Numbered from the stretch's first letter, positions 1 to 40,846 are shown. The stretch is 40,846 nt of DNA from Bacillota bacterium (GCA_009787915.1 WQSK01000004.1:1-40846), one strand, 5' to 3'. The notes: a model not told the origin generated them from the letters alone. Numbers and translations: made by a program.

Positions 1-682
1 CACCACCTTCAAAACCCGCGTCACCACCCCAAGTCCTGGCTCTCCTGCCCCGCCGAATAGTGTATACACCTTCACCATCGCTATCTAAAAACGCACCAGC
101 GCGTCCGCCAAGCCGCAATCGGTTGGCCTCGTGCGACATGCCACGGAAAATTGCCCCCGATGCACCGCCGCCGTCCGAGCCACCCGTTGCACGGTTTAGG
201 GCCTGGAACACAATTTGGTTAAGTTGCAACCCAACCAAAACGGCTGCAGTCACAAACAACATTGTTATCATCCCGCGAAACATTCTGAAAACAATCATGT
301 ACGGGTTGCCACCAGTTTTGTCCTTGATTTGTTCGCGAATGATTTGAATAATTGTAAAGAACATAATCAATGCCACGGCCACGATAATCATGTTTTGGAA
401 AAGGTTCCTAACGATACCGTGCTGTAAAAACACGGAAATAATATCATCGTCAAGTATTTGGTCACCTGGCTGACCGCCAACACCAACTTGGTCAGGAGAA
501 AAGGTACCGTCTGGTGCATTGCGTGCAACATAAACAGGACCAAGACCCGCCAGCCCCATAAATACGTCCTCTACCATATCAACAATAATTGTAAAGAAAA
601 TCCAAAACGGGTAAAAAATGTTGCCAAAGACAAAGCCCACCACATCGCCGAGCGGTCCAAGCAACAATCTCCCCAGATTCAT
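1..682 (-). CDS. Partial polytopic membrane protein (runs off left edge) resembling Mbov_0396-family / VirB6-like ICE transmembrane proteins
   Basis: Not in the ORF track because it has no stop in the window. My translation from ATG 682: MNLGRLLLGPLGDVVGFVFGNIFYPFWIFFTIIVDMVEDVFMGLAGL...RNLFQNMIIVAVALIMFFTIIQIIREQIKDKTGGNPYMIVFRMFRGMITMLFVTAAVLVGLQLNQIVFQALNRATGG, open to base 1. Family assignment is from recalled pattern only. Confidence 0.6.
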   Translation of the reverse strand, partial: MNLGRLLLGPLGDVVGFVFGNIFYPFWIFFTIIVDMVEDVFMGLAGLGPVYVARNAPDGTFSPDQVGVGGQPGDQILDDDIISVFLQHGIVRNLFQNMIIVAVALIMFFTIIQIIREQIKDKTGGNPYMIVFRMFRGMITMLFVTAAVLVGLQLNQIVFQALNRATGGSDGGGASGAIFRGMSHEANRLRLGGRAGAFLDSDGEGVYTIRRGRRARTWGGDAGFEGG

Positions 683-688
683 AGTTCA

Positions 689-717
689 ATATTAGAACAA
701 AAAAAAACCCACGTCAA
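689..717 (-). promoter_or_regulatory. Sigma70/SigA-like promoter, leaderless geometry
   Basis: TTGACG-17 nt-TAATAT, then 6 nt to ATG 682; no SD. Confidence 0.65.
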
Positions 718-754
718 TATTTTTGGCATGGATTTTTGTTTTAATTACAAAGAA

Positions 755-1792
<1,038 letters not shown>

Positions 1793-1830
1793 TTACAACA
1801 TCTATTATATATATGTAAAATGATTTTGTT

Positions 1831-2502
1831 ATGAAATACAAAACAGAAACACATTTGCATACCTCAGAGTCCAGCCCTTGCGGTTTTATGACCGCCAAAG
1901 AAATGGTACAGGCATACAAAAACGCGGGTTATAAAACCGTCATCATCACAGACCATGTTTACGAATACCCGTACCGCAATATGACGGATAAGACTTGGGA
2001 TGAAAAGATAGACTACTCTATGACGGGTTTCAAAAATGCCAAGGCACACGGCGACAAAATCGGTGTCAATGTTTTGTTTGCAATCGAAATCGTTTGCGAA
2101 GACAATGACCATATATTATATGGAATTACCGAGAAACTCTTGCGCTCGACCCCGAATATATACGAGATGACAATGCAGAACTTGAAAAACTTCGCCGACA
2201 AAAACAACATCTTGGTTGTCCAAGCCCACCCGTTTAGAACTTGTAGCACTACCCCACGGGCGCACGAATATGGTTTCGGAGCCGAGGTATACAACGGACA
2301 ATACGACAAAAGACACAGACAATGTTACGACAGCGCAATGGAATACGCAGGAGCACATGGTTTGTTAAAAACCAGTGGCTCTGACGCCCACGAACCTGAC
2401 GATATCGCACGCGGAGGCATGATATCAAAAACCGAAATCAAAACAATGGACGATTTTATTGAACTTGTAAAAAGTGGTTCGGGCGAACTTATCACATCTT
2501 AA
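1831..2502 (+). CDS. PHP-domain metal-dependent phosphoesterase
   Basis: ETHLHT, ITDH, AHPFR, EVYNG, GSDAH motifs. Confidence 0.9.
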   Translation: MKYKTETHLHTSESSPCGFMTAKEMVQAYKNAGYKTVIITDHVYEYPYRNMTDKTWDEKIDYSMTGFKNAKAHGDKIGVNVLFAIEIVCEDNDHILYGITEKLLRSTPNIYEMTMQNLKNFADKNNILVVQAHPFRTCSTTPRAHEYGFGAEVYNGQYDKRHRQCYDSAMEYAGAHGLLKTSGSDAHEPDDIARGGMISKTEIKTMDDFIELVKSGSGELITS

Positions 2503-3302
2503 CTGATTGCCACACAGTCTGTTTTATCACCCAAAAGATTATACCTTATAACTGTTGGTATCGCTTGTTTGAACGTACTTTTTTTGTATATATCCAACCA
2601 CGTTTGTTCCTCTGTAAAATCAGAACCGACAACCAAAGTTTCTTCACCAGAGCCCAAGTCTTTTACAAACATTGTTTCATCATGCACAGGTATCGTAGCC
2701 TGACCATTTTTCATTCTTGTTTGCAAGATAGAATCAACAACATCGGATTCATGCCTGCCGTCCGCCCATGGTTTTTGTTTGGATTTATAATGAGGCAAAA
2801 TCATCTCGCTCTTTAACAAACCGATACCATCGTACGTATCGGTATCCAAACCAAAGTGGTTTGCCTCGGGGTTATCATAAACACTGACTGTGCTTAAATC
2901 ATCTGTTGTTGAAACTATACCCGCGCTGGCTCCGACCCAGAGTAAATCTGGGTTTTCAATATTTGCATGTGCCCATTCTGAAAAACCAGATACTTTCATC
3001 AAGCGTGACAAGTCAAAACTGTTACCACCCTCTACATAAATAGTTTTTGCCTTTTCCAAAGCCCTGAACAAATCACCTGGCTTACCTAAGTAATCTTGCA
3101 AACTCAAAACTTCTATAGAAAATTTGCCTTTCGATTTCAAATTACGCAATTTGTTTTGTGCCTTAATACTGCAATAAGAGTTATCGTCCAATGCATCTAA
3201 ACCATCTGGAATATAGAAAAGTTCATTTCCAAACTTCTCTCTGTGACCCATTGTGTATTGCTTCAAGAACTTTATATTTCTTGGTGCCGTTATTATTTTC
3301 AT
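2499..3302 (-). CDS. Peptidase S51 (PepE/cyanophycinase-like, class I glutamine amidotransferase fold)
   Basis: YVEGGNSFDL, nucleophile motif WVGASAG, GIGLL...LPHY; SD AAGGGG upstream. Confidence 0.8.
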   Translation of the reverse strand: MKIITAPRNIKFLKQYTMGHREKFGNELFYIPDGLDALDDNSYCSIKAQNKLRNLKSKGKFSIEVLSLQDYLGKPGDLFRALEKAKTIYVEGGNSFDLSRLMKVSGFSEWAHANIENPDLLWVGASAGIVSTTDDLSTVSVYDNPEANHFGLDTDTYDGIGLLKSEMILPHYKSKQKPWADGRHESDVVDSILQTRMKNGQATIPVHDETMFVKDLGSGEETLVVGSDFTEEQTWLDIYKKSTFKQAIPTVIRYNLLGDKTDCVAIS

Positions 3303-3325
3303 ATTTATATCCCCTTAATATCATC

Positions 3326-3368
3326 AAAAAAAATCTGCTTTTGCATTTAACGCTCAAGCAGATTTTTT
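3326..3368 (-). terminator. Intrinsic terminator in the 5' leader of the S51 peptidase (possible attenuator)
   Basis: Minus strand AAAAAATCTGCTT-loop-AAGCAGATTTTTTTT, ~24 nt before ATG 3302. Confidence 0.7.
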
Positions 3369-3407
3369 GTTCCTTTTTATTTTAAATTAATTATAATTTT
3401 TATTTTT

Positions 3408-3491
3408 TTACCGCAGAAACCCAAAACCCGCACGTCCGCCGACGAGCCAAATAAACCGAATATAGAGTTTCTTACAGGTTTTCAATTCCAT
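3408..3491 (-). CDS. Putative 27-aa leader peptide MELKTCKKLYIRFIWLVGGRAGFGFLR
   Basis: ATG 6 nt after TATAAT (3498-3503) with TTGACA at 3523-3528; GC-richer than flanks; followed by terminator. Confidence 0.5.
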   Translation of the reverse strand: MELKTCKKLYIRFIWLVGGRAGFGFLR

Positions 3492-3524
3492 ATATATATT
3501 ATATACCACAATAGATACAATTTG

Positions 3525-3713
3525 TCAATGATTTTTTCGGCGTCTGCCCCTAATAATATCAAGATTGTGTCTAAGGAGCCCCAAAAACTCAGACAGTTCC
3601 ATAAGTTGGTGTTCATCCAAACAATTGGCGAGCGCCGTCGCCGTCACACCCGCTTGTGCAATCAGGCATTCGCCGCTTTTTATATCACGTTGTTGTTTAT
3701 TTTCATTACTCAT
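3525..3713 (-). CDS. Small hypothetical protein (62 aa; DUF6774-like amphipathic pattern)
   Basis: Start reset to ATG 3713, 6 nt after TATAAT; ECLIAQAGVTATALANCLDEHQLMELSEFLGLL resembles small Clostridia proteins from memory. Confidence 0.55.
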   Translation of the reverse strand: MSNENKQQRDIKSGECLIAQAGVTATALANCLDEHQLMELSEFLGLLRHNLDIIRGRRRKNH

Positions 3714-3730
3714 TAGGTCATTATATATGA

Positions 3731-4738
3731 TTACTCTGTAACTTGGCACTTTGCAATTGCCGAACCAATCTTTTCTGACAAAGACATAGCCCCCATTTTC
3801 GATGCCTGCAAGATTGCCGTTGCGATTGCGCTTGGTCCGCTGTTCCCGTGTGCTTTTAAAAGCGGTTTTTTCACACCCAAGAATATCGCCCCGCCCTTTG
3901 CATCTTCACCAAGTCGCTTTTTCATTTTAAGCAACCTTGGTGCAACCAAAATCTTTCCGACTACCGAACCTTTAAGTGCGGATTTTAGTTCTTTGGAAAA
4001 CAACTTGGCGGTTCCTTCCAGGGTTTTTAACAAAACGTTTCCAACAAACCCGTCAGCAACGACTATGTCACATTTTCCCATTACAACGTCGCGAGCCTCT
4101 ATGTTTCCAACAAAATTAAGACCCGACTCTTTTAACAACTTGAATGTTTCAAGGGTTAATTCGTTTCCTTTTTCGTCCTCGGCACCAACCGAGAGCAAAC
4201 CAACGCGTGGTTTTTCCAAACCTTTTTCCCTTGCATAAATATCGGCCATAACCGCAAAGTGCAACAAGTTGATTGGCTTGCAATCCATGTTTGCCCCCAA
4301 ATCCAAAACCATAACACCTTTTCTATCTATAGTAGGTAAACTCGCACAAAGCGCAGGACGGGAAACCCCCGCTATCCGCCCAAGTTTCATAAACCCACCC
4401 GTGAGCAAAGCCCCCGTGCTTCCTGCCGATACCATAGCAGAACAATCTTCACGGCTCTTAAGTGCCTCGACACCTTTGACAATTGAACTGTCGGGTTTGG
4501 TTCGGATTGCTTGGGCTGGATGCTCGTTCATCTCTATATTTACAGTTGTATGAATGACCTCTACTCGACCCGAGTTTATAAACTCACCCATGTTTTTATA
4601 GTCACGAATTTTTTGCTCGTCACCAACGAGTACAAGTTTCAATGCTTTGTCGCTATCCAATGCCGACATCGCTGCGGGAAGTGTCGCCATCACACCATTG
4701 TCCCCACCTAAACAATCAAGAATTACTTTTGTTTCCAC
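3731..4738 (-). CDS. plsX: Phosphate acyltransferase PlsX
   Basis: LDCLGGDN, VSAGSTGA, RPAL, LDLGAN, VADGFVGNVLLK, KAHGNS. Confidence 0.97.
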   Translation of the reverse strand: METKVILDCLGGDNGVMATLPAAMSALDSDKALKLVLVGDEQKIRDYKNMGEFINSGRVEVIHTTVNIEMNEHPAQAIRTKPDSSIVKGVEALKSREDCSAMVSAGSTGALLTGGFMKLGRIAGVSRPALCASLPTIDRKGVMVLDLGANMDCKPINLLHFAVMADIYAREKGLEKPRVGLLSVGAEDEKGNELTLETFKLLKESGLNFVGNIEARDVVMGKCDIVVADGFVGNVLLKTLEGTAKLFSKELKSALKGSVVGKILVAPRLLKMKKRLGEDAKGGAIFLGVKKPLLKAHGNSGPSAIATAILQASKMGAMSLSEKIGSAIAKCQVTE

Positions 4739-4774
4739 TTGACAAGGTTATCATATACGTGTTATGTTTGTCAA
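4739..4774. promoter_or_regulatory. Mirror-symmetric overlapping divergent promoters for plsX and rpmF
   Basis: Plus: TTGACA(4739)-18-TATGTT(4763) with TGn extension. Minus: TTGACA(4774)-18-TAACCT(4750) with TGn extension, then 6 nt to GTG 4738. Confidence 0.65.
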
Positions 4775-4791
4775 ATAAAGGAGTACCAAAC

Positions 4792-4989
4792 ATGGCAGTA
4801 CCAAAAACCAAGACCTCGAAATCCAAAAAGCGCACAAGGAGTGCCGCTAATTTCAAAGCGCACGCAAGGGCAACAAGCGAATGCCCACATTGTCACGAAC
4901 AAAAACAACCACACCGTGTTTGCAAAGCCTGTGGTTATTATAAAGGCGCAAAAGTTCTTGAAGTAGAAAAAGAAAAGAAAAAAGATTAA
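4792..4989 (+). CDS. rpmF: 50S ribosomal protein L32 (zinc-ribbon type)
   Basis: MAVPKTKTSKSKKRTR, CPHC...PHRVCKACGYYKG; SD AAGGAG before ATG 4792. Confidence 0.97.
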   Translation: MAVPKTKTSKSKKRTRSAANFKAHARATSECPHCHEQKQPHRVCKACGYYKGAKVLEVEKEKKKD

Positions 4990-5026
4990 CCAGCGTACCG
5001 CTGGACCTAGTTGCTACGCGTACATT

Positions 5027-5059
5027 AAAAATACCCCAGTTAATCGCGGGGCATTTTTT
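5027..5059. terminator. Bidirectional intrinsic terminator
   Basis: AAAAATACCCC-loop-GGGGCATTTTTT between convergent genes; a small CCAGCG/CGCTGG hairpin at 4990-5004 precedes it. Confidence 0.75.
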
Positions 5060-5074
5060 GTTGTATAAAAAACT

Positions 5075-7363
5075 TTAGACGCCCAATGTGTCGTCGACTT
5101 CTGTGGCGGCCCTGCCCATACCTGCGGTGCCGTCAAGAAACCGCTCGCAACTCTTTTCACCTTTTTCGGCAAGAAGGGCCTTAAGTTCCCCGACCTCGTC
5201 AACGGTTCCGCCCGTTCCATCCGTGAGCCTTGGTCCGCCGTTCATCTCGTCACGTTTTTTCATAATGAGTTCTTTTAATCGCGGTGAAAAACCTGTTGTA
5301 GAAGCAGGTCGTCTGTATCTTGGGTGCGACATATCGCGACGTTCTTTTATATCTTTGACTACGACATTTATGATGTGTTTTATATTTTGCTCGGTGTTTG
5401 CGGTGTTGTGTCGCAAATGTTTTACAAGGTCAGGGGTCTGAATATCGGTTACGCCCCTTGCAAGGTCGGCAGATTCTTCAACATACTCTCTCATACTTTC
5501 AAATCCGTTCGCGGTTCCATTTCGTTTAAGTTTTTCTGCGAGAAACGCTTTTTTCTCGCCAATTCTTTTGATTCCTGCAATATCGCTTGTGACGTTGGCG
5601 CGTGCCTCGTCCGATAATCCGCTGTCAGGGAGTTCCAACCACCTGCCCAAAACAACAAGGTACTCATCCAACAACGCACTGACATGAAGGACTTGGAGTT
5701 CACTGTTTTTTTGTTCCTCGGTAATCGGTTGGTCGAGGACATCTACAGGCGGAGGGTCGTCTGGTGGGTCCAAAACATCATCGGGGTCGGCGGGGTCAAG
5801 CGGGTCGGGCGCATCAATATCGTCATCGGCGGAATCATCAACATCAGTACCACCCGTTCCAAAGTCGCCAAAGTCACCCAAATCAAATATTTCGTCGTCA
5901 TCCGTTGTTAAATCATGGTCCCTCAAATATTGCTCGATTTTATTTTTCGCATCTTGCCTATCAAGATAATCCAACACAACAATGGCATTATTAAGTTGCT
6001 CACTATACGTGACAATCAACTTTTTGTTCTTAATCGCATCTGAACACGCTGTAAAAAAGTCGTCGTCATAAGCCCCCAACCCTGCATAGTTTTCACCATC
6101 AATTTCAGAAAGCGCGCTCACGTCTATAAGTCCCAAATACCAAACTATATCTGTGTCGTCTATGGTGACGATACTTGACTGGTTTCTTCTATCCATCAAT
6201 TCACGATAGTCGTGTATTCTTTGTTTTGTTTCCCTGACTGTGTTCAAGAGTGCCTGTGTCGCCAATTCCTCCGCGGTCAAAGGTGGGGTTTCAACATCCG
6301 CGGGGGCAAGGTCGGGCAGGTCAGTCCCAAGCAATTCATCATCACCATAATAATCAAAAAGAGGCCTGTCTATCATTACCTTGTCGAACTTAATATAATA
6401 CTGCCATGGTTTAATTACCGCAGTTCCATAGGGTTGAGGCATAGCGTCAACATTACCCACCTCCAAATTTCCTGTGAATCCGCTGGCATTGGGTTGCGGT
6501 TCTTCGATTGGTCCTTGCGCCAATTTCGCGTGCATAGAATCAAATAACTCTGGGTGTTGTTTTTCCAAAACATAAGAGGTCGGACTCCCCTCCCTTAACA
6601 AATCCGCGAGCGCATCAAAAGAATGTGTTCCCGTTTCATTAACCACGTCCAAAAAGTTTTTGTCCCTATCAAAAGATATTAAAACTGAGCCGTTTAAACT
6701 TAAATCTGTTCCTTTGTAAAACCAAAGCCTAAGGGTAAAAATTGTATCTTCTGGTTTTTCGCCCTGAACCTCAACAAGGTCGTCGGCATAAGACAAATAT
6801 GGTTCCAACCGCGCACTTTGTTCTTCGGTAAGTTTCACGTTTTCAAGTTCAACCCTAAGGTGATGGATATTAAAGTTTTCATCCTTCATCAGTTTGTTTA
6901 TGATATCGTTTAATTCGTCATCGGTTATTGATTTTGTCGTAGGCTCGTTTGATTTAAGGGTTTCAAGCAACTTTGGTTCATGTCGCAAAAGATATAAATA
7001 AACTGGGTGATTTTCTGGCAAAAGATTCAGGTCAACAATACCCCAAAGACCCGAGATACTCTCGATTTTGCCATTAGCAATGTTTATGGTCCACGGTATG
7101 TAATTTTCAGGTGCACTCCCCCATGAGTTCTGATGGATAGTAATCGAACTACTATTGACACCATCTGCAATGGAAACTCTGTTCCCTCCCTCATGGGTAA
7201 GATACCGTTCTAAAATCCTTTCTTGCTTCTCTGTCAGGGTTGCACCGTCCCCAAGTTTTGCAACTTCATCTCGCGCAAAACCATATGGTGTCCGACCCTC
7301 GGTTTCACGGCGCATAATCTTTTCGACAAGTCCGTCAATAAATTCGTTTGTTACTTCTGCCAC
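5075..7363 (-). CDS. Large acidic hypothetical protein with tandem N-terminal repeat and Asp/Pro-rich linker
   Basis: Long ORF; start reset to GTG 7363, 7 nt after TTGCAA-17-CATACT, which removes the overlap with the opposite gene. Confidence 0.75.
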   Translation of the reverse strand: MAEVTNEFIDGLVEKIMRRETEGRTPYGFARDEVAKLGDGATLTEKQERILERYLTHEGGNRVSIADGVNSSSITIHQNSWGSAPENYIPWTINIANGKIESISGLWGIVDLNLLPENHPVYLYLLRHEPKLLETLKSNEPTTKSITDDELNDIINKLMKDENFNIHHLRVELENVKLTEEQSARLEPYLSYADDLVEVQGEKPEDTIFTLRLWFYKGTDLSLNGSVLISFDRDKNFLDVVNETGTHSFDALADLLREGSPTSYVLEKQHPELFDSMHAKLAQGPIEEPQPNASGFTGNLEVGNVDAMPQPYGTAVIKPWQYYIKFDKVMIDRPLFDYYGDDELLGTDLPDLAPADVETPPLTAEELATQALLNTVRETKQRIHDYRELMDRRNQSSIVTIDDTDIVWYLGLIDVSALSEIDGENYAGLGAYDDDFFTACSDAIKNKKLIVTYSEQLNNAIVVLDYLDRQDAKNKIEQYLRDHDLTTDDDEIFDLGDFGDFGTGGTDVDDSADDDIDAPDPLDPADPDDVLDPPDDPPPVDVLDQPITEEQKNSELQVLHVSALLDEYLVVLGRWLELPDSGLSDEARANVTSDIAGIKRIGEKKAFLAEKLKRNGTANGFESMREYVEESADLARGVTDIQTPDLVKHLRHNTANTEQNIKHIINVVVKDIKERRDMSHPRYRRPASTTGFSPRLKELIMKKRDEMNGGPRLTDGTGGTVDEVGELKALLAEKGEKSCERFLDGTAGMGRAATEVDDTLGV

Positions 7364-7370
7364 TGTGCAT

Positions 7371-7446
7371 AGTATGCCACATTTTTCGGCTTTTTGCAAC
7401 TGATTTCTTCGTGATAATTGACTTTTGTCGAAAAGTGTGTTATTAT
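7371..7446. promoter_or_regulatory. Back-to-back SigA-like promoters
   Basis: Minus TTGCAA(7399)-17-CATACT(7376); plus TTGACT(7418)-17-TATTAT(7441); both with TGn extended -10. Confidence 0.65.
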
Positions 7447-7454
7447 GAAACCCA

Positions 7455-7991
7455 ATGAAGGGGCTAATCATTTTTTGCATTCTATTATTTGTGGCGTCAA
7501 TAGCCCCACTTTTTTCATGGGGCAAGAGTTACGACGACGTCATAGCCACCGCCGCCCAAATGTTCGGCATAGAGGAACACGAGTTCGAGATTAACCTAAC
7601 CCGAGGTCGCGTAGTAAATGCGGCAGGCGAAAACGTAAGCGGAACCTTCCGCCTCTGTGTCCGCGTTACCGAGTACAATCGGGTCTACGGTGTCTATGTA
7701 ATAAACGTTCGTCAAACTTTTTCCCGTCCAATGACGATACAAACAATCTTCCACGAATTTGCACACGCGGCGCAACACAAGTTCCGACTCTGTTTCGGCG
7801 GACTCCACCGCGAACAACACGCCGAGTTATTGGCTTTCAACAAAATGTGGCACGGCGGTTTTTGGTGGGACGCCCTGCATATGCTCGGGGTTCACGGACT
7901 TCGCTTGAAGCCAAGTGATTACCTTGTCCCCCGCCAAATCATGCGCACGATGCTAACGGGCGAAATCACAACACCTATAAATTTTGTCTAG
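7455..7991 (+). CDS. Secreted or membrane-anchored zinc metallopeptidase-like protein
   Basis: N-terminal hydrophobic signal; FHEFAHAAQ (HEXXH) with downstream Glu in REQHAE. Confidence 0.65.
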   Translation: MKGLIIFCILLFVASIAPLFSWGKSYDDVIATAAQMFGIEEHEFEINLTRGRVVNAAGENVSGTFRLCVRVTEYNRVYGVYVINVRQTFSRPMTIQTIFHEFAHAAQHKFRLCFGGLHREQHAELLAFNKMWHGGFWWDALHMLGVHGLRLKPSDYLVPRQIMRTMLTGEITTPINFV

Positions 7992-8188
7992 GGGAATCCG
8001 CGTGCGAAAGGGTGAGGGCAGTCGCATATGTACTTTTACAGTTTGAGAATCTTTCTTGAAAAATCGCATTTTCACTCTTGATCCATATTTTTGTTTTCAA
8101 GGCGAAAATAGTGATTTTACCAAGAAAGGCTCAAACCATATAAAAGTACATATGCGACTGCCCTCACCCTTTCGCACGCGGATTCCCC
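7991..8188. repeat. 198-bp palindromic element (copy A) with perfect 48-bp terminal inverted repeats
   Basis: 7991-8038 is the exact reverse complement of 8141-8188; the interior continues pairing with bulges. Confidence 0.95.
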
Positions 8189-8232
8189 GCAAACCTTTGA
8201 CAATATGAATTGGCACGTGCTATTATTTTGAC

Positions 8233-8706
8233 ATGTCTGTTGGGGAAAAAGAAGAAAAGGAAAAACTGGTCGAAGCCACAATTGTCGCCGTGCAATCGAG
8301 TTTTATAGAAAATAGGCTCTTTTACGACGAGGTCTTGGTACGATTCAAAGTAGATGAAACAACACAACTGAAAATGTTTAACAGTCCGCTCTTGGAAGCA
8401 GACGATATAAGGCTTTGGCGCAGAATTGTTTTGACCGCCGTAACGGGAAATGAAACAAGTCCCATCGCCCGCGCTGTAAATTTTTTCAAAGACTATAAAT
8501 CCACCCTTATGGGGAAAAAAGTTTTGGTTTCATGGATTGACCATGATGTTTGGGGTATCGGAAAAACCGATGACAAAATGTTCTATCCTGGTCAGCACGG
8601 TCTTTGGGGTGACGATGACGAAGAAACATCGCTTAACCTGAGCACATATGCAAACGAAAATGTCACACCAATAACCGACGCCCCAGAAACCCCTCCCGTA
8701 ATTTAA
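8233..8706 (+). CDS. Hypothetical protein
   Basis: 157-aa ORF preceded by TTGACA-18-TATTAT-6 nt-ATG. Confidence 0.7.
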   Translation: MSVGEKEEKEKLVEATIVAVQSSFIENRLFYDEVLVRFKVDETTQLKMFNSPLLEADDIRLWRRIVLTAVTGNETSPIARAVNFFKDYKSTLMGKKVLVSWIDHDVWGIGKTDDKMFYPGQHGLWGDDDEETSLNLSTYANENVTPITDAPETPPVI

Positions 8707-8824
8707 ACCTAAAAAGGCATTTACTACTTTAATAAAATATCTATGATAAATAGTCTTGAGGCTATTTTAGGGAAAAGATTGCAAACTACAAAATTATACT
8801 CGCGTACCCTTGCTCACCCTTTTT
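8707..8824 (-). repeat. Truncated copy (C) of the palindromic element family
   Basis: Minus strand reads AAAGGGTGAG...TTTTGTAGTTTGCAATCTTTTCCCTAAAATAGCCTCAAGACTATTTAT, matching copy B core TTTTACAGTTTGCAATCTTTTTCCGAAAATCGCTTCAAGACAATTTAT and copy A arm AAAGGGTGAG. Confidence 0.75.
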
Positions 8825-11284
8825 TCATGTTCCGACAATGTTTTTGCCGCCGCGACATCTAAGGTAGTATTTTCTTAGCATATCCATTGGCACAATCGCC
8901 AAAGCAAACATAACCGCAACCAAAAGATGCCCAATCAAAAGCGGTTCCGCCCTAAACACATTCCCCCCAAAGAAGATAAGCAATATCTGGGCAAGCGTCA
9001 CAATCGCCATAATAATCACAAACGGTTTGTTAAGCAAAAGTCCCTGTACTGGGTTCAAACTATGAGTTCGGGAATTGAAACTGTTAAAGATGTTCACGAA
9101 CATAAAGAAGGCAAAGAACGCAGTCATCGCATACACCGTACCATGCGGGCTTAGCGAATTTTGCACAATCGGAGATAATATAAAAAACATAGACATCAGA
9201 GAAATCACAAATGTTCCATAAAGAATCTGCCCCCACATATATTTGTTGACAATTGGTTCATCTCGTCGTTTTGGGGCTTCGGACATGTATTTTTTATGAG
9301 GTCGCTCTCCCCCAAACGCTATGCCTGCTAGGGTATCCATGACGATGTTAATCCATAGCATCTGCATAACGGTTATTGGCATACCTACGCCAAAGAACGG
9401 AGCCAAAATTGAAATCGCCATAGCAACAAAGTTTATTGTCAGTTTGAAAATCAAAAACTTTCTAATCGACTTGAATATTGTGCGCCCGTAACTTGTGGCT
9501 TTGGCGATGCTTGTGATATTGTCGTCCATTATGACTATGTCACCTGCTTCTTTGGCGACCTCGGTGCCACTCCCCATTGAAAAGCCAACATCCGCGGATT
9601 TAAGGGCGGGTGCATCATTAACCCCGTCCCCTGTCATCCCGACAACCAGCCCAAGACTCTGCGCCACCATAACCAAACGGCTCTTGTCATTCGGGAGTGC
9701 CCTTGCAACGACACGGAGGTTAGGTAAAACCAGTTTCAATTTATCGTCACTTAGTTTCCCAAGTTCTTTTGACGTCAAAACAACTTCGTTTGAATCCCCT
9801 GTAAGGATTCCGACTTCACGGGCAACGGCGATTGCGGTTTCACGGTTATCCCCCGTTATCATAACAGTTTGAACCCCTGCGGTTCGCATATTGGAAACGG
9901 CGGTAATTGCCTCGGGGCGAACATTGTCGCGAATGGCTACCAAGCCCACAAAAGTACTGTCCACCGCAACTGCGATTACGCGGTATGCTTTTTGGGTGAA
10001 CCCCGCGACTGCTCTGTTATATTCGGTCAGGTCCTTGCCTTTACACATCGCAAAGATGACCTCGGGTGCGCCTTTGTACAAAACACGGCCGTCCGCCAAA
10101 GTTGTTTTCATATATTTGTCGCGACTGTTAAAAGGAGTTTGGTTTTTAACATCAACACTTTGATATTTACGGCTTGAGGCATATTCCAACAAAATCCTAT
10201 CCGTAAAGTTCCCACCAATTGCCCGACCGCTCTCGTTGATTCGGGCACTTGTGTCGTAACGCAAAATCGTATTAAGCATCTCCTCGTCATCCGTTACGAC
10301 TTCTACGACTTCCAAATGTCCGTTTGTAAGGGTTCCTGTTTTGTCGGTGAACAAGATGTTCATGCTCCCCGCGGTTTCGATACCTCCGAGTTTCCTCACC
10401 AGAACATTGTCTTTCATCATGTGTTTCATATTGGAGGCGAAAACAACCGTTATCATCATGGGGAGCCCCTCGGGCACAACCATAACAATGACCGATACGA
10501 TAAGCGTCCCCGTATGGACGATATGTCTGAATCCAAATGTTTCCCCATTAATAACGAGGGCGTTAAAAAGATACGCACCCGCAATCACGACCGCACCGAT
10601 ATAGCCGATGACACTTATAAGTTTCGCCAAATGCTCCAGTTTGATTTTAAGCGGGCTTTTTGGTTGTTCGGATTGAAGTTCCGACGCCATCTTTCCATAA
10701 AAAGTATTATCACCCACGTGTGTCACTCGCATGACTGCCTCGCCGTTTGTTACAACGGTTCCTGAATAAACGATACCTGAACTCACCCCTGGTTGTTTTG
10801 TGGCTTCGGCACTCTCGCCATTTATAAGGGATTGGTCGACCTCGATTTTACCGCTTATCACCTGACCGTCTGCGGGGATTTTGTCCCCCGCCGACAAATA
10901 CACAATGTCGCCAACAACCAAATCTTCAATTGGAATCTCTGTTGCCCCTTGCGACCGCTGGGCCCGAACCTTTATATTTTGAACCGCGCGCTGGAGTTTC
11001 TCGAACGCCGCTTGGCTCCCTTGCTCTGATATTGTAGAAACAACAACTGCAATCAAAATCGCCGCTGCTATACCGATTGTTTCCAGGACACTTTCATGAC
11101 GGAAAACAAACATACTGTTGACCGCGAGTGCGACCAGGAGAATTTTTAACATAGGGTCGTTAAAGTTCGCCAAAAAATTCCTAAGCCACGACACACGCCG
11201 TTTTTGCGTGATAACATTTGCGCCGTGTTCTTTGCGACTACTTACAACCTGTTCTGGGGTCAAACCATCGTGCTTTAACGCCAT
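8825..11284 (-). CDS. Cation-translocating (Ca2+-type, P2) P-type ATPase
   Basis: NGES, VPEGLP, DKTGTLT, KGAPE, TGDN, GDGVNDAPAL, LWINIVMD. Confidence 0.95.
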   Translation of the reverse strand: MALKHDGLTPEQVVSSRKEHGANVITQKRRVSWLRNFLANFNDPMLKILLVALAVNSMFVFRHESVLETIGIAAAILIAVVVSTISEQGSQAAFEKLQRAVQNIKVRAQRSQGATEIPIEDLVVGDIVYLSAGDKIPADGQVISGKIEVDQSLINGESAEATKQPGVSSGIVYSGTVVTNGEAVMRVTHVGDNTFYGKMASELQSEQPKSPLKIKLEHLAKLISVIGYIGAVVIAGAYLFNALVINGETFGFRHIVHTGTLIVSVIVMVVPEGLPMMITVVFASNMKHMMKDNVLVRKLGGIETAGSMNILFTDKTGTLTNGHLEVVEVVTDDEEMLNTILRYDTSARINESGRAIGGNFTDRILLEYASSRKYQSVDVKNQTPFNSRDKYMKTTLADGRVLYKGAPEVIFAMCKGKDLTEYNRAVAGFTQKAYRVIAVAVDSTFVGLVAIRDNVRPEAITAVSNMRTAGVQTVMITGDNRETAIAVAREVGILTGDSNEVVLTSKELGKLSDDKLKLVLPNLRVVARALPNDKSRLVMVAQSLGLVVGMTGDGVNDAPALKSADVGFSMGSGTEVAKEAGDIVIMDDNITSIAKATSYGRTIFKSIRKFLIFKLTINFVAMAISILAPFFGVGMPITVMQMLWINIVMDTLAGIAFGGERPHKKYMSEAPKRRDEPIVNKYMWGQILYGTFVISLMSMFFILSPIVQNSLSPHGTVYAMTAFFAFFMFVNIFNSFNSRTHSLNPVQGLLLNKPFVIIMAIVTLAQILLIFFGGNVFRAEPLLIGHLLVAVMFALAIVPMDMLRKYYLRCRGGKNIVGT

Positions 11285-11312
11285 GGACTATACATATGTA
11301 CAACCTATTTGG

Positions 11313-12095
11313 TTATTGTCGTCTTTGTTGTTGGTACAGAGCCATAACCAATCTATCAATCTTTTTCTGTGCAAGGTTTTTTCTGTACGCAAAAGCCGTT
11401 GACCTAAGAATCGGATATAATAGCCTTCTTAAAAAACGCAACATGTCTTGAATCCCTGGCAGACCCAAAATCAGGTTCAGCAAACCTTTTGGTGTAACAA
11501 TAAAACCAATTTCACCAAGGGGTCCATCAAATAACTCTAGCAATGCCCCGACAGTGTTAAACGGATATTTGAATTTTATGAAAAACAATGCCCAATGCCA
11601 CCCCGCCGTTGCCGTCGTCAAAGCGACCTTGACTTTAAAGTCAATCTTTTTACAAAAACCCCTTGTAATGGGATTCCACCATGCTGTGTTCCAAAAACGT
11701 GCAAGCCACTCTACTGTCACTGGTTCATTTTTATATGGGTTGTCGCGCATCTCTTGTATAACACGGTCAATCTCGGCTTTTATGCGGGCGGCTTCGGCAT
11801 AGCGATTGCTGTTAGCAATCAAATAATTGTGGAACTCGCCCCAAAGACCATGCTCCTCGGTGTCTACTTTTAAATGCTCGTAGTCTGGTTGGATTGGTTC
11901 TTCTTTATCCTCATCATTTTCAGGTAGCGGGTGATATTCATAGTCGTCATTAAATTGCGCGAATTCAATGTGTTCATTTTCGTCACCAACATCGGGTGCA
12001 TCCTGATATTCGTTATCTATTACAAGTCCGCCCGAAGATTCCTCGTCCTCAACGTACTCAGATTGTGTTTGGGGTTGTATTTCGTTCTCCTCCAC
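11313..12095 (-). CDS. Hypothetical protein, highly acidic N-terminus and hydrophobic C-terminal half
   Basis: 260-aa ORF filling the gap; no recognised motif. Confidence 0.65.
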   Translation of the reverse strand: MEENEIQPQTQSEYVEDEESSGGLVIDNEYQDAPDVGDENEHIEFAQFNDDYEYHPLPENDEDKEEPIQPDYEHLKVDTEEHGLWGEFHNYLIANSNRYAEAARIKAEIDRVIQEMRDNPYKNEPVTVEWLARFWNTAWWNPITRGFCKKIDFKVKVALTTATAGWHWALFFIKFKYPFNTVGALLELFDGPLGEIGFIVTPKGLLNLILGLPGIQDMLRFLRRLLYPILRSTAFAYRKNLAQKKIDRLVMALYQQQRRQ

Positions 12096-12207
12096 ACCCG
12101 AATATCACATACATTGCGATACATAGCAACTAAAATCACATATATTGTGGCATTTTACTACCTTTGATGTGTATATCTCACAATGAATACCACTTTATAA
12201 TGCTTTT

Positions 12208-12522
12208 ATGGACAAAATCGAGATAATTGAGCGCATAAGCAAACTACGCACGCGGGCAAACTTGTCAGCACGGGCATTGTCCCAGCGCATCGACCTTAAC
12301 GACGGGTATATAAATCGTCTTGAGAGCAAAAAAGATTTTTTACCAAGCGTCGAGGTGTTGCTTAAAATTATCGAGGTTTGCAATTCCAGCCCAGCCGAGT
12401 TTTTCTACCGCGACATGGACGCATATAAAAGCGACCTGCCTATAATAGAACTCTTGGATGCCGTTGACCAAAATTCAAAAACACTTGTCAAAGAACTTAT
12501 TCAGCGCATGACAAAAAGTTAA
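12208..12522 (+). CDS. XRE-family helix-turn-helix regulator
   Basis: RISKLRTRANLSARALS...YINRLES...PSVEVLLKI...PAEFF; TATAAT 6 nt upstream. Confidence 0.9.
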   Translation: MDKIEIIERISKLRTRANLSARALSQRIDLNDGYINRLESKKDFLPSVEVLLKIIEVCNSSPAEFFYRDMDAYKSDLPIIELLDAVDQNSKTLVKELIQRMTKS

Positions 12523-13277
12523 ATCCTCCCGCCTTCTTTGACAAGCCATTCACCGCTTTCAAAAGTTCCGCGTTTTCCTTTAAACCGCAAATCCAAACGG
12601 ATGTCGATACTGTCGCAATAATCAAGGTATATAGATTTAAACACATTTTCTAACGTATCAAATGAAACACCCTGATTACCAGGAAACAGTTTTTCGGTTT
12701 CTTCTTTGGTCATATCGGTTTGCATATCAATGTGAATCGCCACCATATTTGTATAGTCATCATAAACAATCTCGAACTTGGGCTCCCTCAGCAAAGTAAA
12801 GTCCGTTATATCTTTTTTAAACTCCGCCTCTGTCGCAGGCAAAACAAACGGCCAAGGCTCCCCTGAAGGGTACTTGTACATATTTGTGACCTTTGCGAGT
12901 TTACCGAGCAAACTCTGCCACTCTTGTTCAGAGTACAAACCCATCGGCAGATTAAACCCTGTGTGGTCGAGGCGTGTAATCCGCCCATGCAGTTTTTTAA
13001 GGACTTCTTCACACGAAAAGCGTTTGACGGCAAGCGGTTGCTTGGTATTGCGGTCAGTCATATTGAAAAACTTTGTGCCGCCCAAAAGCAAATGCACAAA
13101 GTTCGCATTGTCGCAAAGTCTAAACACCGTGACGGGGTTAAGGTTTTTGTTACCAATGTGGATTTTACCCGCTTTTGGGGTCGTGACATATTTTATATCC
13201 TTAAACAACGAGGTCAGCAACCCAAACAATTTTTTGTTCTTCCCCGTGTTTGGGAAAACATAAACAACCTCTCTCAC
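12519..13277 (-). CDS. Hypothetical protein (possible VOC/glyoxalase-like C-terminal fold)
   Basis: Coupled to scpB by GTGA overlap; LDHTGFNL loosely resembles a VOC strand. Confidence 0.65.
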   Translation of the reverse strand: MREVVYVFPNTGKNKKLFGLLTSLFKDIKYVTTPKAGKIHIGNKNLNPVTVFRLCDNANFVHLLLGGTKFFNMTDRNTKQPLAVKRFSCEEVLKKLHGRITRLDHTGFNLPMGLYSEQEWQSLLGKLAKVTNMYKYPSGEPWPFVLPATEAEFKKDITDFTLLREPKFEIVYDDYTNMVAIHIDMQTDMTKEETEKLFPGNQGVSFDTLENVFKSIYLDYCDSIDIRLDLRFKGKRGTFESGEWLVKEGGRI

Positions 13278-13828
13278 GACGTCCTTGCGAACAAATCTGT
13301 GGTTTCAATGGTTTTAAGTTTTTCCATCATTTGTTCGTAACTTGGGAGTGCATCAATATCAGGTAACTCGAACCGCTTTAAAAACGTATCGGTGGTTCCA
13401 TACAAAATTGGTTTCCCCAAGGCCTCTTTTTTCCCGACGACAGAAATCAAATCATTTTGCAACAAAACGTGTACGGCATAGTCACTTCCCACACCACGAA
13501 TTTCGTCAATCTCGGGTTTTGTAATTGGTTGTTTGTAGGCAATAATCGCCATGGTTTCAAGGGCCGCACGCGTCAAACTCTTTTCACGCACAGGGTTCAA
13601 AACCGAAGCCACCGATTCGGCAATATTTGGGTTTGTGCAAAACTGATAGTTATTGCGGTACTTAATCAAATGCACACCGCTCTCCCCGCCATATTTTTTT
13701 TGCAACTTATCAATCGCGGTTTGTATCTCTTTTTCTTTTACCCCAAATTTCTCGGCTAAAAATGCAACCGACAAACCCTCGCCCGACACAAACAAAACCG
13801 CTTCCAATTCCCCACACAGTTTTTCCAT
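13274..13828 (-). CDS. scpB: SMC-Scp complex subunit ScpB
   Basis: EAVLFVSGE, LTRAALETMAIIAYKQPIT, EIRGV, GKPILYGTTDTFLKRF. Confidence 0.96.
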   Translation of the reverse strand: MEKLCGELEAVLFVSGEGLSVAFLAEKFGVKEKEIQTAIDKLQKKYGGESGVHLIKYRNNYQFCTNPNIAESVASVLNPVREKSLTRAALETMAIIAYKQPITKPEIDEIRGVGSDYAVHVLLQNDLISVVGKKEALGKPILYGTTDTFLKRFELPDIDALPSYEQMMEKLKTIETTDLFARTS

Positions 13829-13870
13829 CTTGGAACAAGTATACCGCGTAAAAACTAAAAAAGCAAATAT

Positions 13871-14563
13871 TTATTCAATCTCTGTTTCTTTAATACCAAA
13901 CACACTTTCAAAACTCGGGGTGATATATTCTTCTTGTATTCGCTTTACAAATTCGACTTGGAATTGATTCAGTTCACCCGCCATCTTTCGCGCCGTCGGT
14001 GTGTTCATTGCCTCAGCAAGACGCAGGGTTTTCCGAACTATGCTATGAACTGTAGACACATTTTTGTCACCCTCGGTAAAGTCACCTTGGGTCAGCGGAA
14101 TATCAGGCACAAATATCGGGTGACCGTGTGCATGGCCATACTCCAATTGACGATACAAGCCCATCGCCCCTAACATATCAAGGTTGTCGGCATCCTGTAA
14201 TATTTTTGATTCGATATCTTTCACGGTAACACCTTGTTCTGAAAAAGCATACTCCTCGTGGTGCTCTATCGCATAACAGACGTGCTGTTTTTGTTGTTCG
14301 GTAAGTGGCAAATCGGAAATTAGTTCGCGAACCAATGGTATGCTTTCAACTGGAGGCACAAACCGTTTCTCTTTGGTTTGCATTATTCGGTGCAAGTCAT
14401 GCAAAAAAGAAGAAGTTGCTATTACCAACTTGTCACCGCCCTCGTGTTCCCAAATCTTGAGTGCAAAATTCAATGTTCGCCAAAGGTGCGTCATATTATG
14501 TCCAGTTTTATCATCGCCAAAGATTTGAACTACTTTTGATTCCAGTTGTTTAATAATCTGCAT
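13871..14563 (-). CDS. HD-domain phosphohydrolase (YedJ-like)
   Basis: HNMTHLWR, LHDL, EHH, LQDADNLDMLGAMG; SD GGAGG. Confidence 0.88.
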   Translation of the reverse strand: MQIIKQLESKVVQIFGDDKTGHNMTHLWRTLNFALKIWEHEGGDKLVIATSSFLHDLHRIMQTKEKRFVPPVESIPLVRELISDLPLTEQQKQHVCYAIEHHEEYAFSEQGVTVKDIESKILQDADNLDMLGAMGLYRQLEYGHAHGHPIFVPDIPLTQGDFTEGDKNVSTVHSIVRKTLRLAEAMNTPTARKMAGELNQFQVEFVKRIQEEYITPSFESVFGIKETEIE

Positions 14564-14566
14564 TTT

Positions 14567-15616
14567 TTATTTTACCTCCAATTCTTGCTTCTTAGACAAA
14601 CCACACGCACCCAACTTTTTGTCATACCGCCCCAAAAACTCTGGCAAAGTGACCTCACCGTCATAGTCCAACAATACAACCTCTTTGTGCAAATCGTGAC
14701 CATAGTACTCTTTGACCTTTTGTGTCACATGGGAAAACCATTTGGCAACGTCTTTGTCAGTAGTATGCGGTTCGGTTTTAAATAGCCTCGCACCATTCGA
14801 ACTGAACGTTGCACCATTCGCGTCAATGTTTATGTCAGGATTTTCAGAGAGCATCATCTGAATCTTTTTACCCGTCGCCATAACAATGTGTCCGCCCGAA
14901 AACACCGAACCTGCCGTACCTTCTTTGAAACCAAAATAAGAACTCTCGCGCCGCTCCTCCGTTTGTCGTTGCACCAGTTCTTTAACATTTTCTTTACCAA
15001 TGTATTCACTGGCAAGCACGCTCTCGACCACAATATAACGTGTCTTTCCTTTGTTTTGTTGTTTCAAAAAACTGTCACGAGTACCAAAGAAATCTCCATC
15101 GGGTGTCATCCACTCGAATTCACCCTTTTGTAAATCAAAAACCTTGATTCTCTTAACAAAATAATCAAAGTCCCTCTTGGTCGGATTTGCAGGCCAGCCA
15201 GAGTTCCCAACAATCCCCGCCCCAACAAGACCTGGAACGCCCGTCAAAGGTGAAAAATCGTAGCCTCGTTCCGTCGTGTCTTTTACAAGCACACCTACCG
15301 TCGCATTCGCCGATACATGAAACTCGGATGTTTTTTCATCAAATTTTATTCCTGCACCTTTCGTTCCCACCGCAACAAAGAGCCCGTCATAACCGCGCTC
15401 GCTGATTAACAAGTTTGTGCCTTGCGAAAACAAGACAAACGGGAGATTTTCTTTGTACAGTTCACCAAAAACTTTCAAGTCATTCTCCATTGTTTCATCA
15501 AAACAAAGTTCATAGAAAAACTTTGCGTTGCCCGTTTTCTTTTTGAACAAATGTCTTTTCGCCAAAGGATAATTCACCGAAACTTCACGGCTTAACTTAG
15601 CCAAAATTTTTTCCAT
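14567..15616 (-). CDS. Divergent MurB-like FAD-binding oxidoreductase
   Basis: QGTNLLISERGYDG, GVPGLVGAGIVGNSG, FGTRDS, TAGSVF, HKEVV follow the MurB motif order; start uncertain (ATG 15616 or TTG 15643). Confidence 0.7.
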   Translation of the reverse strand: MEKILAKLSREVSVNYPLAKRHLFKKKTGNAKFFYELCFDETMENDLKVFGELYKENLPFVLFSQGTNLLISERGYDGLFVAVGTKGAGIKFDEKTSEFHVSANATVGVLVKDTTERGYDFSPLTGVPGLVGAGIVGNSGWPANPTKRDFDYFVKRIKVFDLQKGEFEWMTPDGDFFGTRDSFLKQQNKGKTRYIVVESVLASEYIGKENVKELVQRQTEERRESSYFGFKEGTAGSVFSGGHIVMATGKKIQMMLSENPDINIDANGATFSSNGARLFKTEPHTTDKDVAKWFSHVTQKVKEYYGHDLHKEVVLLDYDGEVTLPEFLGRYDKKLGACGLSKKQELEVK

Positions 15617-15626
15617 AAACAAATTA

Positions 15627-16298
15627 TTAAACCCCCTCGACAAATTCGCCGTTTATAAATTTTTTGGCTCCATGCCCAACCATGTAGATTTTCCCCCCGT
15701 CTACAATAACCGCCGAGTCATCCGACAAAGCATACACAGGCACACCGCCGTTAATCTTGCTCTCCCCTATACTGGCTTCCAGGCCTTCCCCGTGTTCGCT
15801 GTCGGCACCTACGTGTGGGCGGATACTTAGATTTACAAGTTCCAAATACCTATCCACATCGCACGAGATTGATTTACCCGTGTCAAGACGGAACTCGTTC
15901 GGAGGGCGAACCCCTGTGACGCAAGAGCCCGCACTGCTCCCCACCCAGACTTTGGTTTTTAAAAGTTTCGGGAGGGTTTTTGTGAAACCACTTTTGTTGA
16001 AAACACTTTGTAAATAATCCACGTGTCCGCCCATACACCAAATAACGTCGGCTTTGGCAATGCGTTTTTCGTTTTCCGCCAAACTCTCGTTTCGCAAATC
16101 ACAAAGATACATCCCACCGCCAAATGTTTCGGCTACTTTTGAAAGACTATTCAACAACCACCGAACATCCCAGTCCTCGATTTGCGAACACTCGTTCAAA
16201 ATCGCCGCGCTAATCTTGCTGGCGGGCTTTCCCGTCAACTCTACAATCTTTTTTGTAATCGCATCCGTATTGTACGCGGACATTAAGACAAGTTTCAT
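15627..16298 (-). CDS. Peptidase S51 (PepE-like)
   Basis: ADVIWCMGG, WVGSSAGS, IRPH; ATGA coupling to the upstream gene. Confidence 0.8.
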   Translation of the reverse strand: MKLVLMSAYNTDAITKKIVELTGKPASKISAAILNECSQIEDWDVRWLLNSLSKVAETFGGGMYLCDLRNESLAENEKRIAKADVIWCMGGHVDYLQSVFNKSGFTKTLPKLLKTKVWVGSSAGSCVTGVRPPNEFRLDTGKSISCDVDRYLELVNLSIRPHVGADSEHGEGLEASIGESKINGGVPVYALSDDSAVIVDGGKIYMVGHGAKKFINGEFVEGV

Positions 16299-16867
16299 TT
16301 CTTCACCCTTTTGTCAAAATCGAATTTTATAAGTTCACAATTCATCATCTCGGGTGTGTCGCGGTAAAATCCACTCTTTGGTTTGCCATCAAAGTACGCC
16401 TTGAACACACGCCCTACACCGCCATGCGCCACAACCAATATGTCTTTCCCTTTGTGTTCCTCCCAAAGTTCATCAAGGAAACTTTTGACGCGCGCTTCTA
16501 CCGCTTCAAAAGATTCAACCGTAGAATAATCGTATAATTTGCGCTCGCTAAAAAAATCGTCATCAAAGTCTGGGTGTTTCATCCACTCAAGCCCCTCGTA
16601 ATCACCACAATAGTATTCAATGATGCGCGCATCAATTATAACAGGAGGCCTCTTATCGGCAGGTCGTGCCGTCAATATAAGTTCGCACGTCTGTTTTGTT
16701 CTAAGCAACGGACTGGCAAAAACCAAATCAAATTTGACGTCTTTGATTTTGTGTCCGAGGTCTACCGCCTGCTTGACACCTTTCCCTGTCAGGATAGTAT
16801 CAGAGTACCCACTCCAGTTCCCTTGCTTGTTAAAAAACGTTTCCCCATGTCTTACGTAATAAATCAT
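16295..16867 (-). CDS. Histidine phosphatase (phosphoglycerate mutase family)
   Basis: RHGET, SPLLRTKQT, IIEY, LVVAHGG; ATGA coupling to scpA. Confidence 0.92.
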   Translation of the reverse strand: MIYYVRHGETFFNKQGNWSGYSDTILTGKGVKQAVDLGHKIKDVKFDLVFASPLLRTKQTCELILTARPADKRPPVIIDARIIEYYCGDYEGLEWMKHPDFDDDFFSERKLYDYSTVESFEAVEARVKSFLDELWEEHKGKDILVVAHGGVGRVFKAYFDGKPKSGFYRDTPEMMNCELIKFDFDKRVKK

Positions 16868-17595
16868 TTCTTTGCCTCAATTTTGATGTCCGCAAATTGG
16901 TTGTCTTGAACAACGCCAATCTCGCCCGTTTTTAAAAGTTCCAACAATGCAAGGAAAGTATTAATAACTTCGCTCTTTGTAAAGTCCGCCTCGAACAGGT
17001 CAAAAAACATAACACGTTTGCCCGAGGTTATCCGCGTTCGGATGTCAGCCATTTTGTCGCCAACGGTAAAGCGGTCCATGCGTATTTGTTTCGTCACAAT
17101 CTGCGGAGCATTAAATTGCAAACGGTGCATGACCTTTTGAAAAGCGGAGGTCAGCATATCAATACTTAGGTTATCCAAAACATATTTGTATTCTGGCTTG
17201 AATTCCACAGGGGCTTTGTAAAAGCGGTCTACGTTTTCGGTTTCTTTTAATTTTTCGCTGGCTTCCTTTAACAACTTGTATTCTTCCAATTGCCTCAAAA
17301 GTTTCGCCTCGATGTCCTCGGGGTCCTCCTCGATTTTTTCTTTTGGTAAAATCCCTCGGCTTTTGATTTCAACAAGGGTTGCCCCTATATCAATGAACTC
17401 GACGGCATCATCCAAATTCAACTGGTCAAGTTGTGACAAAAATTCAAGATACTGCTCTGTCACCAAAGAAAGTTGCACGGTTTTGATGTCCAACTTTTTT
17501 TCACGAATTAAATGGAGCAACAAATCCAACGGCCCATCAAAGTCGGTTATATGAATATGATGCTTTTGCTGTGCGGTTTCGTTTTGTTGTTCCAT
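16864..17595 (-). CDS. scpA: SMC-Scp complex kleisin ScpA
   Basis: FDGPLDLLLHLI, TEQYL, EIKSR, FLALLELLK. Confidence 0.96.
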   Translation of the reverse strand: MEQQNETAQQKHHIHITDFDGPLDLLLHLIREKKLDIKTVQLSLVTEQYLEFLSQLDQLNLDDAVEFIDIGATLVEIKSRGILPKEKIEEDPEDIEAKLLRQLEEYKLLKEASEKLKETENVDRFYKAPVEFKPEYKYVLDNLSIDMLTSAFQKVMHRLQFNAPQIVTKQIRMDRFTVGDKMADIRTRITSGKRVMFFDLFEADFTKSEVINTFLALLELLKTGEIGVVQDNQFADIKIEAKK

Positions 17596-17603
17596 ACTTT
17601 ATA

Positions 17604-18272
17604 CTAAAACATTAGCCCCCAAAAATCAAAGAATAAATTAACAATATGCCCGCCAAGCAGACCAATTGCATTTGTAAACATCAAAACCATCATTACGACA
17701 AGGAGCACCGCCATAGAATTCTGCCTAACAAAACTCATGTAACTGTTGTTTGGTTTTGTGAAACTTGCCAAAATGTTGTACCCGTCCAACGGAAATATCG
17801 GCAAGAGATTAAACAACATCAAAGACACATTAATAATCGTCAAAAACCAAAACAATTGATACAGCATAAACATCCCCACGTTCGCTGTCGGATTTCCAAA
17901 TGTAAATATTAAATACAAGCACAAACTGGATATAAACCCGATTATTAAGTTTACTACTATGCCCGCGATACTTACAAAAAAATTGCCCTTTCTGAAATTT
18001 CGGTAATTAAATGGGTTTACGGGAACTGGCTTTGCCCAACCTATGCCTGCCAAAACAAAAGACAAAAGACCCAACGGGTCTATGTGACGTGCAGGGTTTG
18101 GGCTTAGACGCTTCATCATCTTTGCGGTCGGGTCACCATTCCAAAGTGCGACCAAACCGTGTGCAATCTCGTGCGCGACAATCGCCACCACAAGGGCGAG
18201 CGCGAACATCAAAATCATCGCGAACACATAAAGTGCTGGCCAGTTATTGTTTTGGATTGCAAAGAACAACAC
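17604..18272 (-). CDS. Site-2 protease (M50) membrane metalloprotease
   Basis: HEIAH, GDPTAK, GWAKPVPVNP, NLLPIFPLDG; promoter TTGCAC-17-TAAACT-6 nt-GTG. Confidence 0.93.
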   Translation of the reverse strand: MLFFAIQNNNWPALYVFAMILMFALALVVAIVAHEIAHGLVALWNGDPTAKMMKRLSPNPARHIDPLGLLSFVLAGIGWAKPVPVNPFNYRNFRKGNFFVSIAGIVVNLIIGFISSLCLYLIFTFGNPTANVGMFMLYQLFWFLTIINVSLMLFNLLPIFPLDGYNILASFTKPNNSYMSFVRQNSMAVLLVVMMVLMFTNAIGLLGGHIVNLFFDFWGLMF

Positions 18273-18312
18273 AAAGAGAGTTTAGCGTATAAAACGAACT
18301 TGTGCAAGGGTG

Positions 18313-18498
18313 TTATCCTTGATTCATTGAAAAACCGTCTTCGGGTTGTTCTGAAAAAACTTCTGGTTCAAAAACTGGGGCTTGGGTTTCGACCACGGGT
18401 TCTGCTTGGACTGGCTCGGAAACAACTGGTGCCTGAACAGCAACAGGTTCAAGGAAAACTTCTTCTGGTTCTTTATTTTGATTCGGGAAATACCACAT
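18313..18498 (-). CDS. Small acidic Glu/Pro/Val-rich protein (61 aa)
   Basis: Fills the gap; TATACT 5 nt upstream; repeated EPV motifs. Confidence 0.5.
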   Translation of the reverse strand: MWYFPNQNKEPEEVFLEPVAVQAPVVSEPVQAEPVVETQAPVFEPEVFSEQPEDGFSMNQG

Positions 18499-18502
18499 GG
18501 GT

Positions 18503-18699
18503 TAGTATATTACGGCGGCGACGCACATGTGCCTCGCTTGTTCTTTTACAGTTTGCAATCTTTTTCCGAAAATCGCTTCAAGACAATTTATAAATTAAAT
18601 ATTATCAAAAGATATAAAAGCCTTGAAAGTGATTTTACGTCAAAAGTGCAAACCTTGTAAAAAACAAGGGAGGCACATGTGCGCCGCCGCAACATATTA
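18503..18699. repeat. ~197-bp palindromic element (copy B)
   Basis: CGGCGG..CGCACATGTGCCTC.CTTGTT.TTTTACA pairs with TGTAAAAAACAAG.GAGGCACATGTGCGCCGCCG; same inner helix as copy A. Confidence 0.9.
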
Positions 18700-19944
18700 G
18701 ATTTTATAGTTTCTTGTGACTTTTTTGACCGCGCCGAAGAATCCCATTGAATCAATATCTGCACCCGTCACAAGGTCAATCTCGGAAACAACAACGCCTT
18801 CGTCGGTCACGATAATTTTACCAACGGCATCCCCCATTTTGTGTGGTGCCTTTACGTGTTCGTTCATTTCAATAGCCACAGTCGGTGCCGCCCCTTTGTC
18901 GCCCTTTTTCACAAGGTCAAAAAAGTTGTCCTTTGCGAACACATCAATTTTATCGGTCATCGCACCCTTTACATTAATCTGTCCGACAATTTGGTTTTTA
19001 TCAACAATAAGTTTGCTTTCATAACTGTCCATAGCATGGCGCATAAGGGCACCACTCTCGTTAAAACGAGTTTGGCTATTCTCCGCACCGATAATTACAG
19101 CGATAGGTTTGATTTTCCCACGCTCGGCCGATACAGTGATACAGTGTCCTGCTTCATTCGTAAAGCCCGTCTTTCCTCCCAAACATCCGTCAAAGAATTT
19201 TGCGTGCTTGTTTGTGTTTGTAAGACCAGTCACGCGACCGCTTGGGTGCGCAAAGTCATACATCCATGTGTTTGTAACATCGATATCATAGAACGGTGAA
19301 GAAATCATATATTGGAAAACCTTTGCAACGTCTGCGGCCGTAGAATATGCCTCGGCGGCTGGTAAACCCGTTGCGTTTGCGTATCTTGTGTTTTCCATAC
19401 CCAAACGTGTAGCGAGTTCGTTCATGCGGTCAACAAACGCTGACTCGCTTCCTGCAATAAGTTCCGCCATAGCAACACATGAATCATTGGCACTGGCAAC
19501 AATGATTGTTCTTATAAGTTCTTTGACTGAATATTCTGCCTCGAAATCGAGGAAGGCTTGGGAACCACCCATTCCGCTTGCTTCACGGCTGACAGGAACC
19601 ATTTGTTCAAGGGTAATCTCACCTGCTTCCAATGCGTCGAAAATAACCGACAAGGTCGTAATCTTTACCATACTTGCGATTGGCAAGCGGTTGTGTTCGT
19701 CTTTTGTGAACAAAACTTTTCCGCTGTTGGCTTCGACAAGAAATGCGGATTTCGCTGTGATTTCGAGGGCCGATTGTTCCACAGCCGCAGACACCAATGC
19801 CGCCGCCGATACAACTGCATTCGTTGTTCCGCCTTCTTTACAACACTTAGGCCCCATCAGAAACACCGACCCAACTGCCACAGGGATTACCATGCCAAGT
19901 ATCAAAGTTTTTTTCACACCAAAAGTTTTTTTTTCCATACCCAT
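18697..19944 (-). CDS. dacF: D-alanyl-D-alanine carboxypeptidase (S11, DacF-like)
   Basis: IASMVK (SxxK), ASAND (SxN), GKTGFT (KTG), GMGGSQ; position downstream of spoIIM-like gene. Confidence 0.8.
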   Translation of the reverse strand: MGMEKKTFGVKKTLILGMVIPVAVGSVFLMGPKCCKEGGTTNAVVSAAALVSAAVEQSALEITAKSAFLVEANSGKVLFTKDEHNRLPIASMVKITTLSVIFDALEAGEITLEQMVPVSREASGMGGSQAFLDFEAEYSVKELIRTIIVASANDSCVAMAELIAGSESAFVDRMNELATRLGMENTRYANATGLPAAEAYSTAADVAKVFQYMISSPFYDIDVTNTWMYDFAHPSGRVTGLTNTNKHAKFFDGCLGGKTGFTNEAGHCITVSAERGKIKPIAVIIGAENSQTRFNESGALMRHAMDSYESKLIVDKNQIVGQINVKGAMTDKIDVFAKDNFFDLVKKGDKGAAPTVAIEMNEHVKAPHKMGDAVGKIIVTDEGVVVSEIDLVTGADIDSMGFFGAVKKVTRNYKI

Positions 19945-19984
19945 AGCGTTTGCAAAAATAATTAAATTATTCTAATATTTCAAT

Positions 19985-21157
19985 GTGGCTGACGGCACAA
20001 AGTTATTTATTATTGATACTTTACGCAGGATATCGCTCGCGTTACTTGGTGGCTTTTTGGTAATGTATTTTTTGCAACTTGGGAGCGACACAATTTACCC
20101 AATTGCCGCCATGTATCTAATAATGTGGATTGTTGCTGTGCTTGTTTTTTACGTAACAAGAAACTTGGTAAACCGCGGGAATAAACTTGTCCCCATACGC
20201 ATTTCGACGATTCTGCTTTTGGCAATATATGTTTTTGTAATTTTTACAAGGCACCACATTATTGATTTCTTTTGGGTTATTGGAATTTTGCGCGGATTGG
20301 AGGTCGGTTTCTATCACACCTCATTCAACCAGATGAAGTCAACAATAATATCGAACAAGAGCAGATTATGGTTTTTATCCATCGGACAAATCAGAACAGG
20401 TATCATTGATATCTTCTTACCAATTTTATTCGGGTTTATGCTGCTACGGTTAGAATATCATTATGTCGCCATAGTCATGGCTTTTATCTGTGCGATAAGT
20501 TTCTTGTTCTCTTTGTGCTTAAAAGACAAATCTCCTAAACTTGGCAAAACGAATATTCCGTTATTTATGAAAACTTTTTCTGAAAACAAGAAAATTAAAA
20601 AAGTCATGTGGGTGGCGTTTTTCAGCGGACTTACATATAACGCGAGTGCCTTTACCCTGATGATAACAATTTACACCGCATTGGTTCTCGGCAGCACATT
20701 CCACTTCGGGATGGCGGCCGCCCTATATTCCGTACTAGGAATGGTTGCAAGTCTTTTGGTCGCAAAATTCGGCAAAGAAAACAATTTCAAAACTTTGTCA
20801 TGGTCGGCTGTTTTAATAATCTTATCAACCTTTTTCTTTATGGTTTTCAACACAGATATTTATACCGTTATTATCTTCGCGTGCATAAATGCGTTCTTTA
20901 TCGTTTTCGCAAGCGCATTTGTGAGTAAAAACATCTACGACTACTCTAATCTTGATTGCGTCAAAGACAAACATAAAACAGAGTACTTTTTCATAATCGA
21001 AGTATTCCGATGTCTTGGCAGGGTTTTGGGACTTGTACTCTTAATCTTGACCGCGGTTTTCAGTAGCACATTGTTCTTGCAAATATCAATGGTATTAATC
21101 GGGCTTATGTTTATCCCATTGGTATTTATAAACAATAGACTGGGGATGAGTGCATGA
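19985..21157 (+). CDS. MFS transporter
   Basis: About 12 hydrophobic segments in two halves; promoter TTGCAA-17-TAATAT-6 nt-GTG. Confidence 0.8.
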   Translation: MADGTKLFIIDTLRRISLALLGGFLVMYFLQLGSDTIYPIAAMYLIMWIVAVLVFYVTRNLVNRGNKLVPIRISTILLLAIYVFVIFTRHHIIDFFWVIGILRGLEVGFYHTSFNQMKSTIISNKSRLWFLSIGQIRTGIIDIFLPILFGFMLLRLEYHYVAIVMAFICAISFLFSLCLKDKSPKLGKTNIPLFMKTFSENKKIKKVMWVAFFSGLTYNASAFTLMITIYTALVLGSTFHFGMAAALYSVLGMVASLLVAKFGKENNFKTLSWSAVLIILSTFFFMVFNTDIYTVIIFACINAFFIVFASAFVSKNIYDYSNLDCVKDKHKTEYFFIIEVFRCLGRVLGLVLLILTAVFSSTLFLQISMVLIGLMFIPLVFINNRLGMSA

Positions 21158-21738
21158 TATATCTTCTGCGACATGGTGAAACAGATTTTAATGTTAAAAA
21201 CTTGCTTATGGGTCAATTAGACATCCCACTTAATGCAAATGGTATCTCACAGGCGCACTCTGCTATTACGGATGTCACAAAAATCAAATTCGATTATATT
21301 TTCTCATCAGACCTTGCACGCGCAAGACAAACAGCCGAGATTATAAACAAGCATCTAAACCTCAATATAACTTTTGACAAAAGATTGCGGGAGGTTGGAC
21401 TTGGCGAACTTCAAGGGAGAGAGAGAAAAAATATAACCGCTTGTGAATGGGAAAAGTTCAACGAACGCCCAGAATTATTTGGCGGCGAACCATGGTGTCG
21501 CATATTTTCACGCGCAAAAAGTTTTATCCATGAAATCTCATCATACAAGGGTGATATTTTAGTCGTAGGCCACAGTGGTTTATTTAAAATAATGATGTGT
21601 TATGCCGACAACAAAAATTTCAAAGACTTCATGAGGTATTTTATACAAATTGAAATACCGCACTCTAAAATACAAACACTAGGTTACTTAAAATCAACCA
21701 ATACAAGAACCACTCGAAAAGACCAAAACACGCAATGA
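21154..21738 (+). CDS. Histidine phosphatase (phosphoglycerate mutase family)
   Basis: RHGET, SSDLARARQTA, LRE, LVVGHSG; ATGA coupling to the MFS gene. Confidence 0.9.
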   Translation: MIYLLRHGETDFNVKNLLMGQLDIPLNANGISQAHSAITDVTKIKFDYIFSSDLARARQTAEIINKHLNLNITFDKRLREVGLGELQGRERKNITACEWEKFNERPELFGGEPWCRIFSRAKSFIHEISSYKGDILVVGHSGLFKIMMCYADNKNFKDFMRYFIQIEIPHSKIQTLGYLKSTNTRTTRKDQNTQ

Positions 21739-22300
21739 TTATTATGAACTTTGTGCACGCGGCCACGAGTTCGTTTTTTGTAAATGCCCCACGGAGTCCG
21801 CTGCTCCTTGCCGTTGCACAGGTTCGCAAACACCAGACTGCTGCCGCAATGACGATGACTAATAGCACAAGCATTATAAACAAATACACGATGAACAATA
21901 TAACCCCCGTGATTGCGCCGAACCTTGACAACGCCCAATACAAATTAATGAACATCTCGAAACCCTTATAAGCCAACACAACAAAAACAACCCATGATGC
22001 CCAGCGGTGTAGGCTTGCAACAAACATTATCACAAACACAAGTGTAAACGAAAAAATCCGTGTGATAACTATGGAGCCCAAACTCACATTCGGTCGGACG
22101 ACCCTTAGGATGTTTCCGTCCAAAATGTTGTTTCCGATTTGGATTACGTTGAACCTCGGATTAAAAACCACCGACGCCCCAATAATCATGCCAACAACAA
22201 AAGCCGCAAAAAGACATATCAAAAGAACCTTGTCCATCCTCCAACGAACGGCAATAGCCCCGCGCAATATAAACAGCCCTCGGCGACAACTATGTTTCAC
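21665..22300 (-). CDS. Membrane protein, SpoIIM-like
   Basis: About 5 TM segments, VVGMIIG and AYKGF patterns, SigE-like CATATAAAT upstream, location upstream of dacF/scpAB. Confidence 0.55.
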   Translation of the reverse strand: MKHSCRRGLFILRGAIAVRWRMDKVLLICLFAAFVVGMIIGASVVFNPRFNVIQIGNNILDGNILRVVRPNVSLGSIVITRIFSFTLVFVIMFVASLHRWASWVVFVVLAYKGFEMFINLYWALSRFGAITGVILFIVYLFIMLVLLVIVIAAAVWCLRTCATARSSGLRGAFTKNELVAACTKFIIIIACFGLFEWFLYWLILSNLVFVF

Positions 22301-22335
22301 ATAAATTTATATGTTTGCTTTTACTTAAATATTAG

Positions 22336-23280
22336 TTACGCATTTGGCACAGGAGCCAATGGGAGGTCGGTTACAAAAACACCTTCGTCTTTAAAGCCCA
22401 AACAAATTCCAAAGTTGCCTTCTTTTATGCACTCTACTGCGCGCGCCCCGTATGATGTACCAAGATACCTATCGTGGTATGACGGTCTGGCTCCGCGTTG
22501 CATGTACCCAAGCGTGCAAAGCCGTATTTTGTCGTTCCCCATAGCCTCACCAATTTGTTTAACAAAAGTTGCTGCCTCCATAATTTCCGCAAACTGGGTT
22601 TCGGCTTTTTTTTCTTGAAAGACACAAAAACTGCTTTCTTTTCCTTCTGCACGATTTTTTACAAAGATATCAGCAATTTGTTTTGGTGTATGTCGGTCAC
22701 CCTCCATGTCAATCACGTCGGCAAAAGACGCCTCCCCGATATGTTTCGCCAACCTATTACAGTTACGCCCCATGACTTTCACAACATAGTCGCGCCTTGA
22801 TGTTTCCATAGTTTCTTTGAACTTGTCGATTTGAACAACCGAGTCCTCGCACGCCGACGAAAAACCAAGGCAATTCATAGTGTACTCTACATCATTGTCA
22901 ATTGTTGCAGGAATAAAAATTGTATTAACACGCGCGTTTTTACACCGACCTGCACCGATAAAGGAACCATTTCCCCCAATAACAACAAGTGCCGTGAACC
23001 CTTGCTTTTTGTAATTTTTAATGGCAGCCGCAAACCCGTCCTTTGTCATAAGCCGTTTGCTTCGACCACAACGAAATTCACAACCGCTCCGTTGCGAGAT
23101 ACCTCTTGTGTTTTCCAATGTGAGTTGCACAAAGTTCCCGTCAATCAATCCGTCAAATCCGTCAATACCTGCGTACACAGAAATGTCAGGTGAAGCAAAG
23201 CGAAAGATTGCCTCCATGCACGCATTCATCCCAGGCGCGTCACCGCCACTTGCAATTACACAAATTTTTTGTTTAGCCAT
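22336..23280 (-). CDS. pfkA: 6-phosphofructokinase
   Basis: SGGDAPGMNA, IGGNGS, PATIDND, VMGR, LGYMQRG. Confidence 0.9.
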   Translation of the reverse strand: MAKQKICVIASGGDAPGMNACMEAIFRFASPDISVYAGIDGFDGLIDGNFVQLTLENTRGISQRSGCEFRCGRSKRLMTKDGFAAAIKNYKKQGFTALVVIGGNGSFIGAGRCKNARVNTIFIPATIDNDVEYTMNCLGFSSACEDSVVQIDKFKETMETSRRDYVVKVMGRNCNRLAKHIGEASFADVIDMEGDRHTPKQIADIFVKNRAEGKESSFCVFQEKKAETQFAEIMEAATFVKQIGEAMGNDKIRLCTLGYMQRGARPSYHDRYLGTSYGARAVECIKEGNFGICLGFKDEGVFVTDLPLAPVPNA

Positions 23281-23288
23281 ACTCCACT

Positions 23289-24776
23289 TTACCTCATACC
23301 CTTGGATTTAATCAACGTTTTTCTATAGTGATTTGCAAAACGATGGGCCTCGTCCCTAACTCGACAAAGGAGCCTTAGGGCATAACTGTGCTTGTCCAAA
23401 ACAATGGGGTCAGAACGATTGATTAAAAAGACCTCGTTATTTTCGGTAAAGCCAATGATTCTGTCCCTGGGAAACGATTCAGGTGAGAGTGGATTATCAA
23501 CATTGTCCACCGCAAGCATCGCCGCCGACAACTGCCCTTTACCGCCGTCCGCAATTATAAGGTCAGGGGTTTCACGAAAACTCTCGTCCGTACCACCGAT
23601 TCTGTTAAGGCGTCTGAGCAAAACTTCATAAATAGAAGCATAATCATCGCTGTCATTCGTGTGTCGGATTTTGAACTTGCGATACATTTTGCGTGCAACC
23701 TCCCCATCTATGAATACTACCATAGAGCCTACAACATGCTCGCCCCCTGTGTGCGAGATATCAAAACATTCTATTCGTTTAATATTGTGTTCAAAGCCCA
23801 AAACATTTTGCAACTCCCCACACGCACCATGCGTAAATTGGTGCTTTTGTTCGATTCGCTCGATACTCGTTTGCGCGTACTCTTGCGCATTTATATTGGC
23901 CATATCAACAAGTTTCTTTTTATAACCAACTTTGGCATCGGTGACAACTTCGGTCGGGCGGATGTTTTCAAAATAATATTGACCAATAAATTCATCAAGT
24001 TTTTCAGCATCGGTCTTTGGCGAGTTATTAAGATTAGAAAAGTTTTGTATCCCAATAATTTTCCCCGCACGAACTGTAAGAACTGATACGACAAAAACCT
24101 GGGCGGTGCTTGCACAACCAAACACGTCGCAATTGACGTTTCGTGCAACGTTTGCAATTGTGCGTTCCTTGAACTTGTCCAAAAAGTTCATCCCATTTCT
24201 ATACCTTATTGCAAGTTCAAACTGTTGTAACTCGGCGGCTTGGTTCATCTTTTGTTCCAGCACCTCGCGCGCATTAAATTCGTCCTCCCCTGACAAAAAG
24301 CGTTTAATATTCGCAATGGTTTCGGGGTCGCATTTACCGCGTACATTAAATAAATCATAAATCGTATCCATAATCCCAGATGCCCAAATGCCGTTGAAAT
24401 ACGGACCAAAGTATTTACCCCGCTTGTGCAATTGTCTGGTAATTTCAATCTTGTCATCTGTCACCAAAATATATGGGAAAGTCTTATTGTCTTTAAGCAA
24501 CACATTATAGTGCGGCTTATGACGGCGAATAAGGTTTGCCTCCAACGCCAAAGCATCATTTTCGGTCTTGCAAACAAAATAGTTAAAATCCACAACACGT
24601 TGTACAAGAGCAATTGTCTTTGCATCATGGTTGCCTTTTCGGAAGTACGATGACAGGCGTTTGAACAAATCTTTTGCTTTGCCAATGTAAATCACGTGGT
24701 TTGCCATGTCGCGCATTTCGTACACCCCAGGTACGTGCGGAACCAATTGCAGTTTCTCGTTAATGCGGTCGTTCAT
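23289..24776 (-). CDS. uvrC: Excinuclease ABC subunit C, shortened form
   Basis: PGVY..YIGKAK GIY-YIG domain, UVR helix FELAIRYR, ECFDISH, DGGKGQ, RDEAHRFA; start reset to ATG 24776. Confidence 0.92.
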   Translation of the reverse strand: MNDRINEKLQLVPHVPGVYEMRDMANHVIYIGKAKDLFKRLSSYFRKGNHDAKTIALVQRVVDFNYFVCKTENDALALEANLIRRHKPHYNVLLKDNKTFPYILVTDDKIEITRQLHKRGKYFGPYFNGIWASGIMDTIYDLFNVRGKCDPETIANIKRFLSGEDEFNAREVLEQKMNQAAELQQFELAIRYRNGMNFLDKFKERTIANVARNVNCDVFGCASTAQVFVVSVLTVRAGKIIGIQNFSNLNNSPKTDAEKLDEFIGQYYFENIRPTEVVTDAKVGYKKKLVDMANINAQEYAQTSIERIEQKHQFTHGACGELQNVLGFEHNIKRIECFDISHTGGEHVVGSMVVFIDGEVARKMYRKFKIRHTNDSDDYASIYEVLLRRLNRIGGTDESFRETPDLIIADGGKGQLSAAMLAVDNVDNPLSPESFPRDRIIGFTENNEVFLINRSDPIVLDKHSYALRLLCRVRDEAHRFANHYRKTLIKSKGMR

Positions 24777-24777
24777 A

Positions 24778-26079
24778 TCACTTCCCCAAACAAAAGCGCG
24801 AAAATATCGTATCCAGCACGGCCTCGGACGTATTCGTCCCCGTAACATTTGATATATGAAACAAACCCGTAGACACGCACGACCCAACAAGGTCTATGGT
24901 TTCACCCTTTTTTAACGAAGATATCGCATAGTCCAAAGACTCTGATGCCAACCGAATTTGTTCGCGCTGTCGCATGTTTGCGTTGACCCGCGCGTTTGAC
25001 TTGCCCGCCACCCCAACGGTTTTTTCGATGATTTGTGATTTCAAGGTATCAATCCCCTCGCCCGTTTTTGCCGAGGTATACACCCAGCCTGCTTTATGCT
25101 TTGTTTTTGTGGTGTCACACTTGTTCCGAACAACGATATGCACTTTTGATTTAACTAGGCTCATAATATCTTTATCGACCATATCCGTGTCTGTCACAAC
25201 AATAGCAACATCACACTCCTCGGCAAGTTTGCGCGTCCGCTCTTGCCCACATTTTTCAATTTTGTTACCTCCGCTTCGCAAACCCGCGGTGTCGAGGAAA
25301 ACAACCTTGTACCCCTCAATCTGGATAGCCTCGGAAATTGTGTCTGTTGTTGTTCCTGCGATGTCGGTGACGATACTGCGACTGGTTCCCAATATCGCGT
25401 TAAAAATTGAACTCTTGCCGACATTTGGCGCACCAAAAAATGCCACGCGAATCCCATTATAGATGTACTCGGCATTACGTTGGTTTTCATTAAGTTTTAA
25501 AAGGCTATTTTTGCACTCGGAAATTTGCGGTAGCACATTGGTTAAGGGCACATCCTCGGGGTGGTCGTTGTGTGCCTCGATTAAAGCCGATACACCCAAC
25601 AACTTTTTTTCAATATCAATCATCGTGTCATGAAATTCGGAATGTAAATATGCCGACCCCAATTCCGCCTCGGATTCGGCATGGATAATATTTGCAATCG
25701 CCTCGGCACCGCTAAGTGTCACACGCCCGCCTAGCAAAGCACGGCGCGTGAACTCGCCAGGTTCTGCCAAACGGCAACCGAGCGAAATCAAATGCTCTAT
25801 GGTTTTATCCAAGAGTATCTGCCCACCGTGCATTTGTAATTCAACAACATCTTCGCCTGTGAAACTTTTTGGGTTCTTGAAAAAAATTGCTACCGAATTA
25901 TCGCACACGAAACCAAACCAAACATTAACCGACGTTGCCTTTCTTGGTTCCAACAAAACACCCGTAATTTTTTGGGCTATGGCGTGTGCCTTGTCACCGC
26001 TGATACGTATTATACCCACCCCGCCAAGTCCTCGGGGTGTCGCAACAGCAACAATTGTGTCAGTGGATATCGAGCGCAC
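24778..26079 (-). CDS. mnmE: tRNA modification GTPase MnmE
   Basis: DTIVAVATP, SFTGEDVVE, AEPGEFTRRA, GAPNVGKSS, DTAG, NKCD, C-terminal FCLGK; start estimated at GTG 26079. Confidence 0.95.
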   Translation of the reverse strand: MRSISTDTIVAVATPRGLGGVGIIRISGDKAHAIAQKITGVLLEPRKATSVNVWFGFVCDNSVAIFFKNPKSFTGEDVVELQMHGGQILLDKTIEHLISLGCRLAEPGEFTRRALLGGRVTLSGAEAIANIIHAESEAELGSAYLHSEFHDTMIDIEKKLLGVSALIEAHNDHPEDVPLTNVLPQISECKNSLLKLNENQRNAEYIYNGIRVAFFGAPNVGKSSIFNAILGTSRSIVTDIAGTTTDTISEAIQIEGYKVVFLDTAGLRSGGNKIEKCGQERTRKLAEECDVAIVVTDTDMVDKDIMSLVKSKVHIVVRNKCDTTKTKHKAGWVYTSAKTGEGIDTLKSQIIEKTVGVAGKSNARVNANMRQREQIRLASESLDYAISSLKKGETIDLVGSCVSTGLFHISNVTGTNTSEAVLDTIFSRFCLGK

Positions 26080-26845
26080 GGACAAAATCCCAAAGCCTTG
26101 TATAATTTCCGTAAACCGTAACGACGTGTCTGAGCGAGAAACTTGTGCCTCCGCCGACTGCATTCGGATTTGTTGTGGCGAGATACCAGCGTTGTGCACC
26201 AAAGCCACCCTCTCTTAACGGGATATAAATTCTGAAAACATCCATATCGGATACCAAACGCTCACCTTCGTCATTGTGTAAAAACTCAAACTCTGTACGC
26301 GAGTCTGGAACAGGCGAAATACGGAAAACTGGTCTTGCAAATTCTATGACAATTGAATTTTGAGCAAAGGAACTCTCAAACGATGTTCCGCATTGAACAA
26401 ACCCATTGTTCCAACCTGTGGAGCCTCGTGGTCGTCCGCGGAAAACATCGGCAAGAACATTTGTCCTTGACCCTCGATGCAAAAGATTCAATACCTCCGC
26501 CATGGGTGCATAATGAAGATGTGTAGAATCGTTTGCACTTATCATCTCGCCTGGGCTGTTTGCATTTGCATTTCTATAGGTAATCATGAAAACATCTTCT
26601 TTCAAAATTTCGTGTCCGAAATTGCGCGGTATAGCAACCATTACAATCGACGCGGTTCCAAAACCAACAATCAAAAACACAACAAACGACACGGCCCAAA
26701 TAATAGCCATACGCGGAGTAATATTTTTTGTAAAACCAAAGATACGTTCGTTGAAAGATTTTGGGCGCGCGGTGTCGTCCTTTGGGGCGTCTATGGCCTT
26801 TTGTCTTTCTTCGTCCGTTGTGGACCCTGGTTTATACTCGCTCAT
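26060..26845 (-). CDS. Single-pass membrane hypothetical protein
   Basis: One TM near residues 46-71; ATGA coupling to the ftsH stop. Confidence 0.7.
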   Translation of the reverse strand: MSEYKPGSTTDEERQKAIDAPKDDTARPKSFNERIFGFTKNITPRMAIIWAVSFVVFLIVGFGTASIVMVAIPRNFGHEILKEDVFMITYRNANANSPGEMISANDSTHLHYAPMAEVLNLLHRGSRTNVLADVFRGRPRGSTGWNNGFVQCGTSFESSFAQNSIVIEFARPVFRISPVPDSRTEFEFLHNDEGERLVSDMDVFRIYIPLREGGFGAQRWYLATTNPNAVGGGTSFSLRHVVTVYGNYTRLWDFVRALDIH

Positions 26846-29505
26846 TCATTTTCCTTTTTCTCTTGATTTTCTGGCGTCTTAACAACTGGTTTCTTCGCCA
26901 CAGGCTTTCTTGGCGCAGTCGGTTTTTTTGCCTGGACAGGCTTTTCCTCTGAACCTGGCTCGGTTTCTGTAACCTCGGCCACTTTCACCGCCCTAGCCAA
27001 AATACTATCATATTCCGCCAAATTGTCAAGAGTCGGGAGTTGCGTCAACTCGTTCCCGTCCCTAACGTGCTGTCTGGCTTTTTCCATTTTTTCTTCCAAC
27101 TCAGCCAGTTTTTCAGGAGTCGACAACTTTGCCTCAACATAACGCTTGCTGTGCTTAAGAATTTTGTCCAATTCAACATCCAATAACTCTATCTCTGAAT
27201 TAATGCGGTCACGTTCTTCCGAGGATTTGGACTCCGCATCACGTTCTTCCATTTTTTTGATAACGTCTTTCGCAGACTTACCCTCCATGATAAGTGCAAT
27301 ATCCGCCGCATAAATTGTTTCGCGTTCAAGCAACACTTTTTTCATAACCTCGGCATGAGATTTGTGTTTTGTCAAAATCTCGGTAGCGCGTTTTTCGGCA
27401 TCCATTATCAGTGCCTTAATCTCGCCGTCAATCACAGATTGAAGTGCTTCCGAGCGGTTTTGGCTGTTATATAAACGCAGTGCCATTTCTTCTTCTTTAC
27501 CATAATAAAGAGGCCCAAGTTTTTTCGACATACCAAACGTTGTTACCATGTACTCGGCAAGGTTTGTTGCAACCTTGATATCGTTTGATGCACCCGTACA
27601 AATGTCACCATGGAAAAGTTGTTCCGCAACACGCCCACCCATAAGCATCGCCAATCTATGCGACAACTCGGTTTTCGATTTATGTTGTGTTTCTTTTTCA
27701 TGGTCGTTTGTTAGGGTATAACCTGCCGCCATACCACGCGGGATAATAGAAACCTCTTGCACCGTTTGGTCAGGTTGCAAAACACGGGAAATAATCGCGT
27801 GACCTGCCTCGTGATAAGCCGTAATTTTTTTATCTTCTTCGGTAATGATTCGGCTTTTTTTCTGTGGTCCAAGTATAACCTTGTTAATACCCTCGGTAAT
27901 ATCAGACATACTGATTTTACGTTTGTCTTTTTTTGCGGCAATAATCGCGGCTTCGTTCAACAAGTTCTCGATATCAGCACCCGAAAACCCAGACACGATT
28001 TGCGCAACACGCTTAAGGTCAACATCGCCGCCCAATGGTTTGCCCTTGGCGTGGACTTTAAGGATTTGCTCGCGCCCCTTAACATCAGGGAGTTGCACAA
28101 CAATTTGCCTGTCAAATCGACCTGGGCGTAAAAGTGCTTGGTCCAAAATATCTGGACGGTTTGTGGCGGCAATAACAATAACGCCCTCCGATTTTGTAAA
28201 GCCATCCATTTGAACCAAAAGTTGGTTAAGGGTTTGTTCGTTTTCTTCAGAAACACCGCTGACCCCTACACCGCGCATACGTGCGATAGAGTCAATTTCG
28301 TCAATAAAGATAATCGCAGGTGCGTTTGCTTTTGCGGTTTCAAAAAGGTCGCGCATACGGCTTGGTCCAACACCAACAAGCATCTCCGAGAAGTCCGAAC
28401 CGCTTATTGAAAAGAAATGAACCCCTGCTTCCCCTGCAATTGCTTTTGCCAAAAGTGTTTTTCCTGTACCTGGTTGTCCCACAAGCAAAACACCTTTAGG
28501 GATACGGGCACCGAGGTCGAGGAATTTCTTTGGGTTTCTTAGGAAATCAACAATTTCCATAACCTGTTCTTTTTCTTCTTCGATACCTGCGACGTTTGCA
28601 AATTTTACATCGCCACCGATTGTATGTGTCGCACGGTTTTTACCCATGTTTCCCAAACCGCCACGGCTTGAAAACGACCTAAATATAAGGAACGCAACCA
28701 ACAGGAATACCATGATTGAAAGGACACTTAAGATGTTTCCAAAGTTAAACCAGTTTGACGGAATCTCACTTGAATTTACATGGAACGAATAACGTGCCGC
28801 GAACTGATTTACAAAAGTATTTACTTGACGGATGTGTGCCCATTGTTCGTTTGATAAGTTCGCATGAGGGGATACCTCGTTTCCCAAAAACCCTGCTAAC
28901 TCGCTTGGGTCAATGTTAAATGCACCCTCAACATAGTCATCATCGGTCGAAGTAAGACCATAGTTTGCAGTTAGAAATGTATTAAGCAAATCCGCAAGCG
29001 CGCGTGCCTGTACATTTACGAAAGAGTTATAAGCCATCCAAATTGCGCTGATGTCGTGAACCATTGTATAATGGAAAACATATGTAGCATGACGGCTTGG
29101 GTTACTTTGGAATCTGTCCAACATTTGCGGGTCGGTGAAGCCATGTCTTAAAACATAGAATTGATTCCCTTGCTGTACAATAGCAGCGATGTTGCTTGTA
29201 GGAATATAGACATAGTGATGACCGAAATCGTCACTACCAAAACGAACATCTGTTGTTTCGCCTTCTATGGTTTGTCTAAGCCTTGTTGTTTCAAAAATCC
29301 ATGCGCCATTTGGCCCAATTGGTTTTGAAACCAAACCGATATCACGCGTGAACTGTGTGTAGGTTGAACGCCGTACTTGTGTCCCGCACGCGTTCATAGA
29401 ATTCATAATCAAAAAAAGTACTAATACAATAGTAACAATGTAAAACAGCGATGACCCGCCGCGTCTTCTTTGTTGTGGTGCTTGTTGTTGCTGTTCAGTG
29501 CTCAT
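26842..29505 (-). CDS. ftsH: ATP-dependent zinc metalloprotease FtsH with long extracellular loop and C-terminal extension
   Basis: Two TMs, [36 protein letters not shown]; start reset to ATG 29505, 6 nt after CATACT. Confidence 0.96.
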
Positions 29506-29555
29506 GTCCATAGTATGCCATATGACAAAATTAAAATACAAGCCAAATCAGAAAA

Positions 29556-30260
29556 TTATTCAATAGTTGGGCCAACTTCTTTATTTATTTCTTCGATACT
29601 TGGCAAAGCATTAATCTTGTCAAGAAGATAATCTTCGCACCAATATTGTGTTACGTCCTCGTGGTTCGGGAAGTATATATGACCAAATTTTTTGGTACGG
29701 GCAATGTATTCTTCTACTTTTTCGTTATACTCTGGTTTTCCAAGGCTGAGGCTCCCCGCCGTATAAAGTTGTCTTGGGTTAGATGTGTATTTGCTTTCCG
29801 CAAAGCCAAAAGTTACCAACTGCCCATTTTTAATGAAAGTCTGACCAAGGCGCGACATCAAATGCAAGTTTCTTCTATCTGCCCATTTTTCTGTAAGAAC
29901 AGAAGCCCTGTCACGGTCATATTCGTCATGGATAATAATGCTGTCGCCATAGCCTCGTGTTGCAACCCAACCCTCTGCCATAGTCACTTGGTCGAAAAAC
30001 CAATTAATCTGGTCCTCTGTCATTGTACCATTGTTAAACAAATCTAAATCAACTTCGGGTTCGTATTTCCACCCAAGTGATTCAAGCCATGCTTTTGCGT
30101 CAAAGCCATGTTCTTCTCCGTCTACACCAAGTTGGTTTGCTGGAAAAATGCTTTTTGGAACAAGCAAAGTTCTGTTCTCGTCTTTTTTACGTAACTCTGC
30201 ACGCAATTGCTCGTTTGTTGGGATTGCATCCCGTCTTGGAAATAAATTAATTGAACTCAT
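29556..30260 (-). CDS. Hypothetical protein
   Basis: 234-aa ORF with own promoter TTGACT-17-TATATA-6 nt-ATG. Confidence 0.7.
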   Translation of the reverse strand: MSSINLFPRRDAIPTNEQLRAELRKKDENRTLLVPKSIFPANQLGVDGEEHGFDAKAWLESLGWKYEPEVDLDLFNNGTMTEDQINWFFDQVTMAEGWVATRGYGDSIIIHDEYDRDRASVLTEKWADRRNLHLMSRLGQTFIKNGQLVTFGFAESKYTSNPRQLYTAGSLSLGKPEYNEKVEEYIARTKKFGHIYFPNHEDVTQYWCEDYLLDKINALPSIEEINKEVGPTIE

Positions 30261-30299
30261 ATGTCGTATATACCATAGTTTTGGACTAAAGTCAATAGG

Positions 30300-30944
30300 C
30301 TATTTAAAAACATCGTGTTTCATAATATATTCTGCGATTGATTTGAACAATGGTTCATCTTCAAACACGCGTTCAATATCATTCCCAATCCAAAAGTCCG
30401 AAAACCGTTTATATCCGCGGTCTTTCCACTTTTCAATTCTGATTCTTTGAATATCGCTTGGTGTTAGTTTATCGAACTTCATTGCGCCCGACTCGTCATA
30501 ATATTTGCATTGCAGGTCACACTCGAGTTTATCAACAAGATACGCAAATCGCGCCTCTTTTGTTTTTTGTTCGTCGTATTCCTTGTATATTTTTTTAATT
30601 TCGCTACCATTTACGAGGCCACCCAAAATCTTTTTCACCGCCTCTAGTTCAATTCGTTGTTTCTCTTGTTTTGTTACGACACTCCCCGTTGCTGGGATAT
30701 CGCCAATTATGCACTCGCCCAACTCATGTATCGCAATCATAAGTGCAACCTTACTTATATCAAACCCAAGGTCAAACTCCGCGTTAATCGCCAAAGCCAA
30801 CATCTGGGTTCCATAAATATGTTCCGCCACCGATTCGATTCTGTCGCTTTGAATACCACAATCTATCCACCCAGTTCGCGGGAGGGTTTTCAAGCGGTGT
30901 GTTATTGCATAAAAATCACAAACGTTTTTAATTTGATTAGCCAC
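30300..30944 (-). CDS. HD_3 (HDDC2/YfbR-like) hydrolase, HE variant
   Basis: LKTLPRTGW, ESVAEH, IHELGECIIGD, DKLE; GTG 30944 aligns with the paralog start and lies 6 nt after TATACT. Confidence 0.85.
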   Translation of the reverse strand: MANQIKNVCDFYAITHRLKTLPRTGWIDCGIQSDRIESVAEHIYGTQMLALAINAEFDLGFDISKVALMIAIHELGECIIGDIPATGSVVTKQEKQRIELEAVKKILGGLVNGSEIKKIYKEYDEQKTKEARFAYLVDKLECDLQCKYYDESGAMKFDKLTPSDIQRIRIEKWKDRGYKRFSDFWIGNDIERVFEDEPLFKSIAEYIMKHDVFK

Positions 30945-30997
30945 AACAAAAGTATACATGATAGACTATCATATGCCATACAGAAAAATTAAAAATA

Positions 30998-31639
30998 TTA
31001 GTTAAAGACTTTATTTTTCAAAAGATACTCTGCAATAGCATTAAAGATTTTGTCATCTCCAAAAATATTTCGCCTGTCATGTTCAATAAAACCCTCGACC
31101 AAAGTCCTGCATCCATACTTTTTATGTTTCAAGAGCATCTCCTTTGCCGACTTGTTCGTAACACGTTTTTCATCCGCATAGCCCATTTCTTCGTTATACT
31201 TGAATTCGAAATCACACTCGATTTTTTCCACGAGGTACGCAAACTTTGCCTCATCGGTTTTGCGCTCCTCGAATTGGGCAAAGAGTTCCAACAACTCCCC
31301 TGCATTACTTATGCCCGCAAAAATCTTTTGGACGGCCTCCAATTCAAGTCGGGCTTTTTCTTCTTTTGAAATCGGGCAACCAGTGTCACCGAGGTCGCCA
31401 ATCACGCACTCGCCCAATTCATGAATCGCAATCATAAGTGCAACCTTTTTAAGGTCCAATTTCAAATCAAACTCGCTGTGAATTGCAAGAGCCAACATTT
31501 GGGAACCATAAACGTGTTCCGCGACACTCTCAAACCGTTCGCGCTCTATCGCCCAAGTCGTCTGCCCCGCACGAATCAGGTTTTTCAACCTGTGCGTAAT
31601 CGCGTAAAATTCACAAACATTTTTGATTCTTTTGTCCAT
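30998..31639 (-). CDS. HD_3 (HDDC2/YfbR-like) hydrolase, HE variant, tandem paralog
   Basis: LKNLIRAG, ESVAEH, IHELGECVIGD, EKIE. Confidence 0.85.
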   Translation of the reverse strand: MDKRIKNVCEFYAITHRLKNLIRAGQTTWAIERERFESVAEHVYGSQMLALAIHSEFDLKLDLKKVALMIAIHELGECVIGDLGDTGCPISKEEKARLELEAVQKIFAGISNAGELLELFAQFEERKTDEAKFAYLVEKIECDFEFKYNEEMGYADEKRVTNKSAKEMLLKHKKYGCRTLVEGFIEHDRRNIFGDDKIFNAIAEYLLKNKVFN

Positions 31640-32488
31640 TCAAAAAGCATACAAGCGTTTTTGAACCTCGTCAATTAAATACTCTGGACATGACACCCCA
31701 CCCACAAGTCCACAACTCTTTTTTCCCGCAAACCAATCTTTGTTAATCTCGTCCGCGGATTCGATATGATACGTGGGTTTATACTTGGAGGCGGTTGTTT
31801 TAAGTAGCACCGTGTTGTGCGAGGCTTTTCCCCCAACAACAATAACAACGTCCACGGATTTTGCAAGTGTGGCGACCTCCTTTTGTCGTTCCCTAACCGC
31901 CGAACAGGTCGTATCAACCAAATCGTGTCCAACACCTTTTTCTTTGAAAGTCACAGATATCTCCAACAAGTCGGTTTGGTTTTTTGTGGTCTGGGCAAGG
32001 AGTGCAATCTTTTGACCATGACGGACGTGTTCAAGCAAAGAAGGTATATTGCTAATCGCTTCGTCCACGGTTTCGACCACAAAGATATTATCGTTTGCGT
32101 AACCCACATGACCGATTGTTTCGGGGTGCTTTTTGTCGCCAAACAAAACAATATAATAACCAGCCTCGGTCAACTCGCGAACTTTGTGGTGAACCTTTTT
32201 AACCGTCGGGCAGGTCGAATCCACCAAATCTATGCCCTTGTTACGAAGTTCATCCTCGACCCTTTTTGGCAAACCATGTGCGGTGATAATTGCCTTTTGT
32301 TTGGAAACAATCTTTTTATAATCGGGTTGTATTGTGATTCCAAAGTCCTTTTCCAAGCGGTTGTTAATAACAGGGTTTCTTAAAATAGGACCGCCGATTA
32401 AAACCGAGTTCGGATTTCCTTCCGCAATATCTATCGCGCGTTTCGCCCCAAAGCAAAGACCGCTACTTTTACAAACTACAACTTTCAT
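31640..32488 (-). CDS. ispH: 4-hydroxy-3-methylbut-2-enyl diphosphate reductase
   Basis: GLCFGAKRA, TAHG, DSTCP, HPE, AQTT, DTTCSA..ERQ, VGGKASHNT. Confidence 0.95.
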   Translation of the reverse strand: MKVVVCKSSGLCFGAKRAIDIAEGNPNSVLIGGPILRNPVINNRLEKDFGITIQPDYKKIVSKQKAIITAHGLPKRVEDELRNKGIDLVDSTCPTVKKVHHKVRELTEAGYYIVLFGDKKHPETIGHVGYANDNIFVVETVDEAISNIPSLLEHVRHGQKIALLAQTTKNQTDLLEISVTFKEKGVGHDLVDTTCSAVRERQKEVATLAKSVDVVIVVGGKASHNTVLLKTTASKYKPTYHIESADEINKDWFAGKKSCGLVGGVSCPEYLIDEVQKRLYAF

Positions 32489-33543
32489 CTCCCACCTGCC
32501 ATTTTATTGATTTCTTTCATAAGTTCATCCACCATTTTATTCTCTGACACGGTCTTTAAAACCTTACCGTTTTTGAACAAAACACCTTGACCCCTCCCGC
32601 ACGCAATTCCGATGTCGGATTGGCTTGCCTCACCTGGTCCATTTACCGCACAGCCCATAACTGCTACCTTTATATGTTTGTTGATACCAGCACATTGTTT
32701 CTCGACCTCGTTCGCAATTGGGATAAGGTCAACCTCCGTCCTCGCACACGTTGGACAAGATATAACCTCTACACCAAACTTTCTTAAATCCAGTGCACTT
32801 AAGATTTGTTTGCAATAATAGATTTCTTCCACTGGGTCACCCGTGAGCGAAACCCGAATAGTATCCCCAATCCCGTGATGCAAAAGTGTCCCCAGCCTCA
32901 CCGCGGATTTAATCGACCCCGACCTAATTGTTCCAGATTCTGTGATACCGATGTGTATGGGATAGTCAAACTTTTTTGCGAGCAACAAATTGGTTTCAAT
33001 CGTCATCGGCACATTTGAACACTTTACGGAAATACAAATATCGTAAAAGCCCAAATCCTCCAAAATTTTAACACTACGCTCGGTACTCTCGGTCAAACCC
33101 TCGGCTGTTACTCCGCCGTGTTTTTTCAAAATATCTTTTTCAACCGAACCCGAGTTCAACCCAACCCGTATTGGTATTTTATATTCTTTCGCCACGTCAA
33201 CAACATGTTTGATTTTATCAAGTCCGCCCAAAGTCCCTGGATTAATCCGAATCTTGTCCGCCCCATGTCTAATAGATTCAACCGCAAGTTTATAATCAAA
33301 ATGAATATCCGCCTCGATAGGTATGTTGATTTGTTTTTTAATCTCGGAAATAGCCTTTGCCGAATCCAAACACGGCACGGCGACACGTACAAGTTCACAA
33401 CCCACACTCTCCAACGCCTTGATTTGCGCAACCGTGGCTCTTATATCTTTTGTCGGTGTGTTTGTCATTGATTGAATAACAATTGGGCTCTCACCACCCA
33501 TTTTTATTTTCCCGACATTTATTACACGCGTGACTTTTGGCAT
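32485..33543 (-). CDS. ispG: (E)-4-hydroxy-3-methylbut-2-enyl-diphosphate synthase
   Basis: IQSMTNT, ADIHFD, RINPG, GDTIRVSLT, SCPTCAR, VMGCAVNGPGE; start reset to ATG 33543. Confidence 0.96.
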   Translation of the reverse strand: MPKVTRVINVGKIKMGGESPIVIQSMTNTPTKDIRATVAQIKALESVGCELVRVAVPCLDSAKAISEIKKQINIPIEADIHFDYKLAVESIRHGADKIRINPGTLGGLDKIKHVVDVAKEYKIPIRVGLNSGSVEKDILKKHGGVTAEGLTESTERSVKILEDLGFYDICISVKCSNVPMTIETNLLLAKKFDYPIHIGITESGTIRSGSIKSAVRLGTLLHHGIGDTIRVSLTGDPVEEIYYCKQILSALDLRKFGVEVISCPTCARTEVDLIPIANEVEKQCAGINKHIKVAVMGCAVNGPGEASQSDIGIACGRGQGVLFKNGKVLKTVSENKMVDELMKEINKMAGGR

Positions 33544-33604
33544 TCCATCTAGGATAACAAATGTGCTCTTGATATTGCAAATTAAATGTGCTAGTTTAAT
33601 TTCG

Positions 33605-34201
33605 ATGAAGAAAGAAATTATGGAAACTTGTAGATGGGCGGAGCGCATGGCAATGCCCAACATTTTACATGAAGAAGTCGCCGACTTGTTTCTTGAACAT
33701 TTTCCCGAAATGCTTATTAACGAAGCACGGAACTATGCTCTGTTTTTGTTAAACGAACGTGATGCCCGAAACGTTGTTGGGTACACAGACCAAAAGCGCG
33801 TCGATGCCTTTAAACAGGAGATGCGTTATATAGAGCAAAAATATTTTGTCACTGCAGACGATATCGTTAAAAAATATCAACTAATAGAAAAGTACAGAAC
33901 TGCGCTACATGAATACAAAAAACTGCAAGATTATAAAATCAAACGTGAGAGTCAAAGAATCGACCTAAAACATCTTTCGGAAAAAGATTTGTGGGAATAT
34001 CTTGAGTTTGCGACGAACGACTTTTTAATATCTGAAAAATTTGGAATGGACAAAACTGTTTCTGCCACACCAGAGTTTTTGGACTATGCAAAACGAAATG
34101 TAAGAAGTGACTTGAATTCACACCTGCGCAGAGGCGGTATAGTGCATGACTATGATGAACTCAAAGAACAATTGTCAAACGCAGAAGAATATTTTTTGTA
34201 A
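33605..34201 (+). CDS. Hypothetical helical protein
   Basis: Start reset to ATG 33605 after TTGATA-17-TAGTTT, removing the overlap with ispG. Confidence 0.65.
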   Translation: MKKEIMETCRWAERMAMPNILHEEVADLFLEHFPEMLINEARNYALFLLNERDARNVVGYTDQKRVDAFKQEMRYIEQKYFVTADDIVKKYQLIEKYRTALHEYKKLQDYKIKRESQRIDLKHLSEKDLWEYLEFATNDFLISEKFGMDKTVSATPEFLDYAKRNVRSDLNSHLRRGGIVHDYDELKEQLSNAEEYFL

Positions 34202-34258
34202 ATATCAATCATCGTGGTTGGGTTCTGCTGAACTTTCGGCACAAATTTCGAGCATATT

Positions 34259-34345
34259 TTGGAGGAGGGTAAGAACCTCGCTTCTGCGAGAACCTTGTCC
34301 TCTCCTGCGCTTCGCTTGGAGGAGCATACGACGTAATAAACGAAC
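34259..34345. repeat. Hairpin flanked by TTGGAGGAG direct repeats; candidate left attachment site
   Basis: TTGGAGGAG at 34259 and 34316; stem GGAGGAGGGTAAG/CTTGTCCTCTCC with inner CTCGC-TTCT-GCGAG; CGAAC at 34341. Confidence 0.5.
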
Positions 34346-34387
34346 TGTCAAGGTTGTTTATCTGCCGTGGCGTTGTTGGGAGGTTCA

Positions 34388-34981
34388 TTATCTAAATAGG
34401 TTTACTCCGAATATGAAAATTATATTACCAGCGTCACTTGTAAATTTTCCGACTTTAATTATCAAAGCGTTCCTCGACTTGGCCGATACATCATTTTCAA
34501 ACTTGAACCCAGTGATGTAGTCATTAAATTCCTTAATATGTGACTCTAACGCACATAAATCATCTTTACAAAAGCGCTCCGCATCCATTTTTTTGAGTGT
34601 ATCTACTGTATTGCTTAACTTTCTAAACGCACTAACAACTTGCATGCAACATGTGAAATTTCTTATTTTAGCAGCCGATGTTAAATCATAAGCCTCGACA
34701 ATAGAATCTATCTTCTCAAACATGGTTATAATCTTTTTAAGATACTCATATATAGTTTCTTTTTGCTTTTTCTCATCGGAGATTTTATTAGAAAACCAAA
34801 AAGACAGAAACATCGTTGCCACGGCAATTAGAATAATTGGTATACCTTCCGACAAAGAAATATGATAAAAAGACTCTTTGTTTATGTCAAGTCTCGAAGC
34901 AAGTACTAGCCAAACAATTAGAGAAATAATGATAAATATACCTATTATTAAAAATATCCTCTGTATTATTCTTGTTGACAT
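34388..34981 (-). CDS. Two-TM membrane protein with helical C-terminal domain
   Basis: TMs IFLIIGIFIIISLIVWLVLA and IPIILIAVATMFLSFWF; ATG 34981 lies 1 nt after the upstream TGA. Confidence 0.75.
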   Translation of the reverse strand: MSTRIIQRIFLIIGIFIIISLIVWLVLASRLDINKESFYHISLSEGIPIILIAVATMFLSFWFSNKISDEKKQKETIYEYLKKIITMFEKIDSIVEAYDLTSAAKIRNFTCCMQVVSAFRKLSNTVDTLKKMDAERFCKDDLCALESHIKEFNDYITGFKFENDVSAKSRNALIIKVGKFTSDAGNIIFIFGVNLFR

Positions 34982-34982
34982 T

Positions 34983-35321
34983 TCAAACCCTCTTATTCGC
35001 ATCCAATATATATTTTCTGATATCATCTATCAAAGATGGCTCCTCTTTTGAAACAAAATCAAACATACCCACAACATTATCGTCTCTATAAATCCTTGCG
35101 AGTCCACCAAAAGATTCCTCGAGAAAAGAAACTGGATAGCCATACCCACCGTCAAGATTGACCATTATCTTTACACCATTAGCCTTTGCCTTATCGTAGT
35201 TAGGGATTAGGTGTTTATCCCTAAATTCCTCGCCAGAAAATTTACCATCCTTTTTATAGCGTGGACCCGGTATCTCAGTAAAGTCATGTGCGACATTTAT
35301 CTTAATCTTTTCCATTAACAT
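34983..35321 (-). CDS. STAS-like domain protein (DUF4325-type)
   Basis: PGPRY..DGKFSGEEFR and VNLDGGYGYPVSFLEESFGGL motifs; the alternative ATG 35315 overlaps the upstream stop (TAATG). Confidence 0.8.
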   Translation of the reverse strand: MLMEKIKINVAHDFTEIPGPRYKKDGKFSGEEFRDKHLIPNYDKAKANGVKIMVNLDGGYGYPVSFLEESFGGLARIYRDDNVVGMFDFVSKEEPSLIDDIRKYILDANKRV

Positions 35322-36382
35322 GCTTCTCCTTTCAATTTCACAGTGTCTACTTCCCAGTAGTATAGCGTACCATATAATTTATTTTTTTGCTCATCTTTTT
35401 TTATAACTAGATTATTATTTTCTTTATACAGTTCACACTTCGCCCTATTAGATAATATCACCATACTTTTAATATGTCCATATTCAATTTTTTGTTTAAT
35501 ATTTGGCAAGCCTTTGTTTCGATGCTTAAGTTTTGTAGTTGAACGAAATTCTCCGCCCTCCAAAGCAGACTCAATCAAATCTACTTGCCTAGCACCAAAA
35601 ACCTTTTCTCCAAATCTCTTTTTAATGGTCGAAGGTATACTGCCACCTGTGTCAAGAAATACAAACTCAAATTTCGAGCTGCGCTTTTCGACAAACAAAT
35701 ACCAATCTTTTAAAAGATCTGTGTCATCAGTGTAAGCATGTGCTTTCGTGTTTTCCATAAGCTCTACAATAGTCTTCTGCAAAAATTTCGTTTCATTTCT
35801 AGTACACCCAATTTTGTCTATAACCCAATCGCATATGGCTTTTGCAAGATCTGATTTAACCTCTTTTCCATTTTTAATCGCAACCTTATCGGCGTTTTTG
35901 ATAATATTATTTAAGCTATTAACGTAGCTAAGAAATCCTGACTCCATAAATACACGTCTTGCTCCATCTACTAGCGGGAGGTCTCCAGACCACCTAATAC
36001 CTTCATTTTGATTCCGCTTGTCTCTAAGCATCGCGAGTAGGTACATTACTGCATCTGCTGTTGCATTTTTAATATTTCTAGCATCGATTTTTATCTTCAT
36101 GCGCAGACCTCTATTCGCAATCATGAATTCACGAATACAGTGAAAAGTGCTCTTCACGTCTTCTGGATTACTAAGCAAGCTAAAATCCTCTGGAAGACTA
36201 AAACTCTTTTCTTTAATCTTTTGTAAGTGGCATCTATCAGTTTTTTTATATTTTTTTATTTTGATAGCTTCTTTCTTCCTACTAGTGCATGGTTTATGGT
36301 AACGGCGTTCAGCTTTACGCACTCCTTTCTTCCTACTTTTGCGTCTCAAATATTCTTTGTATCTAGGATTTTTCTTTCTCAA
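35315..36382 (-). CDS. STAS-like + GHKL (HATPase_c) protein, anti-sigma-type kinase-like
   Basis: N box ELMENTKAHA, G1 FLDTGGSIP, G2 RNKGL, G3 YGT; N-terminal STAS-like segment ending ESGF; SD GGAGG before TTG. Confidence 0.75.
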   Translation of the reverse strand: MRKKNPRYKEYLRRKSRKKGVRKAERRYHKPCTSRKKEAIKIKKYKKTDRCHLQKIKEKSFSLPEDFSLLSNPEDVKSTFHCIREFMIANRGLRMKIKIDARNIKNATADAVMYLLAMLRDKRNQNEGIRWSGDLPLVDGARRVFMESGFLSYVNSLNNIIKNADKVAIKNGKEVKSDLAKAICDWVIDKIGCTRNETKFLQKTIVELMENTKAHAYTDDTDLLKDWYLFVEKRSSKFEFVFLDTGGSIPSTIKKRFGEKVFGARQVDLIESALEGGEFRSTTKLKHRNKGLPNIKQKIEYGHIKSMVILSNRAKCELYKENNNLVIKKDEQKNKLYGTLYYWEVDTVKLKGEAC

Positions 36383-36463
36383 AATGCCTCCACCCAGATA
36401 CTACCACGAATTCTACTCAAAGACAATATAAAATTATCTTCAAGTTTGGAACTATTTAGGTAC

Positions 36464-37420
36464 TTACCACTTAACATCTATATAAAACATTTTTTCGGGC
36501 TTGCTTTGTAAATTAATATCGAATTTCAAACTTGTTTCAACTTTGGAACTTGCATTGTGAATTCGGAAAGAAATTGACCAACCATTATTCATTGTTAATA
36601 TCAACGTGGTTTGTGATTTTTCTTTGAAATCAAACTCAATAATTCGCGTAGGTAATTCGATATTTGGGATAGTTATAGTTGGCTTGTTTTTACCGCTTGT
36701 GTTTAATGTGCCGAACAAGTTAAATGGAATAATCGTAGCAATGTTATTATTGCGGTGGATAAGTTTGTAATAGTCTTTCCCGTTGCTTCCAAGCAGATAG
36801 CGAATTAGATTTTCGGTTACGTCTTCGTTTTGAGAATTAAGTTTAATAAACTCATTTTTGAAAGCAGTTAATAACGGAACATATACGGCATTCTCCTTGC
36901 TTGGCAACTGCGACCACAATTTCCCGCAAGACTTTTCTTTTGACAACATGTCAAACAAAGGTTTTATTTCAGTGAAGTAATCTTTGGAACAATTTGCACC
37001 AAGCCAAAGTTTGCCAAAATCAATACTCATCGAAAGCCGTGAGTGTTTTAACGCCTCGTGGTTATGTTTAACCGAAACTCCGATTTCCCACTTGATTGAA
37101 CGTCGGATAATCAGGACATCACGAATATCCCCACCTTTCGCCAAATTATCGGGTTGTAGCGATATGGTCAATTTATCATCTCCGTCGTCGGTTACTTTGG
37201 GTTCCATTTCAATAATTTTGCTCATGCCCGCTTTTGCGGATCTCAACATTTCGGCTTGCTCGTCTTGCGTGATTTCGTTATATCTTTGTTCTGCTATTTC
37301 AAGACTTGAATTCGCTATGATTTCAACTGGACGAATAGGCGTGACAAGTTCCTTTATCGCCAACACGCAAGCGTATTCATATGCCTTGCCTTTAATTGTT
37401 GAGTTTATTGTTGTTCTCAT
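36464..37420 (-). CDS. Type II restriction endonuclease, HaeIII family (predicted GGCC)
   Basis: [52 protein letters not shown]; ATGA coupling to the methylase. Confidence 0.88.
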
Positions 37421-38394
37421 TTCAAATCTTCCTTTATCTTTTTTGCAATCGCATACGCTAGGTTTACTGGCACGGCATTACCCACCATTTTGTAACCGTC
37501 GGCAATGTCATTATAAATAAAAATAAAACTATCGGGGAATGTTTGTATTCTTGCACACTCACGCACGGACAACCGCCTATAATCATCTTCTTTACCGGGA
37601 ACGAATATTCTTTTGTTTTGTTCGACAAAAAGCATTTTAGGGGCTTGTGGGTGGATAGGGGCGTGTCTGCCACCTGCTTGGATAGTGAAAGAAGGTTCGT
37701 CCCAAGAACGTACACGATTACGTGACATAAAGATTGTAGAGAATCCGCCATTCATATATTCGTGATTCGGAATTGGTAATTCAAGCCCCCATGACTTATT
37801 ATGCTGTTTAGCAGGTTGGGCTTGTCGCAAATCCCATATAGCGTCTTTCAAATTTGGTTTATATTCTTGCACAGGTGGAAATTCAAACTTTTTATTTAAA
37901 TCTTTTCTATATCCCACGATGATGACACGCTTGCGATTTTGAGGGACATCAAAATCATTAGCGTCAACAAGTTGCCAAGAAACATTATATCCTGCACTTT
38001 CAAACTCGGAAATAAACTTATCGAAATTAACTTTGTGTTTATCTAAAAGCATACCGCCCACATTTTCACACAAGAAAAACTTTGGCTTTTTATCTTTTAA
38101 TATCCTAATATAGTCTAAAAACAATTTACCCCTATCGTCATCAATGCCACGCCCCGCACCGGCTTCACTCCAACTTTGACATGGCGGTCCGCCAATGATT
38201 CCGTCACAATCGGGAACTTCTTTGGGAGATACATCTGTTATGCTTCGTTTATCAAGTTTAGAATTAGGAAAATTTTTTTCATAAGTAGCCCAAATTGTTT
38301 TATCGTATTCATTCGCCCAAACAGTGTGAAACCCCGCTTTTTCAAAGCCAAGGTCAAGACCCCCAGCACCTGCAAAAAATGAAACGATTTTCAT
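37417..38394 (-). CDS. DNA cytosine-5 methyltransferase, M.HaeIII-like
   Basis: [23 protein letters not shown]; [25 protein letters not shown] resembles GGCC methylases; start ATG 38394, 7 nt after TGGTACAAT. Confidence 0.93.
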
Positions 38395-38419
38395 CGTTGT
38401 GATTGTACCATTAACCTTC

Positions 38420-39346
38420 TTAATTGTACACCCTAAAAACAATCATTCTGTCGTTCTCTTTGTGTTTGACGAGTTTTGCGTTTATATCAAACGTACTTAA
38501 TAGCAGACTCTCATATTTCGCTTTGTCAGTAAACTTTATCTCGGTGTTTTTGAAATCCAAGTTTCTAGTTCGATAATAGCGTTTCTGATTAAGCCCAATG
38601 CTGTTCTCTTGCTTGGTCACATATCCAATAATGTAGTTGATTGCTTTCAACTGGTTTTCAATACTCTCTTGGTCGATTTTAACAACAGTTGAAAAACCTT
38701 TGTCCCAGAGTGGCAAATTATAAACTTGTCGACCACTTTGTAATACAGGTTCGCTTGTGTGTGGGTTGATTGCCACGACTAAAATATTTTCTAAGTCACA
38801 ATCCCCAAGTAAAGCATGAAAATGAATGTTGCCTTTGGCGTGGCGTTCAGGAACTGCAAGGATCTTAACAGTTGGAAATCTCTTTTGTAACTTTTGGCGG
38901 AACATTTGCCAGTAGTATTTTGTTGCTTTGTCATCATGGTCATGTTCGCTTTTCGCAATCGTAAAAGTACAAAAATAAACCCAGTCATTACACAAAGCAT
39001 ATCCATAAAAATTGTCTTTTGCTCTGCGACAACTCTCGTATTGACTGCGGTCAAATCCGTTGTCGATTTCCAAAATCTCGCCACGACTTGCGTATTCGTC
39101 AATTTGCTCTTGGTCTGTTATCTCTTTTCGTTTACTCGCTGAGATGATTTTGCCAGTTTCAGTATCTACCCAGTTATAATCTTTCTTACCAGTCAGGATA
39201 TCAAAAGGTTCGTGATAGTAAATGATTTCAGTAAAGAACTTAAACCGATTTATCCGAGTATTTACTTGCTCTCTCTTTTGTTTAGATAATAAATGTGCGT
39301 TAGGTTTCAAAACCCTCTCAACACGTTTTGACATGAACTTGTCCAT
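38420..39346 (-). CDS. HUH rolling-circle replication initiator (two-Tyr type)
   Basis: Motif I FCTFT, motif [22 protein letters not shown], motif [12 protein letters not shown]; SD GAGGTG before ATG 39346. Confidence 0.85.
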
Positions 39347-39372
39347 GTGATTATCCACCTCTTTTAGAATTT

Positions 39373-39684
39373 TTAAGTGTTGCCAATATCAAGTATGACA
39401 ACCGCTTCGCTAGCAACCCCTTGCGGCGCACGTGGCGGAGACGGGCAAGCCTCGTCTCTCGCCACCACTGTGCGGTCGCAAGTGTGTTTGCACACTCTCG
39501 GCTCATTCGCTTTGCTCATTTGATAGCAATCGACTAGAAGGCTTGCCACTCGTTCCGCAAGACTTACTGCTACCTTTGTTGTGACTTCTGCATAAATCGG
39601 CACGCATGGCAAAAGCGACCTCGTAACTTTGTCACGAAGCCGATAACTGCCGATTTGTACTCGAATAGTTTTTTGCACAGCCAC
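39373..39684 (-). CDS. Small hypothetical protein, possible directionality factor or regulator; may be a disrupted gene
   Basis: Lies between rep and the recombinase; 3' half overlaps origin hairpins; an in-frame ATG at 39705 is cut off by TAA 39688-39690. Confidence 0.35.
   Translation of the reverse strand: MAVQKTIRVQIGSYRLRDKVTRSLLPCVPIYAEVTTKVAVSLAERVASLLVDCYQMSKANEPRVCKHTCDRTVVARDEACPSPPRAPQGVASEAVVILDIGNT
39376..39394 (-). other. Putative double-strand origin nick site
   Basis: Minus strand ACTTGATATTGGCAACACT versus phiX174 origin ACTTG^ATATTAATAACACT (16/19); contains the pC194/phiX core CTTGATA; 30 nt upstream of rep on the same strand. Confidence 0.75.
39420..39496. repeat. GC-rich stem-loops adjacent to the nick site
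   Basis: CTTGCG.CGCAC-GTGGCG-GAGACG-GGC-AA-GCC-CGTCTC-CGCCAC-GTGCG-CGCAAG, then AGTGTG-TTTG-CACACT. Confidence 0.8.
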
Positions 39685-39930
39685 CTCTTAAAGATTTGCT
39701 GTCATTTGTTTTTCTTTTGCCTTAACAGTAGGTCACGACAAAGGTCAAAAGTGAGGGGGTAAATCAAAAAAACTTTCCCTACATGGAGAACGCAAGAAGT
39801 ACCCATTTTGACTACTAGAATTTTAAAAAATCGTTTTTAATTTGTCCCATGACTTTACCTACACAAAACCAATACTTTACACAGCAAAAACCTAACTTTT
39901 CCCATCACTTGTGGTACAGTTGGTGTGCTC

Positions 39931-40053
39931 CCTTTTGGGCATAGCCGATGTTGGTAGCACAACACGCCCAAGACCGTCAAGGTAGTTTTCCCTTGGAACT
40001 TCCACCTTGACTGCCTTGGGCGGTTGTGCGGTTTGTCGGCTAAGCCCAAAAGG
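39931..40053. repeat. 123-nt imperfect hairpin (candidate single-strand origin or structured recombinase leader)
   Basis: CCTTTTGGGCATAGCCGA pairs with TCGGCTAAGCCCAAAAGG (17/18); inner GCACAAC/GTTGTGC, CGCCCAAG/CTTGGGCG, GTCAAGGT/ACCTTGAC. Confidence 0.85.
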
Positions 40054-40100
40054 CAGCCCTACGATCGGTTGCTTGTTAAGGGCAAAAAGGAGTGTGTAAA

Positions 40101-40846
40101 ATGAACAAAGCAGTAATCTACGCAAGGTACAGTTCCAACAACCAAACGGAACAGTCGATTGAAGGACAGGTTAAAGTCTGTGGGGAATTTGCCCAACGAC
40201 AAAATCTCGCCATTGTAGGCGAGTATGTTGATCGTGCTATGACGGGGACTAATGACAAACGTCCTGAATTTCAACGCATGATTTCGGACAGCAAACAAGA
40301 AATATTTGACGTGATTTTGGTGTATAAACTTGACCGATTTTCTAGGGACAAATATGAAAGTGTGGTTTATAAACGACAACTTAAAGAAGCAGGCGTTAAG
40401 GTCGTGTCGGCAACGGAAGCCATAGCGGACTCGCCAGAGGGCATTTTGTTAGAAAGTGTCATAGAGGGTTACAACCAGTTCTATTCAGTGGAACTCTCTC
40501 AGAAAATTAAACGTGGCAATCAAATCAATCTTGACAAGGGGAACTGGACTGGCGGAATTGTGACGTATGGGTACAAGGTTGTTGACAAGAAAATTCAAAT
40601 TGATAAACCCAAAGCCGAAATTATGAAAAAGATTTTTTCAGACTATGCAAGCGGAAAACCTAAGAAAGAGATTTGCAAAGAACTTAACGAAAAAGGTATA
40701 CGCAATAGAAGTGGCGAGCCTTGGAGTGTCACAAACATTTACCACAACTTGAAAAACAAAAACTACATCGGAATACTTGAACGTCATGGTGTTGAATACA
40801 CCAACATATACCCCAGGCTTATCGACGATAAACTTTTTGAAGAAGT
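40101..40846 (+). CDS. Large serine recombinase (partial, runs off right edge)
   Basis: My translation: MNKAVIYARYSSNNQTEQSIEGQ...RPEFQRMI...VYKLDRFSR...ELSQKIKRG...GGIVTYGY...LKNKNYIG; SD AAGGAG. Confidence 0.95.
   Translation, partial: MNKAVIYARYSSNNQTEQSIEGQVKVCGEFAQRQNLAIVGEYVDRAMTGTNDKRPEFQRMISDSKQEIFDVILVYKLDRFSRDKYESVVYKRQLKEAGVKVVSATEAIADSPEGILLESVIEGYNQFYSVELSQKIKRGNQINLDKGNWTGGIVTYGYKVVDKKIQIDKPKAEIMKKIFSDYASGKPKKEICKELNEKGIRNRSGEPWSVTNIYHNLKNKNYIGILERHGVEYTNIYPRLIDDKLFEE

Follow-up and report, generated by a model that had tools for sequence, protein, structure and literature searches.

The two long hairpins A and B of the analysed window belong to a small family of palindromic DNA insertions that had not been described before. 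The window, a stretch of 40,846 nucleotides (Bacillota bacterium, GCA_009787915.1 WQSK01000004.1:1-40846), corresponds to contig C4 of the genome of an uncultured termite-gut bacterium, a fragmented bin of 107 contigs (1.11 Mb, 43.5% GC, 76.7% complete) obtained from a short-read metagenome. We consider it probable (roughly 0.6) that these elements are lineage-restricted, non-autonomous foldback DNA insertions, resembling MITEs and REPINs, in which DNA-level copying keeps the arms complementary. Elements of this kind, i.e., small palindromic extragenic repeats with compensating stems, are already known; it is the sequence family that is new.

Results

Copies of the family in the host genome

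BLAST, an nhmmer profile and the covariance model R1 agreed on seven full and four decayed copies distributed over nine contigs of the genome (Table 1; copies outside the window are designated by their contig). The seven full copies are located on six contigs and are all non-coding, with a length of 176-198 bp. Every copy bears inverted arms, and the elements are the longest perfect palindromes of the genome. They occur singly, scattered among housekeeping genes (PBP5, P-type ATPase, tRNA). The first-pass annotation had described the two hairpins of the window as a family and had proposed a genome-wide search with the core together with a covariance model; these searches extended the pair to seven full copies, besides the partial ones.

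On its left side, the decayed copy of the window (C4c in Table 1) retains the arm and part of a B-type core; on its right side, the core half is degenerate and the arm is gone. This remnant fills the spacer between two convergent genes, 8233-8706 on the plus strand and 8825-11284, encoding a P-type ATPase, on the minus strand, and its arm begins at the stop codon of the ATPase gene. The arm resembles those of C93 and C17, a similarity that none of 500 shuffles equalled. Two other partial copies, C91 and C37, have retained the outermost ends of their arms and lack the inner parts, from which it follows that the elements decay by internal deletion.

Table 1. Location of the hairpin copies, their parts and neighbouring features (coordinates given without a contig name refer to the window).
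Feature	Location	Strand	Characteristics
Copy A, full, 198 nt	7991-8188	+	A-type core; covariance model 119 bits
Copy A, left arm	7991-8032	+	
Copy A, core	8033-8145	+	
Copy A, right arm	8146-8188	+	
Copy B, full, ~178 nt	18513-18690	+	B-type core; covariance model 147.5 bits
Copy B, left arm	18513-18542	+	
Copy B, core	18543-18662	+	
Copy B, right arm	18663-18690	+	
C4c, third window copy, decayed (partial)	8694-8828	-	nhmmer E value 9e-9; covariance model E value 0.04
C15, full	C15:12004-12184		A-type core
C93, full	C93:2668-2851		A-type core
C1, full	C1:40371-40560		B-type core
C46, full	C46:44-239		B-type core
C3, full	C3:14615-14811		B-type core
C91, partial	C91		
C37, partial	C37		
C17, partial	C17		Adjoins the contig end
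Host promoter, downstream of A	8197-8226	+	TTGACA, 18 nt, TATTAT, with TG before TATTAT; 11/12
Putative 10-nt target duplication at B, left copy	18503-18512		7/10 match to the right copy
Putative 10-nt target duplication at B, right copy	18690-18699		Contains the PBP5-type stop codon (18697-18699, minus strand)

The only public DNA run that contains the window region (X1, a termite gut metagenome) was examined as contigs; RNA runs containing it are not listed. In this independent assembly, contigs tile both A and B with identical letters, and none of the X1 contigs matching the window skips an element. Four joints were found away from the elements (9650-11142 and 16973-17475), and the loose ends observed at 8145 and 18544 correspond to further copies of the hairpin family. 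The contig with the loose end at 8145 unites the end of an A-type core with the arm of C15.

Fold of the hairpins and covariation of the core

Folding bore out the two hairpins that had been read from the sequence. As single-stranded DNA, copy A forms one long hairpin of -86.5 kcal/mol (z -21.4), a value equalled by none of 200 shuffled sequences (-21.1 +/- 3.1 kcal/mol), and its inverted arms (7991-8063 and 8116-8188) are 86% complementary over 73 nt. Copy B folds into a hairpin of -57.4 kcal/mol (z -11.6), with arms of 64 nt (18515-18578 and 18627-18690) that are 73% complementary. The extent first given for B (18503-18699) had to be shortened: the palindrome itself was recovered at 18513-18690, but the outer 10 nt on each side are direct and not inverted repeats.

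The inner motifs and the equivalent bulges recognised in A and B by the first-pass annotation turned out to be conserved in all seven full copies, whose alignment contains 56 invariant columns out of 150. The core is an imperfect palindrome of 112-123 nt that contains an AT-rich loop; its bulges are fixed, recurring identically in the seven copies together with one G.T pair. Two core subtypes could be distinguished, one formed by A, C15 and C93 and the other by B, C1, C46 and C3, with identities of 83-95% inside a subtype and of 71-78% across subtypes.

Covariation was tested on the alignment of the seven full copies, with arms of 12 nt, against 500 shuffles. Pairing was present in 91% of the paired cells, 14 of the 45 pairs changed on both sides, and the observed covariation score was reached by none of the shuffles. 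When the partner was slid by one to three columns, pairing fell to 32-50%. A lack of further copies and of covariation had been named beforehand as the outcome that would speak against a family; further copies and covariation were both found.

Relationships between arms and cores

The outer arms, 30-43 nt long, pair almost perfectly within each copy. In A, the outer 48 nt pair at 48 of 48 positions, as counted in the first-pass annotation. No mismatch was observed in the arms of A (42 positions), C15 (34), C93 (35) and C3 (36), which amount to 147 positions in all; those of C46 include one G.T pair, those of B one mismatch and an indel of 3 nt, and those of C1 a few mismatches and an indel. 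Of about 248 arm positions, a single one is a G.T pair. Where a copy has an indel compared with another, it is mirrored symmetrically across both arms, and arms with zero mismatches coexist with differences of 5-10% between the cores of A, C15, C93 and C3.

It had been stated that the arms match within a copy and diverge between copies. The first part stood, and arms do differ from copy to copy, but this divergence is not free, eight of the eleven arms belonging to one family. This homologous group (A, C93, C1, C46, C3, C91, the window remnant and C17) spans both core subtypes. Its members have in common tips rich in G, an A-tract preceding GGGTG, a stretch of variable sequence and a block rich in GC, and several arm pairs of the group scored better than 500 of 500 shuffles. 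Arm tips read GGGG or GGCG, and the arms have no conserved 16-mers. The arms of C15, B and C37 could not be aligned with the other eight. A classification into two arm types was dropped, the similarity between the arms of C15 and B being marginal (7 of 500 shuffles) and C37 matching neither type. The motif CGCA(T/C)ATGT reported in the arms of A and B is present there; however, it is not a feature of the whole family. Judging from these alignments, the difference between the arms of different copies is in part the ordinary divergence of a TIR-like arm and in part outright replacement.

A and C15 have cores with an identity of 95%, which extends to most of the loop, and arms that match at chance level (0.41, compared with 0.42 for shuffled sequences). 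The reverse was observed for A and C46, whose arms are 78% identical and whose cores are merely 71% identical. Arm and core relationships are discordant, so that the two modules must have been reassorted between copies. We took this reassortment as real because the differences lie within read reach from unique arms and because a contig of the X1 assembly joins an A-type core to the arm of C15: arms and cores have been exchanged between copies. Hairpins consisting of arms only were not detected in the genome, the nhmmer arm profile matching only arms attached to a core. In the assembly, copies differ in how the core is oriented with respect to adjacent genes, an observation to which we give little weight; with perfect arms of more than 40 nt, short-read assembly may not resolve core orientation.

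Insertion sites and flanking repeats

Both hairpins of the window had been described as beginning at the stop codon of a gene, which we could verify: A shares one base with the ORF 7455-7991, the last of its TAG, and a distance of 7 nt separates the right end of B from the stop codon (18697-18699, minus strand) of a gene encoding a PBP5-type D-Ala-D-Ala carboxypeptidase. The spacers of this genome are very short, so that contact with a stop codon needs no special explanation. The promoter located downstream of A ends 6 nt upstream of the ATG at 8233; it lies outside the element and delimits the space in which insertions are tolerated. The elements fill the sole such space, from a stop codon to the next promoter.

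The comparison of filled and empty sites in relatives, also proposed in the first-pass annotation, could be made at three loci. The sites of B, C3 and C1 are empty and hairpin-free in G001, a genome of the same genus. At the B site, 11 nt separate the PBP5 stop codon from the next ATG in G001, against about 200 nt here; at the C3 site, the stop codon of G001 abuts the -35 box, where the element and 12 further bases intervene here; at the C1 site, G001 has a spacer of 38 nt. The orthologues of G001 are merely 48-64% identical at the protein level, so that the empty sites do not date the insertions. A usable orthologue was found for none of three other element sites. Since the empty sites carry no hairpin and arm-only hairpins were not found in the genome, the arms came in together with the element and do not represent terminators of earlier origin. 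What was inserted in the very short intergenic spacers is the entire palindrome with its arms.

The first-pass annotation saw no target-site duplication. This needs some qualification for B and C46, which are flanked by imperfect direct repeats of 10 nt, the other copies being at background. At B, all differences between the two repeats are transitions, and both repeats are similar to the one 10-mer present at the empty G001 site, a sequence in which the stop codon is contained. At C46, the repeats match at 7 of 10 positions when abutting the element and at 8 of 10 when a slack of at most 3 nt is permitted. Scored by their best 10-nt direct repeat, three of the seven full copies and 4 of 42 mismatched-flank controls reached at least 7/10. 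These flanks are suggestive of a target duplication of about 10 nt at B and C46. A duplication of TA beside the core was rejected, as C1 and C3 carry TG...CA symmetrically at this place (pair 18/134), which is part of the palindrome. The 5' flank ends with TATTA or TCTA in six of the eight copies whose left end is intact; such endings could also result from stop codons and spacers rich in AT.

Search for an associated enzyme

Enzyme families were searched in six frames of the genome, for which absence is not proof at 77% completeness. These searches returned no match to Y1_Tnp (PF01797), control genomes being positive, no match to DDE_Tnp_1 or RVT_1 (reverse transcriptase), and no match above the family cut-off to TnpB or IS110. 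The sole transposase found is a broken IS21-like gene on contig C5, with no core match nearby. The genome further encodes five serine recombinases and two generic Xer-like tyrosine recombinases (39-42 bits, against an integron-integrase cut-off of 265). Neither the IS21-like gene nor any of the Xer-like and serine recombinases adjoins a copy; the search for a linked Y1 transposase or tyrosine recombinase advised by the first-pass annotation thus found none beside a copy. No insertion sequence that shares the ends of the family and could be its parent was found in the 77%-complete genome. The 157-aa ORF 8233-8706, located between A and the inverted remnant 8694-8828, was rejected as a transposase candidate; it is single-copy, belongs to no Pfam or NCBIfam family, and only has low-score hypothetical matches in the Atlas.

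Distribution of the family

Copies of the family were found neither in about 590 relatives nor in three public collections. BLAST with the A core returned no match in 40 relatives, and BLAST with the B core against 400 genomes of the same family returned only weak matches to the AT-rich loop (best E value of 2.5e-6, 20-60 nt covered), which we read as chance. The model R1 had no match in 150 genomes of the order; four weak matches in 39 relatives (E values of 7e-4 to 0.07) were discarded, having poor folds and no core motif. Exact-pattern scans yielded two matches in the genome collection and one in the metagenome collection, of the pattern alone and with no copy. In the viral collection, the core pattern had no match and a looser 17-base pattern had 18, none of which was confirmed by R1. 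A motif scan allowing two mismatches was uninformative (504 matches in all). Within the genomes and collections sampled, the family is confined to the host lineage. A description of it was not found in the open-access literature.

Discussion

We propose that mobility is conferred in trans, the element probably moving as a single-stranded hairpin whose bulged core would be the part recognised by a trans-acting protein. The perfect pairing of the arms would be maintained by DNA-level copying of one arm from the other, for which three routes may be considered: template switching at quasi-palindromes, repair of the hairpin once extruded, and regeneration in which an asymmetric intermediate gives rise to a symmetric element. 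Arm-to-arm copying, one of the two causes suggested by the first-pass annotation for arms that match within copies, is the best explanation of the perfect arms in view of the mirrored indels and the scarcity of G.T pairs. The near-exclusive Watson-Crick pairing of the arms, the mirrored indels, the persistence of perfect arms despite core divergence and the similar folds of the two strands (RNA folding energies are alike on both strands and neither is consistently favoured) all point to complementarity being established at the DNA level, and we infer that arm pairing is not caused by selection on RNA. The core has kept its bulges and its invariant G.T pair, which implies that arm-to-arm copying does not act on it; for the bulges to survive such copying, an additional selection on the core is required. 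Any terminator or insulator effect on the neighbouring genes would be a side effect. These evolutionary conclusions are drawn from few events, the full copies being only seven.

Several known systems can be compared with this family. REP units are 20-40 bp long and carry a GTAG or CGTC tag at the foot of the hairpin. The REP tag is absent here and a RAYT gene was not found in the 77%-complete genome, so that membership among REPINs, which the first-pass annotation had envisaged, fails. The elements are like REPINs in being non-autonomous, extragenic and palindromic and in forming one long hairpin in single-stranded DNA, and their inverted halves form this hairpin with compensatory changes. A study of REPINs reports frequent compensatory changes in the hairpins, as well as an asymmetric putative intermediate from which the symmetric element must be re-established (PMC3116915). 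The two families differ in three respects: REPINs conserve the outer REP units around a variable spacer, whereas in the present family conservation is central and the arms are the variable part; a Y1/RAYT gene was not found in this genome (77% complete); and there are about 11 copies here instead of hundreds.

The MITEs Correia/NEMIS, ERIC and RUP are non-coding elements of 100-200 bp with terminal inverted repeats and no transposase of their own, conserved over their whole length and bordered by a fixed target duplication (TA for Correia). The present family shares with them short non-coding copies with inverted arms, likewise devoid of their own transposase, intergenic insertion near stop codons and promoters, and the existence of decayed copies. 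It departs from Correia-type MITEs in that the middles of the arms diverge faster than the core and yet stay paired, that three copies have unrelated arms, that the duplication is uncertain and that a parent insertion sequence was not found. The first-pass annotation held that a recombination substrate or a structured RNA would fit better than a simple MITE. We do not share this opinion: the TIR-like arm family (8/11), the empty sites of the congener and the decayed copies with internal deletions are MITE-like features. IS200/IS605-derived elements (PATE) go with a Y1 TnpA or TnpB and insert 3' of a fixed short target without duplication; TnpA was not found in our genome and TnpB had no match above the cut-off.

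Quasi-palindrome template switching offers a DNA-level route of arm copying that fits both the perfect arms and the mirrored indels (PMC8604942, PMC13100816, PMC7202029, PMC5941160). It is reported to homogenise inverted-repeat arms, to be able to extend them and to be able to invert spacers (PMC8604942, PMC13100816). It is a mutational process and not an element family, and it leaves unexplained the dispersal, the bulged core and the exchange of cores.

Other readings of the data must be weighed. The core alone could be mobile or exchangeable, the arms being either pre-existing hairpins such as terminators or inverted copies of the flanking DNA made after insertion by fold-back or template-switch expansion, hence their difference between sites. 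The sharp boundary between conserved and variable sequence at the T-run and A-run flanking the core agrees with this, as do the arms of C15, B and C37, which are unrelated to the other eight and enclose cores 87-95% identical to those of other copies, and the small hairpin with a T-run, scored as terminator-like, in each arm of B; an expansion of inverted-repeat arms by template switching has also been reported (PMC13100816). We nevertheless judge this unlikely. Eight of the eleven arms are homologous, down to their G-rich tips, and so travel with the element, the genome is without any arm-only hairpin, all three empty sites of G001 are hairpin-free, and the putative duplication at B flanks the arms and not the core; at the edge of the core itself, the TA that becomes TG...CA symmetrically in C1 and C3 belongs to the palindrome and is no duplication. 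A little less plausible again is a cis-acting RNA element, i.e., a terminator, a stabiliser of mRNA 3' ends or an RNase III processing site, that spread by duplication. Its position directly after stop codons and ahead of the next promoter, the strong covariation, the invariant G.T (G.U) pair of the core, and the A-tract and T-tract around a GC-rich stem segment in eight arms, which loosely recall a bidirectional terminator, would all suit such a function. However, strictly Watson-Crick arms (1 G.T in about 248) with mirrored indels are not the pattern of RNA-level compensation, and the two strands fold about equally well. The terminator scan was empty at A and detected in B a small hairpin with a T-rich tail within one arm; the T-tract lies inside the arm and not after the hairpin, and in G001 the stop codon abuts the next promoter, so that no terminator is needed there. 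Promoter-like hexamers in the core are no commoner than in shuffles. The Rfam search recommended at the outset (Rfam 15) gave no match in the window at the gathering score and, for seven loci at E values up to 1, only sub-threshold look-alikes of plant microRNA precursors. The structured RNA of the first-pass annotation thus draws no support from Rfam or from strand asymmetry.

The attC sites of integrons have conserved boxes at their outer ends and a variable centre, and they form arrays next to intI. The first-pass annotation had likened the hairpins to attC, and they could in principle be single-strand substrates for the tyrosine recombinase of an integron-type system: they are imperfect palindromes located right behind stop codons, in which structure and extrahelical bases are conserved and sequence varies, and the genome has two tyrosine recombinase genes. 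We consider this very improbable, since both recombinases are of the generic Xer type and score far under the integrase cut-off, the copies are scattered singly over nine contigs among housekeeping genes with no cassette arrays, and the conserved centre with variable outer parts is the reverse of attC. The outer boxes and the intI-linked arrays are missing, and only the conserved bulges resemble attC. Least credible of all is an assembly artefact in the form of chimeric fold-back contigs. The genome is indeed a fragmented short-read metagenome bin and palindromes assemble poorly, but the copies are located within contigs, bordered left and right by unique coding sequence, the independent X1 assembly reproduces A and B letter for letter, and seven loci display one architecture with different arms.

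Alongside the foldback insertion that we favour, there is some chance, which we consider small, that the element is a recombination substrate read by its structure, with a layout reverse to that of attC: the bulged tip would be recognised and the stems rewritten at the DNA level at each move. The stems would then be regenerated from one arm by fold-back synthesis, or from an asymmetric intermediate, and the conserved hairpin tip would be exchangeable between closing stems. If this were true, the family would mark an undescribed hairpin-based pathway of transposition or recombination.

The foldback insertions described here provide a clean small case in which the arms of a palindromic repeat co-evolve at the DNA level around a centre that is fixed and exchanged between arms. 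They help to separate the homogenisation of inverted repeats at the DNA level from selection on RNA structure, two processes that are often confused when RNAs are nominated from covariation; in small uncultured genomes, a screen that relies solely on covariation will report mobile foldback DNA among its RNA candidates. The enzyme that acts on these elements, if found, could reveal how hairpin elements move in bacteria devoid of RAYT or IS200-type transposases.

Genes and Promoters Beside the Foldback Copies

Copy A lies next to an orphan ORF that is flanked on its other side by a decayed third copy, the two in inverted orientation, and this decayed copy occupies the spacer between two convergent genes. 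The gene immediately upstream of copy A encodes a 178-aa protein with a hydrophobic N-terminal segment and a HEFAH motif (HExxH-type), for which we found neither a Pfam or NCBIfam family nor an orthologue in the same-genus genome G001 or in the comparison genome G005. Beyond copy A, a near-consensus promoter (TTGACA, 18 nt, TATTAT, with TG preceding the latter) stops 6 nt upstream of ATG, which is a leaderless-type geometry. Promoters resembling it come immediately after the element in the full copies on contigs C3 and C93 of the source genome (G000), and the C93 copy is located 46 nt from a tRNA gene.

Coordinates of the features near the foldback copies and elsewhere in the source genome
Feature	Location	Strand	Remark
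178-aa protein gene	window 7455-7991	+	
Promoter through to the ATG	window 8197-8233		
Orphan ORF	window 8233-8706		
Decayed third copy	window 8694-8828	-	
tRNA gene	C93 (locus L034 2552-2622)	-	59 bits
Large serine recombinase gene	window 40092-40844	+	continues past window end
Twin serine recombinase gene	C1:64445-64876	-	score equal to window-end gene
IS21-family transposase gene	C5:8272-8598 (locus L048 1040-2205)	-	interrupted by a stop codon, giving two ORFs
Second hairpin family	C6:18905-19049		
Second hairpin family	C21:14283-14449		
Second hairpin family	C52:10-152		
Second hairpin family	C16:17526-17674		
Second hairpin family	C8:4755-4946		
Second hairpin family	C97:3118-3174		plus other copies
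Perfect palindrome	C89:3970-4044		arms 31 nt, loop 13 nt

Other Hairpins and Recombinase Genes

The source genome contains a second, unrelated hairpin repeat family, including CCCCCTTT...AAAGGGGG hairpins, whose conserved arms begin with an A-run followed by CCCCCG; these arms are alike between copies, in which they differ from those of the studied foldback family. The perfect palindrome on C89 is likewise unrelated to the studied family. In G005 (C2, locus L029), a bidirectional terminator of the classical type, made up of an A-run, a GC stem and a T-run, lies downstream of the PBP5 orthologue. Its 5' half bears a loose likeness, which may be due to chance, to the A-tract-GGGTG segment of the homologous arms shared by 8 of the 11 copies.

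The only DDE-type transposase found in the source genome was the split IS21-family gene. Serine recombinase genes number five. Two of these are the twins at the window end and on C1, and short matches link window 33.4-36 kb to C1 69-71.5 kb in reversed order; together, the twins and these matches suggest a mobile region that was duplicated, or else a prophage or strain variant.
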